A model generated the notes under the pieces. That model was not told the origin of the DNA. It did not search any database and saw nothing but the letters and a program-made list of their open reading frames with translations. From the NCBI RefSeq assembly GCF_028713855.1, contig NZ_JAQTNN010000016.1, positions 215-64,214 of the forward strand: a stretch of DNA of 64,000 nt. Reading direction: 5' to 3'. Made by a program: the position numbers and the translations under genes. This document shows positions 1 to 64,000 of the stretch, in pieces. Numbering within the stretch: the stretch's first letter is position 1; each line of letters opens with the position of its first letter. Origin of the DNA: Sulfuricurvum sp. GTDB lineage: Bacteria; Campylobacterota; Campylobacteria; Campylobacterales; Sulfurimonadaceae.

Positions 1-1
1 A

Positions 2-136
2 GAAGAAGCGCAAGCTGCTCTTGTCATTGCTAACGCCAACTTACATAAATATGTTAGCAAAGGTGTCTTGAAAAAAGAGACTGCTGCTCGTAAAGTAAGC
101 CGTCTTCACCTCGCTGTTAACGCAATCGCAGCCTAA
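2..136 (+). CDS. rpsT: 30S ribosomal protein S20, 3' part (5' end outside window)
   Basis: Manual translation [44 protein letters not shown]; matches the S20 C-terminus; sits upstream of prfA. Confidence 0.92.
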
Positions 137-162
137 GCTTAACCCCTCGGGGTAGCTTTCCT
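136..162 (+). terminator. Probable intrinsic terminator after rpsT
   Basis: Hairpin agct..accc-ctcg-gggt-agct followed by a short T run. Confidence 0.5.
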
Positions 163-207
163 TCTCTAAAATATTTTCTCAAAACGCCTCTCTTTAGGAA
201 TACCATT

Positions 208-1275
208 ATGTTATCCGACAAACTAACCCCTTTCATCAACCGTTATAACGAATTAACCGAACTTCTCAGTTCTCCCGATATTGGTAATGACATCAAACGG
301 ATGACCGATCTCTCCAAAGAACAATCCGCGATTCAAGCAATTGTGACCAAAGCAACCGAATACAAAAAGCTCCTTGATGATATCGAAGAGAACAAATCAC
401 TCGCGTTTGATGCGGAACTCGGTGAACTTGCGAAAGAAGAGCTAAGAGCATTGGAACCGATGGTTTCACCACTTGAAGAAGAGATCAAAAAACTTCTCAT
501 CCCCGCTGATCCTAATGATAAACGTAACATCTATATCGAACTTCGCGCCGGAACCGGAGGGGATGAAGCAGCAATCTTTGTCGGCGATTTGTTCAATGCT
601 TATGTCCGTTATGCCGATGTCAAAGGATGGAAAATTGAACTCATGAGTTCCAGCCCCTCTGATGCAGGAGGCTACAAAGAGATTATTGCCCTCATCAAAG
701 GGGAGCAGGTTTATTCACGGCTCAAATACGAAGCGGGAACCCACCGTGTTCAACGTGTCCCTGCAACCGAGTCTCAAGGACGGGTTCACACCTCAGCAAT
801 CACCGTTGCCGTAATGCCGGAAGTCGATGATGTCGAAATCACGATTAATGAAAGTGATCTTAAAATTGACGTCATGCGCTCAAGCGGATGCGGCGGACAA
901 AGTGTCAATACAACCGACTCTGCGGTACGTATTACCCACATCCCAAGCGGAATTGTAGTCAACAATCAAGATGAAAAATCACAGCATAAAAATAAAGATA
1001 AAGCGATGAAAATTCTCAAAGCTCGTCTGTATGAAATGCAGATTCAAGAGGCCAAAGAGAAAGAGATGAATGAGCGTAAAGAGCAAGTGGGTACAGGAGA
1101 TCGCTCAGGTCGTATACGTACCTACAACTACCCTCAAAACCGTATCTCCGATCACCGTATTACCTTAACACTGTACCGTCTTGAAGAGATTATGCAAGGG
1201 GGGTTGATGGATGATATTATCGATCCGCTGATCGCTGATGCACAGGCGCAGATTATGGAAAGAGCAGGATTATAA
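208..1275 (+). CDS. prfA: Peptide chain release factor 1
   Basis: GGQ motif (GCGGQSVN), [22 protein letters not shown], 355 aa. Confidence 0.97.
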
Positions 1276-1276
1276 A

Positions 1277-1354
1277 AAAATCGCAAGCGATTTTGGGCTT
1301 CCTGCCGAAGGAAACCCAGTGTTAACGTAGCCAATCGGGACGCGTTCCGATGGC
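1277..1354. repeat. Three adjacent hairpins between convergent prfA and dapF (bidirectional terminator or REP-like element)
   Basis: aaaatcgc-aa-gcgatttt; gggcttcct-gccga-aggaaaccc; gccaatcggga-cgcg-ttccgatggc. Confidence 0.55.
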
Positions 1355-1356
1355 GT

Positions 1357-2106
1357 TTAAAACCTCCAGTAAGTCTCAAAAACCCCTTTGACTTCCCCTT
1401 TAAACGTAATCGTCCCCTCATCAAGTCCTAGATATAGTGTTTCTCCACTTTTTGGATAGACACGGGCATTATCCGTAACCAAATTCTCAATCGAAGCACG
1501 ATAAAAACACGCTGCCATACCAGTTCCGCAGGCTAATGTCTCATCTTCTACCCCGCGTTCATAGGTTCGTACCCGCATACTTCCATCAGCATTTATACTT
1601 GCGATATTTACATTGGCATTGTATTTGTAACGAAGTTCTCTCGCCATCGCAATATCAAAATGATCCATACCCGCATCAAATGTCACGAGATGAGGGACAC
1701 CCGTATCGATAAGCCACCACGTCATCTCATGCTCTAGAATGGCATCATTAATAACTACCGGAGGAGTCAAATCACTCTGAACCATATCTCCTTCGATAGC
1801 GGCTTTTATCAACCCGGCACCCGTTAAAAACTCCATTTTTTCGCCTGCTAATCCAAATCGGTAAGCATAATGGGCACACGCACGGCTTCCGTTTCCGCAC
1901 ATCGATGCAGTGGAACCGTCAGCGTTATAAAACTCCCATTCAAAATCATGGCTCTCATGAGGAAGAATGACAATCAGTCCATCCGCTCCGATACCGTTTT
2001 GGCGGTCACAAAGAGTCCGGGCGAGTCCGGATCGATCCGCTCCGTGAAAGGCATGAAAGATGACGAAATCGTTGCCGCTGGCACAATATTTGGCAATTTG
2101 AAGCAT
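1357..2106 (-). CDS. dapF: Diaminopimelate epimerase
   Basis: KYCASGNDF, SMCGNG, TGVPHLV, ERGVEDETLACGTG motifs; start moved to MLQIAK (ATG 2106). Confidence 0.95.
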   Translation of the reverse strand: MLQIAKYCASGNDFVIFHAFHGADRSGLARTLCDRQNGIGADGLIVILPHESHDFEWEFYNADGSTASMCGNGSRACAHYAYRFGLAGEKMEFLTGAGLIKAAIEGDMVQSDLTPPVVINDAILEHEMTWWLIDTGVPHLVTFDAGMDHFDIAMARELRYKYNANVNIASINADGSMRVRTYERGVEDETLACGTGMAACFYRASIENLVTDNARVYPKSGETLYLGLDEGTITFKGEVKGVFETYWRF

Positions 2107-2137
2107 GAGATAATCCTTTGGATTAATAATACGGTAA

Positions 2138-2743
2138 TTATACCTTAGGCGCGGGATAGAGTGTTTTAATATTATCAACAAACTGCTCGCATTCGTGCTG
2201 AAGATGTTTGAGATTGGAGGAGTTATCGATCACCCACGTTGCACGCTCTTTTTTCTCCTCGATATCCATCTGACTCTCGATGCGTCGAAGGGACTCCTCC
2301 TCAGAGAAACCGTTGCGTTTCATAAAACGCTCCAACTGTAATACTTTAGGGGTATAGACAACAACGGAGTTTTTGATCGGGTACGACGAGGTTTCAAAAA
2401 AAAGGGGGATATCGATCAGATAAGGGTATTTGAGGCTATCTTGTTTTTCACTTTGCTCTTCGATCGCAGCGCGAATTTTCGGATGGAGAAAACTTTCCAA
2501 CTCTTTTTTTGCTTCGGGATCGGCAAAAATGATTTTACCGAGAGCGGGACGATCCACTTTGCCGTTTTTGACAAACTCGTGACCGAATCGCTCGGTTACC
2601 CATGCACCGTTTTCATCCAAAATACGGTGTGCTATCGTATCGGCATCAATGATACGCAGACCATTAAGCCCCAGTAAAGAGGCAACGGTACTTTTACCCG
2701 TCGCTATCCCTCCTGTAAGTGCAATGGCATATTCAAAAGCCAT
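2138..2743 (-). CDS. coaE: Dephospho-CoA kinase
   Basis: LTGGIATGKS P-loop, DADTIAH, DRPALGKIIF, LHPKIR, DIPLFFE. Confidence 0.95.
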   Translation of the reverse strand: MAFEYAIALTGGIATGKSTVASLLGLNGLRIIDADTIAHRILDENGAWVTERFGHEFVKNGKVDRPALGKIIFADPEAKKELESFLHPKIRAAIEEQSEKQDSLKYPYLIDIPLFFETSSYPIKNSVVVYTPKVLQLERFMKRNGFSEEESLRRIESQMDIEEKKERATWVIDNSSNLKHLQHECEQFVDNIKTLYPAPKV

Positions 2744-3297
2744 TAGTTACGGATAATACCCAAATAATTTTTACGGATGTATTGCGGCATGGCAAATACC
2801 CCGATATGGACATCGCAGTTGTAAAACTGAAGTCCCTCAATCAAATCGCTACGCTGTAAAATCAAATCAGCGGTCGGGTGATACTCTTTTGAACAAATTA
2901 GCAATGTCGAACCATCCCCTGCGTAATAAGGCATAATGATTTTAAAATAGTTCCCTAAAATCTGCATTACCTTTGTATTTTCCGTGACATCATCCAAATT
3001 TGGATGTTTCGCAACCATAAGCCCATCATCCTTGAGAAGGCGATTAGCATGGGCGAATACGGCGGCATCATCGCTTTGTGCGTCCAAAAGTAACACATCA
3101 ATACTTTTATCGATGCCGTCGCGTAACGATGCGAGAATATCCATACTGTCAACTACTGTTGACTCGATATCACGATAACGTCCAAGCTCATCTTGAATGA
3201 GCGCACTATTGGTACTTGCTACCAAGACACTCTTCGGGGTTTTGTGGGTACACATCGGAACATGGACCATCATTTCAGGATAAATAAACGTTTTCAT
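2743..3297 (-). CDS. speE: Spermidine synthase-like protein (short, degenerate Campylobacterota type)
   Basis: FIYPEMMVHVPMCTH, SKEYHPTAD, FYNCDVH resemble SpeE; no GGGDG motif; start could be upstream (3345). Confidence 0.7.
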   Translation of the reverse strand: MKTFIYPEMMVHVPMCTHKTPKSVLVASTNSALIQDELGRYRDIESTVVDSMDILASLRDGIDKSIDVLLLDAQSDDAAVFAHANRLLKDDGLMVAKHPNLDDVTENTKVMQILGNYFKIIMPYYAGDGSTLLICSKEYHPTADLILQRSDLIEGLQFYNCDVHIGVFAMPQYIRKNYLGIIRN

Positions 3298-3455
3298 TCG
3301 TTGAGTGATCTCTTCTTCATCGGAATTTTTGAGCGATTGTAACACGCAGAGATTAAAAGGGTTTGAATATTCCAGTTCTCTTTTAACATTAAAGCTTCTG
3401 CTATTCTCTTTTGATATAATTTTACCAAATTAATCCTATAAATATCGGAGTTATA

Positions 3456-3656
3456 ATGTGTGCTGAAAGAATTCAACGTTTTTTGATGGCAATCGTCTTA
3501 ACCGCAGCAATGCTTCTGTTTGCAAACAACCAAATGTTCTACGCGATGATCGTTCAAACACTTGTAATCGTGATGGTTATCGTGTGGGCTCTATTCGATT
3601 TTTGCCCTTCTTTGTGGCTGTTTAAAAAAGTTTTCGGATCTTGTTACGAAAAATAA
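3456..3656 (+). CDS. Small two-TM membrane protein (YgaP/DUF2892-like)
   Basis: 66 aa, RBS ggag, two hydrophobic segments, FCP motif near the C-terminus. Confidence 0.65.
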   Translation: MCAERIQRFLMAIVLTAAMLLFANNQMFYAMIVQTLVIVMVIVWALFDFCPSLWLFKKVFGSCYEK

Positions 3657-3713
3657 ACTTCTCCTAACACTCCCTTCGTTATAATTCCCTTATTACAACA
3701 GATGAGGGACTTC

Positions 3714-4709
3714 ATGAGTCAAATCAGCTATAAAGATGCCGGTGTCGATATCGACGCAGGTAACAGTTTTGTCGAAAATATCAAACCACTCGTTAAATCG
3801 ACGGCTATCCCCGGTGTACTCGGTGGAATCGGTTCGTTTGCGGGGGCATTTGAACTCCCTACCGGATACCGTGAACCCGTTATGCTTGCTGCAACCGACG
3901 GTGTAGGCACGAAACTCAAACTCGCTATCGATTCGGGTATTCATAATACTGTTGGTATCGATTTGGTCGCCATGTGTGTGAATGACCTCATCTGTAACTT
4001 CGGAACCCCTTCGTTTTTCCTCGACTATTACGCAACCGGCAAACTCGATGTTACCGCAGCAACGGCTGTAGTCAGCGGTATCGCTGAAGGGTGCCGTCAG
4101 GCCGAATGCGCCCTTATCGGCGGTGAAACAGCAGAGATGCCGGGAATGTATCACTCAGATGATTATGACTTAGCCGGATTTGCTGTCGGTATAGGCGAAA
4201 AAAGCGAACTTGACCGCTCTGATAAAGTAGAAGCAGGGGATATTCTTATCGCTCTTCCGAGCTCAGGCTTGCACTCAAATGGCTTCTCGTTGGCCCGTAA
4301 AGTATTGTTCGAAAAAATGGGGATGAAATTTGAAGACGATTTCGAAGGAAAACCTCTGATCGAAACCCTTCTTACTCCGACACGTATTTATGTTAAAACA
4401 TTTAAAGCACTCAAAGACAAAATCCAAGCACTTGCACACATCACGGGCGGTGGAATTGTGGAAAACTTCCCGCGTGTTCTCCCAGAGGGGCTACGTGCCG
4501 TCATTACCGAATCTTCAATCCGGGTATTGCCAATTTTCGAATTGATCGGTCAGCATGTCGAACGTACTGAAATGTTCCGTGCATTCAATATGGGAGTCGG
4601 CATGATCCTTGTGGTCAAAGAAGCCGATGTTGCCGATGTATTAGCATCTACTGACGGCTATGTTATCGGTCATCTTGAAGCAGGTCAACGCGAGGCTGTT
4701 CTCGTTTAA
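3714..4709 (+). CDS. purM: Phosphoribosylformylglycinamidine cyclo-ligase
   Basis: YKDAGVDIDAG, TDGVGTK, GGETAEMPG, SSGLHSNGFSL, HITGGG. Confidence 0.97.
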   Translation: MSQISYKDAGVDIDAGNSFVENIKPLVKSTAIPGVLGGIGSFAGAFELPTGYREPVMLAATDGVGTKLKLAIDSGIHNTVGIDLVAMCVNDLICNFGTPSFFLDYYATGKLDVTAATAVVSGIAEGCRQAECALIGGETAEMPGMYHSDDYDLAGFAVGIGEKSELDRSDKVEAGDILIALPSSGLHSNGFSLARKVLFEKMGMKFEDDFEGKPLIETLLTPTRIYVKTFKALKDKIQALAHITGGGIVENFPRVLPEGLRAVITESSIRVLPIFELIGQHVERTEMFRAFNMGVGMILVVKEADVADVLASTDGYVIGHLEAGQREAVLV

Positions 4710-4809
4710 CTTTTCCTCTCCGCTTCGGCGGATACCCGTTGTTTTAACTTCATTAACATTTTTAACTTTTTTTTATATTATGATATTCTTTTTATTTAAA
4801 GGACTTGTC

Positions 4810-5256
4810 ATGAAACTCAAAATTCTAGGAGCTTTAGCGGTTACTGCAATAGTGATTCAATTTATTCCTTACGGTAAAGATCACGTTAATCCTCCAATCA
4901 TGAGTGAACCTCAATGGGATTCCCCACGTACACATGAGTTATTCAATCGTGCTTGTGCCGCTTGCCACTCACACGAAACAACCTATCCTTGGTACAGTAA
5001 TATTGCTCCGATATCATGGCTCATTGCGCGCGATACTAATGAAGGTCGTGAGCATTTTAATGTTTCAATGTGGGGCATTCAAAAGAAGAATGAAGGTAAA
5101 GATGCCGCTAAAGAAGTTCGTGAAGGAGATATGCCTCCATGGTTTTTTCTTCCAACCCACCCTGAAGCACGATTAACTGCGTTAGAGAAAAAGGATCTCG
5201 CAGCCGGGCTTGAAAAAACATTTGGAAAAGAGGCAAAGGAAGAAGAAGAAAAATAA
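4810..5256 (+). CDS. Exported haem-binding domain c-type cytochrome
   Basis: N-terminal signal/anchor, CAACH haem c motif, YPWYSNIAPISW, MPP near the C-terminus; start set at MKLKIL. Confidence 0.8.
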   Translation: MKLKILGALAVTAIVIQFIPYGKDHVNPPIMSEPQWDSPRTHELFNRACAACHSHETTYPWYSNIAPISWLIARDTNEGREHFNVSMWGIQKKNEGKDAAKEVREGDMPPWFFLPTHPEARLTALEKKDLAAGLEKTFGKEAKEEEEK

Positions 5257-5264
5257 AGATAAGT

Positions 5265-5291
5265 CAAAGGAGGGAGTCATTCCCTCTTTTG
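5265..5291. terminator. Bidirectional terminator between convergent genes
   Basis: aaaggaggga-gtcat-tccctctttt. Confidence 0.55.
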
Positions 5292-5294
5292 AAT

Positions 5295-6737
5295 TTATTT
5301 CAGCATATCTGCACGTGGGAAAGTAAAGGTCGATTGTCGTATAACAACTACTTTATCTTTTGCGTCCATTGCATAAGCACGTATGGTAATCGGTATAACC
5401 GTATCTTTACGATCATCATTCACAAGAACTTCATCTGTATAAAGGACAATTACTTTCTTCTTAACAACACCCGGTTTCACTTTGAACGGCTTTTCAGGCT
5501 CAGCGATTTTGATTTTGCCTTCCATACCTTTAGGTGCGATGACATCAAAATAGTATTCATGATCTTCATTCAATGTATTTTGCAATAAGAACGTATAGGC
5601 ATTGTCTACCTGCACCTTACCTTCATCATTGGTTGTAATCGAATACAAACGGTTCTCTTTATTGATATTAAGAAGCATATACTCTTTTTTGCTTCCCATC
5701 ATCCCTAAAATGACACTCACGATAACTAAGATTGTAATGTATCCAATAATTTTTGGGCGTAAATAGTGCGTTTTCCCTTTCATGTAGAGGGTCTCTTTTT
5801 CGCTTGACCATTCCACAAGACTCGGCTTACCGAGTTTGCCCATCACTTCCGTACACGCATCAACACATTCCAGACAGTTAATACACTCAAGCTGGAGCCC
5901 TTTGCGAATATCGATATGAGTTGGACATACCGTAACACAGCTCTCACATGTCGTACATTCCGCATGGGCGTTGACAGCTAACAAATCTTTTTGTTTAGTA
6001 AATATTTTCTCTTTTTGCTCGTTGTAAATCTCACCGCCGCGATTTGGGTTATAGACCGCCATAACTGTATCATCATCATATAAAACGGACTGAATACGTG
6101 AGTAAGGGCAAACGTATACACAAAAATTCTCTTGTAAGAAAATAATGTCATAAACTAAAAATAGAACAATCCCGATAATCGATCCCATCAATACCGTATG
6201 TTCCATCGGATTTTGAATATACGCCAAGAAATCTTCCGGCGGTACGAAATACCACATCAGATCGGCCGCAGCGATAAAAGACAATCCAGTCCAGAGGAGA
6301 ATTCCTACCAGTCGTTTTACTTTATTTTCAAACTTAGAATAATCCGGTTCTTGTTGTTTGTTTTTAATACGTTTGCGAAGACCTAAAAGTTTTGTTTCGA
6401 TCAAATCACGGTAAACCACACGGAAAATGGTTTGGGGACACATCCATCCGCAGAAAACACGTCCGCCCAATACGGTAATACCAAAAATACCAATAAAAAG
6501 GATCATCAGCAAAAATGGCATCAAATAAAGTTCTTGCATATCAAACTGAATAAACATCAAATGAAGTTTTAATTTATCAAAACTCAGCAAGAAAAGGTGA
6601 TTACCATCTACTGTAATCCATGGCACCGCCAGTGCAAAAATAGTAACCAGCCCATAAAACCAATACCGTCTAATCCGCCAAGGGGTCCACCCCGACAGAT
6701 ACTCTTTCCCTTTTGGGGACACTGTTTCTTCACTCAT
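5295..6737 (-). CDS. ccoG: Cytochrome c oxidase (cbb3) accessory protein CcoG/FixG
   Basis: GRVFCGWMCPQT, CVYVCPY, CTTCESCVTVCPTHIDIR, CINCLECVDAC, multiple TMs. Confidence 0.93.
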   Translation of the reverse strand: MSEETVSPKGKEYLSGWTPWRIRRYWFYGLVTIFALAVPWITVDGNHLFLLSFDKLKLHLMFIQFDMQELYLMPFLLMILFIGIFGITVLGGRVFCGWMCPQTIFRVVYRDLIETKLLGLRKRIKNKQQEPDYSKFENKVKRLVGILLWTGLSFIAAADLMWYFVPPEDFLAYIQNPMEHTVLMGSIIGIVLFLVYDIIFLQENFCVYVCPYSRIQSVLYDDDTVMAVYNPNRGGEIYNEQKEKIFTKQKDLLAVNAHAECTTCESCVTVCPTHIDIRKGLQLECINCLECVDACTEVMGKLGKPSLVEWSSEKETLYMKGKTHYLRPKIIGYITILVIVSVILGMMGSKKEYMLLNINKENRLYSITTNDEGKVQVDNAYTFLLQNTLNEDHEYYFDVIAPKGMEGKIKIAEPEKPFKVKPGVVKKKVIVLYTDEVLVNDDRKDTVIPITIRAYAMDAKDKVVVIRQSTFTFPRADMLK

Positions 6738-7405
6738 TATACGACCTCCATCATATTAATAGTTGATTCATCGATTGGACACCGAATCGTTCCAATCACT
6801 GTAGCTTCTGCATCCACATCGTCTCCGATACCGATGACACCGCTAACCACCTCTTTAAGCTCGCGTGATTCGATGTAATCTTTAAGGGAGCTTCGACTCA
6901 CTGCCAAGACACGTGCGATCTCGCTCACACTTTTTCTTTTCTTCAATAAATCGATAATCTGTTCCAAATGCATATCGAATTTTGACGATGATTTGGATCC
7001 GCGCGGACGGCCAATCCCTTTTTTGGCATCATCTTGTAGCACCTGACGGAGCTGATCAATAAGACCTAAAACGACCATTGTATCACTTTTACGGTCGATT
7101 ATTACACCGGATTTGACAAAGTGGATCGTATTATTATTTTTTAGAAGACAGCTGAACATTTGAACAACATCCTCAATATAGCTGCTCAAAGTCCATGTAT
7201 CATAAATGATTAAAGTATCGCCATTCAGTGTACGAAAGAACCGCACTACTTCATGACGATCTACCAACCGTTTGTTTTGGGAAGTTTGATCCACAAGCTC
7301 TTCGTTAATCACGATCCCTTTTTGATCGGCATATCCGTTAATCAATTTAAGCTGTTCATAAACACCATCGAAGTCTTTGTCTGGACGGATATAACTTACG
7401 GTCAT
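6737..7405 (-). CDS. Resolvase-family (serine recombinase-like) protein with C-terminal HTH; catalytic residues absent
   Basis: SYIRPD at the YxRVS position, GDTLII, GRP hinge, SVSEIARVLAVSRSSL HTH; stop overlaps ccoG start. Confidence 0.75.
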   Translation of the reverse strand: MTVSYIRPDKDFDGVYEQLKLINGYADQKGIVINEELVDQTSQNKRLVDRHEVVRFFRTLNGDTLIIYDTWTLSSYIEDVVQMFSCLLKNNNTIHFVKSGVIIDRKSDTMVVLGLIDQLRQVLQDDAKKGIGRPRGSKSSSKFDMHLEQIIDLLKKRKSVSEIARVLAVSRSSLKDYIESRELKEVVSGVIGIGDDVDAEATVIGTIRCPIDESTINMMEVV

Positions 7406-7482
7406 TGTATGTTTAAATCCTTTCTAAAACTGAATTTCATCGTCATTTTAACAACTATGACGACTAAAGTCAATACAAAAGA

Positions 7483-8280
7483 TTATTTTTTCGTCAGAAA
7501 TTTATCATCCACCAAAACAATTTCACATTGTAATTCAATATCAAACTCTGTTTTTACCCGTCTCTGTGCTTCTTGTATCAGGCTTAACGCATCTTCATAC
7601 GTTCCGCCGCCGTAGTTGACGAGAAAATTGGCATGAACTTCACTAAAAGCCATAGCTCCGACACACTTACCTTTTAATCCAACCGCTTCGATAAGGCGTC
7701 CGGCATAATCACCCGGAGGATTTTTAAAACAGCTCCCGGCGCTTGGCTCGGATGGTTGATTTGAACGCATTTGAGCAAACATATCATAACGCTCAGTCGA
7801 ATACCCCGACTCTGCCTCGAACACTGCTTCAAAGACTACTTCATTTATAGAGGTTTTACGGTAGCCGTACTCAATTTGGTCTTTAGCTATCCAACCGCTT
7901 TGAGTGCGGATGGCAATAAGATGGTTAAAAATCTCATATTCTTTGAGTCCGGCGTTCATTTTCAACATTCCGCCGAGTGTTCCGGGAAGTTTCGAGAGAT
8001 ACTCAAAATGGGCTATATTGTGCTTTTTGCAAAATGAGACAACCCGTCCGCCCGGAGTTGCCGCACCGATGTGAAGTCCATCCCTCTCAAGAGCGATAAA
8101 ATCATACGCTTTTGAGAGAATCATCAATGGCGGAGGAGTGGACGAAACCAATATATTGTTAGCAGCACCGATAATAAAACACTCTTCAGGGACAATATCA
8201 TTTTCTATGAGAGCGACATCGACGACGGGGCCGATGCGGATGGAGCTGAACTTGGAAAAATCGATCGTTTTGCTGTTCAT
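7483..8280 (-). CDS. murB: UDP-N-acetylmuramate dehydrogenase
   Basis: PGTLGGMLKMNAG, YGYRKT, QPSEPSAGSCFKNP, HANFLVN. Confidence 0.95.
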   Translation of the reverse strand: MNSKTIDFSKFSSIRIGPVVDVALIENDIVPEECFIIGAANNILVSSTPPPLMILSKAYDFIALERDGLHIGAATPGGRVVSFCKKHNIAHFEYLSKLPGTLGGMLKMNAGLKEYEIFNHLIAIRTQSGWIAKDQIEYGYRKTSINEVVFEAVFEAESGYSTERYDMFAQMRSNQPSEPSAGSCFKNPPGDYAGRLIEAVGLKGKCVGAMAFSEVHANFLVNYGGGTYEDALSLIQEAQRRVKTEFDIELQCEIVLVDDKFLTKK

Positions 8281-8546
8281 TGCGTAAAGGTTGGAATCAT
8301 ATTAAACATCCGAATCGTAAAATCCTGCATTTCGTTCATCATCCACGGCATCGTTAAAATAATTACAATGACGATACCGATAATCTTAGGGATAAAACTG
8401 AGTGTCATCTCATTGATCTGAGTAGTAGCCTGAAAAATACTCACCGCTAATCCTAAAAACATTCCGACAAGTAGTGCCGGAAGCGCTAAAATTAATGCGA
8501 TTTTAAATGTTTCAATCCCTAATCCAATCAATTCTTCTTGCATCAT
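8277..8546 (-). CDS. fliQ: Flagellar export protein FliQ
   Basis: 89 aa, FQATTQINEMTLSFIPK. Confidence 0.96.
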   Translation of the reverse strand: MMQEELIGLGIETFKIALILALPALLVGMFLGLAVSIFQATTQINEMTLSFIPKIIGIVIVIILTMPWMMNEMQDFTIRMFNMIPTFTQ

Positions 8547-8547
8547 G

Positions 8548-9411
8548 TTATGAATACCTCAAATCAGTATATTCCAAAGGAATCATAAAATCCCTCGGAT
8601 CAATCCGTGTGTCAAAGAAACCGTGTTTATGCCCTAACTCAAAAAGGAGATCAATCGCTTTGTATTGGGTCTCACTCAGAGTAATGGATTCATCATTTGC
8701 GTAGAGTTCCAAATATTTTTCCAACGTCGGCGCATCAATACGGACAAGATTGCGCTCCATCAACATTTTAGATAGATTTTCTTTATGGTCTCGGGCAATT
8801 TGCACCGCTTTGGTCAAAAGATTCTCATACGAAATAGCGGAAGTGATCGGAAGTGATCGGCGAATAGCCATCCCACCAAGAGGAAGAGGAAGTTCTCCTC
8901 CGGAGAGTTCACACCAAATATCCCAAAGTTCTCGTTCAACTTCCAGCGAGTCATCGTATCCCAAAATACTTTCATGAATCAAAACGCCTGCATCGACAAC
9001 ACCGTCCAAAACAGCCTGTTCAATCTCTAAAAAGTTCATATAAATGATTTTTGCATCAGGATAAGCAATTCGAAAGAGCAATGCATTGGTGGTGTATTTC
9101 CCGCTAAGTGCCACTTTAAACCGTTTTTTGAGAAGCGTATCTTTTTTCCGGATGAGTTTTGGACCATACCCTTGACCGAAACTCACTGCCGTCCGAAGCA
9201 ATGCGTAATCGTTTCGAATATGGGGATAAAGACCAAAACTGATCGCACTAATATCGTACGTCCCTTTGAGCGCTTCCGTATTGAGAGTTTCAATATCTAA
9301 AGCAATGTTGTCAAACTGAATATTGTTTTGCCCTACCCAACCGAATTTAATGGCGTAATACATAAAAATATCATCGGCGTCGGGAGAGTGGGCAATCACC
9401 ATTTTTTTCAC
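8548..9411 (-). CDS. mqnD: Futalosine-pathway menaquinone biosynthesis protein MqnD
   Basis: IAHSPDADDIFMYYAI, LDIETLN, GVLIHE, LPLPLGG; GTG start. Confidence 0.88.
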   Translation of the reverse strand: MKKMVIAHSPDADDIFMYYAIKFGWVGQNNIQFDNIALDIETLNTEALKGTYDISAISFGLYPHIRNDYALLRTAVSFGQGYGPKLIRKKDTLLKKRFKVALSGKYTTNALLFRIAYPDAKIIYMNFLEIEQAVLDGVVDAGVLIHESILGYDDSLEVERELWDIWCELSGGELPLPLGGMAIRRSLPITSAISYENLLTKAVQIARDHKENLSKMLMERNLVRIDAPTLEKYLELYANDESITLSETQYKAIDLLFELGHKHGFFDTRIDPRDFMIPLEYTDLRYS

Positions 9412-9495
9412 TAAAAATCCTATTCAATTATGTATATCAATTAAATTTTAACCAAATAACGCTAAAATATCTCTATTCCAGAATGCGAATTATTA

Positions 9496-9553
9496 ATATT
9501 TCATTTTGTCATATTTTTAGAATATATTTCATTTTGTCATATTATGACGCAAT
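9496..9553. promoter_or_regulatory. 20-bp direct repeat x2 plus palindrome upstream of recA (candidate operator)
   Basis: atatttcattttgtcatatt at 9496-9515 and 9524-9543; GTCATA-T-TATGAC at 9536-9548. Confidence 0.55.
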
Positions 9554-9583
9554 TTTAAAACACTAGTCTCAGGAGAGCAACGC

Positions 9584-12172
<2,589 letters not shown>

Positions 12173-12173
<1 letters not shown>

Positions 12174-12802
12174 TGACAGGGAGACTTATGAAACGATCAT
12201 TCTATTTGTCTCTTCTTCTTCTTGCACCACTAATAGCACGTGAGAACCCATTTTTTGCTACCGATGAAGCAAAAAAAGATAAAATAACCTCCAATGTGCC
12301 GGATAACAGACCTCAACTTGGAAGTGTCAATTATACACTCCCGGACCAAGCACGTATCCTAAAAGAGGTTACCTTTACGATTCAAAACCTCGATGGCAGT
12401 ATAGAAAGCCGTAAAATACAGGTTGACCAGAGTATCGATTGGCACAAATCATTAACTATTTCCCAGACGAACAGTGCTCCAACAGCACGTTCCAATACAG
12501 AAAGCAGCTCTTCTGCGGACTTTGGATTTATCCGATTTGACACCAAAGGCAAACGCCTTGCCATTAAAACCCAAAATCTCCTCATGCGCCATTTTATGCT
12601 AAGCGATCCGAATCGGATTGTCCTTGATTTTAAAAGTGATGCCGTATTTAATGCAACACAAAAACCGTTAAAAGCATCACCTTATGTTAACGTAGCAGTA
12701 GGCAATCACGGTAAATTTATCCGCGCTACGGTTATGCTCGACGGTCGCTACAGCTATATTTTGAATAAAACGGGTGAGTTGGTAAGTATTACCTGTAAGT
12801 AA
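12173..12802 (+). CDS. AMIN-domain exported protein
   Basis: Signal peptide, ARENPF motif, FMLSDPNRIVLDF; real start may be 12188. Confidence 0.8.
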
Positions 12803-12826
12803 AAAAAATCGAAAAAGGAAGAATAT

Positions 12827-12846
12827 TTCTCTCCGAGAGGAGAGAA
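12827..12846. terminator. Terminator between convergent AMIN gene and tpx
   Basis: ttctctcc-gaga-ggagagaa. Confidence 0.6.
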
Positions 12847-12853
12847 GGTGAAC

Positions 12854-13357
12854 TTACGCTACAGCAGCCAATGCAGCATCGTAGTTTGGTTCTTCAGTGA
12901 TTTCAGGAACGATTTCTTTGTAAGTGACAACACCCTCTTCGTTTACTGCGAAGATTGCGCGGCACGTTACACCTGCGAGAACTGAACCTCCAAGCAATAC
13001 ACCATAAGCGTTTGCAAAATCTTTATTACGGAAATCTGAACATACTGTCAAATTATCGATACCTTCTGCTTGGCAAAAACGGCCGGCTGCGAACGGAAGA
13101 TCAAGAGATACGATTGTAGTGATAACATCTTTAAGACCAGCAGCTTTTGCATTGAAGTTACGAGTTTCAGTTGCACACACGCCTGTATCCAATGACGGAA
13201 CAACGATGATAAGTTGTTTTTTACCTTGTGCGCCACCTACGGTAACATCACCAAGACCTGCTGAATTAACAACTGTAATCGCAGGTGCTTTATCACCTAC
13301 ATTTACAGTGTTTCCTAAAAGCTCTACATCAGTACCTTTGAATTTTGTCGTTGCCAT
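12854..13357 (-). CDS. tpx: Thiol peroxidase (Tpx)
   Basis: VPSLDTGVC, SLDLPFAAGRFC, EITEEPNY. Confidence 0.96.
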   Translation of the reverse strand: MATTKFKGTDVELLGNTVNVGDKAPAITVVNSAGLGDVTVGGAQGKKQLIIVVPSLDTGVCATETRNFNAKAAGLKDVITTIVSLDLPFAAGRFCQAEGIDNLTVCSDFRNKDFANAYGVLLGGSVLAGVTCRAIFAVNEEGVVTYKEIVPEITEEPNYDAALAAVA

Positions 13358-13451
13358 TTAAAGCTCCTATTTTTTGTTTGGTACGGAAATTGTACTTAAA
13401 TCGGATAATTTAACTCTGAATTATGAAAGAGACGTTTCTGCTTAAGCAATT

Positions 13452-14429
13452 TTACAGTTTACAGCGAGGATTAATAGGGATATTATTGTAGGATTGCATC
13501 TCGTTTAACGCATACGCTTCGAGAGCTGCACGTCCAATCATTGCGGCATTGTCCGAGCAATACTGAAGTTCAGATAGATATAAATCGGCTTTATAAGGTG
13601 CCAATAGCTGCATTACATTTTCACGTAAATAGAGATTAGCGCTCGCCCCCCCGACGATTGCAAATCGTTTTGGAGGATGAGCTTTAAAATACTTTTTGAG
13701 TTTTTGGAGTAAGTGTTCCGTCGCTGTTTTTTGAAATGCTGCGGCAATATCAGGATACGCTGTAACACCATTGGCTTCTACTGCCAATCGAACTTGATTT
13801 TTGAGCCCTGAATAGCTAAAAGCTATCAATGGAGATTGCCATAGTGGCACGGTAAAGCTCAAACGACCCGCATCACCACTATGGGCTAACTCCTCAATAA
13901 GCGGTCCTCCTGGATAGCCTAACGCCATCATTTTCGCTACTTTATCGAAACTCTCCCCGTAACTGTCATCCATTGTTGTAGCAACGGTCTCCATTTGCGA
14001 ATATGATTTTACCTCTATTAGCTGTGTATGACCGCCCGAAACCAATAATACGGTAATAGGGAGAACAGCCTCTTTCTCTATAAAAAGAGAATAAATATGC
14101 CCTTTGAGGTGGTTAATCGGAAGTATCGGGATATTCAAAGAGATGCTAAGGGCTTTTGCCATCGTAACTCCTTCGATCAGTGTTACCCCTAACCCCGGCT
14201 CATTGGTCACCGCAATCGCTTTGAGCTGATCGAACCACGGTTCGCACTCGGCCAAAATGCGCGGTAAAGCTTCGGCATGAAGACGACTAGCAAGTTCAGG
14301 AACGACACCGCCATAAACTGAATGCTCTAACTCTTGGGAAATCTTCTTATGATAGATAAGCTTTTTAGTTGCAATCTCCGTTATCGCGATTGAACTGTCA
14401 TCACAACTACTTTCTATACTCAGGATCAT
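13452..14429 (-). CDS. tsaD: tRNA N6-adenosine threonylcarbamoyltransferase TsaD
   Basis: [43 protein letters not shown]; start set at MILSIE. Confidence 0.96.
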
Positions 14430-14956
14430 TGGAATACCCACTCTTTTACCCACGGCCATTCACCGTATCCGGAAGAGGAGTTAATATGGCCACCGTTTTC
14501 AATCACCTTCATCTCTACCCCAAGGGCATTTTGAAGGGCCAATGCTTCTTCAGGTGTCATATAGGGATCATTGTCTGAAGTGACCAAGAACACCTCTTCG
14601 GCAAACAGTTTTTTCGGAGCTTCAAGGGGAAAAAATGTTTTCAGGGTTTCCAACTCGCAATTCAAGCTCGGAGGGGCTACCAGTAAAAGCCGTTTGACAG
14701 GATTGATCTCCCCTTCATTACACAAATGGAACCATACTATATTAGCAAGTGAATGACAGATAACGACATCGGGCTGGAAATCGTTTAAAAGTGCTTTGAC
14801 CTGTTTCATCCATCGATTTTTACTCGGAAAGTGGGGATTGTCCAAAAGCGGAAAAGAGACCGTACCGTAGTTCTTTGCAATTTCACCTGCAAGCCATGCC
14901 TGCCAATGAGGGTCATCCGATCCACCCCAACCGTGCAGCATCAGTACTTTTAACAT
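14426..14956 (-). CDS. RBBP9/YdeN-family alpha/beta hydrolase
   Basis: LHGWGGS, HWQAW, CHSL nucleophile elbow, SDNDPY, GGHIN. Confidence 0.88.
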
Positions 14957-16026
14957 CGAATCCCTCTAACAAATGCACGTACTTCATCATCAAGTGCAAA
15001 AATGGCATCAATCGATTCCGGTACCGAGGTAAACGTCTCATAGGCACGAAGAATCATTGCGGAGATATCGACAAAACGGATCTCTCCGCGAACAAATCGT
15101 TCAATCGCTGCTTCGTTGGCTGCATTGACGATAACCCCTCGTGCAGGGTTGCTAAGTAAATCATTTTTGATTTCCCATATAGGGTAACGCGCAACCTCTA
15201 TAGAACGGAACTCCAATGCACCTACACGGCTCAAATCGATTCGATCCACAATCGGAGTCTCAACTTTTCCCATAAGGGCGTAAGCGATAGGCAGACGCAT
15301 ATCCGCATGAGCAAAATGAGCCGTCGTAGAACCGTCCGTATAGTCGATCATCGCATGAATCAGTGATTTTGTCTCAATTAGAGCATCGTATTCTCCTTCA
15401 CCGAAGAGCCATCGAGCTTCTAAAAGTTCAAACAGTTTGTTCACCATCGAGGCACTGTCAATCGTGATCTTCTGTCCCATAGACCAATTGGGGTGCTTTA
15501 GAGCATCTTCCAAAGTAGCCGTCGATAACTTTTCCAATGGCCAATCCCGAAACGCTCCGCCGCTGGCAGTAATAACCATCCGTTCAACCTTGCGATCGCC
15601 TTGGTTCAAGTACCACAATCCAAAATGTTCGCTGTCAATCGGGACAATCCGCGAGGTGTCAACAAATGAGCCACCCACGACCAATGACTCTTTATTCGCC
15701 AACGCGATTTTTTTACCGCATTCAAGTGCTTTAAGGGTAGGTCTGAAACCAACAAAGCCAACCAAAGCATTAATAACATGATTCGAATCCGACTCTTCGA
15801 TTGCTCTCAAAATTTCCGCTTCGCCGAAACGAACATCATCATGATGCACCAAAGAGCAATCCTCTTCTCGCATCACAACCACACATTTAGGATTATGACG
15901 TTTGATTTGTTCATTGAGAAGGGTGATATTACGTCCGGCGACAAGAGTATCGACCGATAGATGGAACTGTTCAGCAATATTAAGAGCGTTGACCCCGATC
16001 GAACCGGTGGAGCCTAGTAGGATCAA
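14950..16026 (-). CDS. dxr: 1-deoxy-D-xylulose 5-phosphate reductoisomerase
   Basis: LGSTGSIG, ALANKESLV, PIDSEH, HPNWSMGQKITIDSA. Confidence 0.97.
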   Translation of the reverse strand: MILLGSTGSIGVNALNIAEQFHLSVDTLVAGRNITLLNEQIKRHNPKCVVVMREEDCSLVHHDDVRFGEAEILRAIEESDSNHVINALVGFVGFRPTLKALECGKKIALANKESLVVGGSFVDTSRIVPIDSEHFGLWYLNQGDRKVERMVITASGGAFRDWPLEKLSTATLEDALKHPNWSMGQKITIDSASMVNKLFELLEARWLFGEGEYDALIETKSLIHAMIDYTDGSTTAHFAHADMRLPIAYALMGKVETPIVDRIDLSRVGALEFRSIEVARYPIWEIKNDLLSNPARGVIVNAANEAAIERFVRGEIRFVDISAMILRAYETFTSVPESIDAIFALDDEVRAFVRGIRC

Positions 16027-16796
16027 ACAAGTCCCCGTAATAAGACAAGCATAACAATGGATGCAAAAAGATATCCGTCAATACGGTCAAGTACCCCGCC
16101 ATGTCCCGGCAAGATGCTGCCGCTGTCTTTTACTCCGGCTCTGCGTTTGAGATAACTCTCGAACAAATCTCCGAAAACAGCACTGATAGCGGCCATCATG
16201 GAGATAATAATCGCTTGGGGAATATCGACAATCATAATCCCTATAAAAAATCCGGCAGCGGTAGCAACGGCAATACCGCCGTATACCCCTTCTCGTGTTT
16301 TGCTTGGGCTTGAAACACTAAACGGTGTTTTTCCGATGCTGCGTCCGACAACGTACGCACCAATATCGGCAGAAGCAACTACGACAAGGAGCCATAAAAG
16401 TGCCGTTATACCGTATTCTTGGTACATACTAAGGGTAAAAAGCATACCTGCCGTCGGGTAGACAAACGGAAAAAAGTTTTTCCACGGAATGTTCTGAGTG
16501 TACGCTACCGCTGCAGCAAAAATAAGCCCGGCGATGATAAACAAATCCTCACCGTAGGGGTACCATGCCGCCGCAAGCCAAAGAATCGCCGCATACGCAT
16601 AAAGCGAATTGTTATTAATTCCAAATAATCGTGTCGCTTCATGAAATGCTAGGAGATAGATAACTCCCATTACTGTCCATATAAGCCAAAAGTTGTTGAT
16701 CAATCCGACGATAAGGATGCCGGTGACAAGGAAGATCGCGGTAACAATGCGTTCTTGAGTTGAATTTTTTGCGGTTTGCATAGTTTGATTGACCAA
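16023..16796 (-). CDS. cdsA: Phosphatidate cytidylyltransferase
   Basis: SPSKTREG, GDLFESYLKRRAGVKDSGSILPGHGGVLDRIDG. Confidence 0.95.
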   Translation of the reverse strand: MVNQTMQTAKNSTQERIVTAIFLVTGILIVGLINNFWLIWTVMGVIYLLAFHEATRLFGINNNSLYAYAAILWLAAAWYPYGEDLFIIAGLIFAAAVAYTQNIPWKNFFPFVYPTAGMLFTLSMYQEYGITALLWLLVVVASADIGAYVVGRSIGKTPFSVSSPSKTREGVYGGIAVATAAGFFIGIMIVDIPQAIIISMMAAISAVFGDLFESYLKRRAGVKDSGSILPGHGGVLDRIDGYLFASIVMLVLLRGLV

Positions 16797-16864
16797 TGGT
16801 ATTAAAATTTCGCGATTATAGCATTTATTTGATTGTAATAAGCGTGATTAAAGCTCGTAAAACT

Positions 16865-17173
16865 CTAAACTTTGATATCTAAAAGGTGAAGCGGTTTTTG
16901 AGCTTTTGGTTCTTCCGCTGCCTCTTCATGATGTGAGGATCGTCTCTCTTCTTGTTCGGCTTGCTCTTTCGTATGTTCACGATCAGGATCGACCGCTTGA
17001 TTTTCTTCAGCAGGGCGAACCTCTTCGATCTCTTTTTTTTCCGCTTGGGCAGCTGTTGCAGCGGCCAAAGCCTGCAATTCGAAACGGTTTAAAACAGCAT
17101 TTTTCTCGCTTGCTACACTTGCCATCTGCTGGTTGACATAAATAGCACCGCCGATGGGACCGATATCTGCCAT
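16865..17173 (-). CDS. Hypothetical protein (102 aa, charged, ends LDIKV)
   Basis: RBS aagga upstream; 3 nt from the NFACT gene stop; protein-like composition. Confidence 0.7.
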   Translation of the reverse strand: MADIGPIGGAIYVNQQMASVASEKNAVLNRFELQALAAATAAQAEKKEIEEVRPAEENQAVDPDREHTKEQAEQEERRSSHHEEAAEEPKAQKPLHLLDIKV

Positions 17174-17176
17174 AAG

Positions 17177-18502
17177 TTATCCTTTTTGGATATTCAGTGT
17201 CTTGTAATTGGTATAGAGGACGTTAGCCCCCTCTTGCACCTTAACTTCTCTTCTAGGAGTATAATCGACCAAATAGCGCCCCTTCTCAAATACCGAGAAA
17301 TCAACACACAATTTTGCCGCCGCTTCAAGGAGCCGTTCGGGAAGCTGCTGTTTATCGGTTGTAATGACGACATGGGCGGAAGGACGGTCTTTTAGGTGCA
17401 TCCAGATATCCCGTGCTTTTGCATTTCTGAGCAATTCTATGTTCCCTTTTTCACTTTTGCCCAAAGAGACTTTTACCCCTTCAATCCAAAATTCGGCAAC
17501 CAAATCAGACGTTTTGAGCTTTGTTCCTCCGGTTTTACTCGGAAATAACAATCCGATCTCCTCAGGCGTAGAGGCCTCAGATACCGTCTGGATAAAGAGT
17601 TCATGATGACGGATTTTGGCTTCGAGGTTCGTCCGTTCTTGATGTAAACCGATCGCTTTTTGTTTTGCTTTTTTAGATCGTTTGAAAAAGCTCTCGGCAC
17701 ATCCTGAAGCGCTGTTGCATCCTGCGGGAAGTTCTAACCGAATCGGCGTACCGTCAAAATCATTCAACGCAGCACTCTTTTCATAAGGCTTTATCGTGTC
17801 CAAATTAGCAAGAACTAAATGCCCTGCGTGCTGAAGTCTTTCCGCTTCTTCCATCAATTCGGATTCGCTCTCAAGCGTATCTAGATGCTTTTTAAGCGTT
17901 GCCAAACGCTTCTTCAGAAGAGCTTTTTTTTCTGCTTTAAGCCGCTCAAGTTTATCACCGCTGCGACGGCGAAACTCCTCAAGTAAAAAGAAACGAACAT
18001 CCTCCAATGGGTAAGACTGAGGTTCGTAGGGCGGTTTAGGCATTTCGTCCAAAACCTGTCCTACTCGCACACTCCGCGTCGAAACTTCTTTGTCGATATG
18101 ACGCAGTGCTTCCAATACAACTTCATCTTTATCCAAAATAATGACATTGGTGTTTTTTCCGGTAAACTCAAACTGCAAGATCGTTGTTTCCGATTTGTAT
18201 GAGCCGCTGGTATTCACTGTGATACGGATGATTTTATCATGGTTGTGAAGGGTTATCGACTGGATCGTCGAACGGTTAAACCGTTTGGCCAGCAATACGT
18301 CAAACGGAGCCTGATAGACTTTGCCCCGATTGGCAGCCTCACCGATGCTGATTGTCGAATTCCCTCTCTGCATCTCGAAATTCCAGCTGTTATCGCGATC
18401 AAATATCAACCGAATACTCGTATCGTCGTATCGGTATGCCGCAACAATATGGGTGAAGCGGTGCATGTGTGCCGCAATCTGTTCTAAATAAGAAAATCTC
18501 AT
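17177..18502 (-). CDS. NFACT family (RqcH/FbpA-like) RNA-binding protein
   Basis: EFTGKNTNVII, FFKRSKK coiled coil, C-terminal NFACT-R (WMHLKDRPSAHV, VDYT). Confidence 0.85.
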   Translation of the reverse strand: MRFSYLEQIAAHMHRFTHIVAAYRYDDTSIRLIFDRDNSWNFEMQRGNSTISIGEAANRGKVYQAPFDVLLAKRFNRSTIQSITLHNHDKIIRITVNTSGSYKSETTILQFEFTGKNTNVIILDKDEVVLEALRHIDKEVSTRSVRVGQVLDEMPKPPYEPQSYPLEDVRFFLLEEFRRRSGDKLERLKAEKKALLKKRLATLKKHLDTLESESELMEEAERLQHAGHLVLANLDTIKPYEKSAALNDFDGTPIRLELPAGCNSASGCAESFFKRSKKAKQKAIGLHQERTNLEAKIRHHELFIQTVSEASTPEEIGLLFPSKTGGTKLKTSDLVAEFWIEGVKVSLGKSEKGNIELLRNAKARDIWMHLKDRPSAHVVITTDKQQLPERLLEAAAKLCVDFSVFEKGRYLVDYTPRREVKVQEGANVLYTNYKTLNIQKG

Positions 18503-18568
18503 ATTTTACCTTCGCTTTAGTAAAAGAAAATTACAATGATGCCATCTTACCGATAATGGATACCCGAT

Positions 18569-20146
18569 ATGAATCTTTTCAATACGATCAAAGCTAAATT
18601 TATCGTCAATCTTGTGGCAGCCGTGGGCGCCATCCTCGTTAGTGTCATTGTAGCATACTTCATCGCCACCGGTTCGATCAAGACGATCATGACCAGCGAT
18701 CTCAATACCGTTGCAGACGCTTTGGAGAAAAATGTCAACTATATTGCAAAAATCGAACCCAAGGCTTATGAAGATGAAGCGTTTAAAGATGATATCAAAA
18801 GTATAAAAATCGGTAAAAGCGGTTATGTCTATTTTATCAATGCCGATGGGGTCATGACGATTCACCCAAAACCGGAGGATGAAGGAAAAAACAAAGCAGG
18901 ACATGATTATATCGACCACATTCGTGCCGACAAAGCAGGCGGTATATATGAATACGTCTCCTCCACCACCGGTCAGGACAAAATTGCGGCATATCGCTAT
19001 ATTCCGGCATGGGATATGTGGGTCATTCCCGGGATCAATAAAGGCGATTATTTTGAAGAACTCAAAGCAAGCTTTTTTAAATGGTTCCTTATTCTCGGCA
19101 GTGTACTCGCGGGAATATTAATTGCGATCAATTATTTTTCCGGTACCAGTATCCTCCGACCTATCGAAGAGCTTGATCACGTCTCTTCCGATTTGGCACA
19201 CGGAAACGGAGATTTGACCAAACGGCTCCCTATTCTCAATAAAGACGATGAGATCGGGATAGCAAGCCATTATTTAAATCAATTCATCGGAAAAATCCAA
19301 AGTACCATCAACGATACCAAACATATCACCACTTCCGCAGTACGTTCTACAGAAACGCTGCACAGCGCAGCTACCAATCTCTCGGCGCAGTCGGAAAAAA
19401 CCAATACCATCGCTCAAAATACCAATACGACGGCGGCTGAAATCGGTGTAACGCTGGAACAAAGTGTCAACATGGCAAAAAGCACCCTTGAAAATAGCCA
19501 ATCTACCGAAAAAGAGCTGGGGCATGTCCGTGAAATAGCCAATGCGATTACCCGTGAAGTCCATAAAACTACTGAAATGAGCAATGATCTCTCCGAACGT
19601 TTCGCGCAGCTTTCCAGCGATGCCGCCAGTGTCAGCGGTGTTCTCAGCATCATTTCCGATATCGCCGATCAAACCAATCTTCTCGCCCTCAACGCTGCGA
19701 TCGAAGCCGCACGTGCCGGAGAACACGGACGCGGATTTGCTGTTGTTGCCGATGAAGTACGTAAACTTGCTGAGCGAACCCAAAAAAGTTTGACCGAAAT
19801 CAACTCAACCATCTCTATCGTCATCCAATCGATTTCGGATTCTTCCGACATGATGAACTCAAACAGCGAAAACATTGAACGTCTCGCCGAACGAAGCGAA
19901 GAGATCGATGTAAAAATCAATTCGGCATCAAACGCACTGCGTTCTAATGTCGATGCAAGCCATAAAAGCGTTCAGGAAGCTGAAAATATGGCACGTAAAA
20001 TCAACGAAATCATCAGTAAAGTTTCTGAGATGTCCAATCTCTCTGAAAACAACCAATTAGAGATCAAACAAATCTCGAAAATTGCCGGCGAACTCTACAA
20101 TGCCGCCACAAACCTCAATACGCAATTGGGGCAGTTTAAGTCCTAA
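18569..20146 (+). CDS. Methyl-accepting chemotaxis protein (Cache sensor, HAMP)
   Basis: TM - [12 protein letters not shown] Cache - TM - HAMP - [40 protein letters not shown]. Confidence 0.95.
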
Positions 20147-20158
20147 AACCCTTTTCGC

Positions 20159-20395
20159 TATAATTCCTTAAAACAAAAAAGGGAGAATAGCGATGCATGC
20201 ACCGAAGGGATTTGGTAAAACCTATTTCTCTCTTGCCGCTATTCAAGCCTACGCTTCACAAATCCGGCTTATTCAAATTATCCATCAGATACTTTGGATT
20301 TGTCCAACACACCCTATTCATACCTATTCTACTGTTTCACCACCAAAAAATGTCCTTAAATCATCCCTTATTACGACTATTATTCAAGGACATTC
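20159..20395 (+). promoter_or_regulatory. Promoter (-10 TATAAT 20159-20164) and ~225-nt structured leader with SD-sequestering hairpin
   Basis: Perfect stems 20185-92/20237-44, 20258-65/20296-303 and 20349-57/20386-94 (the last covers the AAGGA SD). Confidence 0.5.
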
Positions 20396-22303
20396 ATGTT
20401 TAGACCAACCCTTTCGCTTGTCGCCTGTGCGACCCTCGTTGCCTCATTAGGGGCTAATACTCTTCAACTCGAACCGATCACCATAACTTCAAACGCTATT
20501 GAAAGCAATGAGCTTCAGGCACCGTATGCGGCTGAAATTTATACGGCGGAAGATATCAAAAAATCGCATGCACAAAATATTTATTCTTTTCTAAATGAGA
20601 ACACATCTCTTGTTACCTCATCTGGATATGGCAATTCCTTTTCCCAAAAATTGGATATTCACGGTTACGGGATAGGTGACGGTTATCAAAACATCGTTGT
20701 TACTCTCAACGGACGCCGTTTAAACAACATTGATATGACCGCGCAGTTATTAGGTTCTATTCCAGTAAACACCATTGATCGTATTGAAATTCTCAAAGGA
20801 GCCGGTTCGGCGGTTTACGGTGATGGAGCTAACGCCGCTGTTATCAATGTTATAACCAAAGAGGGCAATCACAACGAACTCGGCTTTTACAGCGGCAATT
20901 ATCATACTCTCGGACAGTCGCTTTATCTCTCCTCCTCCAAAGACCGTTTTTCCTATGCTCTTCATTTGGATCATTCCGATACAGACGGTGTTCGTGTTGT
21001 TGATACAAATAGTAATCGAGACCAACAAAAAAGTACCGACGGCGGAGGAGAGTTTTCTTATCGTCCTACTGATAAACTCGAAGTTCGTGCAGGTGCACAA
21101 TTTACCCGCAACGACTCGATTTACGGTCGTCCAATGACGCTCGCAGAGTACAAATCTAATCCGGCGCAAGAAGGTTCGGCCGGTTATGGAAGTACCCGCC
21201 AAAGTTTTAAATCCAACGTACTAAACAGTGGATTGATTTATACTCTCAATGAAAACACCTCAATCGAAGCGACAGGATCGCGGGAAATTAAGCAACTCAA
21301 CTACATTACCTATGGCAGTATTGCAAACTACCGCTACGATGAATTCCGTACTCAGATCAACTACGATTCAACTCAGTTTAAAGCAGCCACAGGGGTCAAT
21401 GGGACAAGGGGGAAACGGGAAGGATATGGCAATGAAACAAGTAAAGACAATAATGCTCTTTACGGAACAATCGAATATCATGCTGATAAGCATACTGTTT
21501 CTGCAGGCGGACGCCATGAAAAAGTATCGTATGAATATCTTGCTTCTTCAGCAGCCTCTTCCCAAAATAATTCATTAAACGGATACGAAGCGGGATACGT
21601 TTACCAGCTCTCTCCTGACCAATCCGTATTTGCCCACTATGCCCATGCCTATCAAGCTCCTGACATTGATCGTTTCTTCAACTGGGGAGGAACCTTTAAC
21701 GGATTCATTCAGCCGATGAAAAGCGATACCTATACCCTCGGCTATAATTTCATCACACCGGAAAACAAACTCAAAATATCGACCTTTTACACGAATTTGG
21801 ATAACGAAATATATTATCACGCCGCAACCTACACCAATACCAACATCGACCAATCCCACAAATACGGCATCGATATTTTTAATCAGTGGCTTATCAGTGA
21901 GCGGTTCAATATTACCGCTAATTACAACTACGTTCAAGCGATTATCGACCATGAACAAGAATCCGGTGATGACTACTCAGGGAAAAAACTTCCCGGTGTC
22001 TCCAAGCATAACGCTAAAGCGACACTGTCATATCTACCCAATACCCATACCACGTTTTCTCTAACGCAGCTTTACCGCTCATCTGCCTATGCCCAAGAAG
22101 ATTTCAGCAATAGTTTTTCTCAAAAGCAAGATGCCTACTACTCTACCAACCTCTCGGCTACCTACGCTAAAGACAATTATGAAATCTTCGCTAAAATCAA
22201 TAATCTTTTTGATCAATCAAACGGCATCTGGATCAATAACGACGAAATATATCCCGTCGATTTTACCGCAACGTTCACTGCTGGATTGAAATTTATTTTT
22301 TAG
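20396..22303 (+). CDS. TonB-dependent receptor (BtuB-like size)
   Basis: Signal peptide, plug IDRIEILKGAGSAVYGDG..VINVIT, KINNLFD, C-terminal Phe. Confidence 0.93.
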   Translation: MFRPTLSLVACATLVASLGANTLQLEPITITSNAIESNELQAPYAAEIYTAEDIKKSHAQNIYSFLNENTSLVTSSGYGNSFSQKLDIHGYGIGDGYQNIVVTLNGRRLNNIDMTAQLLGSIPVNTIDRIEILKGAGSAVYGDGANAAVINVITKEGNHNELGFYSGNYHTLGQSLYLSSSKDRFSYALHLDHSDTDGVRVVDTNSNRDQQKSTDGGGEFSYRPTDKLEVRAGAQFTRNDSIYGRPMTLAEYKSNPAQEGSAGYGSTRQSFKSNVLNSGLIYTLNENTSIEATGSREIKQLNYITYGSIANYRYDEFRTQINYDSTQFKAATGVNGTRGKREGYGNETSKDNNALYGTIEYHADKHTVSAGGRHEKVSYEYLASSAASSQNNSLNGYEAGYVYQLSPDQSVFAHYAHAYQAPDIDRFFNWGGTFNGFIQPMKSDTYTLGYNFITPENKLKISTFYTNLDNEIYYHAATYTNTNIDQSHKYGIDIFNQWLISERFNITANYNYVQAIIDHEQESGDDYSGKKLPGVSKHNAKATLSYLPNTHTTFSLTQLYRSSAYAQEDFSNSFSQKQDAYYSTNLSATYAKDNYEIFAKINNLFDQSNGIWINNDEIYPVDFTATFTAGLKFIF

Positions 22304-22309
22304 GGTCTT

Positions 22310-22870
22310 ATGAAACTTCATTTCCATCCCTATCTCCGATACAAATTTCTAAACTCCCTCTTTACCGGTATGGTGGGAGGCTCAGTGTTTACGATTTACG
22401 GATCACTCAGCCCTTCTACCTTTTCGGTAGGGGGGATTATTCTCGCCCTTGGATTGATGGGGATGGCGTACGTGTATCATCACCTGATGACGTTAAAACG
22501 TTTTTTTATCCTTTCGTTTTCAGCAGAAGCAGTGATGCTTTTGATGATTGGATACTTTCTCATTTTTCCTAAATATCAACTTACTGCGCTTATCGTTTAT
22601 GGAGCCTATCAGCTCTCATTTATATTCGGAGGCTATTTGGTACGGGCTGAAACCCATTTTGCCCGTAAAGCACGGGTTATGGGTTGGATCGATATCGCCA
22701 AACAGCAAGGCTATCTCGCTGGGCTTCTCCTCTCGTACGGATTTTACAAAGCCTTGGAACACTACGGTTCAGTCGATGCAAAAGTTCAGGTTTACGGACT
22801 TCATATTATCTTATTTCCGTTAGAACTTGCCATCATTATGTTACTGTTTGGGGCTTTTAGGGTAAAATAG
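22310..22870 (+). CDS. Small multi-TM membrane protein (half-MFS-like)
   Basis: About six hydrophobic segments in 186 aa; 6 nt after the receptor. Confidence 0.7.
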   Translation: MKLHFHPYLRYKFLNSLFTGMVGGSVFTIYGSLSPSTFSVGGIILALGLMGMAYVYHHLMTLKRFFILSFSAEAVMLLMIGYFLIFPKYQLTALIVYGAYQLSFIFGGYLVRAETHFARKARVMGWIDIAKQQGYLAGLLLSYGFYKALEHYGSVDAKVQVYGLHIILFPLELAIIMLLFGAFRVK

Positions 22871-22893
22871 AGGAGTTTTAGAGAGGAGAGTGT

Positions 22894-24588
22894 ATGCGAA
22901 TTATTGCTTTGCTGATGGCGTGGTCGTTTCTTGCCTTCGCCTCTCCTCTTCTTCTCACCTTCAAAGGTAACGAAAAAATATCAGATAGCAACCTCTACGA
23001 CGCGTTGGGCTTGCGAAAACCCTACGCGATAGAGGTTTGGGAAGCACATCCATCTATCGAATCTGCGGCAATTTCCCAAAGTCTCTCCGCATTGACAAGT
23101 TTTTACCGATCCAAAGGGTTCTACCACGCAAAAATCACCTCTGAAACCAAAGAAAACGGGGTTGTTTTCAAAATAGAAGAAAATGATCCCATCATCATCG
23201 GTGACGTCAAAATCAACAGTCCGATAGAAGTGAACTCAGCGGTTACGCTTCATAACGATGACGTATTTGATCAGGAAAAGTTCTCTGCATCCAAAGCCGA
23301 AATTAAAAAACGCTACGCCCAAGCGGGCTATTGCAATGCAGACTTTAATTCCAAAGCGTGGGTCGATATCGAAACCAATCATGCCTATCTTCTCTTCGAA
23401 GCGACTCCCGGAGAACCCTGCACCTTCGGTGCTGTCAATGTCGAATCGACGCCGAATATCAACGGAAAACTTACTGCCTCAATGCTCCGTTTTAAAGAGG
23501 GCGATCCCTACAGTGTCGAAGCCATCCGTCAAAGTTACGAAGCCCTATATGCGCAAGAAGGGGTAACACGGGTTATTATCAACGATAACGAGCGTAACGG
23601 CAGCGTGGTCCCGATCCTGCTCAATATCGAAGAGGCCGAACTTCCGATCCGCTTTACCGCAGGGTTAGGGTACAGCAGCGATGAGGGAATTACCGCTCAA
23701 ACAGGACTCAAACACCGCAATTTTTTAGGCAATCTCAAAACTCTCTCTCTGGATGCTCGTTATTCACAGATTAAGCAAGAAGCCTCCGGAACATTTGGTC
23801 TACCGCTCGAAAACCGGGGGCTTTTAGGTGCTGAAATCGGGTATAAAAATGAGATTTTCGACGGCTATAAAACCGAAAGCACCTATGAAAAATTAACCGC
23901 TAAATACCAAGACACCCCGGGATCAGCCATGTTTGGCGTGTTGTTGGATGAGGTTCAAACCTATCAGAGCCAAGACATCACTACCTTCCCCAACAGCAAG
24001 CTATTTATCGCTTCACCCATAGGCGAACTCAACTATGATACACGGGACAAGCCGCTCAATCCGACCAAAGGGTATTGGCTAAATGCCAACCTAATGGGAT
24101 CGTTGTATACCCCAGGACTCTCGGATGCTACCTATTTTAAATCTCTCCTCTCTGCCGCATACATCACCAGCATGAATGCGCATGTATTTGGTGCCAAAGT
24201 GAAATGGGGAACCCTCCGAATCTACGACGGCTCAATTCCTTCATCCTATCGATTTTACGCAGGGGGGATGAACTCCAACCGTGCGTACACCTATCGGGAT
24301 TTAGGTTCCAAGAACAGTGACGGCGATCCAATCGGGTTTGCATCGATAACGGAGGGGACGCTAGAGTATCGATTTCCGATTTATGAAGAGTTTCGAGGGG
24401 TTTTGTTCAGTGATGTCACCTTTGCCTCCCAAAATATTCTCCCCGATTATGCTAATGACGGATATTTAGGGGTAGGGGTAGGATTCCGTTATGTTACTCC
24501 GGTCGGACCTGTCGCAATTGATTTCGGGATTAATCCCGAAGATACGGCTCAATACGCGATCCATTTTCGAATCGGAGAACTGTTTTGA
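22894..24588 (+). CDS. tamA: TamA/BamA-family outer membrane protein
   Basis: POTRA-like N-terminus, GLGYSSDEG, RFYAGGMNSNRAY, GVGFRYVTPVGPVAIDFG; followed by a TamB-like gene. Confidence 0.85.
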   Translation: MRIIALLMAWSFLAFASPLLLTFKGNEKISDSNLYDALGLRKPYAIEVWEAHPSIESAAISQSLSALTSFYRSKGFYHAKITSETKENGVVFKIEENDPIIIGDVKINSPIEVNSAVTLHNDDVFDQEKFSASKAEIKKRYAQAGYCNADFNSKAWVDIETNHAYLLFEATPGEPCTFGAVNVESTPNINGKLTASMLRFKEGDPYSVEAIRQSYEALYAQEGVTRVIINDNERNGSVVPILLNIEEAELPIRFTAGLGYSSDEGITAQTGLKHRNFLGNLKTLSLDARYSQIKQEASGTFGLPLENRGLLGAEIGYKNEIFDGYKTESTYEKLTAKYQDTPGSAMFGVLLDEVQTYQSQDITTFPNSKLFIASPIGELNYDTRDKPLNPTKGYWLNANLMGSLYTPGLSDATYFKSLLSAAYITSMNAHVFGAKVKWGTLRIYDGSIPSSYRFYAGGMNSNRAYTYRDLGSKNSDGDPIGFASITEGTLEYRFPIYEEFRGVLFSDVTFASQNILPDYANDGYLGVGVGFRYVTPVGPVAIDFGINPEDTAQYAIHFRIGELF

Positions 24589-27404
24589 AAAGGTTCCGTA
24601 CTCTCCCTTGGCTCAAGTGGCTCAAACATCTGTTTGTAACGTTTCACTTTCTCCTCTACACTATGGTGCTATTGGCTTCAGCCGCTGTGTATATCGCCTT
24701 TCGTCCGGATAGCCTCGAAATCGTTAATACCTATTTCCTCGAACCGTTCGATATACACTATTCCCGTGCCGAAGGGTCATTGCTAGAGGGATTTACTATC
24801 CATAATCTCCACAGCAAAAAAATAACGGCTAAAACTCTCATTCTCAAATACAACCTCGTAAAAATGTTAGAGGGAGAACATACGATCGACTCAGTTCATA
24901 TTGACGGATTACAGCTCCATTTGGACGACTTTTTAACCGATGACAACGCCCCGTGGCCTTTTCCGACGTTCAAACTTCGCGAAGTAGTGATCACCAATCT
25001 CCAGCTTATCAGCAGTTATCCGATCGAACTGGATATTCATGCCAAAAATGGGAACTATGATGGAAATGTGATCAATTTTGCATCATTAGATGCGACTCTC
25101 AAATCTCGCTATGCCAACGGTGCGATTCATGGAAAAGTATCTAAAAATGCCCTCGTCGGAACAGGTGATCTGTATCCGAATGCGGTCGAGCTCGCTCCCT
25201 ACAGCGAGAAATTCACAACATTGCCCCGCGTAGTTCGGCTAACTATAACCGAACTCTCCGATACCAAAGCGCTGTTACAAACCTCCATTGCGAGCCTCAC
25301 GTCCAAACAAGATGCTACCGTGAGTGCCAACACCATAGCGCTTGATTTTCGCTATCGGTATGATGATGAGTATTTTGATGTCGATGCAACCTATGTGCTT
25401 CAACGCATCCAAGATTCAATGCAAACAAAACAACATTTGCGCTATACCCTAGAGGGCAAAACGGCAACCGAATTCGACGGACTCATCACCTCGCTTCAAC
25501 CCCTTCCGGCTAATACCTTGCATGGAGAGGTTACAGATGATGCAAACGGAGTGAACGGCACAGTATCCCTCGATGGAAGTACGCTGCATCTCTCCAGCCC
25601 TGATTACGACCGTTTTACATGGGATATGGGAAGTAATCATCAAAATCTCGCTTTTATCCCTTCCCTTCCAGAATTTTTACGTGCTTCACCCTTGCAGATA
25701 AAAGCGCATGGTACCTATATCCTCAGCACCAATGCCCTTGAGGGCTCTCTTGATGCCGCGCACAAGTCTGCCCTCTTTAAAGGGAAATTTTCAACCTTAA
25801 ACGACCATCATTCTCTAAGCGGAAACCTCACACTGCCAAGCGATGCACCGCTGTGGAAAAGCTGGAAACATAAACCGCCTGAACAGCTCATGATCTCACT
25901 CAGTAACGAAGCTAATGCTACTCGCATCAACCTCTCCGGAGATTCTTTAGCCCTATCGGCTGCTCTGATTGGAGAAAACATCAAAGGTTCAGGCAACTAT
26001 ATGGGTGCTTTTTTCGATTTTCAAGGAGGGATATCCGCCAACCAAAGCACCCTTCAAATCGATACTCTTATACCCTCTTTGTTTGCCACTCTCTCCAAAC
26101 TGGAACCTATCGAACTGAATCACGGAGAATATTACGATATGGAAGTTCGGGCAAAAACGCAGGTTACATTAAACGACACTCTCCATATCCAAAGTGATCT
26201 TACCATCCCCTGGTATGCGGCAGTGCTTGATTCTCAACGCTCTTTCGGGGGAACAGACGGTCAAGTCCGTATCGAATACAATGACGGTAATATCACCATT
26301 CCCCACTACCGTCTCGAAATTGCCGGGCATGACGTGATGAGTGATAAAACTTCCCACATGCATCTAGGAGCGGATGGAAAGCTTAGTATTGATGAATTTT
26401 GGATGTACGATACGCTGCTCCTCAACGGAACAATCTCTCCCGATTTGAGTGCATCGCTGCGGCTTCGATCGGATCGTTTCAGTTATCACGGTCCTGAAGG
26501 CTCTGCCCATGCGGGAGCCGATCTCACCTTTGAACGCGATTCACAAGCCAATCAAACACTTGCGGGCTCTTTAAACATATTAGACGCTACGATCACCTAC
26601 CTGCCGCTGCAACAGCTGAAAGTTATGGACGATGATATTGTGATCATTCAAGATGTCCGTCCCCCTAGTCATATAAAACTGGCTATGAACCTCCATATAA
26701 CGGCTCAACAGCCGATCCATTATCAAACCAAAGAGCTCGATTTGCGTCTCAGTCCTGATATCACTCTCTGGAAAGACCCTACCGCTCTCATGCAAATTTT
26801 AGGGATGGTAAGTATCCCTTCCGGCACCGCTAAAACGGGCGGGAAAGAGTTCACGATCAAACCGAGCGAAATCTATTTTGGCGGTGATGTTCCCCTGAAT
26901 CCCTACCTCAATCTGACCATTGCCCATGAAGTCGATTATAAAAAAATCCTCATCTATGTTACCCACACTCTCGATTCACCGATTTTCCTATTCAGCTCCG
27001 ATCCGGTGATGACCCAAAACGATATCATGAGCTATATTCTCTTCGGTGCTCCGGCCAATACGGCAGATAACAGTACCTCCGGCGTCCGTGCCGATGCAAC
27101 AAACTTTATGTTAGGGGCAGGTCTAAAAGGACTTATCAACGGAGCGACCAAAATTCAAATCGATACGATGAATATCCTCACTACTGCCGAGGGAGGTATG
27201 GGGTTTGAAGTGGGCGCCCGGCTAAACAAAGATCTCCGCGTCCTCTATAAAAATGATACCGTTTCCAGTGTCTTGATCCAATACACAGTCAATCGATGGC
27301 TCCGTCTGGATGCCGATGTCCATGAGCTTGGACAAGGAATTAATGCCGTTTATATCAAAGATTTTAGAGACTTTCTCCCACATAATAAGCCCGTTAAAAA
27401 ATAA
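24585..27404 (+). CDS. tamB: Translocation/assembly module TamB-like protein
   Basis: N-terminal TM, 939 aa beta-rich, DUF490-like C-terminus (NPYLNL, IYVTHTLDSP, MSYILFG). Confidence 0.8.
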   Translation: MKRFRTLPWLKWLKHLFVTFHFLLYTMVLLASAAVYIAFRPDSLEIVNTYFLEPFDIHYSRAEGSLLEGFTIHNLHSKKITAKTLILKYNLVKMLEGEHTIDSVHIDGLQLHLDDFLTDDNAPWPFPTFKLREVVITNLQLISSYPIELDIHAKNGNYDGNVINFASLDATLKSRYANGAIHGKVSKNALVGTGDLYPNAVELAPYSEKFTTLPRVVRLTITELSDTKALLQTSIASLTSKQDATVSANTIALDFRYRYDDEYFDVDATYVLQRIQDSMQTKQHLRYTLEGKTATEFDGLITSLQPLPANTLHGEVTDDANGVNGTVSLDGSTLHLSSPDYDRFTWDMGSNHQNLAFIPSLPEFLRASPLQIKAHGTYILSTNALEGSLDAAHKSALFKGKFSTLNDHHSLSGNLTLPSDAPLWKSWKHKPPEQLMISLSNEANATRINLSGDSLALSAALIGENIKGSGNYMGAFFDFQGGISANQSTLQIDTLIPSLFATLSKLEPIELNHGEYYDMEVRAKTQVTLNDTLHIQSDLTIPWYAAVLDSQRSFGGTDGQVRIEYNDGNITIPHYRLEIAGHDVMSDKTSHMHLGADGKLSIDEFWMYDTLLLNGTISPDLSASLRLRSDRFSYHGPEGSAHAGADLTFERDSQANQTLAGSLNILDATITYLPLQQLKVMDDDIVIIQDVRPPSHIKLAMNLHITAQQPIHYQTKELDLRLSPDITLWKDPTALMQILGMVSIPSGTAKTGGKEFTIKPSEIYFGGDVPLNPYLNLTIAHEVDYKKILIYVTHTLDSPIFLFSSDPVMTQNDIMSYILFGAPANTADNSTSGVRADATNFMLGAGLKGLINGATKIQIDTMNILTTAEGGMGFEVGARLNKDLRVLYKNDTVSSVLIQYTVNRWLRLDADVHELGQGINAVYIKDFRDFLPHNKPVKK

Positions 27405-27405
27405 A

Positions 27406-27449
27406 TCTTGATATCCGTCAAGATCTATTTCCACTGATTTTTCTATACT
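27406..27449 (+). promoter_or_regulatory. Crp/Fnr-family (Nss/DNR-type) box and class II promoter
   Basis: TCTTGA-TATCCG-TCAAGA at 27406-27423; TATACT at 27444-27449 places the box centre near -41.5. Confidence 0.7.
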
Positions 27450-27479
27450 TGCAGTTATACTTTAGCCAAGGATTCTATT

Positions 27480-27914
27480 ATGATACTCGAATTTATGCGT
27501 GACGATCACCGTGCCTGCGACCACCTTTATGCCGAAGCAGAAAGTGCCTTGCTAGCAAAAGATGCTGAAAAAGCCAAAACGATCTTTGATCAATTTTACA
27601 CTGCCACCAACCACCATTTCGATATGGAAGAAAAAGAGCTTTTTATCACCTTCGAAAAGCGGACAGGAATGATGGGGGGACCGACACAGATGATGCGTTA
27701 TGAGCACCAACAGCTTCGCAGTTTAATCGAATCGATGCGTCTTGCCCTGAATGAAAACCGTACAAACGATTTTTTCGGTATTGGTGAATCGATGATGATT
27801 ATGCTCCAGCAGCACAACATGAAAGAGGAACAAATGCTCTATCCAATGATCGATCGAACCCTGGGCGGTGATGCAGAACTTATCATACAAACATTGAGGG
27901 ATATGCCGATATGA
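27480..27914 (+). CDS. Hemerythrin-like (HHE) domain protein
   Basis: DHRACD, HHFDMEE, EHQQLR, HNMKEEQMLYP di-iron ligands. Confidence 0.9.
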   Translation: MILEFMRDDHRACDHLYAEAESALLAKDAEKAKTIFDQFYTATNHHFDMEEKELFITFEKRTGMMGGPTQMMRYEHQQLRSLIESMRLALNENRTNDFFGIGESMMIMLQQHNMKEEQMLYPMIDRTLGGDAELIIQTLRDMPI

Positions 27915-28147
27915 TTCTTCTCGATACTCGAGAACTCGATCATCCTATCCCTTTGGAGATGGCAGTCGATGCATTTAAAACTCTTAAAAGCAATGAGGTT
28001 ATCCACATGATTCATCGACGTGAACCGATCCCGCTGTTTGAGATCATTACAAAAAACGGCGGACGCTATCTCTCCTACCAAGATACAGATCAGCTATGGC
28101 ATATTTATATCACACGCGATGGTGATCTGGAGGCATTGCGTGTTTGA
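27911..28147 (+). CDS. DUF2249 domain protein
   Basis: LDTRELDHPIPL..HRREPIPL; ATGA-coupled to the hemerythrin gene. Confidence 0.8.
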   Translation: MILLDTRELDHPIPLEMAVDAFKTLKSNEVIHMIHRREPIPLFEIITKNGGRYLSYQDTDQLWHIYITRDGDLEALRV

Positions 28148-29405
28148 GGGATTATCACTCGATCAGGCGCCGCCGATTTCCGTCGTTCTCCGATTTTTTC
28201 TCAGCGTACCGGTTTTTGGAATATTCTTATCGGTGCTAATGATGCTCTACCCAACACAGATTCTTACAGTGAATCATCCTCTCTCACTCGCCGCGATTCA
28301 TCTGCTGTTTTTAGGGGTCATTACGATGAGTATGATCGGTGCACTCTTTCAAATGCAAAGCGTCCTCGGCGGACGCCCTATTCCTGCACCACTGGGAAAT
28401 GCCTTTTTAATTCATATTTTATTCAGCGTCGGCATCTTTACGTTGGCAGGGGCTTTTATCACCCAGATCGCTCCGCTCTTTGTTTTAGCCGCCACCCTCT
28501 TAGGGAGCGGTATCGTCTATACCGTTTTTTTAATTATCCCTTTACTGTTTAAAAGCAGCCTCCATGACACCCTCAGAGGGATGCGTCTGGCACTAATTTC
28601 TCTTTTTATCACCGCACTCCTAGGGATCGTTATGGCAGACGCTTATGCAGAGGGAAATTTCTCGACATTTCACGAGGCCATTCGAGCAACACACTACTCG
28701 TTTGCCCTTATCGGCTGGATCGGTGCGCTGATTATCGCGGTCGCATTTCAGGTAGTCGAGATGTTTTACGTCGCCACGCCGTACAGCGACTGGTGCAAAC
28801 ACAACGTTTTTCGCATCATCCCAGCCGCGCTCATCCTCAAAACGCTATGGCTCTTTTTGGCGCTTCCCTATGTTTGGGTGTTTGATCTTCTGTTAGCCGC
28901 GTTACTGATGGGATTTTTTACCACAACCGTGCGTCGGCTGCGTGAACGCAAACGACGTGTTAGCGATGTGAGTATTTGGTTTTGGAGTATAGGGATGGGA
29001 TTATTGTTTGTATCACTGATCGCCTATGGAGGCTATCTTTGGAATATGGAAGAAGTGATTCTACAGATTGCCGTTATCGCGTATGCACTGTTTGCTCTCT
29101 CTATCATTTTAGGGATGATGGGAAAAATCGTCCCTTTTTTAGTCTGGTTTCATCTCAGTTCAGCAGGATACATGGATGCCCCTATCATGTCGCATGTTAT
29201 TCCTCTTAAACGATCCCAATCGCTGTTTGGTTTGTTTGTTCTCGTCTGTGGTACAGCCGTCATGTCGGTATTGTATCCGCCTCTATTCATACTGACAGGG
29301 GTATTCTCCTTTGCCCTGTTTGCACTTTTGGGCTACAACCTCATCCAAGCATTAAAACTATACCGTTACACCCTCACTCACGGTACACGATTTACACTGG
29401 AGTAA
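28140..29405 (+). CDS. Polytopic membrane protein with conserved His (NnrS / haem-copper subunit I-like)
   Basis: GTG start at 28140 after GGAGG; about 12 TMs; AIHLLFLG, THYSFALIGW, KIVPFLVWFH. Confidence 0.7.
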   Translation: MFEGLSLDQAPPISVVLRFFLSVPVFGIFLSVLMMLYPTQILTVNHPLSLAAIHLLFLGVITMSMIGALFQMQSVLGGRPIPAPLGNAFLIHILFSVGIFTLAGAFITQIAPLFVLAATLLGSGIVYTVFLIIPLLFKSSLHDTLRGMRLALISLFITALLGIVMADAYAEGNFSTFHEAIRATHYSFALIGWIGALIIAVAFQVVEMFYVATPYSDWCKHNVFRIIPAALILKTLWLFLALPYVWVFDLLLAALLMGFFTTTVRRLRERKRRVSDVSIWFWSIGMGLLFVSLIAYGGYLWNMEEVILQIAVIAYALFALSIILGMMGKIVPFLVWFHLSSAGYMDAPIMSHVIPLKRSQSLFGLFVLVCGTAVMSVLYPPLFILTGVFSFALFALLGYNLIQALKLYRYTLTHGTRFTLE

Positions 29406-30007
29406 TACACATTCAAATAAACGAATCGGTTGATTATACTTCTCACGAGTATGACAATCAACCAACATGTAATCCATCCGGCGATAACATCCGAGGGGAA
29501 ATGAGCACCTAAACTTATACGTGAAATTCCCACTAAAACCACAAAAAATACCGCGACATACTTTTGCCAAGGGAATACAAATAATGGCCAGATGCTGGCC
29601 GCTATCAGTATTGCAAACGAAGCATGTCCGCTGGGTAGACTATGATGATATTCTGCCTCTCCGATAATATAAACCGTTTCAATCGGAAGTGCTAGCGGTG
29701 GTCTGGGAAAATCAAAGAAAGGTTTTACTACGCCCAACAACCAGCCATCGGCCAGATAAGCAACGCTAAAGACACTAATCGTACTGATCCAAAGCAACGT
29801 ATTGGTATCGGCCTGACCATTAGACGTTCTAGCAATGGCACGTGTAGCGATTAGACTCAAGATTGCAAGATACCATGGAAAAAGATGATGTGAGGCTGCA
29901 GCCGTTGCTGCAAGCATAATACTGTCTATAAAACCATTATGGATATTATTGATTAGATGAAATATCCAAACATTTAATCCACCCCAATCGTACAAATACC
30001 ACTTCAT
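29378..30007 (-). CDS. PAP2-family phosphatase
   Basis: KPFFDFPRP, SLPSGHA, SRISLGAHFPSDVIAG. Confidence 0.92.
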   Translation of the reverse strand: MKWYLYDWGGLNVWIFHLINNIHNGFIDSIMLAATAAASHHLFPWYLAILSLIATRAIARTSNGQADTNTLLWISTISVFSVAYLADGWLLGVVKPFFDFPRPPLALPIETVYIIGEAEYHHSLPSGHASFAILIAASIWPLFVFPWQKYVAVFFVVLVGISRISLGAHFPSDVIAGWITCWLIVILVRSIINRFVYLNVYYSSVNRVP

Positions 30008-30053
30008 AATAGTGCTTCCGTCCGTAATGAGTAACTACTAATTGCCTTCTCCC

Positions 30054-30734
30054 TCACGGAACACGCTTCGAGCAGTTATAATCGACAGTGGCTTCGACTT
30101 GTGTTGTTTCATCGCTTTGTATAGGGCTTTCGGTCGGAACCGAAGCCACCATTGCCATCCCTTTCGCCATCATAGGTATCGGTCGTGATACTCCGCTAAA
30201 ATTGACCGTGCTCACGAAACACTCCAACCCCGTCTCTTTTGAAAAAGCTTCAGCTTGATCTCGTGCTTTACGCAATAATTCCATACGCAGGTTTCCTTGA
30301 GCCGTAGCCTCCTGAACACGACTGACACCCCAATTCAACTCCCCCTGACTCTTTCGGACACCAACAGCCGTAACCTTATCGATTTCCGTACTCAACGCAT
30401 TGTAAGTATCGATACTCTTAAACTCACATCCGAAGCTAAGATTTGCACTGTAGCCGACAAATTCACGCTTTTGATCTTTGTAGCTATATTGCGGAGAGAG
30501 ATAATAGCCTCCGCCTTGGCACATCGTTGCATTCGGATCAAACCGTTTTACCTCTGCGACGATGGTATTAAGGTGTTCTTTTATCGTATTTTGATTTTTG
30601 CCCTGCTCTTCAAAGCTCAAACTCCCGCGCAGAACATCCGGTTTTAAAAGGGTCTCCACCCGCTCAGAAGTTGTAATATGCATCTGGGCGCTTACTAGTA
30701 CCGGCAATAAACAGGCTATCGAAAATTTATACAT
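30054..30734 (-). CDS. SIMPL (DUF541) domain periplasmic protein
   Basis: Signal peptide, PDVL start motif, LSPQY..FVGYSA, A..KARDQAE pattern. Confidence 0.7.
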   Translation of the reverse strand: MYKFSIACLLPVLVSAQMHITTSERVETLLKPDVLRGSLSFEEQGKNQNTIKEHLNTIVAEVKRFDPNATMCQGGGYYLSPQYSYKDQKREFVGYSANLSFGCEFKSIDTYNALSTEIDKVTAVGVRKSQGELNWGVSRVQEATAQGNLRMELLRKARDQAEAFSKETGLECFVSTVNFSGVSRPIPMMAKGMAMVASVPTESPIQSDETTQVEATVDYNCSKRVP

Positions 30735-30761
30735 AAGAACTCCTCTATCGAGATATTTTAT

Positions 30762-32300
30762 CTAATAACAGATACGGTTCCTGCCGGTCGTTTTCGCTGT
30801 ATACAGCGCATTGTCCGCCACCTTAATCATTTCCTCTTTATCTTGACCCTTATTGACAGTAGAAACTCCGATACTGACCGTCACTTTTCTACCTATTTCG
30901 AAATCATAATTTTCGATAACCTCTCTAAAATGCTCAGCCAATTGAAGGCTGTTTTTTAAATCGGTATTAACGGCAAGGACCATAAACTCTTCACCGCCCC
31001 AACGGACACAAACATCCGTAGAACGTGTATGCTGGTTCATAAGAGATCCCATGAGTTTGAGAACCCTGTCCCCTTTATCATGCCCATAGTTGTCATTGAT
31101 CATCTTGAAGTGATCCACGTCGATAAAAAGAATCGAAAACGGGGTTTGATAGCGATTATATTTTTGGACTTCATTATCCATTTGCTCCATCACCACCCTT
31201 CGATTTAAAAGCCCGGTCAAAGGATCGGTTCGCGACAGTGCATTAAGAAGTCTGTTTTGCTTTACAACATAGCGGATCAGGAAAGCGATAATACCAAAAA
31301 GCACCAGCATTGCACCGATAGCTATGCGCTGAATCGAAATCGTCCCCTCTTTTTGAACCAGATTTTTATTTTGGGATTCGATCTCTTTATTTAACGATTC
31401 AAGCTCTTCTTTTGCCCCGATTATCTTTTGCTGCTTCTCTTGATGTGATTGAAGAAGTTGTTTGAGAGTCTTCTCTTTCTCGGCAACTTTTTTCTCTTCC
31501 AGAAGAAGATTTTCTTTTTGAATAGCGATATTTTTTTGGATCGTATCGACTTCGAGCTGTTGAGCCTTTATCGTATTTTTCTGATCACTAATCGCTTCCA
31601 ATTGTTTCGTTATCATCGTATTTTGCGACTCTATCTTCGACTGTTGTTCCTTCAATGCCGCTTTTTGATTTTCAATAGCGGCAATCTTTTCGGATAACTC
31701 GTTATTTCTCTCTTTGATTTTTTTATTAAGTTCGGCAATCGTCTCTTTTTGCTCTTTAAGTTCATTTTGTGAACTTTTATAGAGTTTTGCGACGTCGATT
31801 TCCGTACCGCCCAGCAAGATTAAATCGGGAGAAACCCGCAGTGATCGGTTGATAAGATTAGGTTTATTTATCTCAAAAGTGACCATATCCCCGTTTTGGG
31901 TTAGATTGATCATCACCTTTTGTTTATCTTTGTAGTCATCACTGATGAGGAGGACACTGGATGAATCGTACTCATGGAAAAGCTTTTCATACATCGGTGC
32001 ATTGTCGCTGTCGACGTATACCGCCTGAATATTTTTCGGGATTTTTCCATCATAAAAAGAGACTCGGATTTTTTTATTTTCCAGCAGTTTTCTCGAAGAG
32101 AGGATTAAAAACATATTTTTCAGATTCTCATTCTTCGAGACAACAAGCAGATCGTAATCCTCAAACTTCGATTCATTCGGCCACGTCGTATGCTTCAAAA
32201 AATTATAGACATACGCTACTTTTACCTGATCACTGTTAATCTCTTTTGCACTAAGTGCAGTGAGCAACAATCCTAAAATTAGCCAAATAAATACTTTCAT
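30762..32300 (-). CDS. Diguanylate cyclase: YfiR/DUF4154 domain, long coiled coil, TM, GGDEF
   Basis: VKVAYVYNFLKHTTWP (YfiR-like), residues ~170-325 heptad-rich, TM ~326-345, DPLTGLLNRR, RSTD I-site, RWGGEEF. Confidence 0.9.
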   Translation of the reverse strand: MKVFIWLILGLLLTALSAKEINSDQVKVAYVYNFLKHTTWPNESKFEDYDLLVVSKNENLKNMFLILSSRKLLENKKIRVSFYDGKIPKNIQAVYVDSDNAPMYEKLFHEYDSSSVLLISDDYKDKQKVMINLTQNGDMVTFEINKPNLINRSLRVSPDLILLGGTEIDVAKLYKSSQNELKEQKETIAELNKKIKERNNELSEKIAAIENQKAALKEQQSKIESQNTMITKQLEAISDQKNTIKAQQLEVDTIQKNIAIQKENLLLEEKKVAEKEKTLKQLLQSHQEKQQKIIGAKEELESLNKEIESQNKNLVQKEGTISIQRIAIGAMLVLFGIIAFLIRYVVKQNRLLNALSRTDPLTGLLNRRVVMEQMDNEVQKYNRYQTPFSILFIDVDHFKMINDNYGHDKGDRVLKLMGSLMNQHTRSTDVCVRWGGEEFMVLAVNTDLKNSLQLAEHFREVIENYDFEIGRKVTVSIGVSTVNKGQDKEEMIKVADNALYTAKTTGRNRICY

Positions 32301-32306
32301 AACGTC

Positions 32307-34445
32307 CTAAATACTCATGCTGAATGTGATCGAAATCATTTGTGTATCTTGTGGGGATTTATACTTTGCACTACTATTATAGCGTACACCGTAATAATGC
32401 TCGTCAAAGAGGTTATCCACCCTCAAAGCAATTTTTTTATTCTGATCAAACGCGTAGCTGGCAAAAAGGTTAGTAACAAAATGTCCCTCAACCGTTGCGA
32501 ATTGGCCGTTATCATACGGCGCCGCCGCAATCGGGCTTACCCAGATGCATGAAGGGGAGAACCGCCAGTTTTGATACCGTAGTGTTGCACCCGATTTGAG
32601 CACATGCTTGGATTGGTAGGGGAGCTCATAATTATAGGTATCCTCTATTTTTCCATCGATATAACTGTAATTTGCCCAATAGCTCACATCATACCCCGGA
32701 AAATACGAATGCCCCTGATATGAAGCATCTCCGCCATAGACGGTTGCTGAAACCGAATTTGCCGCTCCGACCGCATGAATAATCGTCGTATCAGGGATAA
32801 AATAAATTTTATCCGGTAAATCCTCTTCATTTGAAATAATGTCTTTAACGGTTGCATAGTAGATTGAAAAGCTGAGTTGATCGTTCTGACTCAACAAAAT
32901 GTCTAAATCATACTCGTAGTTTTTGCTTTTTTCGGGCTTCAGATCGGGATTTGCCACCCTGAAACGATCCGTTTGATAAGTATTACCATCCCCCAGGGTA
33001 TTCGGTTGCAACGCATTACCGTAAATCTTGTATTTTTGATAATTCGAAGGGGCCAGATACGCTTGTGCATAGATAAGTTTTTGGGTCACATTATCGGTGG
33101 AGTAAAGCAGAGCAAAACGGGGGTTAAACGTCGAACCGTACGAAGAGCTATGATCGTAACGCCCCGCGAGAGAGAATTGTAAATCATCATCCAATCGTAT
33201 CTGATCTTGGAGATAGATCGCCTGATTATTCCACTGGATATGATAAATCGGCGCTTCGATATTTGATCCGGCGAAATAAATAGGGCCAGTGACAGAGGGA
33301 GCAGCTAAATCAACCGTCATCGGAGTAGATTTAAATGATTCGTACGACATTCCGAAAATAAGGTTATGCTTCTCGAAATTTTTATTCAACGTCTCCTCCG
33401 CCGCGTACCTTTGGGAATAGGAGTATTTGTATCCCGGAACATACGACGTGTATTTATTGATAAAATAACTATCTTTCAGCAACTCTGTGGAATCATAGCT
33501 CAGCGTGGTCGTTGATTGCACATCATCCAAAATTTTACCGCTGTATCGTCCGAAATAACCGAATAATTCCGTATTTAAATTGGAGTTATTGTCGTAAAGG
33601 TTACTCTTCGAGTTCCCTCCGTTCATAGCAATCAAGGTCGATTCAGACGAATAGCGGTAGTTTATCCCCATGTCAAACCCTCCGTTTTCATACCGTGCAC
33701 CAACCGATTTGGTGATAGTGGGCTGAAAATCGAACTCTCTATCCTGTGCGCTTTGGATAACACTCGATCCGAGAGTGACATCTTGTCTTAAAAAATCATT
33801 AGGGTACTCTTTTTCAAAATCATAATCTTGATCATGATGATAATGGGCTTTCAGCGTTAACATCCCTTTGTACAATGGTAAAGATTTAACGCCGTACAGA
33901 TAGTTGTACCCTTTTTTACCCCCCGTGACGCTCAACTCATCTTTCGGCGCCTTTGAACTAATAAGATTGATTACCCCACTCATCGCATCCGCACCGTAAA
34001 CAACCGATGCTGGACCGTACAAAACTTCCACCCGTTCGATTCCAAACAGCGGATACTGCATCGAGTGGCTAAGAATTTCTCCGTCTGTCTGATCGATCTC
34101 TATTCCGTCTTGGAGCACTTTAAAATAGTTTGTCCCCATAACCCCACGAATGCCGATCTGATTCAAAATACCGCTATCGGCATAACGCATCACTTGAAAT
34201 CCGGGGAGATCACCTAAAAGCTCATCCAGGCCTCGATAACCGCGATCTTCGATTTGTTCTTTCGAAACAACAACCATTTTGGCAGGGGTAAAGTTCAAAC
34301 TTTGCACTGATTTGGAAGCCGAAGTCACTTTTAGCTGTTGCAAATCATACAAATCGAGTCCAAAAACATCATCCATCAAATCGATTTTATATTCATTGCC
34401 ACCCAGCAATGAAGCTGCAGCGATGAGAGACAAAAGAAGCTTCAT
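32307..34445 (-). CDS. TonB-dependent receptor
   Basis: LQQLKVTSASK N-terminal motif, IERVEVLYGPASVVYGADAMSGVINLIS, VDNLFDEHY. Confidence 0.93.
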   Translation of the reverse strand: MKLLLSLIAAASLLGGNEYKIDLMDDVFGLDLYDLQQLKVTSASKSVQSLNFTPAKMVVVSKEQIEDRGYRGLDELLGDLPGFQVMRYADSGILNQIGIRGVMGTNYFKVLQDGIEIDQTDGEILSHSMQYPLFGIERVEVLYGPASVVYGADAMSGVINLISSKAPKDELSVTGGKKGYNYLYGVKSLPLYKGMLTLKAHYHHDQDYDFEKEYPNDFLRQDVTLGSSVIQSAQDREFDFQPTITKSVGARYENGGFDMGINYRYSSESTLIAMNGGNSKSNLYDNNSNLNTELFGYFGRYSGKILDDVQSTTTLSYDSTELLKDSYFINKYTSYVPGYKYSYSQRYAAEETLNKNFEKHNLIFGMSYESFKSTPMTVDLAAPSVTGPIYFAGSNIEAPIYHIQWNNQAIYLQDQIRLDDDLQFSLAGRYDHSSSYGSTFNPRFALLYSTDNVTQKLIYAQAYLAPSNYQKYKIYGNALQPNTLGDGNTYQTDRFRVANPDLKPEKSKNYEYDLDILLSQNDQLSFSIYYATVKDIISNEEDLPDKIYFIPDTTIIHAVGAANSVSATVYGGDASYQGHSYFPGYDVSYWANYSYIDGKIEDTYNYELPYQSKHVLKSGATLRYQNWRFSPSCIWVSPIAAAPYDNGQFATVEGHFVTNLFASYAFDQNKKIALRVDNLFDEHYYGVRYNSSAKYKSPQDTQMISITFSMSI

Positions 34446-34619
34446 TAATGCACCATTCTCCTATAATTTCTAGTAGAGTATCTAGTATTAAGGATACTAT
34501 TTTATTCCTTAAAGACATTTATCAACAGGATGGCTAAAACAGTGTTGTTTAACATCTATAAGCATGTAACTTATGCCGTATAAAAAAATAAATAATTCTT
34601 ATTTGTTTACCAATTTGAT

Positions 34620-34790
34620 TCATACTTCTTTTACCCAATGATCATAGCCGATCAAAAGGGCTTGATTCTCAAACTCCTTAAGCTTGGCTCTTTCCTTCTC
34701 GTCAATCGAAAGAGCATTTTCATCCCGAATTTCTCATATTTGAAACCATTAAAAAGCACAATGTTACGGTAAAGAATAAAGCAATATTTT
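34620..34790 (-). pseudogene. Possible frameshifted gene remnant just 3' of tRNA-Ser
   Basis: Start-less open frame 34733-34620 (EIRDENALSIDEKERAKLKEFENQALLIGYDHWVKEV*) joins YCFILYRNIVLFNGFKYE after a 1-nt shift. Confidence 0.3.
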
Positions 34791-34850
34791 ATTTTATTGA
34801 AAAGAAAGTACTGAGTAGGTTAAATGTCATAGTTAAGGGGGTTGGATAGA

Positions 34851-34938
34851 TGGCGGACAGCTAGGGGTTCGAACCCTAGATAGGTTGCCCTATACACGCG
34901 TTCCAGGCGTGCGCCTTCGACCACTCGGCCAGCTGTCC
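34851..34938 (-). tRNA. tRNA-Ser(GGA)
   Basis: GGACAGC/GCTGTCC acceptor stem, CACGC-CTGGAAC-GCGTG anticodon arm, long variable arm, GTTCGAACC T-loop, encoded CCA. Confidence 0.97.
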
Positions 34939-34986
34939 ATTAAAGTGAGCGTGAAATTGTACCTAATATAGCTTAAGGGTTAGCTT

Positions 34987-35424
34987 TCAAATCCCATAAC
35001 CACGCTTAGGCGGTTTTTTGCGTGCTTGCTCGTTACTCCAGCGGCTATTGATATGCTTGAGCCATGCCAGAAAAATCCCGACTAGGATCGACACCGCACA
35101 AACTTCATATCCGATAGCCCAGATAACGGCAAAAGAGGTTAAGTTAAACTGTAAAAAATATTCGTAACTTGCTTCGGCTACAAATAAATATAAAAATGTT
35201 AATCCTGCCAGATAAGGAATCGTTATCAAATAAAGAGCTAAGACAATTCCCTCATACCCTTCAGGAGAGAAAACAAAATCACGATAATCAAGTGATTTTT
35301 TAAAAAAATCACTTTCTATCTGACGTCGCACTTTGAGATTTTCTCTCTGGTATGTTTTAGCACTGTCTCGTGCACTATCTGAGATCAATGCTGACTGTAC
35401 CCGTTTCTCTTTATTTGCATTCAT
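34987..35424 (-). CDS. Hypothetical membrane protein (2 TM)
   Basis: 145 aa, RBS aaggta, two hydrophobic segments. Confidence 0.7.
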   Translation of the reverse strand: MNANKEKRVQSALISDSARDSAKTYQRENLKVRRQIESDFFKKSLDYRDFVFSPEGYEGIVLALYLITIPYLAGLTFLYLFVAEASYEYFLQFNLTSFAVIWAIGYEVCAVSILVGIFLAWLKHINSRWSNEQARKKPPKRGYGI

Positions 35425-35684
35425 AATTGATTACCTTACGTTAGACGCGTGATGATAAATTATATCTTGTTTTATAAAAAATGTCGGTGGATTGAAAAAA
35501 GAATTATGCGATAATTAAAATTTATAGATAACCGAAACACGAAGGATATGTATTTCGGTCAAACTATCGAAGGAGAATCGAACCACCATTGTAGAAAAGA
35601 AGTGTTAATTTTGTGTAAAAAAATATTATTTTTGAATGACCATTAGATTGATATAATGCCATTAAACTATTCAAAAGGGTTTAA

Positions 35685-36785
35685 GTGCTCCCAAATCAAC
35701 GTTTTTACTCCATCAGTGACGATTTTCGCTCCCCCTACGCCCGAGACCGAGACCGTATTATCCATTCAGGGAGTTTTCGACGACTTGAGTACAAAACACA
35801 AGTTTTTTTAAATTCACAAGGAGATTTTTTTCGTACCCGTCTCACCCACAGCATCGAAGTAAGCCAAATCGCCCGCTCTATTGCATCGCATCTAGGGTTA
35901 GAAGAATCGCTCGCCGAGAGTATCGCCCTCTCACATGATTTGGGACATACACCCTTCGGACACATCGGTGGGGATACTCTCGATGAGTGTTTACGCGAAC
36001 GTGGATTTAAAAGCGGATTCGAGCACAATTTTCAGAGCTTTCGGGTCGTAACCAAACTCGAACAGCGTTATAAGGCATTTTTAGGGCTGAATCTCACCTA
36101 CGCAACATTAGAGGGGATTTTAAAACACTCCTATCCGTATAACAAACCGTTTTTACCCGATGAGATACGAGAATCTTTTGCCCTCGATACCCACCCCAGC
36201 ATCGAAGCGATGATTGTCGATCGTGCCGATGAGATTGCCTACATCAGCCACGACATCGATGATGGAGTCGCTTCGGGGCTCATCAGTTTTGATACTTTGA
36301 AATCCTCTGAGCTGATCCAAACTATTTTAGAAAAAGTTTACGAAGAAGGTATCCACGAGGACGAGGACGAAATGTTCCGCTACCGGTTCAGCTCCCATCT
36401 AATCAACCATCTCGTTTATTCACTCCTCGAATACGCCCGAGACAAAATCGATAACACACGTGTGTTAGCCTCCGTTATACCTGCGTCAGAAGCGATTGTA
36501 GTCGGATTTGAACCTGAGCTTGAAACCCAAATCAAAAAACTCAAAAAACTCCTTTATCAGGAACTTTATCAACACAAACACATTATGCGCAAGATGTTTG
36601 CCGGAAAACAAGCGATTATCGGTCTCTTTAACGCCCTGATGGAAGAACCGAAGATGCTGCCGCGTTATTATCTCGAACAGTGTGATAGACGTAATCCCCA
36701 CCGTGTTATCAGCGACTACATCGCCAGCATGTCGGATCGATATGCTATGGAATTGTATAATGAACTGTATGGGAGAGAGGGGTAG
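35685..36785 (+). CDS. dgt: dGTP triphosphohydrolase-like HD protein
   Basis: RDRDRIIHSGSFRRLEYKTQV, RTRLTHS, HDLGHTPFGH, ADEIAYISHDIDD, DYIASMSD. Confidence 0.92.
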   Translation: MLPNQRFYSISDDFRSPYARDRDRIIHSGSFRRLEYKTQVFLNSQGDFFRTRLTHSIEVSQIARSIASHLGLEESLAESIALSHDLGHTPFGHIGGDTLDECLRERGFKSGFEHNFQSFRVVTKLEQRYKAFLGLNLTYATLEGILKHSYPYNKPFLPDEIRESFALDTHPSIEAMIVDRADEIAYISHDIDDGVASGLISFDTLKSSELIQTILEKVYEEGIHEDEDEMFRYRFSSHLINHLVYSLLEYARDKIDNTRVLASVIPASEAIVVGFEPELETQIKKLKKLLYQELYQHKHIMRKMFAGKQAIIGLFNALMEEPKMLPRYYLEQCDRRNPHRVISDYIASMSDRYAMELYNELYGREG

Positions 36786-36864
36786 ATTTCTGACAATATG
36801 CAATAAAAAATAGCTACTTATTTTATTCAAGTTATCCTATTGCATATTACTCATCGGAGTCCAT

Positions 36865-37422
36865 ATGGATACACTTATTATCGAACCCATTCGAGAAAAA
36901 ATCTACCATCTGCGTAATACTGAAATTATGTTAGACTCCGATATAGCCGAGCTGTACGGTGTAGAAACCAAACGGATTAACGAAGCTGTTAAAAATAATC
37001 CTGAAAAATTTCCTAATGACTTTATGCTTGAACTGACCGATGATGAGTTTGAAAACTTGAAGTCGAAAATTTCGACCTCAAGTTGGGGTGGGCGTAGACA
37101 TCTGCCGAAAGCCTTTACAGAACAAGGTGTTTATATGCTTGCCACTGTACTAAAAAGCCAAAAAGCAACAAATGTCACAATCTCAATCATGCGTACTTTT
37201 ACCAAAATTCGTCGCTATGCGCTGGAACATGGGGAGTTACTTGAACAAATCCATGAATTAAAAAAAGAAACCGCAAAACACAAAGAGTGGACGAAAGATA
37301 AACTAACCGCCGTAGCCGATACGATAATTATGCTCGAAGATTCACTAGGTGCTCTCGAAGAGATGATTTTAGATATAAAGTCGGCGAAAGAGGTGGAGAC
37401 GATAGGGTTTTTGAGGAATTAG
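36865..37422 (+). CDS. ORF6N domain protein (phage antirepressor-like DNA-binding domain)
   Basis: MLDSDIAELYGVETKRINEAVKNNPEKFPNDFM, PKAFTEQGVYMLATVL. Confidence 0.92.
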   Translation: MDTLIIEPIREKIYHLRNTEIMLDSDIAELYGVETKRINEAVKNNPEKFPNDFMLELTDDEFENLKSKISTSSWGGRRHLPKAFTEQGVYMLATVLKSQKATNVTISIMRTFTKIRRYALEHGELLEQIHELKKETAKHKEWTKDKLTAVADTIIMLEDSLGALEEMILDIKSAKEVETIGFLRN

Positions 37423-37471
37423 CAAAACCTAGCGAGATGGGTGGATATAACTGAAAAGTGAAAAGTTCATA

Positions 37472-37495
37472 GTTCGACAAGCTCACTACGAACGG
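37472..37495. repeat. REP-like palindromic motif GTTCGACAAGCTCACTACGAACGG
   Basis: GTTCG..CGAAC stem; resembles from memory the dispersed TTCGACAAGCTCA repeats of many bacteria; one copy seen here. Confidence 0.4.
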
Positions 37496-37508
37496 ATATA
37501 ATACCCCC

Positions 37509-38729
37509 ATGAAAAAGATAGCAATTATCGGCGGCGGTGCAAGCGGACTTATGGCGGCGCTTTTTGCCGCACGCTCCGGTGCGGATGTCACCATCTATGA
37601 ACACAACTCCGGTGTTGGAAAAAAGATATTGGCTTCTGGTAACGGACGGTGCAATATTATCAATACGACATCCTCTGCCGATGATTACGCAGGGGCTGAT
37701 CCCCATTTTGTCACCTATGCACTCAAACAACTCTCATTCGGCTATTTTGAAAAGTTTTGTAGCTCTATCGGATTGATTCTCGAGATTAAAGAAGACGGAC
37801 GATGTTATCCACTCTCCAATGAAGCCAAATCGGTATTGATCGCGCTTAAAAGTGCGGTGAGCGAAGCGAGGGTACATATCTGCACTGACACTTCGGTGCG
37901 TTCCATCTCAAAAAAAGATACTCACTTTATCGTCGAAACCAATAGTGGGAAAAGTGTTTATGATAAGGTGCTGATTGCAACAGGTTCTGAGGCAGCTCCT
38001 CAACTGGGAGCAACTGCGGACGGATATAACTTCGCCAAAAAATTCGGTCATGAAATTCTTCCGACCTATCCCTCTTTAGTACAGCTTCATTTGAACTCTA
38101 AAAATCACCACAAAATGGCGGGAGTCAAAACGACAGCCGAAGTAACCCTCATCATCGATGGCAAATCCAAAGAAAAAATCCAAGGGGATATTCTGTTTGC
38201 TGCGTACGGCATTTCGGGACTGGCGATCCTCGACATCAGCCAGAAAGCTTCGTATGCCCTCCATAACAAACAACGCGTTAGTATAGCCCTCAATCTACTC
38301 CCGCGCTATGATAGAGCGACCCTTGCTAATGTGATCGAAAAACTGTTTGCTTCCGTTCCAAAACATGACGTTCATACCGCACTTTGCGGCATCATCCCTG
38401 CTAAAATTACAACCTATCTCCTCGAAGATGCCGCTGTTCCTCTAAGCACTACCGTATCTGCTCTAAATCCCAAAGAGATCAAAAAAATCGCCCACTTGAT
38501 CGGAGAATGGAAATTTGAGGTGAATGACACCCACGGATTCAAACATGCCGAAGTGAGCGGCGGCGGGGTCAGTACGGCACAGATCAGTAACAAAACGATG
38601 GAATCAAAATTGGTAGAGGGGCTTTATTTTGCCGGAGAAGTTCTCGATATTGTCGGAAAACGTGGGGGATATAATTTTAACTTTGCGTGGGCTAGCGGTA
38701 TGATTGCGGGAAAAGAGATGGCGAAGTAA
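37509..38729 (+). CDS. HI0933/YhiN-family FAD-dependent oxidoreductase
   Basis: IIGGGASG, GKKILASGNGRCN, AEVSGGGV, GEVLDIVGKRGGYNFNFAWASG. Confidence 0.93.
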   Translation: MKKIAIIGGGASGLMAALFAARSGADVTIYEHNSGVGKKILASGNGRCNIINTTSSADDYAGADPHFVTYALKQLSFGYFEKFCSSIGLILEIKEDGRCYPLSNEAKSVLIALKSAVSEARVHICTDTSVRSISKKDTHFIVETNSGKSVYDKVLIATGSEAAPQLGATADGYNFAKKFGHEILPTYPSLVQLHLNSKNHHKMAGVKTTAEVTLIIDGKSKEKIQGDILFAAYGISGLAILDISQKASYALHNKQRVSIALNLLPRYDRATLANVIEKLFASVPKHDVHTALCGIIPAKITTYLLEDAAVPLSTTVSALNPKEIKKIAHLIGEWKFEVNDTHGFKHAEVSGGGVSTAQISNKTMESKLVEGLYFAGEVLDIVGKRGGYNFNFAWASGMIAGKEMAK

Positions 38730-38747
38730 GCGCGCAAGCGCTCTTAC

Positions 38748-40553
38748 TTACTTCTTAGCGCCGTAACGTTTACGATCACTAGGATCTAACCAACGTTTAC
38801 GGATACGGATACTAATCGGTGTAACTTCGAGAAGTTCATCGTCTTCGATCCACTCTAATGCACGCTCAAGGTTCATATCACGTGGTGGAACGAGTTTAAT
38901 CGCTTCATCGGCACCTGATGAACGGACGTTTGATTGTGCTTTCCCTTTGATCGGGTTAACATCGAGGTCATTGGTACGGCTGTGTTCACCGATAATCATC
39001 CCTTTGTATACTTTTGTTTGTGGGTTGACAAACAATACACCGCGATCTTGTAGGTTGAACAATGAGTACGCTAAGGCAACACCGTCTTCCATAGAGATAA
39101 GTGCTCCGTATTGGCGGCTCTCAACAGAACCGGTATAAGGGCGGAATTCCAAGAATGAGTGGTTCATAACCCCTTCACCTTTGGTATCGGTCAAGAACTG
39201 ACCACGGAAACCGATCAAACCACGTGCAGGGATTTCGAACTCTACGCGAGTAAAGCCCTCACCCATTGGTACCATCGCTGTCATTTCCGCTTTACGACGG
39301 CCAAGACGCTCGATGATCGTACCTGCATTTTCAGCCGGAAGGTCAACAACAAGGTGCTCGAACGGTTCACATTTAACCCCTTCGATCTCTTTTACGATAA
39401 CTTCAGGACGTCCGATACCGAACTCAAAACCTTCACGACGCATATTTTCTGCAAGAATCGTAATTTGAAGCTCACCACGACCGGAAACGATAAATTTACC
39501 TTCTCCGACCGTTTCGTAACGCATAGCAACGTTGGTGTTCATCTCAGCATCAAGACGCTCACGGATTTTGTTTGCCGTAACGTGTTTACCCTCTTGACCT
39601 GCAAGCGGAGAGTCATTAACCGAGAAAACAACGGTCAATGTAGGCTCTTCGATGTGCATAGGGTCGAGTGGCATAGGATTTTGCGGGTCACAGATAGTAT
39701 CCCCAACATCTACGGTTTCGATACCGGCAACAGCAACGATATCACCCGCTTCCGCTTCTTGGATCTCCATACGGTTAAGTCCGAGGAATCCGATCAATTT
39801 AGAAATTTTACCTTTGACCATTTCACCGTCAGCTTTTGCAAGGAGGATGTTATCCCCTTTTGCAATTTTACCGTTGAAAATACGGGCAATACCGATTTTA
39901 CCTACGTAGTTATCGTAGTCGAGTGTGAAAACTTGCAACTGAGTAGAGTTTCCTGCATCACCGGTAGGCTCAGGTACTTTGTCCAAGATAGTATCAAACA
40001 AACATTTGAAATCGCCATCCGGCTCAGACATGTCCATTTTCGCGATACCATCACGCGCCGCAGCGTAAACGATCGGGAAATCGAGTTGATCTTCGGTCGC
40101 ATCCATCGCTACGAAGAGGTCGAATACTTCATCTACTACACGCTCAGGATCAGCGGAAGGTTTGTCGATTTTGTTAATAACAACGATTGGCTTGATTCCA
40201 AGCGCAAGCATTTTTTTAACAACGAATTTCGTTTGAGGCATAACACCTTCATACGCATCAACAAGGATCAAAGCCCCGTCAACCATTTTCAAAACACGCT
40301 CAACTTCTCCACCGAAGTCGGCGTGGCCCGGAGTGTCGATAATGTTAATTTTGTGATCGCCGTAGCGAACTGCAGTGTTTTTCGAGAGAATGGTGATTCC
40401 GCGCTCTTTTTCAAGGGCGTTAGAGTCCATCGCTCTTTCATTCACTTGTTCGTGGCTTCCATAGGTTCCAGATTGCTTGAGCAACCCGTCAACAAGAGTC
40501 GTTTTACCGTGGTCAACGTGCGCGATTACGGCGATGTTACGAATTTTTTGCAT
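38748..40553 (-). CDS. typA: Translational GTPase TypA/BipA
   Basis: [43 protein letters not shown]. Confidence 0.98.
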
Positions 40554-40661
40554 TGCTGTCCTTTAAAATGAGGGCAAAGATTTTCGCGGATTATACCTTT
40601 TTTTATGTTAAGCATACTTTAAGCCATTTTTTTATTGTTACACTTTAGTTACTCCAATATA

Positions 40662-40678
40662 TGGAATATTTTTTGCTT
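40662..40678 (+). promoter_or_regulatory. Sigma54 (-24/-12) promoter of fliK-flgD-flgE
   Basis: TGGAATATTTTTTGCTT, GG-N10-GC. Confidence 0.8.
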
Positions 40679-40735
40679 TGCATATTTACTTATACTATAA
40701 AGCGTGTTCGGCATATACACAAACAAGGATCATTG

Positions 40736-42223
40736 ATGATCATTCAAAGCAAAGAGGTTCAAGCCAAAACATCACTGATTGATTTATTGGGGGGGAATTC
40801 AAAGTCCTCAACAACCAAATCAAGTGATCTGTTTTCAAAGCTATTGGCGACATTGAGCAATACTCAGCAAACCCATGATTTCAAAGCGATAATCGATCCA
40901 AAAAACGCATCCCTTAAAACAACCAAATCCTCTGCATCGACCCAAGAGCTGCAAACCCTTTTACTCGGAGGAGAGCAAAAAGATTCAACTCTGTTTTCCA
41001 AAGAATTAATAAGTACCCTCTCAAATGATCAGGTGCGAACCCTCATCAATCGGGCAAAAGAGTATCTGAAAAATGAGATTACTGCGAAAAATCCCGAATA
41101 CCACAATAATGAAATCAAATCTCTCCCGAAAACATTGGCAGGATTAGTGAAACTGGCTGAGAAACTGGGATTGGATCCCCAATCAATCACCCTCTCCGTA
41201 TTAAAAAATGATTCAGCCGAGCAAACTATTTTTACCCCTGAATCACTTTCCAAACCTCTGTTTGACACCAAGGCTATCACTCAACTCTCTATAATGCCAA
41301 AAGAACCAAGTCCTTTTGAATCGATAATTCAGCTCATCAGTGAATTGAAATCCAACGAGCCAAAAGAGACCAAAGTTCCTGCAACTACTGCATCAACCGC
41401 AGCGTCAACGGCACTATCTGCTGCAGCATCAACTACAATACCAGCGGCAGCATCAACTACAATACCAGCGGCAGCATCAACTACGGTATCGGCACCATCG
41501 GCTAAAGAAACAGCCGAGAAAATTGAAACCCAACCGCTAAAAGCGCTACTGCAGCATCTCGATAAACGTGAAGCCCCGACATTGGTGTCTACCCTTCCTG
41601 TCGAAGAGATAAAAACTCCCGATGTAAAACCGCTCGTTGCGGCCATAACATCTAAAACAGACACCCTTATCGCTCTTCTTCAAGGCGAAGGCGACCTAAA
41701 AGACTCAAAAGCAGATCGTCTCAATGTATCAAAAACCGATGCCGAGTCTCCCCGAACGATGCATGCCCCTAAGGCCGACTCGATTGAAGTAAAATCCAAA
41801 GAAGCCCAGCAAAGCATGCGACTTTTTGCAAGTGACCTTAAAGAAGCGGTACAAGAGTACAAACCCCCATTCACACGCCTTACCATGAAATTAAATCCGG
41901 AGAAGCTCGGCGAAGTAGAAGTTACTCTCGTGCAGCGGGGAAACAATGTCCATGTCAATATTCAGTCGAATAATACCAACAGTGTCGCCTTTTTAGCTCA
42001 CAACGCTACCGAACTCAAAACGCAGCTGGCCAATCAGGGGATTGCTAACGCCACTATGAATTTTATGTCCGGAGGCGAGGGGCAAACCAATCAGCAGACA
42101 TCGCAGCAAAAACAACAAGAACAGCAACAAAACCGTTTCCGTGCCTATGAGTCGCTCAACGATCTTGAGCTAAACAATGAGCAGTTATCGGCTCTTGAAA
42201 TCATTATTCCGCATTACGCGTAA
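40736..42223 (+). CDS. fliK: Flagellar hook-length control protein
   Basis: Low-complexity middle; C-terminal MKLNPEKLGEVEVTL..ELKTQLANQG; upstream of flgD; start set at MIIQSK. Confidence 0.9.
   Translation: MIIQSKEVQAKTSLIDLLGGNSKSSTTKSSDLFSKLLATLSNTQQTHDFKAIIDPKNASLKTTKSSASTQELQTLLLGGEQKDSTLFSKELISTLSNDQVRTLINRAKEYLKNEITAKNPEYHNNEIKSLPKTLAGLVKLAEKLGLDPQSITLSVLKNDSAEQTIFTPESLSKPLFDTKAITQLSIMPKEPSPFESIIQLISELKSNEPKETKVPATTASTAASTALSAAASTTIPAAASTTIPAAASTTVSAPSAKETAEKIETQPLKALLQHLDKREAPTLVSTLPVEEIKTPDVKPLVAAITSKTDTLIALLQGEGDLKDSKADRLNVSKTDAESPRTMHAPKADSIEVKSKEAQQSMRLFASDLKEAVQEYKPPFTRLTMKLNPEKLGEVEVTLVQRGNNVHVNIQSNNTNSVAFLAHNATELKTQLANQGIANATMNFMSGGEGQTNQQTSQQKQQEQQQNRFRAYESLNDLELNNEQLSALEIIIPHYA
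41423..41484 (+). repeat. 24-bp in-frame tandem repeat (2.6 copies) in fliK
   Basis: gcagcatcaactacaataccagcg x2 plus gcagcatcaactac; encodes AASTTIPA. Confidence 0.9.
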
Positions 42224-42243
42224 ACCCAACCAAGGAGCATATC

Positions 42244-42924
42244 ATGGCAATCGACGCATACGGCAACACATTAACATCCGCATCGGCAAATACCACAACA
42301 ACATCATCCACTGCGGTCAACCCTAACGGTATATTAGGAAAAGACGATTTTTTAAAGCTTCTCATGCTGGAGCTTAAATACCAAGATCCTACCTCTCCGA
42401 TGGACTCCGAAAAGATTTTGACCCAAACATCTCAGTTGGCGACACTAGAGTCGAGCGAAAACACGACAAAAGCACTCACAACACTCGCTACGGCACTCAC
42501 CGCATCCGCGCAATTCACCGGTATTTCCGCTATCGGGAAAATCGCCGATACAGGAAGCAATGCAGTTCTCGCCTCCAAAGGTTCAACAACCGACTTTGAG
42601 CTTTATTTTCCGGATAATGTGACTACCGGAAAAATCAATATTATGGATTCCAACGGTAAAATCCTCAAAACTATGGATATCGGAGCGACCGATGCAGGTG
42701 TCGCACAGTTTAGCTGGGATGGTACAAACAGCGCCGGTACAGCCTTAGACTCCGGCACATATTACGTCGAATCAACCTATAATAAGGCTGACGGCACTTC
42801 GGCTACAACACGTATCGGACGCTATCCGATCGAATCGATCAAATTTGACAGCGGTAAAACTTATGCCAAACTCGGATCAAGCTATATCGATTTCAGTACG
42901 ATCCATGAGATTACCAATAACTAA
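42244..42924 (+). CDS. flgD: Flagellar hook capping protein
   Basis: LGKDDFLKLLMLELKYQDPTSPMD, FSWDG. Confidence 0.95.
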   Translation: MAIDAYGNTLTSASANTTTTSSTAVNPNGILGKDDFLKLLMLELKYQDPTSPMDSEKILTQTSQLATLESSENTTKALTTLATALTASAQFTGISAIGKIADTGSNAVLASKGSTTDFELYFPDNVTTGKINIMDSNGKILKTMDIGATDAGVAQFSWDGTNSAGTALDSGTYYVESTYNKADGTSATTRIGRYPIESIKFDSGKTYAKLGSSYIDFSTIHEITNN

Positions 42925-42955
42925 GTTCTGCTGCTATTTATAAAAGGGAAACACT

Positions 42956-44290
42956 ATGACACAAGGGTACTATACGGCAATATCGGGTATACAAGCCAAC
43001 CAATACGGCATGGATGTTATTTCGGATAATTTAGCCAACGTATCGACAACGGCTTATAAAAGCTCAACAGCAGAGTTTGCCGATCTTTTTAGCAAAGCCA
43101 TCTCAAGCAGCAATACTCCAACGTCCAACGATATCGGCTATGGGGTAAAACTACAAGCCACAAGCTTTCAATTTACCCAAGGGACATTTATGCCCTCCGA
43201 TCGATTTAGCGATCTCGCACTCGAGGGGAACGGATGGTTTGGTGTCACTTCCAATGGAGAGAGTTCGTATACCCGAGACGGAAGTTTTTCGTTTGATACC
43301 TATCAAAAAACAAGCGGTGACGTCAACTCATCTACTAACCGGTTAGTGACGGCAGACGGACAATTCGTTACGGGTACGATGCTCAGTAATTTTGCCTACA
43401 ACCCATCATTTGATTACGGTGATCAAACGCTCAATGGAGCCGTCGGGGCTTATGTACTCAATAATCCGGCAAGTGATGTTGCCCTCTCCGACGTCGGCAG
43501 CCAAGGTGTGCTTGAGTTTCCAACACGCCTTGCTTATCCGGTTGTACCGACGACCCAAACGACTTTTGTCGGAAATCTGGGGGTTGTCGATGAAACACGC
43601 ACCATCAGTGCTAAAGTTATAAGCGCCAACAATGATGCCAATCAGCTCAAGCTGACTTTTACTAAAAGCGCGACTCAACCGACAAGCGGAATTGCTTGGG
43701 ATGTCGTCGCCACCGTGACGTCTAATGATGGCAGTATCGTATACGACACTCAAAATGGCCAAGCTACCTTCGGTGCATCCGGCGCTCTTGAAAATTTTAA
43801 TATCTCTTCCATGAACAACGACGGAACACCGGTTGCTGTAAATTTGGGGGCAGGATACAGCGGTGTAATCGCTATCGATGGAGTCGGGATTAGCGGATCA
43901 TCAACCTCCGATGGGGTCTCCGAAGGATCACTGACCAAATACGGTATCAATTCCAATGGGGTCATCATAGCCGATTTTTCCAACGGTCGCCAAAGTGCTA
44001 TCGGCCGTGTCGCGGTATACCATTTTCAAAATGATCAAGGTCTAAACCGCGAGGGGGGAACCTATTACACACAAAGTTCCGACAGTGGAAAACCTATTTT
44101 TTGGAGCGATGCCAATGGTAATACCATTACCGGAGCAACTGTCCGAAGTAATTATCTAGAGGGTTCTAACGCCGATGTATCGGTTGGACTAACCGATATG
44201 ATCGTCACACAGCGTGCCTATCAGGCCAATTCCAAAATAGTAACTACCGTGGATGAGATGATTCAAAAAGCTCTCTCAATGCATCGATAG
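42956..44290 (+). CDS. flgE: Flagellar hook/basal-body protein (short FlgE paralogue)
   Basis: ISDNLANVST, DLALEGNGWF, LEGSNADVSVGLTDMIVTQRAYQANSK. Confidence 0.8.
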   Translation: MTQGYYTAISGIQANQYGMDVISDNLANVSTTAYKSSTAEFADLFSKAISSSNTPTSNDIGYGVKLQATSFQFTQGTFMPSDRFSDLALEGNGWFGVTSNGESSYTRDGSFSFDTYQKTSGDVNSSTNRLVTADGQFVTGTMLSNFAYNPSFDYGDQTLNGAVGAYVLNNPASDVALSDVGSQGVLEFPTRLAYPVVPTTQTTFVGNLGVVDETRTISAKVISANNDANQLKLTFTKSATQPTSGIAWDVVATVTSNDGSIVYDTQNGQATFGASGALENFNISSMNNDGTPVAVNLGAGYSGVIAIDGVGISGSSTSDGVSEGSLTKYGINSNGVIIADFSNGRQSAIGRVAVYHFQNDQGLNREGGTYYTQSSDSGKPIFWSDANGNTITGATVRSNYLEGSNADVSVGLTDMIVTQRAYQANSKIVTTVDEMIQKALSMHR

Positions 44291-44294
44291 TTTT

Positions 44295-44311
44295 TGGAAT
44301 ATTTTTTGCTT
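44295..44311 (+). promoter_or_regulatory. Sigma54 promoter of the long flgE
   Basis: TGGAATATTTTTTGCTT, identical to 40662-40678. Confidence 0.8.
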
Positions 44312-44344
44312 ATAACTTTTACTTTGTCATAAAAAGGACAGCTC

Positions 44345-46234
44345 ATGTTGAAATCACTTTTTTCAGGCGTTACCGGATTGCAATCGCATCAAATCGCTAT
44401 GGACGTCGAATCCAACAACATTGCCAACGTTAATACGATCGGCTTTAAATACTCTCGTGCCAATTTTTCGGATTTGCTGGCACAGACCAATCAAATCGCA
44501 ACAGCTCCCCAAGGCTCACTGGGCGGTAAGAATGCGGTACAAATCGGATTAGGGACATCGGTAAATTCGATCACCCGTATCCATTCACAAGGTTCTATCC
44601 AAAATACCGATAAAAATACCGACGTCGCAATCCAAGGAGACGGATATTTTATTGTCTCTCCGGATGGGGGAAGTACCTATAAATACAGCCGATCCGGTGA
44701 CTTTAAATTTGATGCAGCCGGAAATTTTGTTGACAACAACGGATTTATCGTTCAAGGATGGGTACGTGACAAAGTAACCGGGCTTGTGGATTCTACCGCA
44801 CCTATCAGCAACATCACAATCCCTCCAGGACTCACCACTCCGGCAAATGCCAGTTCCGAAGTCGTTGTCAAAGCCAATTTGAGTGCAAGCACCACCATCA
44901 CTCAGTACAAACCGACTTATGAAACCGACACCGCAGGGGCATTTGTAAATACAAATGGATATCCTGTGGCTGCCGAAGACATGGGAGTCATGTTCAATGC
45001 CAGCGGTACCGCGTTTGCCCTCACTTCTGCCGCAGCCGGTCCTGGTGTAGGCGGAGACGGTATTTTCATCAGTACCGACGGCGGCGTGAACTACGCTGAA
45101 TTTCGTTATACCTCCAACAGTGCCGACGTTACCACTACCGGTACCGGTGCGGGCGGGGCGGCAACCTCTCCGCTTCAAAGTGACGGCTTCACACCATCCA
45201 ACAACAGAAACGTCTACTATTTCAACACGACCGAAGACCTTCGTGCCGCTGTTGCCAACTGGACATCAACCAATGCTCTTAATCCTGGGCGTTCTGCCGG
45301 TTCGACCGTAAACTACAATCCACAAGGAAAACTGCTTATTTCTAACAGTGCGGGGGCGAGTGACCTGAGTATCAACGTAGCCGGAATCACTGATGTCAAT
45401 ACCGTTAAAAACGAAACCTTTACCTCCAACTTTTTGACCCTTGCCGGTAATATAACGGCAGGTTCCGCTACGGCAAAACAATCACAAGCCGTCAATGCGG
45501 CTACCCACTCTGCAAGTATCGACGTGTATGATTCACTGGGAAGTAAACATACCCTTAAAGTCGATTTTAGAAAAGCAACCAGTAATTCGACCAGCGGAAC
45601 AACATGGAATTACACCGTTACTGTCCCGAAACCTGCGGATATCGGAGGGGTAGCCCCCTACCAAAACATCCTCAATCCGGCAGGGGCAATTACGTTTGAC
45701 TCTACCGGGGCATTGGCAGGGTACAACATTCCGGCAATCGACTTTACCGGAAACAACGGTTCCAAGCCAAACCAATCTATCAATCTGAATTTCGGTACGA
45801 TCAACGGATTTGACGGTATTACCAGTTTTGACAATCCATCTGCCACCAGTGGAATCAGTCAAGACGGTTATCCGGGCGGTGACCTAGAGGGTATTCGTAT
45901 CGATGCGAGCGGTACACTGATCGGTTCATTCTCAAACGGCCGTTCTTTCGGTCTTGCTCAAATCTCAATGGCAAAATTCTCGAACAATGAGGGTCTTACC
46001 AGCGACGGCGGAAACGTTTATCTCCAATCGGCAAACTCGGGTGATCCGATTATCGGTACAGCCGCTACTGCAGGACGTGGATATATGCAAGCATCCGCTC
46101 TTGAAGGCTCTAACGTCGATTTGTCCAAATCATTGACAAACCTTATCATTATTCAACGCGGCTATCAAGCCAATGCTAAAACCATTACCACTTCGGATAC
46201 CCTCCTCGAAACTCTTCTGGGCATCAAACGTTAA
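44345..46234 (+). CDS. flgE: Flagellar hook protein FlgE (long)
   Basis: SNNIANVNTIGFK, DVAIQGDGYF, LEGSNVDLSKSLTNLIIIQRGYQANAK, 629 aa. Confidence 0.93.
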   Translation: MLKSLFSGVTGLQSHQIAMDVESNNIANVNTIGFKYSRANFSDLLAQTNQIATAPQGSLGGKNAVQIGLGTSVNSITRIHSQGSIQNTDKNTDVAIQGDGYFIVSPDGGSTYKYSRSGDFKFDAAGNFVDNNGFIVQGWVRDKVTGLVDSTAPISNITIPPGLTTPANASSEVVVKANLSASTTITQYKPTYETDTAGAFVNTNGYPVAAEDMGVMFNASGTAFALTSAAAGPGVGGDGIFISTDGGVNYAEFRYTSNSADVTTTGTGAGGAATSPLQSDGFTPSNNRNVYYFNTTEDLRAAVANWTSTNALNPGRSAGSTVNYNPQGKLLISNSAGASDLSINVAGITDVNTVKNETFTSNFLTLAGNITAGSATAKQSQAVNAATHSASIDVYDSLGSKHTLKVDFRKATSNSTSGTTWNYTVTVPKPADIGGVAPYQNILNPAGAITFDSTGALAGYNIPAIDFTGNNGSKPNQSINLNFGTINGFDGITSFDNPSATSGISQDGYPGGDLEGIRIDASGTLIGSFSNGRSFGLAQISMAKFSNNEGLTSDGGNVYLQSANSGDPIIGTAATAGRGYMQASALEGSNVDLSKSLTNLIIIQRGYQANAKTITTSDTLLETLLGIKR

Positions 46235-46256
46235 CGCTAATGCGTTAGCGGCTTTG

Positions 46257-46433
46257 TTATAACTTTGTTTGTTTAATATTTAATAGGAAGAAGTAGATAG
46301 ACCCGGCAGTGAAGAAGCTGCCGGACTTTGAAACTTAAGGAGTGAGTGATGAAAACACCCTTGACTTGCTGCTGTCAATTGGGATTTAAGTATTATGAAA
46401 CAAATTAGTAAACAAACAGTAATAAGGTTATAA
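46257..46433. ncRNA. Candidate structured RNA or sORF-bearing element downstream of flgE
   Basis: Nested terminal inverted repeats (7 bp and 10 bp), hairpin ccggcag/ctgccgg 46303-46324, extended -10 at 46255-46263. Confidence 0.4.
46349..46408 (+). CDS. Candidate 19-aa peptide MKTPLTCCCQLGFKYYETN
   Basis: AAGGAG 6 nt before ATG; below the ORF-track cutoff. Confidence 0.35.
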   Translation: MKTPLTCCCQLGFKYYETN

Positions 46434-46440
46434 TTTCGTT

Positions 46441-46953
46441 ATGAGATGGCGAACCCTAAAAAAACAAAAACAGCACCAACCACCAACCCCTAAATCCAAA
46501 AAAATAATCTATGCCCCCTTTTGGCCTCGTGTCGCAGGATTTGCTACCGATATTTTTATGATCGGTTTACCGATATCGCTTATAACTATGATGCTATTCG
46601 GATACGATCAGATGCACACGGCAACCGCCATAGATGTGATTGTTCACAGCGATAAAGCACAGTTAAATCCCCCTAATCCTATAGCCTCTATCACCCAAAT
46701 AACCCTTTTTCTTATCACCTATGTCTGGTTATGGCATCGAGACGGCCAAACGCCGGGGAAAAAACTTGCCCATATCCGAGTGATCGATGCAACGACGCTA
46801 GAGAATGCTCCGTATTGGAAACTCTCCCTACGTTTTGTCGGTTATTTTATCTCCTTGATTAGTGTAATCGGTTTCTTTATCGGTTTACTCCGCAAGGATA
46901 AGCGTTCACTCCATGATCTCCTCAGCGGTACGGCTGTAATCCGCGTCTCTTAA
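46441..46953 (+). CDS. RDD family membrane protein
   Basis: APFWPRVAGFATD, GQTPGKKLAHIRVI, RSLHDLLSGTAV. Confidence 0.92.
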   Translation: MRWRTLKKQKQHQPPTPKSKKIIYAPFWPRVAGFATDIFMIGLPISLITMMLFGYDQMHTATAIDVIVHSDKAQLNPPNPIASITQITLFLITYVWLWHRDGQTPGKKLAHIRVIDATTLENAPYWKLSLRFVGYFISLISVIGFFIGLLRKDKRSLHDLLSGTAVIRVS

Positions 46954-46954
46954 T

Positions 46955-48055
46955 ATGCCGGTTTTAATCGCCTCGTTCTATTTTTTCTATTTTGCTCTGA
47001 TCGGGGTACACGTTATTTTTGTCCCAAAAATTCTCGCGATGGTGGGGTATGACCCGCTTCATATCGGGATTATACTCGCCTCCGCGCCATTGGTTCGTTT
47101 TGCGATGCCGTTTCTCTTTTTACAAGGTTTTCGGCTGGGTCAACAAACTTTTTTTACCTCTTTGGCTTTAATGCTGCTTGGAGCAGCAGGTTTCTACCCT
47201 TCACTAACCCATTTTTATCCTTTGCTTGGGGCGAATATCCTTTTTGGAATCGGAATTTCCCTTATTCTCCCTTATATTGAAGTCATCGCACTGGAACATA
47301 TTGGAAAAGAGCGTTACGGGCGAATCCGCCTCTTTGGCTCATTCGGGTTCATCGCCGTTGCCTTGGTGCTGGTCAAATTTCTCACCACCCCCTATGTCGG
47401 GATCGATTTTTTAATCGCAATGGCATTACTCACACTGGCCTTCGGAGCACTGATCGGTATGAAACAATCACATACCCCCTCTTCAGAATGCTCATCACAA
47501 GATGAAGCATGCCGATTTTCGATTGTGAAATACATCCCTCTTTGGATCGGATTTTTCCTAATGCAGGTGAGTTTCGGCCCTTTTTATAACTTCTTTACCA
47601 TCTATGCCACCGATCACGGCGTATCGTTGGACACGACGGTGTGGCTGTGGAGTTTCGGCGTTATTGCAGAAATCGCAATGTTTTATTTTCAAGGGCCGCT
47701 CCTTCGCGGCAATTTAGGACGAATCCTTCAGCTTACGGCATTGGTTACCGCATTGCGCTGGCTTATCGTTGCCCTTTTCCCCGATTCTACATTTCTCTTA
47801 TTTGCTTCCCAGAGTCTTCATGCCTTTAGTTTTGCTCTGTTTCACTCTGCGGCGATTGGAATGCTTTTTCATCTCCATAAAGCGCGTCGCCTTGCGCAAC
47901 AGTTTTTCTTCGGTATTTCATACGGTTTGGGAGGGTTTATAGGGGCAGTCGGGGCAGGGGCGCTCTATCAGTACACCCCTTCGTTATTATTTGTAGGAGG
48001 GGCGATAGCCGCATTGGGTGCCACTATCGCCTTTAGTGTTAATAATCGATCATAA
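46955..48055 (+). CDS. MFS transporter (HcaT/maltose-permease-like)
   Basis: About 12 TMs, ERYGRIRLFGSFGF, GVIAEI, QSLHAFSFALFH. Confidence 0.88.
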   Translation: MPVLIASFYFFYFALIGVHVIFVPKILAMVGYDPLHIGIILASAPLVRFAMPFLFLQGFRLGQQTFFTSLALMLLGAAGFYPSLTHFYPLLGANILFGIGISLILPYIEVIALEHIGKERYGRIRLFGSFGFIAVALVLVKFLTTPYVGIDFLIAMALLTLAFGALIGMKQSHTPSSECSSQDEACRFSIVKYIPLWIGFFLMQVSFGPFYNFFTIYATDHGVSLDTTVWLWSFGVIAEIAMFYFQGPLLRGNLGRILQLTALVTALRWLIVALFPDSTFLLFASQSLHAFSFALFHSAAIGMLFHLHKARRLAQQFFFGISYGLGGFIGAVGAGALYQYTPSLLFVGGAIAALGATIAFSVNNRS

Positions 48056-48895
48056 CTCCTCTTTTCGAACATGCAGTGCCATTTGAGGAAACGGGATGGA
48101 GAGTTTGTGTTTATCAAATTCTAGTTTTACCGCTTCGATGATCTCAAACGTCACATCTGCATAAGCATCCACTGCAACCCACGGGCGTGCAAAAATCTGC
48201 ACCGAATTTTGTGCTAATGCCCCTATGGCAACCACAGGAGCAGGTTCTAAAAGAACCTTCTCATTAGCAAGGAGAACATTCATAATGACCTCTTTTGCGA
48301 GCTTCAAATCATCTTTGTAGTCAATATCAAAAACCATATCGATACGGCGTGTCTCATTCCCCGTGTTATTAATAATATTACCTGAGATAAGGGCACCGTT
48401 AGGGATAATAATAGAGCGGTTATCCGGCGTTGTAAGCGTTGTCGAAAAAAGATTAATAGATTTCACCGTCCCCATCACCCCTGAGGCCTCGATAGCATCC
48501 CCCACTTTAAATGGGCGAAAAAAGATAATCAACACTGCCGCTCCGACATTGGAAAGGGTATCTTTGAGCGCTAAACCAACCGCCAATCCGGCTGCACCGA
48601 AGACCGCAACAAAAGAGGTCGTTTCCACACCCAAATTGCTAATAGCGGCGATAACAATGACTACGATCAATGCCACATAGGTCGCATTGGCGGCAAAAGA
48701 GACCAAAGTAGGATCAACATGCGTTTTTTGCATCCCTTTTTTAATCAGGGAAACTATTTGTCCGGCGATCCATTTGCCGATTAAAAAAATGAGAATAGAG
48801 CCTACAATCTTGATGCCGTATTCTGTCCCGTATTGATAGGCTAAGTCCGTGTAATGCTCAACTTTATCTCCGTAATGTTCAATCTTTTGCAACAT
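48050..48895 (-). CDS. mscS: Small-conductance mechanosensitive channel
   Basis: GAAGLAVGLALKDTLSN, RPFKVGD, IIIPNG, IPFPQ. Confidence 0.92.
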   Translation of the reverse strand: MLQKIEHYGDKVEHYTDLAYQYGTEYGIKIVGSILIFLIGKWIAGQIVSLIKKGMQKTHVDPTLVSFAANATYVALIVVIVIAAISNLGVETTSFVAVFGAAGLAVGLALKDTLSNVGAAVLIIFFRPFKVGDAIEASGVMGTVKSINLFSTTLTTPDNRSIIIPNGALISGNIINNTGNETRRIDMVFDIDYKDDLKLAKEVIMNVLLANEKVLLEPAPVVAIGALAQNSVQIFARPWVAVDAYADVTFEIIEAVKLEFDKHKLSIPFPQMALHVRKEEL

Positions 48896-48904
48896 GGTAT
48901 TTCC

Positions 48905-49546
48905 TTAACGGTATTCGATAATTTGTTTCACATCAAGCCGTTTTTGAGGGCTTTGCGGATTTACACGGTATCCAAATGCGCATAGAACAGCCACACTATG
49001 ACCGTATTCGAGATCCAAAATGGCTTCAACCTCCTCTTTATCAAACCCCTCGATCGGACAGCTGTCGATCTCTAGAGTCGCCGCATAGGTCATCATGTTT
49101 GCCAAGGCAATATAACACTGTTTCGCCGTCCAGTTTTCCAACAGCACCTCATCGCATTCGATCGGTTCCAGATAGTTTTTATAAACTCCCATATAAGTAT
49201 CGACGGCATCAGATGGAAGTCCTCGACGCTCAAACATTTTACGAACATACGGTGTGCCGCTTCGTACAGTGTCATTATCGGTAGTGAGTATCACCAGTTC
49301 TGAACAATCCGTAATCTGGTTTTGATTCCAGCACGCACTTTTGAGTGCTTTACGCAAAGCAGGCTTTCGCACCACGATCAGCCGCCATGGCTCCATCCCG
49401 AATGAGGAAGGAGACGTCCGAGCCACCTCCAAAATCTGCTCAAACTGCTCTGCGGGAATCTGTTTTTCGGTATCGAATGCTTTACAGGCGTGACGAAACG
49501 CCATAGCTTTTAAAAATTCAGACATGCTGTGCCTTTGTGTGTTCAA
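48905..49546 (-). CDS. NAD(P)H nitroreductase family protein
   Basis: FRHACKAFD, SPSSFGMEPW, IDSCPIEGF, AFGYR. Confidence 0.92.
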   Translation of the reverse strand: MNTQRHSMSEFLKAMAFRHACKAFDTEKQIPAEQFEQILEVARTSPSSFGMEPWRLIVVRKPALRKALKSACWNQNQITDCSELVILTTDNDTVRSGTPYVRKMFERRGLPSDAVDTYMGVYKNYLEPIECDEVLLENWTAKQCYIALANMMTYAATLEIDSCPIEGFDKEEVEAILDLEYGHSVAVLCAFGYRVNPQSPQKRLDVKQIIEYR

Positions 49547-49880
49547 TTATTTGTACCATTTTAACGTAGAGTTGTTTATGAGGGGTAATAAGATTTTCTA
49601 AAAGTGGGCAATATTTGAGATAATTTTTCCATGCTTTTTCCGAAGCTTCTTGCCGTCCCCGCTTGATGAGTTCAAAACAAACCGCCGCATTGATAAACCC
49701 TTTCCATAACAGCACTTCATCATCCTTCTCAAAACGACGGGGATACCATAAATGCTCTAAATCATTATGCGCGTCATAATAACGACCTTCTGAAAGAGAC
49801 CGTTCGTAAGCCTCAAACGCTATTGTTATACCCGTAGATTCTTGCGCCAATACCCTCGCCCTCCCCGTAAACTGATACAC
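49518..49880 (-). CDS. DUF309 domain protein
   Basis: YYDAHNDLEHLW, KGFINAAV; true start may be TTG at 49850. Confidence 0.75.
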   Translation of the reverse strand: MYQFTGRARVLAQESTGITIAFEAYERSLSEGRYYDAHNDLEHLWYPRRFEKDDEVLLWKGFINAAVCFELIKRGRQEASEKAWKNYLKYCPLLENLITPHKQLYVKMVQIIEHTKAQHV

Positions 49881-50134
49881 ACATGATTCGGAAATTTGGT
49901 TCGAAATTCGTTTAGCCGTTCTTTGGACGATTTACCGGTATCGCAATAGAAAACAAATACACTCCCATCAGGCTCGTTTTTTAAAAGCGGAGGAGCATAC
50001 AATGTGGTTTCGATTCCATCGATCGGATTGAGGATCGTATCGATCAACACAACCCGAATTCCTTGTGCTTCTAATGAGCGTTTATTCCGTAAAAACTCTT
50101 CCTGCGTCCATTCATCGACATTTAGATCGATCAT
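49826..50134 (-). CDS. Minimal rhodanese-like domain protein
   Basis: VFVFYCDTGKSS loop and SLRGGRGYW motif. Confidence 0.6.
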   Translation of the reverse strand: MIDLNVDEWTQEEFLRNKRSLEAQGIRVVLIDTILNPIDGIETTLYAPPLLKNEPDGSVFVFYCDTGKSSKERLNEFRTKFPNHVCISLRGGRGYWRKNLRV

Positions 50135-50214
50135 CGATTCTTCCCGTTATATTATTTTATGAGAGTTTATCAAAGCTATAAATGCTTTAGCCTTAGGATT
50201 TATAACTGGCTGTT

Positions 50215-52179
50215 TTATGAAAGAGAACCGTATTTCTCCTCATATTCCCGAATCCGAGCTAACACTTCATTCACACTTTCAGTGAGTTCGCTACCCATCT
50301 TTTTGTATTCCTCATCCTCTCCCATAAGGCTCATAAGTGCATACCAAATTGGTTTGTAGATGTCTTTAAAGCCGTATTCTTCCATTTCAAAGAATTTTTT
50401 GGCTTGATAGTATTGACCTTTGGCGATCAATAAAATTAAGTAATCTTGAATATTTAGATCATGTTCTTGTTTTTTGGAGCTACACCATTCAATAAATTCA
50501 ATATAACTTTCTTCAAATCTTTCACATTTTAACTTCATTAGTGCCAATGAGTAATAACCATTAGGTAACATGGTGTTATGAATATCAAACATTTCATCAT
50601 AATTTGTTTTTGAATATCGCTGAATAATTTTATCTTGCGCCATGTGCAATTCATCAATTGCATCTTCTGCCTCCAATCGTTTAATTATAATATCAAGAAT
50701 TTCACCTATGTCTTGTTTGTTTTTAATTTTGAGTAGATTTTTTTTAGCTTGGTCAGTATTTTGTTCTCTAATTCCTTTTATTCCAGATAATAATAAATCC
50801 AAATCAGATTCACTTAATTCCTCAGCAAGATCTGATTTTATTGATAATAAATATTCCATAGTTTTTGACTTTAACTTATGTTCCATATCTACACCTATAC
50901 CTGCATGACTTAACGCTTCCGCCATATGATACGCATGATTTGGACTCACTTCAGTTGTTTGCAACGAATCGATAAGTCTTTTTGCCCTCTCCTCCAACTC
51001 CTCTTTCGAATACCACGATTCCAAAAACTTCACGAGCCATTCAACCCGCTGTCGGTCTTTTTTCCGTCCGTAACGCATCAGATACCAGATGTTAAAAAAT
51101 CGTTCCTTGATCTTGTAAATCTTGTTTTTCCCGATCGATTCGGATTCGACGATCTCGTATTTTTCTAGCTGTTTGAGCTGTGAGGAGATCGCTTTGCTCT
51201 CCAGTTTCGTTTTTTTCGCCACTTCACGGGTGAACATCCCATCCCAGTTCATTGCGATTGTATGGACGATCTCCTGCAACTGCGGAGGCAAATCATCCAT
51301 ACGGTGTTTATAGAGCGGTGTTACCTCATCGAGAATTTTGAGCAAATCATCAAAGGCATTTCCCCCATCATCCATCAAAATATCAAAAAGCATTACAAGT
51401 GTTCGCGGCACCCCGCCCGTCAATCGTCGCAATGTTTCAATCCGCGCAGGATTGGTTCGAATCAAAGTTTCTATCTGCTCTTTTTGATCTTCTTTGGCAA
51501 TAGCACGGAGAAAGGTGTGGGCTTCGGATTCATTGAACCCGCGCAGTTTGATAATCTTGAAAAACTGGTAAAACGGTTTATCGTATTTGTGGTGCTGTTC
51601 GAGCATATCGGTGGAGCCACCGATGATACGAATCGACGAAGAACTGAGCAAAATTTCGCGTAATCTACGTTGTTCTTTGATGCTTAGTTTACCGATCAAC
51701 TCATCGATGTTATCGATCAGCAATAGTAATTTTTTCTCCGATTGGATAACGGTGTTTTCAAAGAGGGAGAAACTTTTCAGCTCATAATCATCATCCTCAA
51801 AATGCCCTTCCATCTTATCCAGTATATCAGGGAAACTATCGGGATAGATACTTTGTAGATAATCGGCAACCTCTTCCCACAGTCGGCTAAGGGAGCGGAT
51901 TTGATACTGCTCTTCGGAAAATTTGACGGGTACAATACGCTCCGAGAGGTCAGGAGAGTTTTTCACCTCAAGCAACACCTTTCGCAATAACGTCGTTTTT
52001 CCCTGCCCACGTTGACCGATGATAATATAGTGTTGTTGCGGTACCGTATGGTTGGCTGATTTTATATCTTCAAATATTTCATTAAATATGTCCGTGCGAA
52101 CGACGAAGCGCGATAGGAACTCTCGCTCTTCCATCTCATCAGGGGTGTATTTGTAGCGTGAGTAATTAGTTAGCGACAT
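50215..52179 (-). CDS. STAND-like P-loop ATPase with winged HTH and helical C-terminus (654 aa)
   Basis: Walker A GQRGQGKTT, Walker B LLLIDNID, TGGVPR, HTH-like TREVAKKTKLESKAISSQLKQL; start set at MSLTNY, overlapping the upstream gene. Confidence 0.8.
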   Translation of the reverse strand: MSLTNYSRYKYTPDEMEEREFLSRFVVRTDIFNEIFEDIKSANHTVPQQHYIIIGQRGQGKTTLLRKVLLEVKNSPDLSERIVPVKFSEEQYQIRSLSRLWEEVADYLQSIYPDSFPDILDKMEGHFEDDDYELKSFSLFENTVIQSEKKLLLLIDNIDELIGKLSIKEQRRLREILLSSSSIRIIGGSTDMLEQHHKYDKPFYQFFKIIKLRGFNESEAHTFLRAIAKEDQKEQIETLIRTNPARIETLRRLTGGVPRTLVMLFDILMDDGGNAFDDLLKILDEVTPLYKHRMDDLPPQLQEIVHTIAMNWDGMFTREVAKKTKLESKAISSQLKQLEKYEIVESESIGKNKIYKIKERFFNIWYLMRYGRKKDRQRVEWLVKFLESWYSKEELEERAKRLIDSLQTTEVSPNHAYHMAEALSHAGIGVDMEHKLKSKTMEYLLSIKSDLAEELSESDLDLLLSGIKGIREQNTDQAKKNLLKIKNKQDIGEILDIIIKRLEAEDAIDELHMAQDKIIQRYSKTNYDEMFDIHNTMLPNGYYSLALMKLKCERFEESYIEFIEWCSSKKQEHDLNIQDYLILLIAKGQYYQAKKFFEMEEYGFKDIYKPIWYALMSLMGEDEEYKKMGSELTESVNEVLARIREYEEKYGSLS

Positions 52180-53320
52180 TGTTATACCACCACATACGCA
52201 AAATCGGGGAATTAAAACGGTATATATTTGGATCGTCACTGTTATTGATATAGCCATCATAGACGAGAGTATGGACAATCTCTTTAGCTATGTCATGATC
52301 CAAATTATGTTTTGAAATCAGGTTCGTAATCGATGATGATTTGATCGTATGTTTGTCAGATATAACATTCAAAATCTCTTTTGCGAAGTTGTATCCTGTC
52401 GGTTCAAATGCCTCTTTGAGCTTGCTTTTCCAGTGTTCAAAGTGATTCTTATGTTGAAGTGCCGCAGTAATGGCACAGTCAATATTCTCATTTGTAAGTG
52501 ATTCTTTGCTAATTGCTTTCGCCTCTTGTAGAACAAGCTGAATATAAAAAGGGATCAACCACTCAATTTTCTCTAATAAATACGTAATCGCTTCATTATC
52601 CACTTCTATCTCTTTACATAAAGCGCGAGTAAATACAAAAGCATCCTCAAACACCAAAGGAGGTATTTTTATACTGTTTAGATCATTAATCGATTTTGTT
52701 GCACCGATTCTCGCAACCACACTTTCCAATCCGATGGAACCTGCATATATAAACGTTACTTTTTCCAATATTTTAGGATTTTGTCGCAAGCTCCGTGCAG
52801 TTCGTAAAAATGATTCGGCTTGCTCCTTACTCTGATATTTAATGATATTCTCTACCGCTTGGGCAAATTCATCCACCATGATGATGAGCTTTTTTTCTAT
52901 CTGCAATTCTGTTACAAATTTTTCAAATGCTGCTGCATAATCCAATGTTTCCCCATCACCGAATTCGATTCCCGATGTCGAAACTTTTTTTACTTTCCCC
53001 GCTAATTCGCGTAGTGAAGCTGCCAATTTTGCGGCATAACGGTGCGTTTGAGAGATAAATGTTTCACTCGTTAGTGTATTAAATAGTTTGTGCCAAAATT
53101 CATGCTCATTATCCGCCGATTCAACATCCACAAACGCGACAACATACCCATTACGTGGTTCATCGTACATTTTGTACATGACAGAAGTTTTACCGACACG
53201 TCTCGGAGCCGCTATCAAAATGTGCCCGCCTGAGTCCACTGAATCCCAAATACGGTTTATCTCCGTATCTCTCGCCCAAAATTGATCTGCACGCGCTACT
53301 TGTCCAACACATAATTGCAT
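52166..53320 (-). CDS. STAND-like P-loop ATPase (384 aa) with C-terminal winged HTH
   Basis: Walker A APRRVGKTS, Walker B IIMVDEF, GSIGL, PFYIQ, FNSPILRMWW. Confidence 0.82.
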   Translation of the reverse strand: MQLCVGQVARADQFWARDTEINRIWDSVDSGGHILIAAPRRVGKTSVMYKMYDEPRNGYVVAFVDVESADNEHEFWHKLFNTLTSETFISQTHRYAAKLAASLRELAGKVKKVSTSGIEFGDGETLDYAAAFEKFVTELQIEKKLIIMVDEFAQAVENIIKYQSKEQAESFLRTARSLRQNPKILEKVTFIYAGSIGLESVVARIGATKSINDLNSIKIPPLVFEDAFVFTRALCKEIEVDNEAITYLLEKIEWLIPFYIQLVLQEAKAISKESLTNENIDCAITAALQHKNHFEHWKSKLKEAFEPTGYNFAKEILNVISDKHTIKSSSITNLISKHNLDHDIAKEIVHTLVYDGYINNSDDPNIYRFNSPILRMWWYNNVAN

Positions 53321-53331
53321 TTCAAGTTCCT

Positions 53332-53405
53332 TGACAAAATATTTATTGTCATTCTATCTGACAAAATATTTATTGTCAATGATTCTGACAAGATATTTAT
53401 TGTCA
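53332..53405. repeat. Three 20-bp palindromic repeats TGACAA(A/G)ATATTTATTGTCA, 27-bp period, distinct 7-nt spacers
   Basis: 53332-53351, 53359-53378, 53386-53405. Confidence 0.95.
53351..53379 (-). promoter_or_regulatory. Sigma70-type promoter for the ATPase pair
   Basis: Minus strand TTGACA (53379-74) - 17 nt - TAGAAT (53356-51). Confidence 0.65.
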
Positions 53406-53451
53406 TATCTAATAAGAAGAAAATATTAGGAGAAAAAAGATACACTCTCTT

Positions 53452-56283
53452 ATGGCAAAGAAAAAGAAAAAAATGATAAAACTCAACCAATCCATCCGCC
53501 ATTTTTTCGGCGATGAAGGATTTGACGAGGGGATTGAGCGGGTTTCGACCGAATCGCTGATCGCCCTCGCCCATACACTGGGAATATTTAACGGTACTAC
53601 TGATAAAGCGGCCCTGATTAAAAACTTCCGCCGTTTGTGGTCGGAGGGGGAGACCGACAACCGCGAGATGATCGTCGCCTTTTTCAAAAATGAGGGGAAA
53701 ATCTACCCCAACCCCAAACCCAAAGAAAAACCCCATGAGCGAGAAGACAAGATTGATGAGCTGTTGGAAGCCTTTGAAATCACCGAAGCCGAACGACGTG
53801 ATTTGCACGCTTCGTTTATCGATATACGCACCCGTAAAATCACCCCAGAGAAAATAGCGTCGAAGCTAGAGCACATCCGCTATACCAAAAAACGCGAATC
53901 CCTTGAGAAAGCGTTAGAGGGGAAATTCAACTATGATGATACGATGGAGTATTACGCTCCGATCACCTACCGTATCGACAGTGAAACATTTACTAAAATC
54001 CATGTCCTCAAAACAGCACCGCTGAATGAAAAACGGCTCCATGAAGAGAGTGTAGAGACATTGGTACCTGAGATCACCGAACTAAAGTCAGCACTAACAA
54101 CACTAAAACAAGAACAAACCGATCTGTTTTTATCGTCTATCAATCTCACCAATCATCGCTACTTGACCAAAGAACAAATCATATCTGCACTCAAAAGCGC
54201 CCCGCCATCGACCCAAACCTACGGGACGCTCAACATTACTATTTTACGCGACGTATTAGCACACCATTTACACACGCCGCTGATCTCTGTCGGAACCGAT
54301 GATTTAATCATCGAAATCGAGAAACAACTTCTGCTTCCTCATCGTAATATACCGCTCGAATATACCCTCTCTCTCCATTTGGATGCACAGGAATTGAGCC
54401 GACAAATCTGGAACGAAGAAGAGCTCACTATCACTACGATGGTAGAAGAACAAAGCACCCATGAAGAGAGGGCTTTTTTAGTTGAGTTAGAACATTTAGT
54501 CCATGAGTGCCGTGAGCGTTCCAAACTGCTCGAAATGAGTGAAGAGCTTCTTTACGGTGTTGTTTATGAACTTCTCCTTCCCTATCTCACCCTTACCCCT
54601 CACATCAGTTCTAAAACAACTCGACGGGTTCTATTTGCTTTTGATCAACGCAATGCGAATGAACTGCTCAAACGTCAGCGCCAAGCGTTGTTAGCGCGAA
54701 CCGTACGTGATTTTAAAAATCTTTTTCCCCTTGCGCGCTCCCTCCGCCGCCGCCTTATTTTTCATACGGGACCCACGAACAGCGGTAAAACCTATACGGC
54801 ATTTCAACAGCTTAAAAAAGCGGGGACAGGATACTATCTTGCCCCTCTGCGTTTGTTGGCGTTAGAAGGGTATGAGACTCTTCGGGATGATGGGGTCAGT
54901 GCATCCCTCATTACCGGAGAAGAGCAGCTGCTTGATGAGGATGCAACCCATATCAGTTCTACCATCGAGATGTTGAGCTTCGAAGTCGAAGTCGATTGCT
55001 GTGTCATCGATGAGGTACAAATGATCGATGACCGCGACCGGGGATGGGCGTGGGCAAATGCTATTATCGGTGCTCCGGCTAAAACGGTGATTATGACGGG
55101 TTCCCCCAATGCCCGTGAGGCGATTATCGCATTAGCCGAATACTTGGGTGAGCCGTTGGAGATTGTCGAATTTGAGCGGAAAAATCCCCTCGAACTTCTC
55201 AAATCACCGACGTCCATCGATGCAATTGAGCCTAAAACCGCCGTTATCGCCTTTACCCGTTCCAATGCCCTGCGGCTGAAACAACAACTTTCCAAAACGT
55301 ACCGTACCAGTGTCATCTACGGCAATCTGAGTCCGGAAGTACGCCGTGAAGAAGCACGCCGTTTCCGTGAGGGGGAGACCGATATTCTCGTCGCCACCGA
55401 CGCGATCAGCATGGGTCTGAACCTCCCGATCAAAACCCTGTTGTTTTCCAAAGCGGACAAATTCGACGGGCAAAACCAACGCAATCTCACCGCGACCGAA
55501 GTACGACAGATTTCAGGGCGCGCTGGACGATACGGGTTGAGTGAAAAAGGGTATGTCGGAGCACTAACAGGTGATGTGCTCAAAACCGTTACCAATCTCT
55601 TTACTAAACAAATCGAACCAATCGCATTGCCGTTTAACGTCATGGCAAACTTCGATCATATCATGCTTGTTTCCACTATTTTGGAAGAAAAATCTCTCTC
55701 AAATATCGTCGATTTTTTCGTTGAAAATATGAAGTTCGAAGGCCCTTTCCGTGCGGCCAATCTCGAATCGATGCAGGAAGCCTCCGCCATCGTCGATCAT
55801 TACGATCTCGATATGCGAACCAAATACACCCTTGCTACGGCACCGCTCTCCACCTCATCGCCGCTTGTGATGGCGGCATTCGAGCGCTATGTACGTGCAT
55901 TAGAGCAGAAAAAACCGATTGCCTACATCCCGCCGCAACGGTTAGGAAATTATGCCCTCTCAATGGAAGAGCTCCAAGAAGCGGAAGATCGGATCAAAGA
56001 GATCAGTCTCTATCTGTGGCTATCGTATCGAATGGGGGAATATTTCGTGGATGCAGAAAAAGCACGAGCGTTTCGGGGGGAACTGAACCGTTTTATCGAG
56101 AACTCGCTTCAGCAAAGCCATTTTGTCCCACGATGCAAAACATGCGGAAAACCGTTAGCACCTAACGCTGAGTTTGCCATCTGTCAGAGTTGTTTTCACA
56201 ATCTAAATCGTGCAAAAGCACATACGACAGCTCCCACTAAATTTCAGCCAAAAGAGAAAAGACGCTCTACTTACAGAGGCTGA
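53452..56283 (+). CDS. SUV3-like SF2 RNA helicase with long N-terminal extension and C-terminal Zn ribbon
   Basis: HTGPTNSGKT, APLRLLA, IDEVQM, RGWAW, ATDAISMGLNL, QISGRAGRY, CKTC..CQSC. Confidence 0.88.
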   Translation: MAKKKKKMIKLNQSIRHFFGDEGFDEGIERVSTESLIALAHTLGIFNGTTDKAALIKNFRRLWSEGETDNREMIVAFFKNEGKIYPNPKPKEKPHEREDKIDELLEAFEITEAERRDLHASFIDIRTRKITPEKIASKLEHIRYTKKRESLEKALEGKFNYDDTMEYYAPITYRIDSETFTKIHVLKTAPLNEKRLHEESVETLVPEITELKSALTTLKQEQTDLFLSSINLTNHRYLTKEQIISALKSAPPSTQTYGTLNITILRDVLAHHLHTPLISVGTDDLIIEIEKQLLLPHRNIPLEYTLSLHLDAQELSRQIWNEEELTITTMVEEQSTHEERAFLVELEHLVHECRERSKLLEMSEELLYGVVYELLLPYLTLTPHISSKTTRRVLFAFDQRNANELLKRQRQALLARTVRDFKNLFPLARSLRRRLIFHTGPTNSGKTYTAFQQLKKAGTGYYLAPLRLLALEGYETLRDDGVSASLITGEEQLLDEDATHISSTIEMLSFEVEVDCCVIDEVQMIDDRDRGWAWANAIIGAPAKTVIMTGSPNAREAIIALAEYLGEPLEIVEFERKNPLELLKSPTSIDAIEPKTAVIAFTRSNALRLKQQLSKTYRTSVIYGNLSPEVRREEARRFREGETDILVATDAISMGLNLPIKTLLFSKADKFDGQNQRNLTATEVRQISGRAGRYGLSEKGYVGALTGDVLKTVTNLFTKQIEPIALPFNVMANFDHIMLVSTILEEKSLSNIVDFFVENMKFEGPFRAANLESMQEASAIVDHYDLDMRTKYTLATAPLSTSSPLVMAAFERYVRALEQKKPIAYIPPQRLGNYALSMEELQEAEDRIKEISLYLWLSYRMGEYFVDAEKARAFRGELNRFIENSLQQSHFVPRCKTCGKPLAPNAEFAICQSCFHNLNRAKAHTTAPTKFQPKEKRRSTYRG

Positions 56284-57260
56284 TCGCTCCTCTGCATCTG
56301 GATGAATGCATCAACTATATACATATCCAAGTGGTGTTTCATGGTCTCTTTCATCAAATGAAGTGCCTCGAACGAACTCAACCGCTCTTTATAGGGACGC
56401 TTTGTCGATAGTGCATCAAATACATCACACACCCCTATAATTCGAGCGAAAATAGTGACTTCTTCTTCTCTTAATCCATCCGGATAACCGCTTCCGTCGA
56501 GTTTTTCATGATGATGGCGTATTCCATCAAGAACCCGCTCATCATGAATTCCGATTTTCATTGCAATCGTATATCCATAGGAAGGATGATGTTTCATTTG
56601 TTCATATTCATCATGCGTCAATAACCCATTTTTGTTGGTTATAGCATGATCGACTTTGCTTTTTCCTAAATCGTGCAATAATGCAGACATCCCAAGCTCT
56701 TCAAGCTCATTAGCATTTAGTCTCAAATATGACCCTAAACTAAGCGCATAGACGCAGACATTGATCGAATGGGTATGGGTATAATAATCATACGATGTAA
56801 TTTTTATCAATGACTCAATCGCATGGGTATCACTAAAAATTGTATCAACGAATTGGTTAACCACTTTCTTCGATTTGGGAACATTTTCAAGGGCTTCAGG
56901 ATCATCAAACATCTCATTAAGGATAATAGAGGCCTGCCGATAGATAACAGCTGCTTTTTTTGTAATAGCAATATGGGTGTTTTGAGATACAGCTTGAACA
57001 ATAAAGTCGATAAATTGATTGTAAATCGGCTCATCTTCTTGACAGATATAGAGGGCTTCGAGCTGATCCATCTTCTTTTTAATCTCATCGTGCAACGGTT
57101 TATTTTTAGGAAGAAAAAGCTCCTTTTCGCCGCGAGTTCCTACTGATTCATACAAATTACATTCTATTACATCACCGACGTCAAGAAGCCATTTTTCGAT
57201 TTTGACATAAATCTGTGTCTCTTCTAAAGGAATAGCATGAAAAATACGGATTCGCTTCAC
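56271..57260 (-). CDS. HD-GYP domain phosphodiesterase
   Basis: THSINV, LLHDLGK, HHEKLDGSGYP, CDVFDALSTKRPYK. Confidence 0.9.
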   Translation of the reverse strand: MKRIRIFHAIPLEETQIYVKIEKWLLDVGDVIECNLYESVGTRGEKELFLPKNKPLHDEIKKKMDQLEALYICQEDEPIYNQFIDFIVQAVSQNTHIAITKKAAVIYRQASIILNEMFDDPEALENVPKSKKVVNQFVDTIFSDTHAIESLIKITSYDYYTHTHSINVCVYALSLGSYLRLNANELEELGMSALLHDLGKSKVDHAITNKNGLLTHDEYEQMKHHPSYGYTIAMKIGIHDERVLDGIRHHHEKLDGSGYPDGLREEEVTIFARIIGVCDVFDALSTKRPYKERLSSFEALHLMKETMKHHLDMYIVDAFIQMQRSDQPL

Positions 57261-57272
57261 CGTCTTTACATC

Positions 57273-57884
57273 CTATGTCAATAATTCTGAATAATCATAC
57301 TGCGAAGGATTTAAAAAAATCTTTCCTTCACGGACACTAAGGCGTTCGTCACCTTCTTCTGCAACCGATTCAAAGCGGTTTTTTATTTTTTTCTTCTCTT
57401 TGTCTTTGATCCGCTTCAGTTTTAAAAACGATTTCAATGAAATCCACTCTTCGATAACGGTATCCACAACATCCGCATTAATTGCTTCCTGCATCACCGC
57501 TTCTTCATTCGCATGGGAGAGAAATTTCGTCGCAACAACATGCAAAACGCTTCTTAGCTGCGCATCACGCTCTTTATAAATCTGTTCGACTTTGATCCGC
57601 TCGTCAATCAACATTTGCTCACGCTGATCGCGCAAACGGGTTGTCTCTTTCTCAAGGCACTCTACCTTGTCACGTAACCGAACATTTTCTTCTTCGATGT
57701 ACTGCGTATAACGGTTATCACTCACGAGGTTAGTCACTGCGTTATTCTTTGCCGCTTCTACCGCAACATATTTCACCCCGTTTTCGACAATACAATTCAA
57801 ACTGCCGCGACGGATACGATTATGAATCGCCTCTTTGGATACGTTGAAATACTCTGCCGCATCGGCTATCGTCATTTTTTTCAT
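57273..57884 (-). CDS. HTH (excisionase/MerR-like) plus coiled-coil protein
   Basis: TIADAAEYFNVSKEAIHNRIRRG; coiled coil EENVRLRDKVECLEKETTRL. Confidence 0.75.
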   Translation of the reverse strand: MKKMTIADAAEYFNVSKEAIHNRIRRGSLNCIVENGVKYVAVEAAKNNAVTNLVSDNRYTQYIEEENVRLRDKVECLEKETTRLRDQREQMLIDERIKVEQIYKERDAQLRSVLHVVATKFLSHANEEAVMQEAINADVVDTVIEEWISLKSFLKLKRIKDKEKKKIKNRFESVAEEGDERLSVREGKIFLNPSQYDYSELLT

Positions 57885-58834
57885 GATTTTCCTTGTTTGT
57901 GTAACATTCGGATAAATGCATCTACCATATTCATATCCAAATGCCCGACCATCTGCTGTTTCATTAGTCGAAGCGAATCAAAAGAACTCATCGGATCTTT
58001 ATACGAGCGCTTTGTGGAGAGAGCATCAAACACATCGCATGTCCCTATAATACGGGCAAACTGACTGATTTGATCTCCTGTGAGATTATCAGGATAACCA
58101 CCGCCGACAATCTTTTCGTGGTGATGACGAATCCCACTCAAAATTCGCTCATCACTAATACCCAGTTTTAATGCGATCTCATGTCCAAGGGCAGGATGGA
58201 GTTTCATTTGCGTAAACTCCTCATCACTGAGTTTCCCATTTTTATTGATAATCTCATAATCAATTTTGCTTTTTCCCAGATCATGTAAAATCGCCGCCAT
58301 CCCCAACACCTCCAGATCTTTCCCCGCTATCCCAAGATAGGAACCCAGACTAAGAGTGTAGATACTGACATTGATAGAGTGGGTGTGAGTATAGTAATCG
58401 TGCGCCGTAATCTTCATCAGAGACTCTACCGCACTGTTGTCCTGTAAAATGATGTCGATTAAATTATTGACAATCGGCTGAGCATTTTTGACATTTTCGA
58501 GCGATTCCGGATCTTTAAACATCGCGTCAACCGCTTCGCTCGCTTTTGCATAAACCAAACGCGCTTTCTCTTCTGTGGGGATATCACTGTTTTTGGCAAT
58601 ACTTTGAAGGTGTTGAGCAACATACTCGTTATAACGCTCTTCATCTTCTTCGCTCACATAAAGTGTCTCAATCTCACGAAGCTTTACTTTCGCATTACCG
58701 TCCACCGCAGTATCGCTTTGGAGGAAAAGGCTCATAGCACTTTTAGCTTCATTGGGCAAAAAAAGGTTAAAGTTAATCTCAGACCCCTCAGTTATGAGCC
58801 GTTTATCGATCGCTTTATACCGTTTTTTGCTCAC
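57881..58834 (-). CDS. HD-GYP domain protein (variant motifs)
   Basis: THSINV, ILHDLGK, HHEKIVGGGYP, CDVFDALSTKRSYK; GTG start. Confidence 0.88.
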   Translation of the reverse strand: MSKKRYKAIDKRLITEGSEINFNLFLPNEAKSAMSLFLQSDTAVDGNAKVKLREIETLYVSEEDEERYNEYVAQHLQSIAKNSDIPTEEKARLVYAKASEAVDAMFKDPESLENVKNAQPIVNNLIDIILQDNSAVESLMKITAHDYYTHTHSINVSIYTLSLGSYLGIAGKDLEVLGMAAILHDLGKSKIDYEIINKNGKLSDEEFTQMKLHPALGHEIALKLGISDERILSGIRHHHEKIVGGGYPDNLTGDQISQFARIIGTCDVFDALSTKRSYKDPMSSFDSLRLMKQQMVGHLDMNMVDAFIRMLHKQGKS

Positions 58835-58843
58835 TTGAGACCC

Positions 58844-59341
58844 TTAGCGGAAATTTTCAAATACGAGAGGAGCATCCCACTCAAGCGATTTAATGTGAGC
58901 CATAATCTTTTGAAGCTCATCAATCTGTTTGGATTTCACACGGATGTAATCACCCTCAATCGCCGCGCTTGCTTTTGTTTTGAGATTTTTAATCTCTGCC
59001 ATAATCTTTTTGGCTTCTTTGGACTCGATGCTATCCACGATTTTATAGGTCGCTTTTCGTGCTCCCCCGCTTGCATCCTCGGTTTTTAATTCTTCGAGTG
59101 CTTTGGAAGAGAGCCCTCGTTTAATAAGTCGTGCAATGACAATATCTTTGAGAGCATCGAGTTTGTTATCGCTTGAAGCGAGGAGGATAAGCTGTTTCTC
59201 TTTTTCACGGTAGTTGATTTCGTAGGTAATCCCTTTAAAATCATAACGACCGATTGCCTCTTTTTCAGCTTGGGCAATCGCATCTTTGAATGCTTGGAGA
59301 TCAATTTTTGCGGAGATATCGAGAGAGTGTTCTGATGCCAT
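58844..59341 (-). CDS. yajQ: YajQ family nucleotide-binding protein
   Basis: EHSLDISAKID, RYDFKG, IEGDYIRVKSK..DELQ, FENFR. Confidence 0.93.
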   Translation of the reverse strand: MASEHSLDISAKIDLQAFKDAIAQAEKEAIGRYDFKGITYEINYREKEKQLILLASSDNKLDALKDIVIARLIKRGLSSKALEELKTEDASGGARKATYKIVDSIESKEAKKIMAEIKNLKTKASAAIEGDYIRVKSKQIDELQKIMAHIKSLEWDAPLVFENFR

Positions 59342-59349
59342 ACTAATTC

Positions 59350-59379
59350 CTAACTGTTTTATAACAGTTAGTATAACAC
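59350..59379 (-). promoter_or_regulatory. Extended -10 and perfect palindrome (candidate operator) upstream of yajQ
   Basis: CTAACTGTT-TTAT-AACAGTTAG at 59350-59371; minus-strand TGtTATACT. Confidence 0.55.
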
Positions 59380-59382
59380 ACT

Positions 59383-59402
59383 AAAACCTTAATGTTTTAA
59401 GG
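59383..59402 (-). terminator. Intrinsic terminator after the Fe-S subunit gene
   Basis: Minus strand ccttaa-aaca-ttaagg-tttt. Confidence 0.55.
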
Positions 59403-59404
59403 GG

Positions 59405-60112
59405 TTAAAACATCGGGCTTCCAAAATCCAATCCGCCGCCAAACGCCATTGCCGCATTGGGATCCTGATATCCCATCATCGCACTTTTCATCCGCAACAT
59501 CGTTATGTCTTGTTTAGGGGCAATATTTTGCGGACAAACAGGGACACATTCGCCGCAGAGGGTACAGTCCCAGATTCCGTTTGTTTGGATCGCCGCTATC
59601 TTCGTATCACTTCCATTTTCCCGAACATCATTTACATAACGCCACACACGGGTAAGGGCAAAGGGACCGATAAAATCAGGATTCACCGCATATACGGGAC
59701 AGGCGCTGTAACACGACGTACATAGGATACAGTCGCTTTGCGTCTCAATACGGTTCGCATCTTCTTCGCGTACTTTTCCTTCGTGTGAGCCTTCGCTCCA
59801 CGCAGAAGCGACACGATTAAAATGCTCAACCATACCGGAATCAACCACCAGATCCCGAATTACACGGGCATTACGGATCGGCTCTACACAATCGCCATCG
59901 GAGGGTTTATACTCACACATCAACTGCTCACGCCCATTCACACGAACGGCACAGCTTCCGCATACGCCGCTTCGGCAACCATGAGAATAGGTCAAAGTAG
60001 GATCAATTTTGGTTTTGATATGATTAAGCACGGTGAGTAAAGTAACGTTATCTAACTCGACGTTATAACTTTGTGCTTCATTATCAGTACTGCGTAAAAT
60101 TTTAATTTCCAT
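59405..60112 (-). CDS. frdB: Fumarate reductase/succinate dehydrogenase Fe-S subunit
   Basis: CRSGVCGSC..C, CILCTSCYSACP, CTLCGECVPVCP; start set at ATG 60112 (MEIKIL). Confidence 0.9.
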   Translation of the reverse strand: MEIKILRSTDNEAQSYNVELDNVTLLTVLNHIKTKIDPTLTYSHGCRSGVCGSCAVRVNGREQLMCEYKPSDGDCVEPIRNARVIRDLVVDSGMVEHFNRVASAWSEGSHEGKVREEDANRIETQSDCILCTSCYSACPVYAVNPDFIGPFALTRVWRYVNDVRENGSDTKIAAIQTNGIWDCTLCGECVPVCPQNIAPKQDITMLRMKSAMMGYQDPNAAMAFGGGLDFGSPMF

Positions 60113-60222
60113 CAGTCGCACCACTCCCGCTCTTCATCTTCTTCATCCTCATAAGGGTCTTCACAGCATCCCTCCTGATTCGAATCTTTATCGTCATCCC
60201 AAACTTTATCATCACCCAACAT
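60112..60222 (-). CDS. Unannotated 36-aa acidic Cys-containing peptide
   Basis: MLGDDKVWDDDKDSNQEGCCEDPYEDEEDEEREWCD; ATG 2 nt after the frdA stop; TGA overlaps the frdB ATG. Confidence 0.65.
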   Translation of the reverse strand: MLGDDKVWDDDKDSNQEGCCEDPYEDEEDEEREWCD

Positions 60223-60224
60223 TT

Positions 60225-61826
60225 TTATTGTATAAAATCCGCGCATAGCACTCCATCCTCTTTCCATGTAATTGTGTGGGCTCCGAACATTCGGTCATTA
60301 CGCGCAGGTGCATCGATACGGTAATGCGCCCCTCGGCTCTCGACGCGGCTGATCGCACACACAACGATAATTTCGGCCAACTCGATCTTATTTCCAAACT
60401 CGATAAATTCGACCAAATTGGTATTGCATATTTTCGACTTATCGCGAGGTCCCATAAACGGCAACTCTTTTTGCATCTGACGGATCGCCCCAAGCACTGC
60501 CTTCAGCCCCATATCATCTCGAACTAATCCCACATTGTTATAGAAGATATTAGCGAGCATCTCCTGTTTTTGGTAAAAATCAATCTGATTGGTGAAATAC
60601 ATCACCCCACGAACAAAATTGGTATCTTTAGCTAACTGTGAGCTTTCACCTACAGGAGCAGAGGATTTATCTGCATATTCGGTCGCGTTTTTTCCGCACT
60701 CACGTCCATAAACGACAAGTTCCAAAAGTGAATTACCCCCAAGTCGGTTCGCACCGTGGGTTTTATGATTGGCACACTCACCAACGGCAAACAAGCCACT
60801 CACACTACTCATACATGCGGCATTGACTTCGATTCCCCCCATGCTGTAATGGGCTGAGGGTTTAATCGGGATAAGTTCATGTACCGGATCAATACCCTCA
60901 TAGATTTTTGCGAGTTTGCGTTCTTGAGGCAGTTCATGATCGATAAACTCTTCCCCTAGATGGCGGATATCGAGATAGACCGCACCGCTTTTATTTATCT
61001 CATCATGGATAGCACGGGCAACGATATCACGGGAAGCGAGCTCATCGGTAAAGCGATCCCCCTGCGCATCCACCAAATACCCGCCTGCACCACGAGCACT
61101 CTCAGAAATCAAAATCGAGGAGCCTTTCAGCGCCGTAGGGTGAAACTGGATAAACTCCATATCGGCAAGTTTTGCCCCCGCACGTACCGCTGCCGCCAAA
61201 CCATCACCGGTTGCCTGTACGGAGTTTGTTGAATGTTTACCATAAAGTGCGCCGTATCCGCCCGTCGCAAGTATCACAGCATTGGCACGTATCTCTTCGA
61301 CCTCACCCGTTTCGATATGTAAAAACGTCGCTCCTAACACACGGTTAGCAGTTTCGTCTACAATCAGATTGAGCAAAAATCGCTCGTTTTTAAATTCTAT
61401 CCCTGCTTTGAGGCATTGGTCGTAAAGGGTATGAAGGAGTTTAAGCCCCGTATAGTCTTGCGCATAACAAGCACGAGGCGCACTCGCTCCGCCTAAACGC
61501 CGACGGGCGATTTGCCCTTCTTCGTCACGACTGAAAGGTAAGCCGATACGGTTGCACCACTCTATCGCTTCGGGTGCTTTTTCACACATAAATGCGATCC
61601 GTTTTTCATCTCCCAATCCAGCTGAGGATTTGAGAGTATCAGCAATATGGCTTTCGATCGTATCATTAGAACTCAAAACTGCGTTCATCCCTCCCTGAGC
61701 CATCGAGGTTTGTGAACGTGTGGGAAGTGTTTTGGAAGCGACAATAACCTCTGCCCCGCTCTCACGAGCTGACAATGCGCTCACCAATCCTGCACCGCCG
61801 CTGCCGATAATCAATACTTTCGCCAT
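60225..61826 (-). CDS. frdA: Fumarate reductase/succinate dehydrogenase flavoprotein subunit
   Basis: GSGGAG, TRSQTSMAQGG, QFHPT, SESARGAGG, ASRDIVAR, HYSMGG, NRLGGNSL, ESRGAHYR; start set at MAKVLI. Confidence 0.9.
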   Translation of the reverse strand: MAKVLIIGSGGAGLVSALSARESGAEVIVASKTLPTRSQTSMAQGGMNAVLSSNDTIESHIADTLKSSAGLGDEKRIAFMCEKAPEAIEWCNRIGLPFSRDEEGQIARRRLGGASAPRACYAQDYTGLKLLHTLYDQCLKAGIEFKNERFLLNLIVDETANRVLGATFLHIETGEVEEIRANAVILATGGYGALYGKHSTNSVQATGDGLAAAVRAGAKLADMEFIQFHPTALKGSSILISESARGAGGYLVDAQGDRFTDELASRDIVARAIHDEINKSGAVYLDIRHLGEEFIDHELPQERKLAKIYEGIDPVHELIPIKPSAHYSMGGIEVNAACMSSVSGLFAVGECANHKTHGANRLGGNSLLELVVYGRECGKNATEYADKSSAPVGESSQLAKDTNFVRGVMYFTNQIDFYQKQEMLANIFYNNVGLVRDDMGLKAVLGAIRQMQKELPFMGPRDKSKICNTNLVEFIEFGNKIELAEIIVVCAISRVESRGAHYRIDAPARNDRMFGAHTITWKEDGVLCADFIQ

Positions 61827-61914
61827 AGTCTGACTCCTTATTATTGCGATTTTACCCGATGGAGTGTTAGCTCTCACTCAAAAAGATTGACTAATTTTTT
61901 GGATAAAATAAACT

Positions 61915-62820
61915 ATGCAAACTTTATTCTCTATTATGGGTATCTACCTCTTTATCGCTGTCGGTTTCGGTGCCAAATGGACCTTCAAAGAAAAGATCGA
62001 TGATCGTACAATTACCTTGCTCAGTGTCTATTTTTTACAGATTTTTCTCACCTTTTGGGGTTTGCTTAAACGTCCTATCGATACCGAACTCCTCTTTGCC
62101 CCCTCGCTTTATCTGGGAATTTCCCTTTTGGCTTTGTTACTGATGATTCCTCTGGCTAAAATTCTTTTTCATAATCCCAAAGAGCGTTCCATTGCTACCG
62201 TTGCCGCACTCATCGGCAATACGGGAAATCTCGGTATTCCTTTGGGTATCGCATTGTTTGGAGAGATGAGTGTCCCTTATCTCACCCTCATCAATCTCGT
62301 CAATGTCTTCGTCGTTTACACTATCGGGGTTTTCTACTATTCACGTGGAGAGTTCAGTGTGCGCGATTCGCTCATAAATATTCTCAAACTTCCCGTACTC
62401 TGGGCAGCGATGGTGGCAATCGCATTGAATCTCATCGGATATGTTCCCTCTCCTGCTGTGGATAAAACACTGATGATGGGGGCATATGCCTCGATGACGA
62501 TGCAGTTGGTACTCTTTGGGATTTATCTCTATGGTATCAAGTTGGGAGAAATCAATCTGCGGCTCACCACTTGGGTAAACGGAACAAAATTTCTTCTCAT
62601 ACCGCTGATCGCATTTGTTGTGTTAGGAATGGTGGAGATGGATAGTACTGTGAAAGGGATTTTATTTTTAGAGCTGATCGTTCCACTGGCGGTGGCTAAC
62701 GTGAACCTCGCCTCACTCTATAACTGCTCCCCTCGTACTGTTACAGTAGAGGTATTTACGACTTCCGTCGTATTTTTGGGAATTGCACTCGTATTACCTA
62801 CGCTGTTACAAATGTTTTAA
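61915..62820 (+). CDS. AEC (auxin efflux carrier) family transporter
   Basis: About 10 TMs, GNTGNLGIPL, KFLLIPL, PLAVANV. Confidence 0.88.
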   Translation: MQTLFSIMGIYLFIAVGFGAKWTFKEKIDDRTITLLSVYFLQIFLTFWGLLKRPIDTELLFAPSLYLGISLLALLLMIPLAKILFHNPKERSIATVAALIGNTGNLGIPLGIALFGEMSVPYLTLINLVNVFVVYTIGVFYYSRGEFSVRDSLINILKLPVLWAAMVAIALNLIGYVPSPAVDKTLMMGAYASMTMQLVLFGIYLYGIKLGEINLRLTTWVNGTKFLLIPLIAFVVLGMVEMDSTVKGILFLELIVPLAVANVNLASLYNCSPRTVTVEVFTTSVVFLGIALVLPTLLQMF

Positions 62821-63727
62821 TATTATCGATTGTAGCAGCAATCAATCGCTCACGCGCTTCACGAGACGTCCATGCGATATGGGGAGTGATATAAAGACGT
62901 TCAGGATGTTTTACCGCTAACAGTGGGTGTGGTGTTTTCATCGGTTCTTTCACCAATACATCCAGTCCGACAAAAATCGGTTTCACATCGATGATCACCG
63001 AAAGGGCATCCTCATCGACAATTCCGCCGCGTCCGAGATTGAGCAATACCGCACCGTCTTTCATCTGCAACAGTTCAGAATGAGAGATCAGATTTTCGGT
63101 CAATGGATTGAGTGGTGCATGAATGGAAATAATGTCACTATTCTCGATTAGACGGCTGAGGGTCGTTTTCTCAAAATCGCTGTTCTCATTTTTTCCCGAG
63201 GTCGAGTAATAACAGACATTTGCACCGAAAGCTGACGCGATTTTTGCCACATTGCGGCCGATTTCACCCAGTCCGATAACTCCCCATGTCTTACCGCGCA
63301 ATTCGCTGAATGAGGGGCCGATATGGGCAAATACCGCTTCACGCTGCCACTCGCCGCTTTTAACGTATTCGTCATAGTATCGGCTGTGACCCATCAGGTA
63401 AAACAACATCGAAAATGTATGTTGAACAACGGCATCGGTCGAATAACCTGCCACATTTTTGACGGTAATCCCGCGACGTGCCGCCGAGTCGTGATCGATG
63501 TTATTCATCCCTGTCGCCGCAATACAGATGAGTTTGAGATTTGGTGCCGATTCCATCACGGCATCGTTAATCACCACTTTGTTCGTAACAATCACCTCTG
63601 CATCACGTACACGCTCCGCTGTTTCATCAGCGGATGTCGTCTGATGGACAATAACCTCGCCTAAGGTATCAAACCCTGCTAACGTGGTGTCACCATACGT
63701 TAGTGCATCAAGTATTACGATATTCAT
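62798..63727 (-). CDS. D-2-hydroxyacid dehydrogenase (glycerate dehydrogenase-like)
   Basis: [42 protein letters not shown]. Confidence 0.92.
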
Positions 63728-63999
63728 GCGTCTTGAATCTTTTTAATCAATTTTTTCGCTTTTTTAAGCGCTTTATTCACTTTGTCAAACACCAAAACAA
63801 CCGCCATACGACGTCCGACATGCGCTTCGGGTTTCCCGAATACACGGACAAAACTGTTATCATCAAACAACTCATCCGCAACATCGATCACCGGTTCATG
63901 CGATTCAACAGTCGATTTGAACGCCGCACTTGCACCGTCACCGTAGAACGTAAATCCAAGAGGAAGCCCAAGTACTGCACGTACATGAAGGGCAAATTC
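63724..63999 (-). CDS. purT: Formate-dependent phosphoribosylglycinamide formyltransferase, 3' part (5' end outside window)
   Basis: Manual translation [35 protein letters not shown]; ATGA overlap with the next gene. Confidence 0.85.
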
Positions 64000-64000
64000 G

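Follow-up and report, generated by a model that had tools for sequence, protein, structure and literature searches.

A cleavage-dead serine recombinase homologue upstream of ccoG as a putative transcription factor in Sulfurimonadaceae

The gene preceding ccoG in Sulfuricurvum sp. encodes a small serine recombinase homologue stripped of its catalytic residues. Comparative sequence analysis suggests, with a probability of about 0.72, that domestication turned this cleavage-dead protein into a chromosomal, sequence-specific transcription factor, which would autoregulate the ccoG operon and control a small regulon in Sulfurimonadaceae. It would represent a clean case of the conversion of an enzyme into a transcription factor. 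Furthermore, it would offer a candidate for the control of ccoG and copper handling, and likewise of MsrA genes and of genes of flavoproteins resembling sulfide:quinone reductase (SQR-like), in Sulfurimonadaceae and related chemolithotrophs, a group about whose gene regulation almost nothing is known.

Locus, fold and loss of the active site

The window, i.e. the whole stretch of DNA that was analysed, comprises 64,000 nucleotides of contig NZ_JAQTNN010000016.1. The operon in question consists of the following features:

5264..5292, strand not assigned: bidirectional terminator-like hairpin, which ends the operon 3' of ccoG
5295..6737, minus strand: ccoG, cupric reductase / cbb3 oxidase assembly factor (TIGR02745, E 1e-141)
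6737..7405, minus strand: gene of the 222-aa resolvase homologue, hereafter the dead resolvase, with its stop codon at 6737-6739 (identified by HMM matches, AlphaFold2 and Foldseek)

CcoG is a membrane cupric reductase that aids assembly of the cbb3 oxidase, according to a passage of PMC8267372 that cites Marckmann 2019. The initial annotation had placed the resolvase-like gene in direct overlap with the ccoG start and away from mobile elements, and both statements hold. The TAA of the former (6737-6739) and the ATG of the latter (6735-6737) overlap by one base in TAATG, and the pair is surrounded by purM, a gene for a haem-binding protein, murB, fliQ and recA, all of housekeeping character. 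Mobile-element genes were absent among the neighbours in the window, and no invertible segment was seen near the gene.

The protein is confirmed as a full-length homologue of small serine recombinases that is only weakly recognised by the Pfam Resolvase model. The alignment to PF00239 covered residues 3-119 and nearly the whole model (E 5.4e-4), with a score of 20.5 bits that lies 2.8 bits below the gathering score of 23.3; matches to the same model are already precomputed for many orthologues. Near-identical database proteins bear names that point to Sulfuricurvum. HTH_7 and other HTH models matched residues 142-189, and the NCBIfam Mpi-invertase model (NF009949) aligned to residues 1-184 with E 1.3e-10. 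When the PDB was searched with the window protein alone, only a designed HTH repeat and noise were returned, and the distant matches required a profile of the 43-member family, which retrieved Sin (2r0q, E 3e-9), gamma-delta resolvase (1gdt, E 1.5e-7), TP901-1 integrase and Tn3 resolvase. The 43-member alignment also served for an AlphaFold2 model, which was of high confidence, with a mean pLDDT of 89.2. The top Foldseek matches of this model in the PDB were all serine recombinases at probability 1.0, the best being gamma-delta/Tn3 resolvase and Sin. The resolvase layout and intact HTH that had been read from the letters were thus recovered by models and structure alike, and the window protein shows the complete build of a small serine recombinase, i.e. 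catalytic fold, E-helix, arm and C-terminal HTH. Its parts are located as follows:

7022..7405, minus strand: residues 1-128, resolvase-like catalytic-domain fold without nucleophile
7148-7150, minus strand: codon of the invariant C86 in the catalytic-type domain
6983..7021, minus strand: residues 129-141, flexible linker with the invariant GRPxGS arm (pLDDT ~51)
6845..6982, minus strand: residues 142-187, HTH DNA-binding domain containing VSRSSLKDYIESRELKE
6740..6844, minus strand: residues 188-222, family-specific C-terminal tail with the invariant Cys209-Pro210 (codon 6779-6781)

Within the HTH, VSRSSLKDYIESRELKE is the most conserved part of the protein. The arm is invariant at G132, R133, P134, G136, S139 and S141, and 12 invariant residues cluster at positions 132-181, that is, in the arm and HTH.

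The active site presents the opposite picture. Its initial reading as YIRPD in place of the nucleophile motif, and as WTLSS in place of the DRLxR motif, was borne out by HMM alignment, in which D9 falls on the nucleophile S9 of Sin and WTLSS (residues 71-75) on D67-R68-L-G-R71 of gamma-delta resolvase, so that D67 is replaced by W71, R68 by T72 and R71 by S75; the printed pair sets 'ydlwvLsek' over 'KKLDRLGRD' of gamma-delta. Across the family the three positions read W/x, T/V and S/x. A conserved serine at the nucleophile column was found in none of the alignments of 30 genomic and 43 metagenomic members; some of them have Ser at position 8 (YIRSD). The nearest active relatives keep Y-x-R-V-S-T and S-R-L-G-R. 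Largely retained are Y5, R7, Q18 and R50, corresponding to Y6, R8, Q19 and R45 of gamma-delta, with R7 present in most members. The E-helix is about 14 residues shorter than in the nearest active relatives (a 14-column gap), the AlphaFold2 helix spanning residues 109-128 only, and no full-length E-helix reaching the crossover site was found in the family. Two cysteines, C86 and C209, are conserved in at least 90% of 43 sequences and in 30/30 genomic members; active relatives have neither, nor do they carry the C-terminal tail.

Selection, distribution and linkage to ccoG

The dead resolvase gene is under strong purifying selection and is not decaying. Pairwise dN/dS amounted to 0.05-0.10, the degenerate catalytic domain giving values as low as those of the HTH. 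The gene is present in a single copy in its own genome, where no other resolvase-like sequence was detected even at E<=10. Among 301 genomes of the class, 59 had a match. Counts by family were f1 17/23, f4 8/12, f8 6/6, f11 10/11 and f12 3/4, with next to no hits in f2 and f3, two large families. When species representatives were scanned, 394 genomes had a relative with an intact ORF.

Linkage to ccoG was strict. In each of the 30 best loci, which represent five Campylobacterales families, and in 80/80 further named Sulfurimonadaceae loci, ccoG was the next gene downstream in the same orientation, giving 110/110 in total. Reading frames overlapped in 12 of the 30 loci and were separated by <=60 nt in 29 of them. 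With housekeeping neighbours, a fixed place before ccoG and a single copy, the gene showed no tie to a transposon, plasmid or prophage, or to an invertible segment with paired recombination sites. The two checks proposed at the outset, synteny with ccoG across Campylobacterota and dN/dS, both turned out in favour of a maintained gene, and the initial idea of a domesticated recombinase fold stands: it is well supported by the family-wide loss of catalytic residues, low dN/dS, the single copy without partner recombinase and the linkage to ccoG.

Two readings that would deny domestication can be weighed here. A recombinase that is still active with a displaced nucleophile might draw on the Ser8 of some members and on the retained R7, Y5 and R50; however, position 8 varies among Ser, Pro, Gln, Ile and others, the equivalents of D67, R68 and R71 are missing in every member, the portion of the E-helix that places DNA at the crossover is deleted, and the gene position has been locked over a very long time, which makes this reading extremely improbable. 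The remnant of a mobile element in decay would explain the Pfam score under the gathering threshold, but it is refuted by the dN/dS of 0.05-0.10 and the conserved synteny, to which the intact ORFs in 394 species-level genomes and the constant position in five families can be added; we consider its probability practically negligible.

Putative operator and its co-occurrence with the gene

Comparative genomics revealed an operator-like motif that is conserved in the gene's own promoter and co-occurs phylogenetically with the gene. The promoter region contains the following elements:

7445..7473, minus strand: sigma-70-type promoter TTGACT-17-TAAAAT with a TG-extended -10, its position conserved in relatives
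7485..7497, minus strand: putative half-site 1 (CTGACGAAAAAAT), ~25 bp upstream of the -35, overlapping the murB stop codon
7457..7469, plus strand: putative half-site 2 (ATGACGACTAAAG), inside the -35/-10 spacer
7434..7446, minus strand: putative half-site 3 (ATGACGATGAAAT), just downstream of the -10

Half-sites 1 and 2 form a 39-bp inverted pair. Aligned upstream regions yielded an 11-bp consensus half-site, TGACG-W-W-N-A-A-A, whose last A was present in 53/57 forward copies. In family f1, nearly all loci have half-sites at -91, -57 and -40 relative to the ATG, and in f4 and f12 three direct repeats with a spacing of exactly 20 bp are located upstream of the -35. We also considered whether every site is a TGAC-N-GTCA palindrome over the -35 and rejected this, TTGACT being better read as the -35 hexamer itself.

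Resolvase and Hin half-sites consist of a 5-bp word and an A-tract, the HTH entering the major groove and the Gly-Arg-Pro arm the A/T-rich minor groove; that of gamma-delta is TGTCYNNTA. In the dead resolvase, the arm (GRPxGS) and the recognition region (VSRSSLKDYIESR) are both invariant, which parallels the invariance of the TGACG word.

A position weight matrix (PWM) of the half-site, built without the own genome, gave 91 matches in the 2.8 Mb of the latter but only two clusters, one in the dead resolvase promoter and the other, on another contig, upstream of the gene for a 390-aa SQR-like flavoprotein. Single matches were barely enriched intergenically (12/91 against 9% of the genome), and we therefore used clustered or paired sites alone. 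The composite motif of the 39-bp inverted pair, TGACGNNNWWW-N16-19-WWWNNNCGTCA, was counted in 81 Sulfurimonadaceae genomes with the reversed pattern as a control, as follows:

61 genomes with the gene: motif in 59 genomes, 195 sites, reversed-pattern control 16
20 genomes without the gene: motif in 3 genomes, 3 sites, reversed-pattern control 4

This corresponds to about 3 sites per genome in Sulfurimonadaceae with the gene. PWM and pattern were derived from the same promoters, so the enrichment is partly circular as regards the own promoter; its non-circular part consists of the sites outside this promoter and of the absence from gene-less relatives, and genomes of close kin are non-independent samples in these counts. 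Of the three gene-less genomes with a motif, one is 65% complete and another has a GC-rich match ascribed to chance. The gene was lost within three separate genera, and the motif was lost each time. In five congeneric genomes without the gene, ccoG is kept and sites upstream of it were found in 0/5, against 29/30 loci with the gene. Class-wide, motif counts in gene-less families were at the control level, their matches being mostly GC-containing and near-identical repeats among genomes of one genus. That the dead resolvase binds the motif is inferred, as are the sign of regulation and the signal discussed below.

The initial annotation had offered two roles, transcription factor or DNA-architectural protein. 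The conserved operator-like motif, gained and lost with the gene, speaks for the former at the level of comparative genomics. A non-catalytic subunit with an architectural or accessory part in site-specific recombination, such as resolvase dimers play at sites II and III of res, or a protein that structures the nucleoid, would be in agreement with the resolvase fold and with the phasing of multiple half-sites, which lie 34 bp apart or repeat directly every 20 bp, a pattern that recalls accessory sites; on the other hand, the genome harbours no other serine recombinase at E<=10 with which it could act, neither mobile-element genes nor an invertible segment lie nearby, and sites number merely 1-6 per genome and sit in promoters. 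An architectural role is consequently not upheld and appears highly unlikely. We would also call it unlikely, to a lesser degree, that the TGACG sites belong to another regulator whose presence merely coincides with the gene, and that the dead resolvase is tied to CcoG otherwise, e.g. by assisting the membrane reductase from the cytoplasm as a partner or in its assembly, with a repurposed HTH. The strict linkage to ccoG and the frequent overlap of start and stop do suggest co-production; against this stand the concentration of conservation in HTH and GRP arm, with the 12 invariant residues at 132-181, the disappearance of the motif with the gene while ccoG stays, and the resolvase/Hin design of the half-site as a word plus A-tract.

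Putative regulon, mode of action and known systems

The ORFs flanking 89 composite sites were clustered, and the following recurrent neighbours of the sites make up the putative regulon:

Dead resolvase gene itself with ccoG: 19 loci with a site
SQR-like flavoprotein (Pyr_redox_2): 14 loci in many genera, including the own genome; nearest solved structures are sulfide:quinone reductases (3hyv, E 5e-25)
Membrane protein of ~100 aa: 13 loci, no Pfam family
msrA, often divergent from the SQR-like flavoprotein gene: 7 loci
Membrane protein of 65-78 aa: 7 loci, no Pfam family
Cytochromes c: recurrent next to composite sites
Small Nitro_FeMo-Co (NifX-like) proteins, some with His-rich or Cys-Cys tails: recurrent next to sites
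Rhodaneses: recurrent next to composite sites

Individual genomes contain 1-6 composite sites, located in promoters, and in the own genome a DUF6858 gene follows that of the SQR-like flavoprotein. Genomes of f4 and f12 have the direct-repeat array at the own promoter and at one other place only (G297:C1:1524128). Because the array is almost confined to the own promoter there, it looks as if the ancestral role was local control of the ccoG operon and the regulon expanded in Sulfurimonadaceae. The proposal that the protein regulates genes of microaerobic respiration can accordingly be retained in part: it fits the ccoG operon, but does not extend to the cbb3 oxidase genes, and we did not count ccoNOQP as a target, the only trace there being a lone half-site 262 bp upstream of ccoN.

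On the preferred reading as a transcription factor, the HTH and GRPxGS arm would recognise the 11-bp half-sites together, the word being read in the major groove and the A-tract accommodating the minor-groove arm. A dimer would most likely form via the retained N-terminal half of the E-helix, and its two DNA-binding domains, carried on long flexible linkers, could reach half-sites that are 34 bp apart or phased by 20 bp. As half-sites flank and invade the own core promoter, binding would result in autoregulation and would set the expression level of ccoG. Occupancy of the spacer and of the positions after the -10 in a strong promoter would exclude RNA polymerase and thereby cause repression. 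The sign is uncertain, but a repressor is more likely, because one half-site is placed in the 17-bp spacer of a near-consensus promoter and another right after the -10. The repressor-type layout is clear at the own and SQR-like promoters and not at all sites: of 48 AT-rich composite sites, only 13 had a strong promoter in the expected register (sigma-70 match >=9/12). The direct repeats that f4 and f12 have upstream would suit an activator just as well.

The invariant C86 and C209, together with a putative regulon of copper, sulfur and oxidative-repair functions, suggest, purely as a hypothesis, thiol, persulfide or copper sensing. In its specific form, a repressor in which the pocket of Y5, R7, Q18 and R50, C86 and the Cys209 tail would sense persulfide or sulfide, Cu(I) or oxidants, this is speculative, and we assign it a low though appreciable chance. 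If true, copper reduction by CcoG for cbb3 oxidase assembly would be coupled with sulfide detoxification (SQR-like flavoprotein, rhodanese) and protein repair by MsrA in sulfur-oxidising Campylobacterota, and a recombinase would have given rise to a redox or metal sensor of a new structural type. CstR and SqrR are thiol-based stress and persulfide repressors. They resemble the dead resolvase by analogy only, in that two invariant cysteines in a small, repressor-like protein are combined with a putative regulon of SQR-family, rhodanese and MsrA genes; their fold is unrelated.

TnpR of Tn3/gamma-delta (1gdt, 5cy2) shares with the dead resolvase the catalytic fold, E-helix, arm and HTH, sites made of an outer 5-bp word and an inner A/T tract, and their placement over the own promoter, which for the dead resolvase is putative. 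TnpR represses tnpA and tnpR by binding to res; like other resolvases, it acts as a repressor of its own promoter and yet stays an enzyme. In contrast to TnpR, the dead resolvase has lost S10, D67, R68 and R71, has an E-helix shorter by ~14 aa and an extra C-terminal tail, with two invariant cysteines in the protein, and is encoded by a single chromosomal copy which, without transposon or res site, heads the ccoG operon and has an apparent small regulon. The family thus fails the catalytic criteria of serine recombinases and, by analogy, may work like the repressor side of TnpR.

Further close known systems are Sin (2r0q), the Hin/Gin invertases and the 'master DNA invertase Mpi family' (NF009949), of which Sin and the Mpi family gave the best sequence matches. 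The nearest active relatives have the GRPKGSxGKSKLD arm and the SR..L..FI..R HTH in common with the dead resolvase, whereas the latter scores 41 bits against the Mpi-family cut-off of 272 and lacks both the catalytic serine and invertible segments.

Our literature search found no account of small serine recombinases that, as a family, have lost catalysis and become established as chromosomal regulators, and nothing relevant that links ccoG to a resolvase-type gene, also when Sulfurimonas and ccoG were queried. To judge from this literature, a family that gave up catalysis altogether and became a stable chromosomal regulator with an operator and a regulon of its own is undescribed. The present case yields a putative, directly testable operator, TGACG-WWN-AAA, and a candidate thiol switch. 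It should be added that public annotations label proteins of this family as 'recombinase family protein' or 'DNA invertase Pin-like', and that Nitrosophilus labii is the annotated source of one distant member.

Putative operators near murB and ccoN

Within Sulfuricurvum, half-site 1 (a copy of the putative operator word TGACG-WWN-AAA in the promoter of the catalytically dead resolvase gene directly upstream of ccoG) overlaps the final murB codons and stop, which places a putative regulatory site within the tail of the preceding gene's coding region.

Window 7483-7497: putative operator half-site 1
G000 (the window's own genome) contig C6, 55893-57374, minus strand, outside the window: ccoN

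Upstream of ccoN, the TGACG half-site was found as a single lone copy at -262, and a 20-bp direct repeat, CTTTGTTACAAAAGTGTTAAG, occurs twice, at approximately -190 and -105 from the ATG (G000 C6 ~57480-57570). This repeat is probably the operator for another regulator of the cbb3 oxidase genes.

Second motif cluster

G000 C3:39047-43259, outside the window: second half-site cluster and gene string

The cluster stands at the head of a string of genes for an SQR-like flavoprotein, a DUF6858 protein and cytochrome c. Genes close to this string encode two NifX-like (Nitro_FeMo-Co) proteins, of which one ends in a His-rich ...HGHSHSHGHTCC tail, as well as a DUF134-like protein; the region may form an island for handling metals or sulfur.

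Loci in other genomes

G254:C1:239814-240458: dead-resolvase locus L016, with long open frame
G285:C3:265190-265229: palindrome, locus L068
G174:C68:9945-9984: palindrome, locus L077
G311:C5: palindrome, locus L103

In one genus (L016, G343, G335, G350), the dead-resolvase match lies inside an open frame of 715-720 aa with no stop ahead of ccoG. The frame could read through into ccoG or be fused to it, or an in-frame stop codon may have been missed. In three genomes the extended palindrome TGACGTAATTATAC...GTATAATTACGTCA lies upstream of a gene for an ABC-transporter ATPase/permease; it could be either a variant operator for the dead resolvase or an unrelated site.

Exported protein convergent with ccoG

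Window 4807-5256, plus strand: 149-aa exported protein with CxxCH haem motif, convergent with ccoG

This protein matched none of the NCBIfam models. Its gene and ccoG have a putative bidirectional terminator (5264-5292) in common.

Follow-up and report, generated by a model that had tools for sequence, protein, structure and literature searches.

In a stretch of 64,000 nucleotides from Sulfuricurvum sp. (hereafter the window), the gene of a TonB-dependent receptor is preceded by a long leader, and the question that this locus raises is what in the leader controls the receptor. An earlier note on the same DNA had read it as a riboswitch, i.e., a 5′ RNA domain with an unknown or variant ligand that acts on a stem burying the receptor Shine-Dalgarno (SD) sequence, and all strings on which that reading was built are found again on rereading the sequence. 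We propose instead that the leader is, with good probability, a cis-acting regulatory upstream open reading frame (uORF) that encodes a leader peptide of the CutF/CruR type and holds no RNA aptamer; the sensor, if there is one, would be the nascent peptide and not the RNA.

A protein-coding gene within the leader

The features of the leader are as follows.

Methyl-accepting chemotaxis (MCP) gene, upstream neighbour, ending at 20146
20135 to 20164, + strand: putative sigma-70-type promoter (TTTAAG, 18 nt, TATAAT at 20159-20164)
20164 to 20184, + strand: inverted repeat TTCCTT (20164-69) / AAGGGA (20179-84), joining the bases directly 3′ of the -10 box with the uORF SD
20181 to 20186, + strand: uORF SD GGGAGA, 6 nt before the ATG at 20193
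20193 to 20450, + strand: leader uORF, 85 aa
20193 to 20345, + strand: conserved leader-peptide core, codons 1-51 (MHAPKGFGKTYFSLAAIQAYASQIRLIQIIHQILWICPTHPIHTYSTVSPP), pN/pS 0.21
20340 to 20345, + strand: Pro50-Pro51 codons CCA CCA, proposed pause site; Pro-Pro invariant, third positions free
20346 to 20450, + strand: unselected uORF tail, codons 52-85 and stop, crossing the hairpin described below and overlapping the receptor gene by 55 nt out of frame
20396 to 22303, + strand: TonB-dependent receptor, 635 aa, plug and beta-barrel domains (Pfam PF07715, PF00593)

Seven orthologous receptor loci were taken from related genomes and their upstream regions compared. These regions encode one amino-acid sequence, M.AP[KR]GFGK.YFSLAAIQAYAS...SPP, with different codons, and the variation at the motif codons is synonymous. 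Among 49 Sulfuricurvum copies, the entropy over codons 1-51 is 0.39, 0.30, and 1.32 at codon positions 1, 2, and 3, respectively, and pN/pS is 0.21 in frame versus 1.7-1.8 in the other two frames. Over codons 52-67, which precede the receptor ATG, pN/pS is 0.62-0.69 in all three frames, and where the uORF overlaps the receptor gene only the receptor frame is selected (0.30 versus 1.1 in the uORF frame). Purifying selection on the leader peptide ceases at Pro50-Pro51, so that what functions is a peptide of 51 residues with SPP at its end, the other 34 codons being an unselected run-on. Shorter relatives end near the same place: in one Sulfuricurvum group (54 aa) the stop lies 3-5 codons past Pro-Pro (SPPDND-stop), and Sulfurimonas has 51-aa versions (...TLSGKPLRLKINSPPSS-stop). 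The sole C-terminal feature common to all length classes is [S/H/A]PP.

The invariant residues of the peptide are G6, F7, Y11, F12, L14, I17, A19, Y20, A21, S22, P41, I42, Y45, S46, S49, P50, and P51. The window's copy also carries C37-x2-H40-x2-H43, of which the Cys and His are not conserved among the short classes and sister lineages. No Pfam or NCBIfam family matched the peptide, and its 122 homologues in the protein collection are all annotated as hypothetical and all from Sulfuricurvum. The N-terminus plausibly resembles a weak signal peptide (e.g., FTLRAITATVNQ, with an Arg inside the hydrophobic stretch), and its motif is better conserved than is usual for signal peptides; it could serve as a weak export signal, as a contact with the tunnel or a chaperone, or as part of a ligand site. 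Two other identities were considered and rejected, namely a RiPP or methanobactin-like precursor (no maturase genes nearby, Cys/His unconserved, paralogue in a metE context) and a single frameshifted gene comprising uORF and receptor (the receptor's own start, SD, and signal peptide are conserved in orthologues).

Signals for expression of this gene are kept among relatives. The TATAAT about 230 nt before the receptor ATG, which the earlier note had taken for a -10 box, recurs in 43 of 48 relatives as TA[TC]AAT, 29-44 nt 5′ of the uORF start. A G-rich SD is likewise found in relatives at the same place before the uORF. The putative -35 element TTTAAG falls within the final codons of the upstream MCP gene and is weak, which explains why a consensus promoter scanner made no call at 20135 to 20164. 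The arms of the inverted repeat that reaches from the -10 box into the uORF SD covary in Sulfuricurvum relatives (TTCGCCT/AGGCGAA, ATCCGC/GCGGAT, TTCACCC/GGGTGAA), with duplex energies of -8.2 kcal/mol for cognate arms, -5.3 for non-cognate, and -3.7 for shuffled ones; the window's own repeat is weak (-3.5 kcal/mol). If transcribed, the repeat would gate initiation on the uORF. With a canonical transcription start site, its 5′ arm sits upstream of that site, outside the mRNA.

The hairpin over the receptor start site

The tail of the uORF crosses a second structure.

20349 to 20394, + strand: SD hairpin, AATGTCCTT (20349-57), 28-nt loop, AAGGACATT (20386-94), 9 bp, MFE -8.1 kcal/mol

The receptor SD AAGGA (20386-90) lies inside the 3′ arm, 5 nt before the ATG at 20396. 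This 9-bp stem, already proposed in the earlier note, is present and covaries: across 35 Sulfuricurvum leaders, 91.5% of cells are paired, versus 25-53% with the partner slid by 1-3 columns, and compensatory changes occur at four pairs (15 cells), a value that was reached by none of 500 shuffles. Different arms are used by the 54-aa Sulfuricurvum group (AACGATTA/TAATCGTT) and by Sulfurimonas (CTTAATCTTT/AAAGATTAAG and CCTAATATATA/TATATATTAGG). For the AU-rich Sulfurimonas hairpins, RNAalifold predicted no structure because MAFFT misregisters the arms, and these hairpins were judged from arm-duplex energies together with a named structure; in the Sulfurimonas class, cognate arms reach -8.7 kcal/mol, non-cognate arms -5.4, and shuffled arms -4.5. 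At five loci from several Sulfuricurvum genomes, GC-rich palindromic REP-like elements of ~40-60 nt (GTCATTCCCGC...GCGGGGATGAC) are inserted in the hairpin loop, with the closing stem preserved.

The hairpin has a fixed place relative to the end of the selected peptide. Its 5′ arm begins 3 nt past the Pro-Pro codons in the window and 2-5 nt past them in nearly all relatives of the three short-length classes; the distance from Pro-Pro to the arm is conserved, while that from the stop codon to the arm is not. In the longer forms of the peptide described below, the anti-SD sequence often comprises the second Pro codon and the stop (CCTTGA/TCAAGG) or the His-Pro codons (CATCCT/AGGATG), and a few long-class loci lack a convincing hairpin. 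The stem-loop shielding the receptor ribosome-binding site thus sits where a ribosome stalled on the proline motif would melt it. No intrinsic terminator was found at the leader, so the read-out is translational. Of the motifs listed in the earlier note, only the TATAAT box and this stem are kept in relatives; of the switch that it had proposed, the promoter about 230 nt before the receptor, the long leader, and SD-sequestering translational control of the receptor are supported.

These arrangements suggest the following mechanism. When no ribosome is on the uORF, the hairpin would hide the receptor SD. Were a ribosome to pause with its P and A sites on the Pro-Pro codons, it would cover the 5′ arm, the SD would be freed, and a second ribosome could start on the receptor gene, so that the length of the pause would set receptor output. 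By established ribosome dimensions, with Pro50 (20340-42) in the P site a downstream footprint of ~12-15 nt should cover the first part of the arm (20349 onward), and with Pro51 in the P site the whole arm. The pause might arise from slow peptide-bond formation or slow termination after Pro-Pro, and the conserved residues before Pro-Pro, lying in the exit tunnel, might tune it. We infer the pause at SPP, its modulation, and its ligand, with stalling assumed. SPP is a merely moderate EF-P-dependent motif. The logic of opening a hairpin in this way has been shown experimentally for CutF-cutO and SecM-secA.

Coupling could also be simpler. In the 85-aa class any translating ribosome crosses and unwinds the hairpin, so unregulated coupling would open it as well, and the uORF might then encode a trans-acting small protein, e.g., an exported partner of the receptor, with neither a regulated pause nor a ligand. 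The strong conservation of the peptide and its N-terminal motif, which is like a weak signal peptide and forms the receptor's own N-terminus in other families, would suit such a protein. A role as receptor partner does not fit the fact that the same peptide family precedes the cytoplasmic MetE, and selection that ends exactly at Pro-Pro with a freely varying tail length, together with a spacing to the arm that is conserved from Pro-Pro and not from the stop codon, is likewise not expected of it. The long form is also predicted to be poorly structured (AlphaFold2 pLDDT 65, pTM 0.29; no compact fold). We regard plain coupling as unlikely, though as a rival to be taken seriously, and retain the regulatory leader peptide as the preferred reading.

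Downstream genes and the probable signal

If the leader peptide regulates, the genes that it precedes should point to its signal. At ~70 loci inspected, the gene that follows the leader ORF is metE or a TonB-dependent receptor only. Both metH and metE are present in the window's genome, where metE is preceded by its own long uORF. Elsewhere, one gene cluster reads BtuB-like receptor, uORF, metE (metE confirmed, 1001 bits), and another reads metH, cob(I)yrinic acid a,c-diamide adenosyltransferase (cobA/btuR), BtuB-like receptor, and a homologue of p186, the protein that follows the window's receptor. The four motif-bearing receptors tested all score best on the TonB-B12 model (208-292 bits versus 126-152 for the next family). 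The best NCBIfam match of the window's receptor is the same model, TIGR01779, at 91 bits against a cut-off of 600, and relatives with the same leader or N-terminal motif reach 208-292 bits; the window's receptor and the tested relatives all remain below the BtuB equivalog cut-off (TIGR01779 / PRK10641). The receptor is distantly BtuB-like and no equivalog, with TonB-B12 as the best-scoring receptor family in every case.

Together, metE and btuB are the classical B12-repressed pair and textbook targets of the cobalamin riboswitch. This riboswitch (RF00174) gave no match at E ≤ 1 in the window's genome and was found in 0 of 101 Sulfurimonadaceae genomes and 0 of 141 Campylobacterales genomes from 26 families. 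The multi-genome scans used stricter Infernal filters, so that absence here means not found in those searched; RF00174 was detected in 7-8 of 14 control genomes. A metE and btuB-like regulon in which no cobalamin riboswitch is found leads to cobalamin status, on the strength of gene context, as probably the signal for the leader peptide; the cobalamin idea voiced in passing in the earlier note may thus have been right as to the signal. The pause would then probably depend on cobalamin status, and for a B12-repressed regulon the ligand should shorten it, B12 being expected to switch the genes off, a polarity like that of CruR.

A profile search of the window's genome recovered a second, longer paralogue 44 nt upstream of metE (a weak second match, on contig C3, was spurious).

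Contig C2, ~156990 to 157331, minus strand: long-form paralogue, 114 aa (locus L114), before metE

It reads MAKGFKGRYFSLQAITATV...DESPPDELDLL...CQCHCNCFFRR...TDSSPPLRLS. Long forms have 104-125 aa and combine the N-terminal motif of the short form with an acidic stretch, CHCNC, and [S/H/A]PP near the end. They occur in 95 of 121 Sulfurimonadaceae genomes, and their profile matches 147 of 301 Campylobacterota genomes from many families, with part of the matches covering the profile incompletely. All 736 database homologues are called hypothetical and belong to no Pfam family, and the long forms are under coding selection (pN/pS 0.14-0.30). Among 120 long-form homologues, the spacing from the Cys motif to Pro-Pro is 34 or 37 residues (32-36 in a few), 0-26 unconserved residues follow Pro-Pro, and its context is SPP in 66, HPP in 52, and APP in 2. 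One homologue of 109 aa mixes both forms, with the long insert and a C-terminus of the window's type (SPIHTYSTVSPP), which makes the short form of the window look derived by deletion from a longer, ancestral form; the 85-aa version has lost CHCNC, the putative sensor module, and may be simplified or differently tuned.

Two further observations concern the reach of the family. At eight loci in other Campylobacterales families, GF[GK][KR].YFSLAAI is the BtuB-like receptor's own N-terminus, in the signal-peptide region, from which it follows that the uORF and the receptor 5′ end share ancestry through fusion or duplication. At two loci of one genus in a further family, an 88-91-codon frame before metE has a C-terminal half of the type HCNC...CHPP, a degenerate N-terminal motif, and ATA or CTG where a canonical start is expected; this frame could be a decaying copy or use near-cognate initiation.

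On this basis we tentatively suggest, as a possibility somewhat less likely than not, that the Campylobacterales B12 regulon (metE and the BtuB-like receptor with its six-helix partner) is under a nascent-peptide sensor that binds corrinoid or responds to B12 status. The relevant parts would be GFGK.YFSLAAI, the acidic stretch, and CHCNC one exit-tunnel length (34-37 residues) before Pro-Pro. The long leader peptide would do so while its Pro-Pro is held in the ribosome, and on binding the pause would shorten and the SD hairpin re-form. In the window, the short form would then descend from such a sensor by trimming.

The same stalling might instead report a metal ion (Cu, Zn, or Co) held by Cys and His. 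The long form carries CHCNC, the window's peptide has C37, H40, and H43, and MetE is a zinc enzyme. The architecture also parallels that of CutF-like proteins, next to which TonB-like genes are the second most frequent kind of neighbour (PMC9973294). Against a metal signal, the regulon is exactly the classical B12-repressed pair, the tested motif-bearing receptors fit the TonB-B12 model best and not the copper or zinc receptor models, one family has the receptor beside metH and cobA, and the Cys/His positions are unconserved among the short classes. A metal is, on this evidence, an improbable signal, and cobalamin status stays the preferred one.

The aptamer of the riboswitch reading would lie in the 5′ part of the leader, which encodes the peptide. 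The 8-bp stem that had been thought to close a 5′ domain (GAATAGCG, 20185-92 / CGCTATTC, 20237-44) is there in the window but complete in just 8 of 48 relatives, and the two alternative pairings of ACAAATCC (20258-65), with GGATTTG (20208-14) and GGATTTGT (20296-303), can also be drawn but are each complete in 1 of 48. Covariation among orthologous leaders accordingly exists for the SD stem and does not extend to these helices, which are by-products of the coding sequence; GGATTTGG encodes the conserved Gly-Phe-Gly, and the supposed glycine-aptamer-like core GGAGA..CACCGAAGG turns out to be the SD and codons 3-6 of the uORF. The Rfam scan that the earlier note had called for matched no known riboswitch class at gathering score: with Rfam 15 (cobalamin RF00174, glycine, Moco, NiCo, and others) the whole window yields tRNA only, 20100-20450 at E ≤ 10 gives nothing on the + strand and three chance matches on the minus strand (E ≥ 0.43), and four related leaders gave no match. 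Although the leader is long, folds better than its shuffles (z = -2.56), and has a genuine SD-sequestering stem at its end, an unknown-ligand aptamer that toggles this stem through the ACAAATCC pairings has next to no likelihood, as there is no Rfam match, the helices are not conserved, and conservation is of the protein type with freely varying synonymous sites, so that the comparative data already contradict it.

The receptor itself is followed by a conserved membrane protein.

22310 to 22870, + strand: p186, conserved 186-aa six-helix membrane protein, always following the receptor

Besides Sulfuricurvum and Sulfurimonas, three other families have it behind this type of receptor, and the pairing extends to at least five families of the order, sometimes with overlapping stop and start codons. 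AlphaFold2 gives six helices (pLDDT 79), Foldseek a weak half-MFS-like resemblance (TMq 0.6-0.72, E > 0.02), and nothing was matched in NCBIfam or among PDB sequences. We name p186 as a candidate inner-membrane partner of the receptor or cobalamin transporter; assignment as a B12 transporter of the BtuM/ECF-S type found no support, with no PDB sequence match and only the weak half-MFS resemblance. The order MCP, uORF, receptor, p186, TamA is conserved in Sulfuricurvum, where the receptor is far more divergent (26-72% identity, with often only the plug alignable) than MCP (73-88%), p186 (67-89%), and TamA (59-89%), which suggests receptor replacement or diversifying selection, e.g., under pressure from phages or colicins or with a new ligand. 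TamA-like (Omp85 and POTRA) and TamB-like genes (22894-27404) follow the receptor-p186 pair directly on the same strand, and they stay beside it in several Sulfuricurvum genomes.

In the genomes searched, no cobalamin riboswitch was found in an order that includes Campylobacter-, Helicobacter-, Sulfurimonas-, and Sulfurovum-like bacteria, and an unannotated leader-peptide family before metE and btuB-like genes offers a directly testable answer to how these are regulated. Sensing by nascent peptides, as in CutF, CruR, TnaC, and SpeFL, would gain a new regulon, a new phylum, and possibly a vitamin. If the nascent-sensor reading is true, no arrest peptide that senses a vitamin would precede this one, and a protein would here fill the role of the most widespread riboswitch. 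The receptor with its six-helix membrane protein is a candidate new route of B12 uptake. Genome annotation misses or mislabels these ORFs, as the hypothetical homologues attest, and coding potential is worth checking in long structured leaders before they are labelled riboswitches.

Relation to known leader systems

The closest mechanistic parallel is CutF of Rhodobacter capsulatus (cutFOG, DUF2946), in which stalling of a ribosome at a C-terminal proline motif opens the stem-loop over the ribosome-binding site of the next gene (PMC9973294; bioRxiv 10.1101/2025.02.05.636593). Like the leader family, CutF is a small uORF with an N-terminus resembling an export signal, a Cys motif, and a C-terminal proline motif, with a stem-loop over the next ribosome-binding site and a short intergenic distance or overlapping genes. 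CutF has the motif PPP and precedes a multicopper oxidase, whereas the leader family has SPP or HPP, precedes a BtuB-like receptor or metE, and occurs in Campylobacterota; the Cys motif is CxxxC in CutF versus CxCxC in the long forms and is absent from the window's copy. Unlike in CutF, the signal of the leader family is probably not copper. The published rule for CutF-like proteins takes fewer than 150 aa, an N-terminal signal peptide, Pro-Pro in the last 15 residues, and a same-strand gene within 1 kb (PMC9973294). The window's uORF has this size and such a neighbour, and its signal peptide is plausible but weak; Pro-Pro lies within 15 residues of the end in the 51-54-aa and most long forms, and not in the window's 85-aa form. 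DUF2946 (Pfam PF11162) had no match at E ≤ 10 in 3 + 8 + 58 members of the leader family and none in the window's genome.

CruR of Bordetella pertussis (Bp2923, DUF2946) is the leading uORF in the operon of a TonB-dependent transporter (PMC9426467), and in both systems an inner-membrane protein gene follows the transporter. Both have a fixed spacing from the Cys motif to Pro-Pro (45 residues in CruR, 34-37 in the long forms), and for CruR, as for the long form, predictions show little structure (PMC9426467). CruR works through Rho-dependent termination, with a 162-bp intergenic region and no SD hairpin, whereas the leader family has an SD hairpin next to Pro-Pro; CruR has CXXC, RAPP, and a copper ligand, while the leader family has CHCNC or no Cys motif and [S/H/A]PP.

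Arrest peptides that end in SP-stop and AP-stop have also been described (PMC10987492). SecM, VemP, MifM, and the NSP-stop and NAP-stop peptides (PMC10987492) share with the leader family an N-terminal targeting segment, a conserved C-terminal arrest segment ending in Pro and followed by a few unconserved residues, and a stem-loop that sequesters the SD until a stalled ribosome opens it. These peptides monitor and regulate Sec and YidC components, while the leader family would regulate a nutrient receptor and methionine synthase and was not found upstream of secA, secDF, or yidC, the context of SecM, VemP, MifM, and ApdA.

With the cobalamin riboswitch RF00174 the leader family shares its target genes, btuB and metE, as well as SD sequestration as output, and its physiological role is probably the same; the riboswitch consists of an RNA aptamer, whereas the leader here encodes a protein. 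The metE gene of Mycobacterium tuberculosis is preceded by a uORF through whose translation a B12 riboswitch acts (PMC11260477), and there the sensor is still RNA, unlike in the leader-peptide reading given here. In the literature we found no paper on this family or on any cobalamin-responsive nascent peptide. The leader family would work like CutF, but it is not DUF2946 by sequence and is a new family, in a new phylum and with a new regulon.

Follow-up and report, generated by a model that had tools for sequence, protein, structure and literature searches.

A TonB-dependent receptor paired with a YfiR-headed, stalked diguanylate cyclase: a candidate trans-envelope c-di-GMP module in Sulfuricurvum

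Few of the routes by which bacteria carry information across the envelope are understood, among them the FecA-type sigma/anti-sigma relays, Rcs, Cpx/NlpE and YfiBNR. YfiBNR is an envelope-stress circuit that includes YfiR, and in YfiBNR (TpbB/DgcN) of Pseudomonas aeruginosa and Escherichia coli, as in HmsCDE of Yersinia, a YfiR-fold module controls an inner-membrane GGDEF protein and an outer-membrane partner is co-encoded (PMC4655355). [quoted passage not shown] In addition, NCBIfam models NF053590 (TOL_0244), NF053591 (TOL_0243) and NF053592 cover an unfused trio of TonB-dependent receptor (TBDR), YfiR-like protein and kinase, on which our literature search found no publications; nor did it find experimental studies of an architecture in which a YfiR head is fused to a stalk. 

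We analysed a window of 64,000 nucleotides from Sulfuricurvum sp. (contig NZ_JAQTNN010000016.1, positions 215 to 64,214), in which the module and all of its features described below lie on the minus strand. A TBDR gene (32307-34445; 712-aa ORF) is followed by a gene for a diguanylate cyclase built of head, stalk, TM helix and GGDEF domain (30762-32300; 512-aa ORF; AF2 full-length pLDDT 81), with the 6-nt spacer GACGTT (32301-32306) between them. Read directly from the sequence, the junction runs TAG GACGTT ATG, and because an AGGA overlaps the receptor stop codon, translational coupling from receptor to cyclase is likely. The neighbours of the cyclase are the TBDR, SIMPL and PAP2 genes, a tRNA-Ser and a 145-aa membrane protein. 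Both SIMPL (30054-30734) and PAP2 (29378-30007) follow the module downstream, on its own strand, and we excluded them from it because in other genera they are not kept beside the TBDR/cyclase pair. Promoter and terminator scans returned no more sites than in shuffled sequence and do not set the limits of the operon.

The cyclase opens with a signal peptide (aa 1-18, 32247-32300; MKVFIWLILGLLLTALSA|KE, predicted cleavage ALSA|KE), read from the sequence and not from a prediction program, and has no lipobox. The periplasmic head that follows (aa 25-163, 31812-32228) matches Pfam DUF4154/YfiR (PF13689) at E 2e-22, with 80.2 bits against a cut-off of 24.9. Since a PDB sequence search with the head gave nothing at E <= 1, a comparison of folds was needed, and since Foldseek with the full-length cyclase model returned GGDEF structures only, the head was modelled separately. 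The AF2 model of the isolated head (pLDDT 89.7) found YfiR chains as all of its top 15 PDB matches (TM-score 0.65-0.78, E about 1e-7), with an E-value about 1000-fold weaker for the next fold. The match to PF13689 and the likeness to crystal structures of YfiR together place the head in the YfiR/HmsC-like (DUF4154) fold; the NCBIfam YfiR model NF053586 scores it at 35.5 bits, against a cut-off of 85. The head is joined to the stalk by the motif GGTEIDVA (aa 164-171, 31788-31811), which family alignments (A1 and A2) show to be nearly invariant. Used alone as a query, the head retrieves 1152 clusters (50% identity level), mostly fusions of 500-1700 aa.

Beyond the junction lies a coiled-coil stalk of 154 aa (aa 172-325, 31326-31787), identified by heptad analysis and AF2, which at 0.1485 nm per residue would measure about 22.9 nm and contains no Pro. 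Its 22 heptads keep one phase throughout, with a hydrophobic residue (I/L/V) at 21 of the 22 'a' positions and Gln at 11 of the 22 'd' positions. AF2 predicts helices at 181-293 and 298-357, with a low-confidence kink between them at Gly294. A conserved hairpin at 294-297 was considered and rejected: the kink is of low confidence, the Gly is not conserved in homologues and the heptad phase is unbroken. Hydropathy places a single TM helix at aa 326-346 (31263-31325), followed by the basic stretch RYVVKQNR, and the second AF2 helix passes through it without a break. The stalk is probably periplasmic, because it lies between the signal peptide and YfiR head on one side and the only TM helix on the other, and the GGDEF domain needs cytoplasmic GTP; a cytoplasmic coil was rejected, as it would mean a cytoplasmic YfiR head and a periplasmic GGDEF domain.

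The GGDEF catalytic domain (aa 358-509, 30774-31229; Pfam E 4e-45) begins with the junction motif DPLT (aa 359-362) and holds an RSTD I-site (aa 426-429, 31014-31025) and GGEEF (aa 435-439, 30984-30998). RSTD, GGEEF and the substrate/metal motif D-x-D-x-F-K-x-x-N-D...G-H-D-x-G-D are invariant or nearly so in homologues, and with GGEEF, RSTD and DVDHFKMINDNYGHDKGD conserved the domain is predicted to be an active cyclase. For the GGDEF domain with its preceding helix, the best Foldseek matches are the coiled-coil-linked cyclases PadC (5llx), SiaD (7e6g) and DgcR (6zxb); a helix running directly into DPLT, with a linker that varies in heptad steps, is the layout of a coiled-coil-regulated GGDEF protein. 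An earlier note on this DNA had described the same plan, namely a receptor stop 6 nt from the cyclase start, a signal peptide and YfiR/DUF4154-like domain, an uninterrupted coiled coil estimated at about 23 nm, a single TM helix and a GGEEF that is intact and has an RxxD I-site, and our analysis bears it out, the TM helix lying slightly earlier than that description implied.

The survey of stalk length in homologues that the earlier note had called for covers 102 representative clusters; the median stalk there is 148 residues long, the commonest length is 141 (21 nm), and stalks shorter than 120 are rare. Such lengths are close to reported widths of the periplasm. They range from 113 to about 250 residues, a spread of more than 10 nm, with a lower limit near 113-120 residues (17-18 nm); the stalk is therefore no precise ruler. 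Only 3 Pro occur among the 16,531 stalk residues of these clusters, 81 of which fall into one heptad phase class (+/-1 allowed for the TM boundary). Counted from GGTEIDVA as anchor, the distance to DxLT is 166, 173, 180, 187, 201 or 208 residues and equals 5 mod 7 in 77 of 77 cyclase-output members, a uniformity that represents only about five independent indel events; in the kinases the distance to the phospho-His is 0 mod 7 in 60 of 87. This strict heptad quantisation from head to membrane to catalytic domain argues that the stalk carries a conformational signal, beyond holding the head. The idea that it holds the head at the outer membrane thus stands in part: the stalk is long throughout the family, yet it is neither a fixed ruler nor a mere holder. 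To judge from these patterns, it is a phase-locked transmission helix roughly as long as the periplasm is wide and more than a spacer. Gln fills 42% of the 'd' positions family-wide, and because the core is polar, the oligomeric state and rigidity of the stalk are uncertain.

The receptor has a Plug domain (52-158) and a TonB_dep_Rec_b-barrel match (248-679) in Pfam, the barrel being of the 22-strand type, and the genome carries a TonB system, with 8 TonB_C matches of which 6 exceed the Pfam cut-off; it is accordingly a TonB-dependent receptor, one of only about 7 encoded in 2.8 Mb. None of the NCBIfam substrate families reached its cut-off, the best being TonB-hemin with 129 bits against 317. 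Pfam gave no STN match, only about 35 mature residues lie ahead of the plug, and there is no sigma or anti-sigma gene within about 8 kb of the module, which agrees with the earlier view that the locus has neither an STN extension nor an anti-sigma factor. The mature N-terminus (aa 17-45, 34311-34397; NEYKIDLMDDVFG-LDLYDLQQLKVTSASK) has three parts in order: an acidic segment, an LDLxxLxxhKh motif and a presumed TonB box (LKVTSAS, assigned by position only). The motif is common to sensor-adjacent TBDRs of divergent lineages and is absent from ordinary TBDRs of the same genome (contigs C6 and C12), and this peptide is a candidate docking site for the YfiR-like head. A single co-evolving TBDR subfamily is not established, because the partner receptors of distant modules share little beyond the plug, the only part over which they align.

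The pairing itself is widely kept. The gene directly upstream of the head-stalk-TM gene encodes a TBDR in Arcobacter aquimarinus, in a Sulfurimonas MAG and in a relative at 34% identity, as well as in three kinase-output versions and one Bacteroidetes locus; overall this holds for every close and many distant relatives, with other flanking genes that differ. In a metagenome sample of 80 loci (74 assessable), a TBDR stands directly upstream on the same strand in 44 and within 4.5 kb in a further 11, giving 55 of 74, and the remaining 19 (about a quarter) have no TBDR within 4.5 kb and keep their long stalks. In one distant GGDEF relative (P0088) the upstream gene encodes an M16 peptidase and not a TBDR. 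Distances between TBDRs and between heads co-vary (Mantel r 0.60, reached by 0 of 2000 permutations), a correlation that shared ancestry alone could produce. A scan of genome contigs with the full-length alignment followed a generic GGDEF pattern, and nearly all of its matches were unrelated cyclases. On sequence evidence, the adjacency of TBDR and cyclase exceeds chance, and the proposal that receptor and YfiR-headed cyclase form a unit gains from a pairing that persists whatever the output domain while the flanks change. SpoIIE-output fusions of the head also exist.

The same genome carries unfused relatives of the module as well. All three of its Pfam DUF4154 matches, and a fourth weak one, adjoin a TBDR and a c-di-GMP or kinase protein, and TBDR / YfiR-like / sensor cassettes in which the YfiR-like protein is separate are present, so that the established description of YfiR, a soluble inhibitor that is a protein of its own, still holds for this genome. 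The split cassette on contig C13 falls below the cut-offs of the NCBIfam trio (111.8 against 645, 104 against 125 and 127 against 194 bits). The window's TBDR and cyclase score 65.4 against 645 and 50.6 against 125 bits, and the window holds no CHASE8 kinase; the trio, in which each protein exceeds its curated cut-off, thus does not include them.

We propose, at a probability of about 0.5, that the two genes encode a trans-envelope module in which the TBDR reports its ligand-loaded or TonB-engaged state to the YfiR head of the cyclase. A dimeric coiled coil of about 23 nm, locked in heptad phase, would bear the head across the periplasm, and the head would probably dock on the receptor's N-terminal peptide LDLxxLxxLKVTSASK, beside or including the TonB box. 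Docking or release may then alter the packing or register of the stalk helices, and as a single helix would reach from the stalk across the membrane to the DxLT junction of the GGDEF domain, the changed packing or register would re-orient the two catalytic domains and thereby switch c-di-GMP synthesis, with the RxxD I-site presumably adding product inhibition. The analysis shows the domain anatomy, the YfiR fold, the kept gene pairing, the spread of stalk lengths and the heptad phase lock; that head and receptor touch, how the protein sits in the membrane, that it dimerises, that the peptide is the docking site and which way regulation runs are inferences. In evolutionary terms, the module may be a cis-fused form of the split TBDR / YfiR-like / CHASE8-sensor cassettes, with the TBDR standing where YfiB does.

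The receptor might instead import a small molecule that the head detects without touching the receptor, the stalk serving to transmit the signal and to place the head near the barrel exit. Hybrid two-component sensors of Bacteroides detect products imported by SusC in this manner, and YfiR has been reported to bind small molecules. Gene pairing alone fits such a scheme equally well, the next structural neighbours of the head after YfiR are, weakly (E about 1e-3), substrate-binding proteins, and orphan sensors with no TBDR nearby are easier to explain if the cue is soluble. However, a soluble ligand would not need a stalk of at least 17 nm with a sharp lower limit, a protein-protein interface is suggested by a conserved motif that sensor-adjacent receptors have and ordinary ones lack, and no ligand pocket was identified in the head; we therefore regard this explanation as unlikely. 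The long stalks of the orphan sensors, together with a stalk length near the width of the periplasm and bounded from below, could also be read as the marks of a ruler, by which the head makes contact with the outer membrane or peptidoglycan only when the spacing is normal and the cyclase reports envelope stress or periplasm width, the receptor being an anchor or merely co-regulated. The head's homology to YfiR of an envelope-stress circuit (PMC4655355) points the same way. Such a sensor is improbable, however, as it leaves unexplained both the TBDR as specific neighbour in 55 of 74 loci and the special N-terminus of those receptors, no OmpA/Pal-like YfiB homologue lies nearby, and stalk lengths spread over more than 10 nm.

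Least of all do we favour a purely regulatory reason for the pairing, in which the two genes share an operon for expression within a biofilm or uptake programme and the coil is simply the dimerisation element of the cyclase. It is true that operon structure is the only direct observation and that the promoter and terminator scans were uninformative, but the pairing survives both a swap of output between GGDEF and histidine kinase and its movement from one divergent lineage to another, with all other neighbours changing, and a dimerisation element needs neither at least 140 periplasmic residues nor a phase lock to the head. This reading is accordingly very improbable.

If a report from receptor to head is indeed what the module provides, it would add a direct mechanical link between a TonB-dependent receptor and second-messenger synthesis. 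[quoted passage not shown] Its design rules, as read here, would be a stalk no shorter than the width of the periplasm, a strict heptad phase that runs from head to catalytic domain and swappable outputs, so that mutants in length and phase could directly test trans-envelope and long-range coiled-coil signalling. Perhaps, although we hold this only tentatively and think the odds are somewhat against it, modules of TBDR and YfiR fold, split and fused, constitute a third general mode of TonB-dependent trans-envelope signalling beside STN/anti-sigma transducers and systems that import and then sense. In the fused form, the YfiR-fold head, sitting at the end of a coil that spans the periplasm and has a core rich in Gln, would capture a short switch peptide at the receptor N-terminus. 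A change of register or rotation would then carry the signal mechanically through the inner membrane, over a distance exceeding 25 nm, to outputs that can replace one another (GGDEF, histidine kinase and probably SpoIIE phosphatase), and no longer phase-locked signalling helix would be known from bacteria.

Set against YfiBNR and HmsCDE, where YfiR is a free repressor, the YfiR fold is here fused in cis through a 154-aa coiled coil, and the set of separate YfiR, YfiN-type cyclase and YfiB that makes up those systems is not what the module encodes. The cyclase, whose Pfam matches are DUF4154 and GGDEF only, has neither the CHASE8/PAS-like periplasmic domain nor a HAMP domain, and the DgcN/YfiN model NF007423 scores it, through the GGDEF part alone, at 122 bits against 325. 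The partner is a TBDR in place of the OmpA/Pal-like lipoprotein YfiB, no gene of that type being among the neighbours of the module, and because the head is free of cysteines, the disulfide chemistry of YfiR is absent. Like the split NCBIfam trio, the module encodes together a TBDR, a periplasmic YfiR-fold element and a signalling enzyme of the inner membrane; it differs in that the head is fused by a long stalk, CHASE8 is lacking and the output is GGDEF instead of a kinase.

The proposed inward signal leaves the TBDR by the segment that precedes its TonB box, as in FecA-FecR-FecI and the FpvA transducers. That segment is here a candidate peptide of about 29 aa in place of an STN domain of about 80 aa, the combination of STN, anti-sigma factor and ECF sigma factor that defines a TonB-dependent transducer is not found, and the output is c-di-GMP where theirs is transcription. 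The likeness to the Pah relay is one of layout, PahP being free where the partner here is a YfiR fold tethered on a stalk. Finally, PadC, DgcR, WspR and DgcB likewise have a helical linker that runs up to a DxLT motif at the GGDEF domain and whose register determines cyclase activity, with the heptad-quantised length recurring here; the linkers of those proteins are short and cytoplasmic, whereas the phased helix of the present cyclase extends over about 187 residues, is predicted to start in the periplasm and crosses the membrane.

The two genes at the heart of this analysis form a tight pair on the same minus strand, in which a 712-aa TonB-dependent receptor (TBDR; 32307-34445, Plug 52-158 and barrel 248-679) is followed by a 512-aa cyclase (30762-32300), the spacer between receptor stop codon and cyclase ATG being GACGTT, with an AGGA that overlaps the stop codon. 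The cyclase has a six-part layout: a signal peptide whose cleavage, as read from the sequence, is predicted between ALSA and KE; a DUF4154/YfiR-like domain, or head (aa 25-163; Pfam E 2e-22); a nearly invariant junction motif, GGTEIDVA (164-171); a proline-free stalk helix of 154 residues (172-325); a single transmembrane (TM) helix (326-346), read from the sequence and a monomer model and followed by basic residues; and, about a dozen linker residues further on, a GGDEF domain (358-509; Pfam E 4e-45). In an alignment of cyclase homologues, RSTD (426-429), GGEEF (435-439), and the substrate and metal motif are all kept. An earlier note had described this gene pair, its domain layout and its motifs from sequence, and every particular was borne out by open reading frames, Pfam and AF2 models. 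A domain search found no STN domain, the N-terminal signalling domain of FecA-type transducers, in the receptor, and no sigma, anti-sigma or OmpA-like gene lies within about 8 kb of the pair.

Downstream of the cyclase, after gaps of 27 and 46 nt, lie SIMPL/DUF541 and PAP2 phosphatase genes (29378-30734, minus strand), which may be co-transcribed with it in the window and are not companions of the module in other genera. Just upstream of the receptor promoter region is a minus-strand tRNA-Ser(GGA) (34834-34938); the overlapping plus-strand tRNA-Arg(TCG) reported by ARAGORN is likely to be a mirror artefact. Within a few kb of the module, 24585-27404 (+) encodes a 939-aa TamB-like protein, TamB being part of the translocation and assembly module for outer-membrane proteins, and 27480-29405 (+) holds a hemerythrin gene and then a 461-aa polytopic membrane protein without a Pfam match. 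A lone ORF6N/Rha-like phage-type regulatory gene (36865-37422, +) is flanked by a dGTPase-like HD protein and an HI0933-like flavoprotein.

When the head was modelled on its own with AF2 (pLDDT 89.7, pTM 0.83), the 15 top-ranked PDB matches were all crystal structures of YfiR (TM 0.65-0.78), with the fold ranked next having an E-value about 1000-fold weaker. Because a PDB sequence search with the head gave no match while structure comparison leads to YfiR, the head is, on the model, a distant YfiR-fold domain rather than an orthologue of YfiR; on the cyclase, the YfiR model of NCBIfam reaches 35.5 bits, short of its cut-off of 85. In the full-length model (pLDDT 81), helices span 181-293 and 298-357, with a low-confidence kink at Gly294, a residue that is not conserved, and the second helix crosses the membrane and reaches DPLT, where the GGDEF domain begins. 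Structurally, the C-terminal part of the cyclase is most like coiled-coil-regulated cyclases such as PadC and DgcR.

A head-only search of 1.84 billion representative proteins returned 1152 clusters, of which the best 150 were mostly fusions of 500-1700 aa. Junction and TM helix could be recognised in 102 clusters. Their stalks have a median length of 148 residues, the mode being 141, and all but three (84, 120 and 127) reach at least 134; three prolines occur in 16,531 stalk residues. Converted at 0.1485 nm per residue, the family floor of about 113-120 residues corresponds to about 17-18 nm, the mode to 21 nm, and the 154 residues of the window cyclase to 22.9 nm. The head adds some 3-4 nm, and the totals are near commonly quoted periplasm widths, which are general figures rather than ones measured in this organism.

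Stalk lengths also fall on a heptad ladder (…134, 141, 148, 155, 162, 169, 176, 183, 190, 197…), one mod-7 class holding 61 of the 102 stalks and 20 more being one residue off, an offset no larger than the uncertainty in placing the TM boundary. That uncertainty is removed by measuring from the junction to DxLT or to the phospho-accepting histidine. Junction to DxLT is 166, 173, 180, 187, 201 or 208 residues in cyclase-output members (187 in the window cyclase), that is 5 mod 7 in 77/77, a count that reflects only about five independent indels. Junction to phospho-histidine, in 87 kinase-output members (proteins P0121-P0265 and loci L097-L176), is 0 mod 7 in 60, 4 in 13 and 2 in 12, and the three classes may arise because the cytoplasmic linker stutters or because signalling polarity differs. 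The mod-7 regularity of head-to-output distances indicates that the stalk is part of one continuous, phased helix that links the periplasmic head, across the membrane, with the catalytic domain. Such continuous phase is the signature of a transmission element, and the cytoplasmic linkers of coiled-coil-regulated cyclases such as PadC and DgcR share it. The core of the stalk is unusual, being polar throughout the family: across about 100 representative stalks, position ‘a’ is L/I/V/M/F/A in 83%, and position ‘d’ carries Gln in 42% and Leu in 18%, with Gln at 11 of 22 ‘d’ positions in the window stalk (31326-31787, −).

The association with a receptor is conserved well beyond the window. Full-length cyclase homologues occur in Sulfuricurvum, Arcobacter and Sulfurimonas, and in Arcobacter aquimarinus, a Sulfurimonas MAG and a metagenomic relative (34% identity) a TBDR precedes the gene by 7-39 nt in the same orientation, with all other neighbours different; one GGDEF relative (26% identity) has no TBDR nearby. 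An upstream TBDR amid differing neighbours is likewise found at three histidine-kinase-output loci and at a Bacteroidetes kinase-output locus (L030), whose upstream ORF aligns over its full length with other partner TBDRs at about 24% identity; a homologue search also found SpoIIE-output fusions of the family. In metagenome contigs scanned with an alignment of head and junction only, 44 of 80 loci have a TBDR directly upstream on the same strand, 11 have one elsewhere within 4.5 kb (divergent, downstream or with overlapping start calls), 19 have none detected and six have flanks too short to judge. Since the window’s genome, at 2.8 Mb, has no more than about seven TBDR genes, the probability of adjacency by chance is well below 1%. 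Distances among partner TBDRs and among heads are correlated (Mantel r 0.60, reached by 0 of 2000 permutations), which shows co-inheritance and not necessarily contact. The head is patchy in the window’s own phylum (4 of 401 genomes, 3 of 63 genera); the module nevertheless turns up again and again with TBDRs and heads whose sequences diverge widely, among others in a Bacteroidetes MAG, and this suggests that the pair has spread laterally. Two groups of head-stalk sensors (L157, L171 and L174; L154, L161, L167 and L176) each have a conserved neighbourhood of their own and no TBDR within 4.5 kb, and any partner they have must have its gene elsewhere.

Unfused counterparts exist in the same genome, in which all three Pfam DUF4154 matches adjoin a TBDR and a signalling enzyme. 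One cassette (contig C13, 27543-33383; L178) runs from an RR-GGDEF-EAL protein through an unfused YfiR-like protein, which scores 120 bits for DUF4154, and a CHASE8-HAMP histidine kinase to a TBDR, and matches the NCBIfam TOL_0243, TOL_0244 and HK-near-YfiR models, all below their cut-offs. In another (C10, 85522-89578; L179), a TBDR is divergent from a small secreted DUF4154-like protein (borderline, 24.6 bits), followed by a membrane GGDEF cyclase. A fourth, weaker case (C7, 131719-135838; L177) has a TBDR divergent from a histidine kinase, beside which a 177-aa secreted protein scores 16.6 bits for DUF4154. At least four of the roughly seven TBDRs thus appear to be wired to signalling proteins.

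Sensor-adjacent TBDRs of divergent lineages carry an acidic stretch right after the signal peptide and then h-D/S-h-x-x-L-x-x-h-K-h-x-S-A-S-K. The window receptor reads NEYKIDLMDDVFG LDLYDLQQLKVTSASK here, and a common form among metagenomic loci is DSLDIYD LDLTQLSKLKITSASK; the three ordinary TBDRs of the window’s genome have classical TonB boxes without this motif. It occupies the position at which FecA-type transducers have their STN domain, and is a candidate docking site for the head.

The best-supported reading, to which we give a probability of about one half, is that the pair relays a signal across the envelope. From its place at the outer tip of the stalk, the YfiR-fold head would read the state of the receptor; a change in helix packing or register would then run down the phased helix and re-orient the GGDEF pair, and the I-site would cap cyclase output. 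Perhaps, instead, the receptor imports and the head then senses, with no contact between them, an unlikely arrangement that nonetheless accommodates the sensors without a nearby TBDR, whose stalks are long too (133-245 residues). These orphans, and the spread of stalk lengths generally, likewise keep alive a YfiBNR-like sensor of envelope spacing or stress, which we consider less probable still, and mere co-expression of receptor and cyclase, which is very improbable. The relay has in its favour, against all three, the lower limit on stalk length, the phase lock and the distinctive N-terminus of the receptor.

Every part of this putative relay belongs to a known family, and the split trio is already catalogued: NCBIfam curates models for its TBDR (NF053590, TOL_0244), YfiR-like protein (NF053591, TOL_0243) and kinase near the YfiR-like protein (NF053592), so the association is known to annotators, and our literature search found no paper on it. 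The same search found no description of the stalk-fused cyclase, its heptad rules or its Gln core, which as far as we could find are undescribed. The nearest published concept to a receptor-head-output module is PahS-PahP-PahK of Cycloclasticus, in which a protein of the periplasm docks first with a receptor in the outer membrane and afterwards with a kinase (PMC10570129).

Follow-up and report, generated by a model that had tools for sequence, protein, structure and literature searches.

The gap between flgE and a membrane-protein gene in the window, that is, in the whole stretch of 64,000 nt of Sulfuricurvum sp. DNA that was analysed, probably encodes a trans-acting anti-Shine-Dalgarno (anti-SD) sRNA of about 95 nt, read from the minus strand and divergent from a leaderless RDD-family gene; we assign to this reading, which was reached by comparing sequences, a probability of roughly 0.6. 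Conservation, covariation, non-conservation of the ORF on the opposite strand, promoter geometry and wobble asymmetry are directly supported. From these we infer a gene spanning ~46385 to ~46290 on the minus strand, with its transcription, its start, its 3′ end and its action in trans.

Precisely, transcription would begin from an epsilonproteobacterial sigma-70-type promoter (periodic T-tracts or TTAC repeats, CATAAT, 6 nt, start at A) placed back-to-back with the promoter of the leaderless RDD-family gene. The RNA would open with a 5′-terminal hairpin having the conserved loop AGCAGCA, continue with an unpaired linker, UUUUCAU-CACUC-ACUCCUUAAG-UUUCAAAG, mirroring a complete translation-initiation region (SD AAGGAG, a spacer of 5-7 nt, AUG and an A-rich second codon), and close with a stable hairpin with a C/U-rich loop, followed by a pyrimidine-rich tail. 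The linker, perhaps together with the C/U-rich loop and the tail, would pair with the SD and start-codon regions of mRNAs and would so block ribosome binding, as the known anti-SD sRNAs of Hfq-less Campylobacterota do. The features of the locus are the following.

46392 to 46425, minus strand: predicted sRNA promoter block, TTATTAC-TGTTT-GTTTAC-N10-CATAAT, with the -10 box CATAAT at 46397-46392, GTTTAC at 46413-46408 and ATTAC at 46423-46419.
46385, minus strand: predicted transcription start, the A of AUCCC, placed by its spacing from the -10 box.
46358 to 46383, minus strand: 5′ hairpin, CCC-AA-UUGAC, loop AGCAGCAA (46373-46366), GUCAA-GGG.
46325 to 46357, minus strand: unpaired linker UGUUUUCAUCACUCACUCCUUAAGUUUCAAAG, with the near-invariant core ACUCCUUAAG at 46343-46334.
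46303 to 46324, minus strand: 3′ hairpin, CCGGCAG, loop CUUCUUCA, CUGCCGG, with at least 15 distinct stems across copies.
46285 to 46302, minus strand: pyrimidine-rich 3′ tail GUCUAUCUACUUCUUCCU.
46349 to 46408, plus strand: 19-codon ORF MKTPLTCCCQLGFKYYETN, judged non-coding, its frame being unconserved.
46429 to 46443, plus strand: -10 box TATAAT of the RDD-family gene (46429-46434), 6 nt ahead of the ATG (46441).
46229 to 46250, plus strand: hairpin at the flgE stop codon, then GCTTTGTTAT, a candidate flgE terminator lying outside the element.

The core of the structured element (46285-46425) was found by covariance-model search in 62 of 66 Sulfuricurvum genomes, the four genomes without it being 71-95% complete. 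Weaker matches were obtained in four sister genera, and several genomes hold a second copy. A scan of the exact pattern against the genomes of 185,579 species returned 50 loci, all but one labelled as Sulfuricurvum, Sulfurimonadaceae or Campylobacterales-type; the sole outlier, a MAG labelled candidate division WOR-3, is probably mis-binned. A search of 401 genomes of the order (96 genera) with model R2 gave nothing outside the family except marginal matches in one genus. When positions 44000-48000 were searched on both strands against Rfam 15, only chance-level matches were returned (E ≥ 0.77, far under the gathering scores), none of them in the spacer. At the BLAST level the region is single-copy in its own genome. 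The covariance models place a paralogue in the window, with these features.

34593 to 34731, plus strand: paralogue, scoring 53.5 bits (R1), 65.3 bits (R2) and 42.6 bits (R3).
34621 to 34626, plus strand: its -10 box, CATACT.
~34633, plus strand: predicted start, the proposed RNA running to ~34727.
34634 to 34660, plus strand: 5′ hairpin, with the stem swapped to TGATC/GATCA.
34673 to 34682, plus strand: linker core ACUCCUUAAG.
34687 to 34715, plus strand: 3′ hairpin, then the tail AUUUUCAUCC.

The paralogue lies between a tRNA-Ser (34851-34938, minus strand) and a TonB-dependent receptor gene (32307-34445, minus strand), and its 'sense' strand lacks an ATG. The element of other genera stands beside RDD-MFS or is flanked by a ksgA-like gene and a further gene, with flgE not nearby, so that the reading as a flagellar sRNA, one of those offered in the initial annotation, has to be dropped. 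The same holds for a MITE-like insertion, considered at that stage too: each genome has one or two copies, and conserved terminal repeats are absent.

The nested inverted repeats described at that stage are present in the sequence (46266-81/46403-18, 16 nt, 88%; 46257-69/46421-33, 13 nt, 85%, by repeat search), and are not the boundaries of an element, since their left arms are unconserved among relatives. In fact, the right arms fall inside a block conserved genus-wide (46392-46425), and the left ones, at 46255-46281, are T-rich DNA recognisable in the closest relatives only. When the 206-nt spacer was shuffled 1000 times with its dinucleotides preserved, 1.3% of the shuffles equalled or exceeded the exact 10-nt arm, TGTTTGTTTA/TAAACAAACA, which is therefore nominally unusual, in this one sequence. 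The extended -10 described at the left end, TGTTATAAC, does occur at 46255-46263; a sigma-70 promoter scan called no promoter within the spacer.

Two hairpins are fixed in position in the element while their stems differ in sequence, double changes being seen at 14 of the 15 pairs; conservation of structure among relatives is borne out by these compensatory changes. Over 77 copies, pairing is found in 91.3% of the cells of these 15 pairs; shuffles give 67.8%, and sliding the partners gives 31-46%. The alignment used for this count was fitted to the model and thus favours the structure, a possible bias. The covariation score was 0.549 vs 0.162, the former being reached by none of 500 shuffles. 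Plain MAFFT with RNAalifold recovered the CCC/GGG pairs only and misaligned the variable hairpin, and covariance-model alignments were used instead. Cut at the proposed ends, the RNA has a predicted folding energy of -24.8 kcal/mol (z = -3.9), which none of 200 shuffles matched.

Stem swaps in the 5′ hairpin keep the pairing (TTGAC/GTCAA, CGAC/GTCG, TTGATG/CATCAA, TTGG/CCAA and, in another genus, CTCTTC/GAAGAG) around a loop core, GCAGC, that is near-constant; in the paralogue and in other genera entire stems are exchanged, with the loop and the linker kept. The 3′ hairpin, whose GC-rich arms CCGGCAG/CTGCCGG (46303-46324) had been noticed from the start and were recovered both in the sequence and by the repeat search, occupies the same position in essentially all copies, with 7 of 7 pairs covarying and 95% of the cells paired. 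Its loop is C/U-rich, in relatives often CUCCUU. Its role is probably to protect the 3′ end or to serve as terminator. Over the 77 copies, pyrimidines make up 72% of the tail, and UUUU within 14 nt occurs in 17 copies only; the intrinsic-terminator scan called none of the 3′ hairpins examined, so that the hairpin is not a canonical terminator, and the sole terminator-like call between 45800 and 46900 was the hairpin at the flgE stop codon. Candidate 3′ ends of the RNA are a site shortly past the 3′ hairpin, near 46295, and the flgE stop-codon hairpin, near 46225. Two further pairings were considered and rejected: an extended basal stem across the 6-nt spacer (GTTGA/TCAAC, in L013), found in a few relatives only and judged a chance match, and a stem ATTAT/GTAAT with one apparent double change (L023), too weak and located in the promoter under the favoured model.

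The promoter block fits the sigma-70 type of Campylobacter and Helicobacter, in which gnTAnaAT is accompanied by periodic T and no -35 (PMC3847290). A hexamer nAnAnT is present in 77 of 77 aligned copies, paralogues and other genera included (CATAAT in at least 55, TATAAT in 9, TATACT in 3, GATAAT in 2; CATACT in the paralogues), with a second hexamer, (G/A)TT(T/A)AC, exactly 10 nt upstream of it. In every copy a spacer of variable sequence, 6 nt long except in 7 of 77 (5 or 7 nt), separates the -10 box from an A located directly at the base of the 5′ hairpin. Where the 'ATG' on the sense strand changes, it becomes ATA or ATC, improving or preserving the minus-strand -10 box, and the block accompanies paralogues with no RDD gene nearby. 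No sigma-54 or sigma-28 motifs were seen in a check by eye. On the opposite side is the RDD-family gene (Pfam RDD match, E = 1.5e-20). Of 50 relatives, 49 have a TAnnnT hexamer that ends 5-6 nt ahead of the ATG of this gene, and none has an SD; by the leaderless criterion gnTAnaAT-N5-9-ATG (PMC3847290), its mRNA is probably leaderless and divergent from the putative sRNA promoter.

That the minus strand is the transcribed one is indicated by four lines of evidence: the geometry of the -10 box, the wobble pairs of the 3′ hairpin, the independence of the element's orientation and the mirror formed by the linker. As strand test we considered wobble pairs vs A·C mismatches, in place of a comparison of fold energies whose outcome, first 20 to 9 and later 32 to 37, changed with the segment folded and was not decisive; single-sequence folds, with z-scores of -3.9 (minus strand) and -3.4 (plus strand), do not separate the strands either. 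In the 3′ hairpin, G·U pairs outnumber A·C by 20 to 1 when read on the minus strand (16 to 6 in a strand-neutral count). The 5′ hairpin is mixed in this respect: the sense strand carries U·G in one clade (ATCTC/GGGAT) and also in L010 and L023, and L016/L062, L077 and L086 favour the minus strand. The orientation of the element is not tied to that of the neighbouring genes. In genera g28 and g43 both flanking genes are on the strand of the proposed RNA, and a sense-strand transcript would converge with the gene past the AT-rich block, therefore a 5′ leader on the sense strand is excluded there. A minus-strand RNA with CUCCUU had in fact been suggested at the outset, with a TATAAC near 46430 as its promoter. 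This RNA survives in a modified form, its -10 box being predicted at 46397-46392 (CATAAT); the TATAAC is the mirror of the -10 of the RDD gene and is lost in relatives with insertions there.

The linker is the most conserved stretch of the element. It reads CAU-N-ACUCCUUAAG and is complementary to an SD (AAGGAG), a spacer, an AUG and an A-run. Because the linker is its complement, the sense strand resembles a perfect translation start without a conserved ORF. In the window, as the initial annotation reported, a strong SD (AAGGAG, 46337-46342) precedes an ORF of 19 aa, from the ATG at 46349 to the TAG at 46408, with product MKTPLTCCCQLGFKYYETN. We find it hardly credible that a micropeptide, a type I toxin or a Cys-sensing leader translated from the plus strand is the functional unit, even though the SD and the ATG are ideally spaced in most copies, both being retained in 70 of 74, and the copy of the window has three Cys codons. 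The frame, the length and the sequence of the peptide are all unconserved: any ORF in the Cys frame is present in 19 of 74 copies only, first-ATG peptides span 2-24 aa, four copies have no start codon, and single-base indels change the frame between the close relatives L018 and L019. A toxin-antitoxin pair, one of the first proposals, fails on the unconserved peptide, on the absence of a hydrophobic toxin-like segment and on an ORF missing or frame-shifted in many copies. Nor does a Cys-sensing leader stand, since TGCTGCTGT is in frame to encode Cys-Cys-Cys in a minority of copies only, the downstream genes are not Cys-related (Pfam RDD and MFS_1_like) and RDD has its own, probably leaderless, promoter. 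The Cys3 frame of 19 codons is thus most likely a by-product and not a gene. Another small ORF, MKQISKQTVI..., lying in the AT-rich block, was also discarded, codon 3 being a stop in L018, L019, L022 and L029; its ATG is ATA, ATC or GTG in other relatives.

We also weighed three readings in which the strand or the nature of the product differs. The functional RNA could lie on the plus strand, either derived from the flgE 3′-UTR or independent of it, binding CsrA or ribosomes through AAGGA(G/U), or acting as a 5′ leader of RDD-MFS; we consider this unlikely. In many species a hairpin lies 20-35 nt past the flgE stop, and CJnc230 of C. jejuni is likewise cut from the flgE transcript (PMC11187230), yet G·U pairing in this hairpin favours the other strand by 20 to 1, and the paralogues are not beside flgE. 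The linkage of the element with RDD and MFS in three genera would suit a leader, but a -10 box predicted for RDD itself stands 5-6 nt ahead of the ATG, and in g28, in g43 and at one paralogue the next gene in the sense direction is oriented convergently. Many copies carry up to three AAGGA(G/U) motifs on the plus strand (5′ flank, hairpin loop and SD), which is also the pattern of a CsrA-binding RNA, and the hairpin loop of one clade, AGAAGGAUGAA, resembles what we take to be the CsrA selection consensus, whereas the loop in the window is without GGA. The retained SD and AUG, and the U·G pairs on the plus strand in one clade's 5′ hairpin, agree with a plus-strand product too; such a product would leave the AT-rich block as an unstructured 3′ part with no role, in spite of its perfect -10-like variation on the opposite strand.

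Transcription of both strands, as for CJnc180/CJnc190 of C. jejuni, or action of the minus-strand RNA in cis on flgE read-through, is distinctly unlikely in our judgement: it would account for the mixed wobble evidence of the 5′ hairpin, flgE transcription would converge on the element, and the window and its nearest relative have TGnTATAAC/T on the plus strand upstream of the hairpin, but this plus-strand promoter is not conserved past the nearest relatives and flgE is absent at the paralogues and in other genera. It is very improbable that conservation acts at the DNA level only, through operators or palindromic sites of RDD-MFS with no stable RNA product. Palindromes that vary while staying complementary, to the point of full stem replacement, are not what protein operators show, however operator-like TTGAC-N8-GTCAA may look; the G·T vs A·C asymmetry between strands has no explanation in DNA, and copies exist away from RDD, although in the window the AT-rich block sits at -15 to -50 of the RDD promoter.

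As for the targets of the proposed minus-strand sRNA, of the 11 occurrences of CTTAAGGAG in the genome, 2 belong to the putative sRNA loci and 6 coincide with the starts of long ORFs (97-763 aa), four of which, by reading, appear to encode outer-membrane proteins: one TonB-type receptor, two porin-like and one OmpA-like. The translation-initiation region of one porin-like gene has a match of 13 + 7 nt (rank 17 of 1825), and (C)TTAAGGAGT is kept in about 8 of 12 readable orthologues. The genome-wide ranking of target duplexes is noisy. Genes with signal-peptide-like starts show a small mean shift only (-0.83 kcal/mol; shuffled linkers +0.59, sd 0.33), and the best 25-200 predicted duplexes hold no excess of them. 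Co-variation of seed and target in genus g28 gave one extra site and was uninformative. That outer-membrane protein mRNAs, the best matches in the genome, are the targets is speculative.

If these targets are true, one RNA would damp strongly translated porin-like, OmpA-like and TonB-dependent receptor proteins, as a riboregulator of envelope homeostasis. A bolder variant would have flgE read-through express the complementary strand as well, whose GGA motifs would titrate CsrA and tie hook completion to CsrA-FliW. A literature search found no sRNA in free-living sulfur-oxidising Campylobacterota, and to our knowledge the studies of regulatory RNA in the phylum come from Campylobacter and Helicobacter. 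The element is a conserved, structurally supported sRNA candidate with a predicted promoter, paralogues and a very long anti-SD/anti-AUG seed, testable in the culturable S. kujiense. We suggest only tentatively, and hold it rather doubtful, that it is the first representative of an sRNA family specific to the lineage of Sulfuricurvum and its relatives among the Sulfurimonadaceae, with a full-length mirror of the translation-initiation region (SD, spacer, AUG, AAA) as seed, damping a class of envelope proteins. The locus also gives a caution for micro-ORF annotation, in that a strong SD, an ATG and a Cys3 ORF can merely mirror an antisense seed.

The mechanism is not of a new kind. AapA/IsoA of H. 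pylori resembles the locus in having a short ORF with a strong SD facing a possible antisense RNA; unlike AapA/IsoA, the locus has no conserved peptide and no hydrophobic toxin, and its ORF is missing or frame-shifted in many copies. MicA, RybB, MicF and OmrA/B, enterobacterial sRNAs that repress outer-membrane proteins and are unrelated in sequence, would have an analogous role should the mRNAs of the porin-like proteins, the OmpA-like protein and the TonB-type receptor be true targets, the link to these targets consisting of sequence matches only and being statistically weak; as far as we know, Campylobacterota have neither Hfq nor sigma-E. RNAs of the RepG (H. pylori) and RoxS/RsaE type, from Hfq-less bacteria, are alike in their C/U-rich unpaired stretches, with a loop near the 3′ end, which could pair with G-rich or SD sequences (general background, described in part in PMC8295292). 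Their short C-rich motif contrasts with the seed of the element, a mirror of ~25 nt running from SD to AUG. We know of no sequence relation between them and the element. CJnc230/FlmE of C. jejuni belongs to the same phylum, lies in the spacer just after flgE, has a length of about 90-100 nt and forms two stem-loops around a single-stranded anti-SD CCUU that blocks ribosome binding sites (PMC11187230). Unlike FlmE, the element stays with the RDD gene and not with flgE in other genera and has paralogues elsewhere; moreover, FlmE is on the flgE strand and comes from the flgE transcript, whereas the RNA proposed here would be read from the opposite strand, from a sigma-70-type promoter of its own.

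Between flgE and an RDD-family membrane-protein gene, the latter followed by an MFS_1_like transporter gene, a 206-nt spacer holds a structured element that we consider, with a probability of about 0.6 as judged from comparative sequence analysis, to be a small RNA (sRNA) gene on the minus strand, with a predicted transcription start at ~46385. The locus comprises the following features (window positions):

44345-46234, plus strand: flgE (Pfam domains FlgE_D2, Flg_bbr_C and Flg_bb_rod)
46383-46358, minus strand: 5′ hairpin of the proposed RNA, with loop AGCAGCAA
46357-46325, minus strand: linker UGUUUUCAUCACUCACUCCUUAAGUUUCAAAG
46324-46303, minus strand: 3′ hairpin, then a C/U-rich tail
46429-46443, plus strand: putative -10 box and start of the RDD gene (TAnnnT; no SD in relatives)
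46441-46953, plus strand: RDD-family membrane-protein gene

The linker mirrors an SD, a spacer, an AUG and an A-run, hence the resemblance of the sense strand to an ideal translation start. The initial annotation had read this strand as a micro-ORF in an element bounded by inverted repeats. The hairpin at 46303-46324, the AAGGAG followed after 6 nt by the ATG of a 19-codon ORF with Cys-Cys-Cys, and TGTTATAAC at 46255-46263 were all confirmed in the sequence. The two nested inverted repeats are also present, and their best exact arm, of 10 nt, is matched or beaten in only 1.3% when the spacer is dinucleotide-shuffled. They are nevertheless not the ends of the element: the left arms sit in T-rich DNA that was unconserved in a search of 60 relatives, conservation being limited to ~46320-46440 (about 35 of 36 congeners, at 75-94% identity). 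A MITE was ruled out, since by BLAST the spacer is single-copy in its own genome.

The oriented alignments of relatives contain four conserved blocks: a stable hairpin with a sequence varying between species; CTTTGAAAC-TTAAGGAGT followed by a 5-11 nt spacer and ATG(AATG)AAAA; CCC-TTGAC-TTGCTGCT-GTCAA-TT-GGGAT; and 6 variable bases followed by ATTATGAAaCAAaTTaGTAAACaAAcaGTAATAA. Of 74 copies, only 19 have a start codon that opens the Cys frame, the first-ATG peptide ranges from 2 to 24 aa (≤7 aa in 26 copies) and 4 lack any start codon; a single-base indel between the close relatives L018 and L019 shifts the frame. As neither frame nor length is conserved, the constraint acts on the nucleic acid and not on a peptide, which removes the toxin (TA system), micropeptide and Cys-leader readings. 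Another apparent ORF, lying within the AT-rich block, was rejected because its codon 3 is a stop in four species. The initial annotation is confirmed in part in its observations and supported in part in its interpretation: an antisense RNA carrying CUCCUU is favoured, with a promoter different from the one proposed.

We evaluated pairing in 77 copies aligned with R3, a covariance model including both hairpins. Standard pairs occupied 91.3% of pair cells, compared with 67.8% after shuffling and 31-46% for slid partners; both sides had changed in 14 of 15 pairs, and the covariation score was 0.549 against 0.162, a value attained by none of 500 shuffles, in an alignment that, being fitted to the model, favours structure. 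In the raw sequences, at least 15 unrelated stem sequences occupy the same position. The RNA with the proposed ends has an MFE of -24.8 kcal/mol.

The strand opposite to flgE and RDD is favoured on four independent grounds. On the minus strand the AT-rich block reads TTATTAC-TGTTT-GTTTAC-N10-CATAAT, then 6 variable bases and A-UCCC at the hairpin foot. The nAnAnT hexamer is found in 77/77 copies (CATAAT, TATAAT, TATACT, CATACT, GATAAT, CACAAT or TAAAAT), with (G/A)TT(T/A)AC exactly 10 nt upstream and a spacer to the A of 6 nt in 70 copies and of 5 or 7 nt in the other 7; moreover, the changes in the sense-strand "ATG" are precisely those keeping or improving the minus-strand -10 box. The block would thus be a promoter of the Campylobacter/Helicobacter type, with gnTAnaAT 4-8 nt before the start, no -35 and periodic T (PMC3847290). 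Wobble pairs in the variable hairpin number 20 G·U on the minus strand versus 1 A·C, a strand-neutral ungapped count gives 16 to 6 in total with the minus strand ahead, and in the core stem (rows read by eye) about a dozen cases, from at least 8 independent changes, fit the minus strand and none the plus strand. Gene order is invariably flgE, element, RDD and MFS in Sulfuricurvum, while two other genera (g26, g44) have element, RDD and MFS without flgE. In two more (g28, g43) the element lies between a ksgA-like gene, named from its N-terminal sequence only, and a 370-380-aa gene, both on the proposed RNA strand, and the sense direction meets a convergent gene ~30 nt away, which excludes a sense-strand 5′ leader.

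Against the minus strand are U·G pairs on the sense strand in the 5′ hairpin of one clade and of loci L010 and L023, single-sequence folds of similar quality for the two strands (z = -3.9 for minus, -3.4 for plus), and the lack of a clear U-run after the 3′ hairpin, UUUU occurring in only 17 of 77 copies; the 3′ tail is 72% pyrimidine. Of the two main rivals, we regard an RNA read from the plus strand as unlikely, and a sense/antisense pair, in which both strands would be transcribed, as slightly less likely again.

The fourth ground for the minus strand is that the RDD gene has a predicted promoter of its own. Precisely, TAnnnT (TATAAT/TACAAT) ends 5-6 nt before its ATG in 49 of 50 relatives, no SD precedes the ATG in any of these 50, and the spacing holds even with 20-130 nt insertions between the RDD promoter and the sRNA block. 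A leaderless RDD mRNA, a trait that looks conserved, is therefore probable, and it has no need of the AT-rich block as a leader. A palindromic unit, GCCAAAGGRAT-N-ATYCCTTTGGC, which looks REP-like or MITE-like, recurs in the spacers around flgE/RDD of several Sulfuricurvum species (loci L004, L009, L012, L018, L025), and its insertion in L012 and L025 separates the promoter block of the sRNA from the RDD promoter. Upstream of the hairpin, the T-rich TGTTATAAC-TTTGTTTGTTTAATATTTAAT (46255-46281, plus strand) looks like part of the sRNA promoter block copied in inverted orientation; the nearest relative has TGTTATAAT there, and the stretch could be a lineage-specific plus-strand promoter.

With R1, a covariance model built on the 110-nt core, we detected the element in 62 of 66 Sulfuricurvum genomes, the other four being 71-95% complete. 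Four sister genera gave weaker copies, and several genomes carry a second one, which in this genome falls within the window (minus-strand R1 match at 34593-34694, 53.5 bits):

34593-34731, plus strand: paralogous sRNA copy, flanked by tRNA-Ser and a TonB-dependent receptor gene
32307-34445, minus strand: TonB-dependent receptor gene adjoining this copy

Both hairpins, CTTAAGGAGT and the AT-rich block are retained in this copy, which lacks an ATG and has TGATC/GATCA in place of TTGAC/GTCAA as its inner hairpin stem; in another genus the stem is CTCTTC/GAAGAG, yet the loop retains GCTGC. The copy in the window lies ~150 nt upstream of the receptor gene and divergent from it; a different TonB-type receptor mRNA, encoded elsewhere, carries one of the genome's best matches to the seed of the sRNA. 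At 34834-34938 ARAGORN calls overlapping tRNA-Ser(GGA) (minus) and tRNA-Arg(TCG) (plus), the latter probably a mirror artefact.

In 401 genomes representing 96 genera of the order, the search returned only the family itself and, in one further genus, marginal matches retaining the promoter-like block; Rfam gave no match. Scanning the genomes of 185,579 species for the exact pattern gave 50 loci, one in an S. kujiense MAG, of which 49 are labelled Sulfuricurvum, Sulfurimonadaceae, Campylobacterales, Helicobacteraceae or Epsilonproteobacteria; the exception, L153 (JAGLZA010000024.1, candidate division WOR-3), probably reflects mis-binning of a Sulfuricurvum contig. In one relative, G028, two contigs terminate inside the element (C51, 1-185; C86, 27869-28009), which looks like an assembly break or an overlap of two contig ends. 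The element tolerates rearrangements: TTCAAAG is tandemly duplicated in the linker of L007 and L055, and L022 and L063 carry a ~25-nt insertion, forming an extra small hairpin, within the 3′ hairpin loop.

The genome contains 11 occurrences of CTTAAGGAG, two of them the sRNA loci and six at SD spacing before long ORFs (97-763 aa). Judged from the protein sequences, without a family search, four of these six ORFs encode outer-membrane proteins: two porin-like, one OmpA-like and one TonB-type receptor. The initiation region of one porin-like ORF has a 13 + 7 nt match (rank 17 of 1825), and (C)TTAAGGAGT is kept in about 8 of 12 readable orthologues. Signal-peptide-like starts were not enriched among the top predicted duplexes, with only a small mean shift, and a seed co-variation test in another genus yielded nothing informative on targets. 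These predicted targets are leads only.

In the literature we found no sRNA described for Sulfuricurvum or Sulfurimonas. The nearest known case is CJnc230/FlmE of C. jejuni, an anti-SD sRNA acting by translational repression, which is on the flgE strand, RpoN-dependent, RNase III-processed and limited to few Campylobacter species (PMC11187230). By analogy, the proposed sRNA, which in many relatives has CUCCUU or CCUCCU in the 3′ hairpin loop and tail too, is likely to repress translation by pairing with ribosome-binding regions. The two have in common the neighbourhood and a two-hairpin anti-SD layout, whereas the Sulfuricurvum RNA would be on the opposite strand, with its own promoter, and tracks RDD and not flgE; homology was undetected in the covariance search of the 96 genera. 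The Sulfuricurvum RNA is best filed as a putative new family of an established kind, the base-pairing anti-SD sRNAs.

Follow-up and report, generated by a model that had tools for sequence, protein, structure and literature searches.

Three near-identical palindromes lie across the predicted promoter of a pair of ATPase genes in Sulfuricurvum sp., which raises the question of what protein reads them and with what effect on the genes that follow. We addressed it in a 64,000-nucleotide stretch of this genome (the window) and in related loci from genomes and metagenomes. The argument refers to the following features, with positions relative to the promoter counted along the predicted ATPase-A transcript.

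53332-53351: candidate operator unit 1, promoter-proximal, TGACAAAATATTTATTGTCA, at about -7 to +13 of the predicted transcript
53359-53378: candidate operator unit 2, TGACAAAATATTTATTGTCA, 20/20 the same as unit 1, at about -34 to -15
53386-53405: candidate operator unit 3, distal, TGACAAGATATTTATTGTCA, 19/20, at about -61 to -42
53351-53379, minus strand: predicted sigma-70-type cassette promoter, TTGACA (53379-53374), 17-nt spacer, TAGAAT (53356-53351)
52166-53320, minus strand: ATPase A, 384 aa; Orc1/Cdc6-like AAA+ domain, lid and C-terminal winged helix (PF01637-like)
50215-52179, minus strand: ATPase B, 654 aa from the ATG at 52179; NACHT/Orc1-like NTPase module, basic winged helix and variable helical-repeat tail
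51109-51285, minus strand: winged-helix domain of B, residues 299-357
51166-51204, minus strand: recognition helix of B, LESKAISSQLKQL, residues 326-338
51193-51195, minus strand: Lys329 of B, the residue that co-varies with the operator arms
50202-53440: inserted cassette of 3,239 bp, comprising B, A, an 11-nt leader, the three operators and 35 nt beyond

Each unit has the architecture TGACAA-N8-TTGTCA, is 20 bp long and has a purely A/T centre, and the units start every 27 bp; Tandem Repeats Finder reported a period of 27, 2.9 copies and a score of 116. Coordinates and alignment bear out the first-pass annotation of this DNA, which had described three 20-bp units, 19-20/20 identical, with a 27-bp period. 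A consensus scan of the minus strand gave the promoter a score of 11/12, with the start site predicted, and matches the geometry that had been assigned to units 1-3. The -35 hexamer TTGACA is formed by the outer edge of unit 2 and the T at 53379, unit 2 also fills the promoter spacer, and the -10 element sits between unit 2 and unit 1. The two spacers of 7 nt, TTCTATC and ATGATTC, are alike at 3/7 positions. Their earlier description as unrelated holds to that extent, but the one that separates units 1 and 2 is more than filler: it contains the -10 element, and related Campylobacterota cassettes have GATAGAA, GATATAA or GATAAAA there. An AAGGA ribosome site comes next, followed by the ATG of ATPase A, 11 nt past unit 1. 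The distance of 27 bp from centre to centre corresponds to ~2.6 helical turns and would place neighbouring sites on roughly opposite faces of the DNA.

The exact TGACAA-N8-TTGTCA motif occurs at these three places only in the genome (2,811,533 bases, 42% G+C), where the next-best match to the 20-mer has 3 mismatches. An RNA element was dropped as a reading, as no Rfam 15 covariance model matched positions 53150-53600 with E up to 1. Public runs labelled as RNA yielded contigs only, which were broken at the repeat, extended into the upstream DNA and bore signs of DNA carry-over.

The two genes overlap by 14 nt, at the end of A and the start of B. Each protein has an intact P-loop, and the GKT and Walker B residues are invariant or nearly so in the alignments of A and B; in A of the window, the two motifs read APRRVGKTS and MVDEF. 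Against PF01637 (ATPase_2), A scored 32.9 bits, just under the gathering cut-off of 33.2, with further weak matches to AAA families, while B scored 33.8 bits, just over 33.2, and reached a higher score of 37.6 bits against NACHT (cut-off 26.7). Searching solved structures with the sequence of A returned nothing useful. In the AlphaFold2 models of both proteins (pLDDT: A, 90; B, 81), an AAA+ core is followed by a lid and then by a winged helix, an order that at the level of fold is the arrangement of Orc1/Cdc6-like AAA+ proteins, and the model of B adds the helical-repeat tail. The top Foldseek matches were 2qen, 2qby_A and 2v1u_A, with E from 1e-11 to 1e-7. Nearest to A were the PF01637 protein 2qen (PABY2304; TM-scores 0.66-0.71) and DNA-bound Orc1/Cdc6; nearest to B was Orc1/Cdc6 on origin DNA, followed by Apaf-1, ORC subunits and Avs3, with NOD2 also matched. 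B additionally belongs to the STAND/NACHT class according to its NACHT score and the TPR or Sel1 tails of its relatives. No effector domain was found in A or B using Pfam and PADLOC. A known anti-phage system was dropped as a candidate because the matches in PADLOC-DB 2.0 were weak (mad8 with E about 1e-4 for both A and B, Csa3/CasR HTH with about 1e-3 for B).

The two winged helices differ in charge: that of B is basic (52 homologues; median net charge +7, pI 9.8) and that of A acidic (73 homologues; median -2, pI 5.8). The former gives weak matches to ArsR/SmtB and Csa3 HTH models, the latter a weak match to the Sso10a family, and A has a well-conserved LVYDGYINN..YRFNSP motif. In STAND proteins, a winged helix is normally an intramolecular module that does not read DNA, which speaks against B as the reader. 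The automatic JGI names of the B homologues P0139 and P0188 include 'DNA-binding transcriptional regulator GbsR (MarR family)', so that an independent pipeline also detects a MarR-like winged helix in B.

Two other aspects of B concern its nucleotide site and its tail. The Walker B region (residues 150-160, window 51700-51740) reads LLLIDNIDE, and its asparagine, N157, is invariant in 39 homologues, which suggests that B may bind ATP yet hydrolyse it slowly. The B proteins of L107 and L106 (L178, L179) are 1,065-1,097 aa long and contain at least 10 near-identical Sel1/TPR repeats; tail length and repeat number vary greatly among close relatives, pointing to a hypervariable sensor region.

Co-inheritance of the array and the A-B cassette

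Two to four palindromes precede every A-B cassette that we examined in Campylobacterota, Bacteroidota and metagenomes, so that conservation upstream of homologous pairs, a check suggested by the first-pass annotation, was indeed found. Relatives of A numbered at least 999 with E up to 1e-5. In a protein-first comparison of species-representative genomes, all ten relatives of A with upstream sequence (L001-L006 and L009-L012; A 40-93% identical) have two to three units with a 27-bp period directly before the start codon. These loci came from Sulfuricurvum, Sulfurimonas and Sulfurospirillum-like genomes and from one Bacteroidota MAG, and the identity of the upstream gene was irrelevant. B follows A in every sampled cassette. 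Among 401 Campylobacterota genomes, A is present in 5, and a relaxed pair pattern was detected in 5/5 of these, once each and at the cassette, compared with 2/396 genomes lacking A (Fisher p = 2.5e-10); the reversed control pattern gave no matches in the 401 genomes.

Starting from the DNA, a search for the exact pair returned 88 metagenome loci, 58 of them at an A gene or A fragment. At 53/88, a homologue of A with 28-95% identity starts a median of 11 nt past the array; 5 more have fragments of A, and 30/88 are without an adjacent A. The same search gave no matches in viral contigs, and we rejected a phage or plasmid origin of the array on this basis. Three units are the commonest number in A-linked arrays (33/53, with two arm mismatches allowed), the third being the most degenerate and often absent in relatives. 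A comparison of 64 A-linked arrays shows arms with essentially no variation and eight central positions of >90% A/T; 63 of the arrays have a period of 27 and 1 has a period of 28. The Bacteroidota promoter differs, with a TAnnTTTG motif after the proximal unit; the units are nonetheless retained, which speaks for a site used by a protein and against a signal of the promoter itself. On an 880-kb contig, a four-unit array (L062 11554-11654) separates an A gene from a divergent gene for a large serine recombinase.

In the window, the cassette joins the flanking DNA at 50201/50202 and 53440/53441 without target duplication. Most congeners have an empty site, in which orf102 and a SUV3-like gene are about 85 bp apart with no palindrome between them (29 congener loci). 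An insert of 3,239 bp at the same point is found in the window and in one other genome, G811, and across the 41 genus genomes, our own included, the array was found only where the cassette is inserted. Selection on the repeats, claimed earlier from their conservation within the array, is upheld by the fact that the array follows the cassette across phyla and is missing from empty sites.

The SUV3-like helicase gene (plus strand, 53452-56283) is a core gene, present in 40/41 genus genomes, own included, and it borders the hot spot. Close relatives of the cassette, with A 89-93% identical, adjoin unrelated genes and keep the units, which makes the helicase a bystander; the link that had been drawn between this gene and the array was given up. 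We likewise rejected a functional tie on the grounds that unit 3 lies about 56 bp upstream of the helicase start, outside the probable core promoter of that gene. Terminal repeats of a transposon or insertion sequence were also discarded, as was the remnant of a transposon end that had been considered as a way to refute the operator reading: the array is at one end only, and there is neither a transposase nor a target-site duplication. At window positions 53441-53454, TACACT is found 5 nt before the SUV3-like ATG, and genomes with an empty site read TACACTTACACTATG; this placement suggests that the helicase mRNA is leaderless or has a very short leader.

Operator type and the recognition helix of B

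Of 401 sampled Bacteroidota genomes, 19 encode a homologue of A, each followed by B. Repeated palindromes are found at the same place upstream of these 19 A genes, and their sequence differs between cassettes.

TGACAA operators: L104, and L107 with a 28-bp period
TGCCAA..TTGGCA operators, three copies: L106
TGCAAT..ATTGCA operators: L105
TGAATAAATTCA operators, three copies: L108-L112
CCAACA..TGTTGG-type operators: L113-L121

An operator sequence that is specific to the cassette is the signature of a reader encoded by the cassette. Residue 4 of the B helix (LESK..., Lys329) is Lys in 46/46 aligned cassettes with TGACAA arms; where the operator is of another type, it is Asn, Ser or Thr. The L107 cassette is distant and has kept both the TGACAA arms and ESK in B.

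As a further test, we turned to relatives of the L106 B protein, of which there were 540 with E up to 1e-10; among the matches listed, 120 were 53-100% identical, and their helix residue was Lys, Arg, Asn or Ser. Twelve contigs encoding such relatives were taken, and eleven of them had upstream sequence. The resulting comparison within one Bacteroidota clade covers 12 loci at 60-90% identity.

Helix Lys: L184, L185, L191; arms TGACAA
Helix Arg: L186, L187, L188; arms TGGCAA..TTGCCA
Helix Ser: L183, L106; arms TGCCAA..TTGG
Helix Asn after Asp/Asn: L181, L190; arms TACCAA..TTGGTA
Helix Asn after Glu/Ala: L189, L192; arms T(A/G)GCAA

Both arms of the operator switch jointly between types, and this symmetric co-variation suggests two reading heads per site. 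P0123 and L106 have NTPase modules that are 87% identical and differ both in the helix (DNN versus PNS) and in the arms (TACCAA versus TGCCAA). In a tree of the NTPase module with the winged helix left out, Ser, Arg and Lys are each found in more than one part of the tree, implying several independent switches that are matched by switches of the operator. Overall, Lys goes with GACAA arms in 50/50 cassettes and GACAA arms occur in 0/14 non-Lys cassettes, counts that stem from related sequences and non-independent events. The corresponding helix of A, DYMDFVEQL, is unchanged across the operator types of the clade and variable among the GACAA loci.

Some cassettes have lost most of A. L017 and L040 have perfect operators and an intact B with A cut to a 106-aa remnant, and in L030 B lies directly after the array. 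In L017 (5954-6303) and L040, the remnant is an ORF of the C-terminal winged helix, and a vapBC-like pair is divergent from the same operators.

Because the arms co-vary with the helix of B while the helix of A is constant, we read the array as the operators of B on the promoter of its own, horizontally mobile cassette, and B probably acts there by negative autoregulation. The ATPases' own wHTH domains had been proposed as the binder in the first-pass annotation; a binder encoded by the pair is indeed most likely, and the arms track the helix of B and not that of A. A reading that includes B draws directly on the anatomy and uniqueness of the array, its co-inheritance with the cassette, the empty site, and the covariation of residue with base.

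According to our working model, the basic winged helix within the NTPase module of B would read each TGACAA/TTGTCA arm pair, probably with two reading heads on each palindrome, and the two to four palindromes at their fixed 27-28-bp period would be filled together. As the units cover the -35 element, the spacer, the flank of the -10 element and the start site, their occupancy would block RNA polymerase, and the excluded polymerase would leave expression of the cassette low. We infer the binding itself, the dimer stoichiometry, the cooperativity, the sign of regulation and any dependence on the state of nucleotide or ligand; repression is deduced only from where the sites lie.

Competing readings of the array

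The array might instead serve as an ORC-like platform for parking or assembly, on which B, together with A, is held as an inactive DNA-anchored sensor that leaves or oligomerises upon activation, with an effect on transcription that is secondary or even activating. Such a role would fit the modelled folds of A and B, which resemble Orc1/Cdc6 bound to origin DNA, the rigidity of the 27-28-bp period while promoter elements move between phyla, and the lack of a detectable effector domain in either protein. We nevertheless regard it as unlikely, since the units always overlap the core promoter and start codon region, the classic position of a repressor, and one locus per genome would make a very small platform.

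It is also unlikely, in our estimate, that A-B constitutes an effector-less, DNA-addressed switch of the immune type. Here, an NLR-like sensor would read private palindromes through a residue-to-base code (Lys-GACAA, Arg-GGCAA, Ser-GCCAA), its output would be transcriptional, and pairs found apart from the cassette would be trans targets or remnants. Effectors could then be released in trans by the sensor wherever the same address precedes a toxin-antitoxin, SIR2, TIR, KAP or nuclease gene.

That A is the binder, or an A-B hetero-complex in which the C-terminal winged helix of A reads the DNA, appears improbable. A is the first gene past the array, it ends in a winged helix as Orc1/Cdc6 does, and its weak Sso10a match and conserved motif would agree with DNA binding. 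However, this winged helix is acidic, its helix varies among GACAA loci and stays constant where the operators differ, and perfect operators persist where A is reduced to its 106-aa remnant (L017, L040) or where B directly follows the array (L030).

Pairs that stand apart from the cassette count against the array as the operators of B and bear on a fourth reading. G817 and G829 (100% and 99% complete) have no match to A or B and have a two-unit pair with a 27-bp period before higB-higA, in inserts that occupy the same orf102/SUV3 hot spot (L136 810-1499, L129 4326-5014). The higB-higA insert abuts the start codon of the helicase, which is TTG there instead of ATG. G829 has a second, nearly perfect pair 49 nt before a gene for a KAP-family P-loop NTPase beside serS (L153 1501-3045, G829:C10:49001). 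In one of the two A-less Campylobacterota genomes with the pattern, the pair precedes a gene for a TPR protein whose C-terminus is like that of B; in the other, it lies between two convergent genes beside a TIR-domain gene. At the 30 A-less metagenome loci, the genes next to the pair that could be named are of the conflict or mobile kind, namely two HigB families with HigA, VapBC, Mrr-nSTAND3, SIR2-TPR, RNase T with AAA_21/RloB, DUF559, AAA_14-DUF4143, PDDEXK_2, PBECR2 and a DDE transposase. At a few loci, the neighbour is instead a core gene, for example FabI, and the contig ends on the other side. Two units are present in 32/35 such arrays (the 30 A-less and the five A-fragment loci), and in the genus 5/6 orphan units have an arm mismatch, as expected of relics.

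At such sites, B cannot be the binder unless the pairs are relics or reused promoter modules, and as relics or reused modules from cassette turnover is how we read them; it is possible that the orphan pairs have a second binder, or that the module takes part in the exchange of cassettes. A trans regulon of A-B was dropped. It would predict that the pair co-occurs with A-B, and the opposite was observed: in the 5 Campylobacterota genomes with A, the cassette is the only place where the pair is found, and the orphans are in genomes lacking A and B.

Taken further, the 47-bp pair could be a portable promoter/operator module or a recombination junction for the exchange of cassettes at hot spots. 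The pair is situated at one end of the insert, the higBA insert of other strains at the same hot spot starts with it, and it also precedes KAP NTPase, SIR2-TPR, Mrr-nSTAND3, VapBC, RloB-type and TIR genes. Yet the cassette has no recombinase or transposase and no second copy at its other end, the junctions of the two kinds of insert differ and lack a target duplication, viral contigs are without matches, and 5/6 orphan units in the genus are mismatched in the manner of relics. As this reading would also leave the covariation with the B helix unexplained, we give it little credence, as little as we give to A as the binder.

A factor encoded by the host and acting in trans on the array, for example one that also acts at recA, is very improbable. 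The orphan pairs in genomes without A or B would be consistent with it, as would the TTTGTCA-containing repeats of the recA leader with their 28-bp period. In the window, this leader (9496-9543) contains two direct repeats, ATATTTCA(A/T)TTTGTCATATT (= ATATTTCATTTTGTCATATT), 28 bp apart. They share just the TTTGTCA half-site with the array, lack the second arm, are not palindromic, and are kept in 38/41 genus genomes, most of which have neither cassette nor palindromes. The trans regulator shared with recA that had been suggested for the array is not supported by these direct repeats, conserved as they are without the cassette. Moreover, the palindromic motif occurs nowhere else in the genome and is missing from 394/396 A-less Campylobacterota genomes, the same motif is found across phyla, and the type of operator follows the cassette and not the host. 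An SOS/LexA-type regulon with recA was rejected because the genome has no second palindrome site and the recA leader differs. To our knowledge, the control of recA is poorly known in this lineage, and the direct repeats may be a regulatory site for this gene.

A recent functionless tandem duplication of 27 bp would account for copy numbers of 2 to 4 between relatives and has next to no chance of being correct, given that the arms are kept at 28% to 100% protein identity while centres and spacers drift and that the motif is unique in the genome.

Related systems and significance

Several known systems resemble the reading of the array as the operators of B in part. The nearest published prediction is a two-gene operon, the nSTAND2 counter-invader operon, a predicted mobile bacterial pair of related STAND-like NTPases (Kaur, Iyer, Burroughs, Aravind 2021; PMC8195603). 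[quoted passage not shown] Autoregulated mobile conflict cassettes with tandem palindromic operators are also known, as in the antitoxin HigA with its O1/O2 sites and in AbiEi (PMC7319586). The C proteins of restriction-modification systems with their C-boxes, like the cassette, have tandem palindromic operators on their own promoter, and these mobile systems too are autoregulated by a protein that they encode. In C proteins and antitoxins, the reader is a small dedicated HTH protein, whereas the proposed reader of the cassette is a winged helix within the 654-aa NTPase B. Embedded in this way, the DNA binding could be coupled to the state of nucleotide or ligand.

Archaeal Orc1/Cdc6 with its origin recognition boxes (PDB 2qby, 2v1u) has the same layout of AAA+ domain, lid and winged helix as A and B. 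In archaeal cdc6 and in the cassette alike, repeated dyad-symmetric AT-rich sites are located immediately upstream of the gene for the presumed reader. In contrast to the archaeal system, the cassette is without signs of a replicon, it encodes two paralogous ATPases, one of them with a sensor-like repeat tail, and its sites overlap a promoter. Orc1 binds an origin box as a monomer, whereas co-variation of the arms in the cassette suggests two heads per site. STAND-type factors such as MalT, AfsR and GutR resemble B as signal-transducing NTPases with a repeat sensor, which in their case controls transcription. DNA binding in these factors falls to a separate domain of the LuxR or SARP type, and for the most part they activate other operons; the proposed reader of the cassette is, by comparison, a winged helix internal to the NOD, and its only assured target is its own promoter.

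We know of no function or DNA site for PF01637 proteins. One of them, PABY2304 (PDB 2qen), is the best fold match of A, and A and B both give weak Pfam matches. In the literature on nSTAND2, on autoregulation by STAND winged helices and on DUF234/COG1672/PF01637, we found no description of operators of this kind. Genes for Orc1/Cdc6-like and STAND-like 'ATP-binding proteins' are very common in accessory regions of bacteria, with no activity known to us. The family now gains a test that can be checked, in which the DNA target is 74 bp long, the protein domain is named and Lys329 of B is the predicted specificity residue, whose replacement would be expected to redirect B to another sequence. The orphan operators before toxin and defence genes suggest either that cassettes turn over rapidly at hot spots or that the module has a broader use in regulation. 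If the reading of the array as the operators of B is true, a winged helix inside an NLR-type nucleotide-binding module would be a sequence-specific DNA reader in bacteria, the family would provide a set of orthogonal repressor-operator pairs, and switches of the immune type would be linked to a DNA-binding ancestry that they share with replication initiators.
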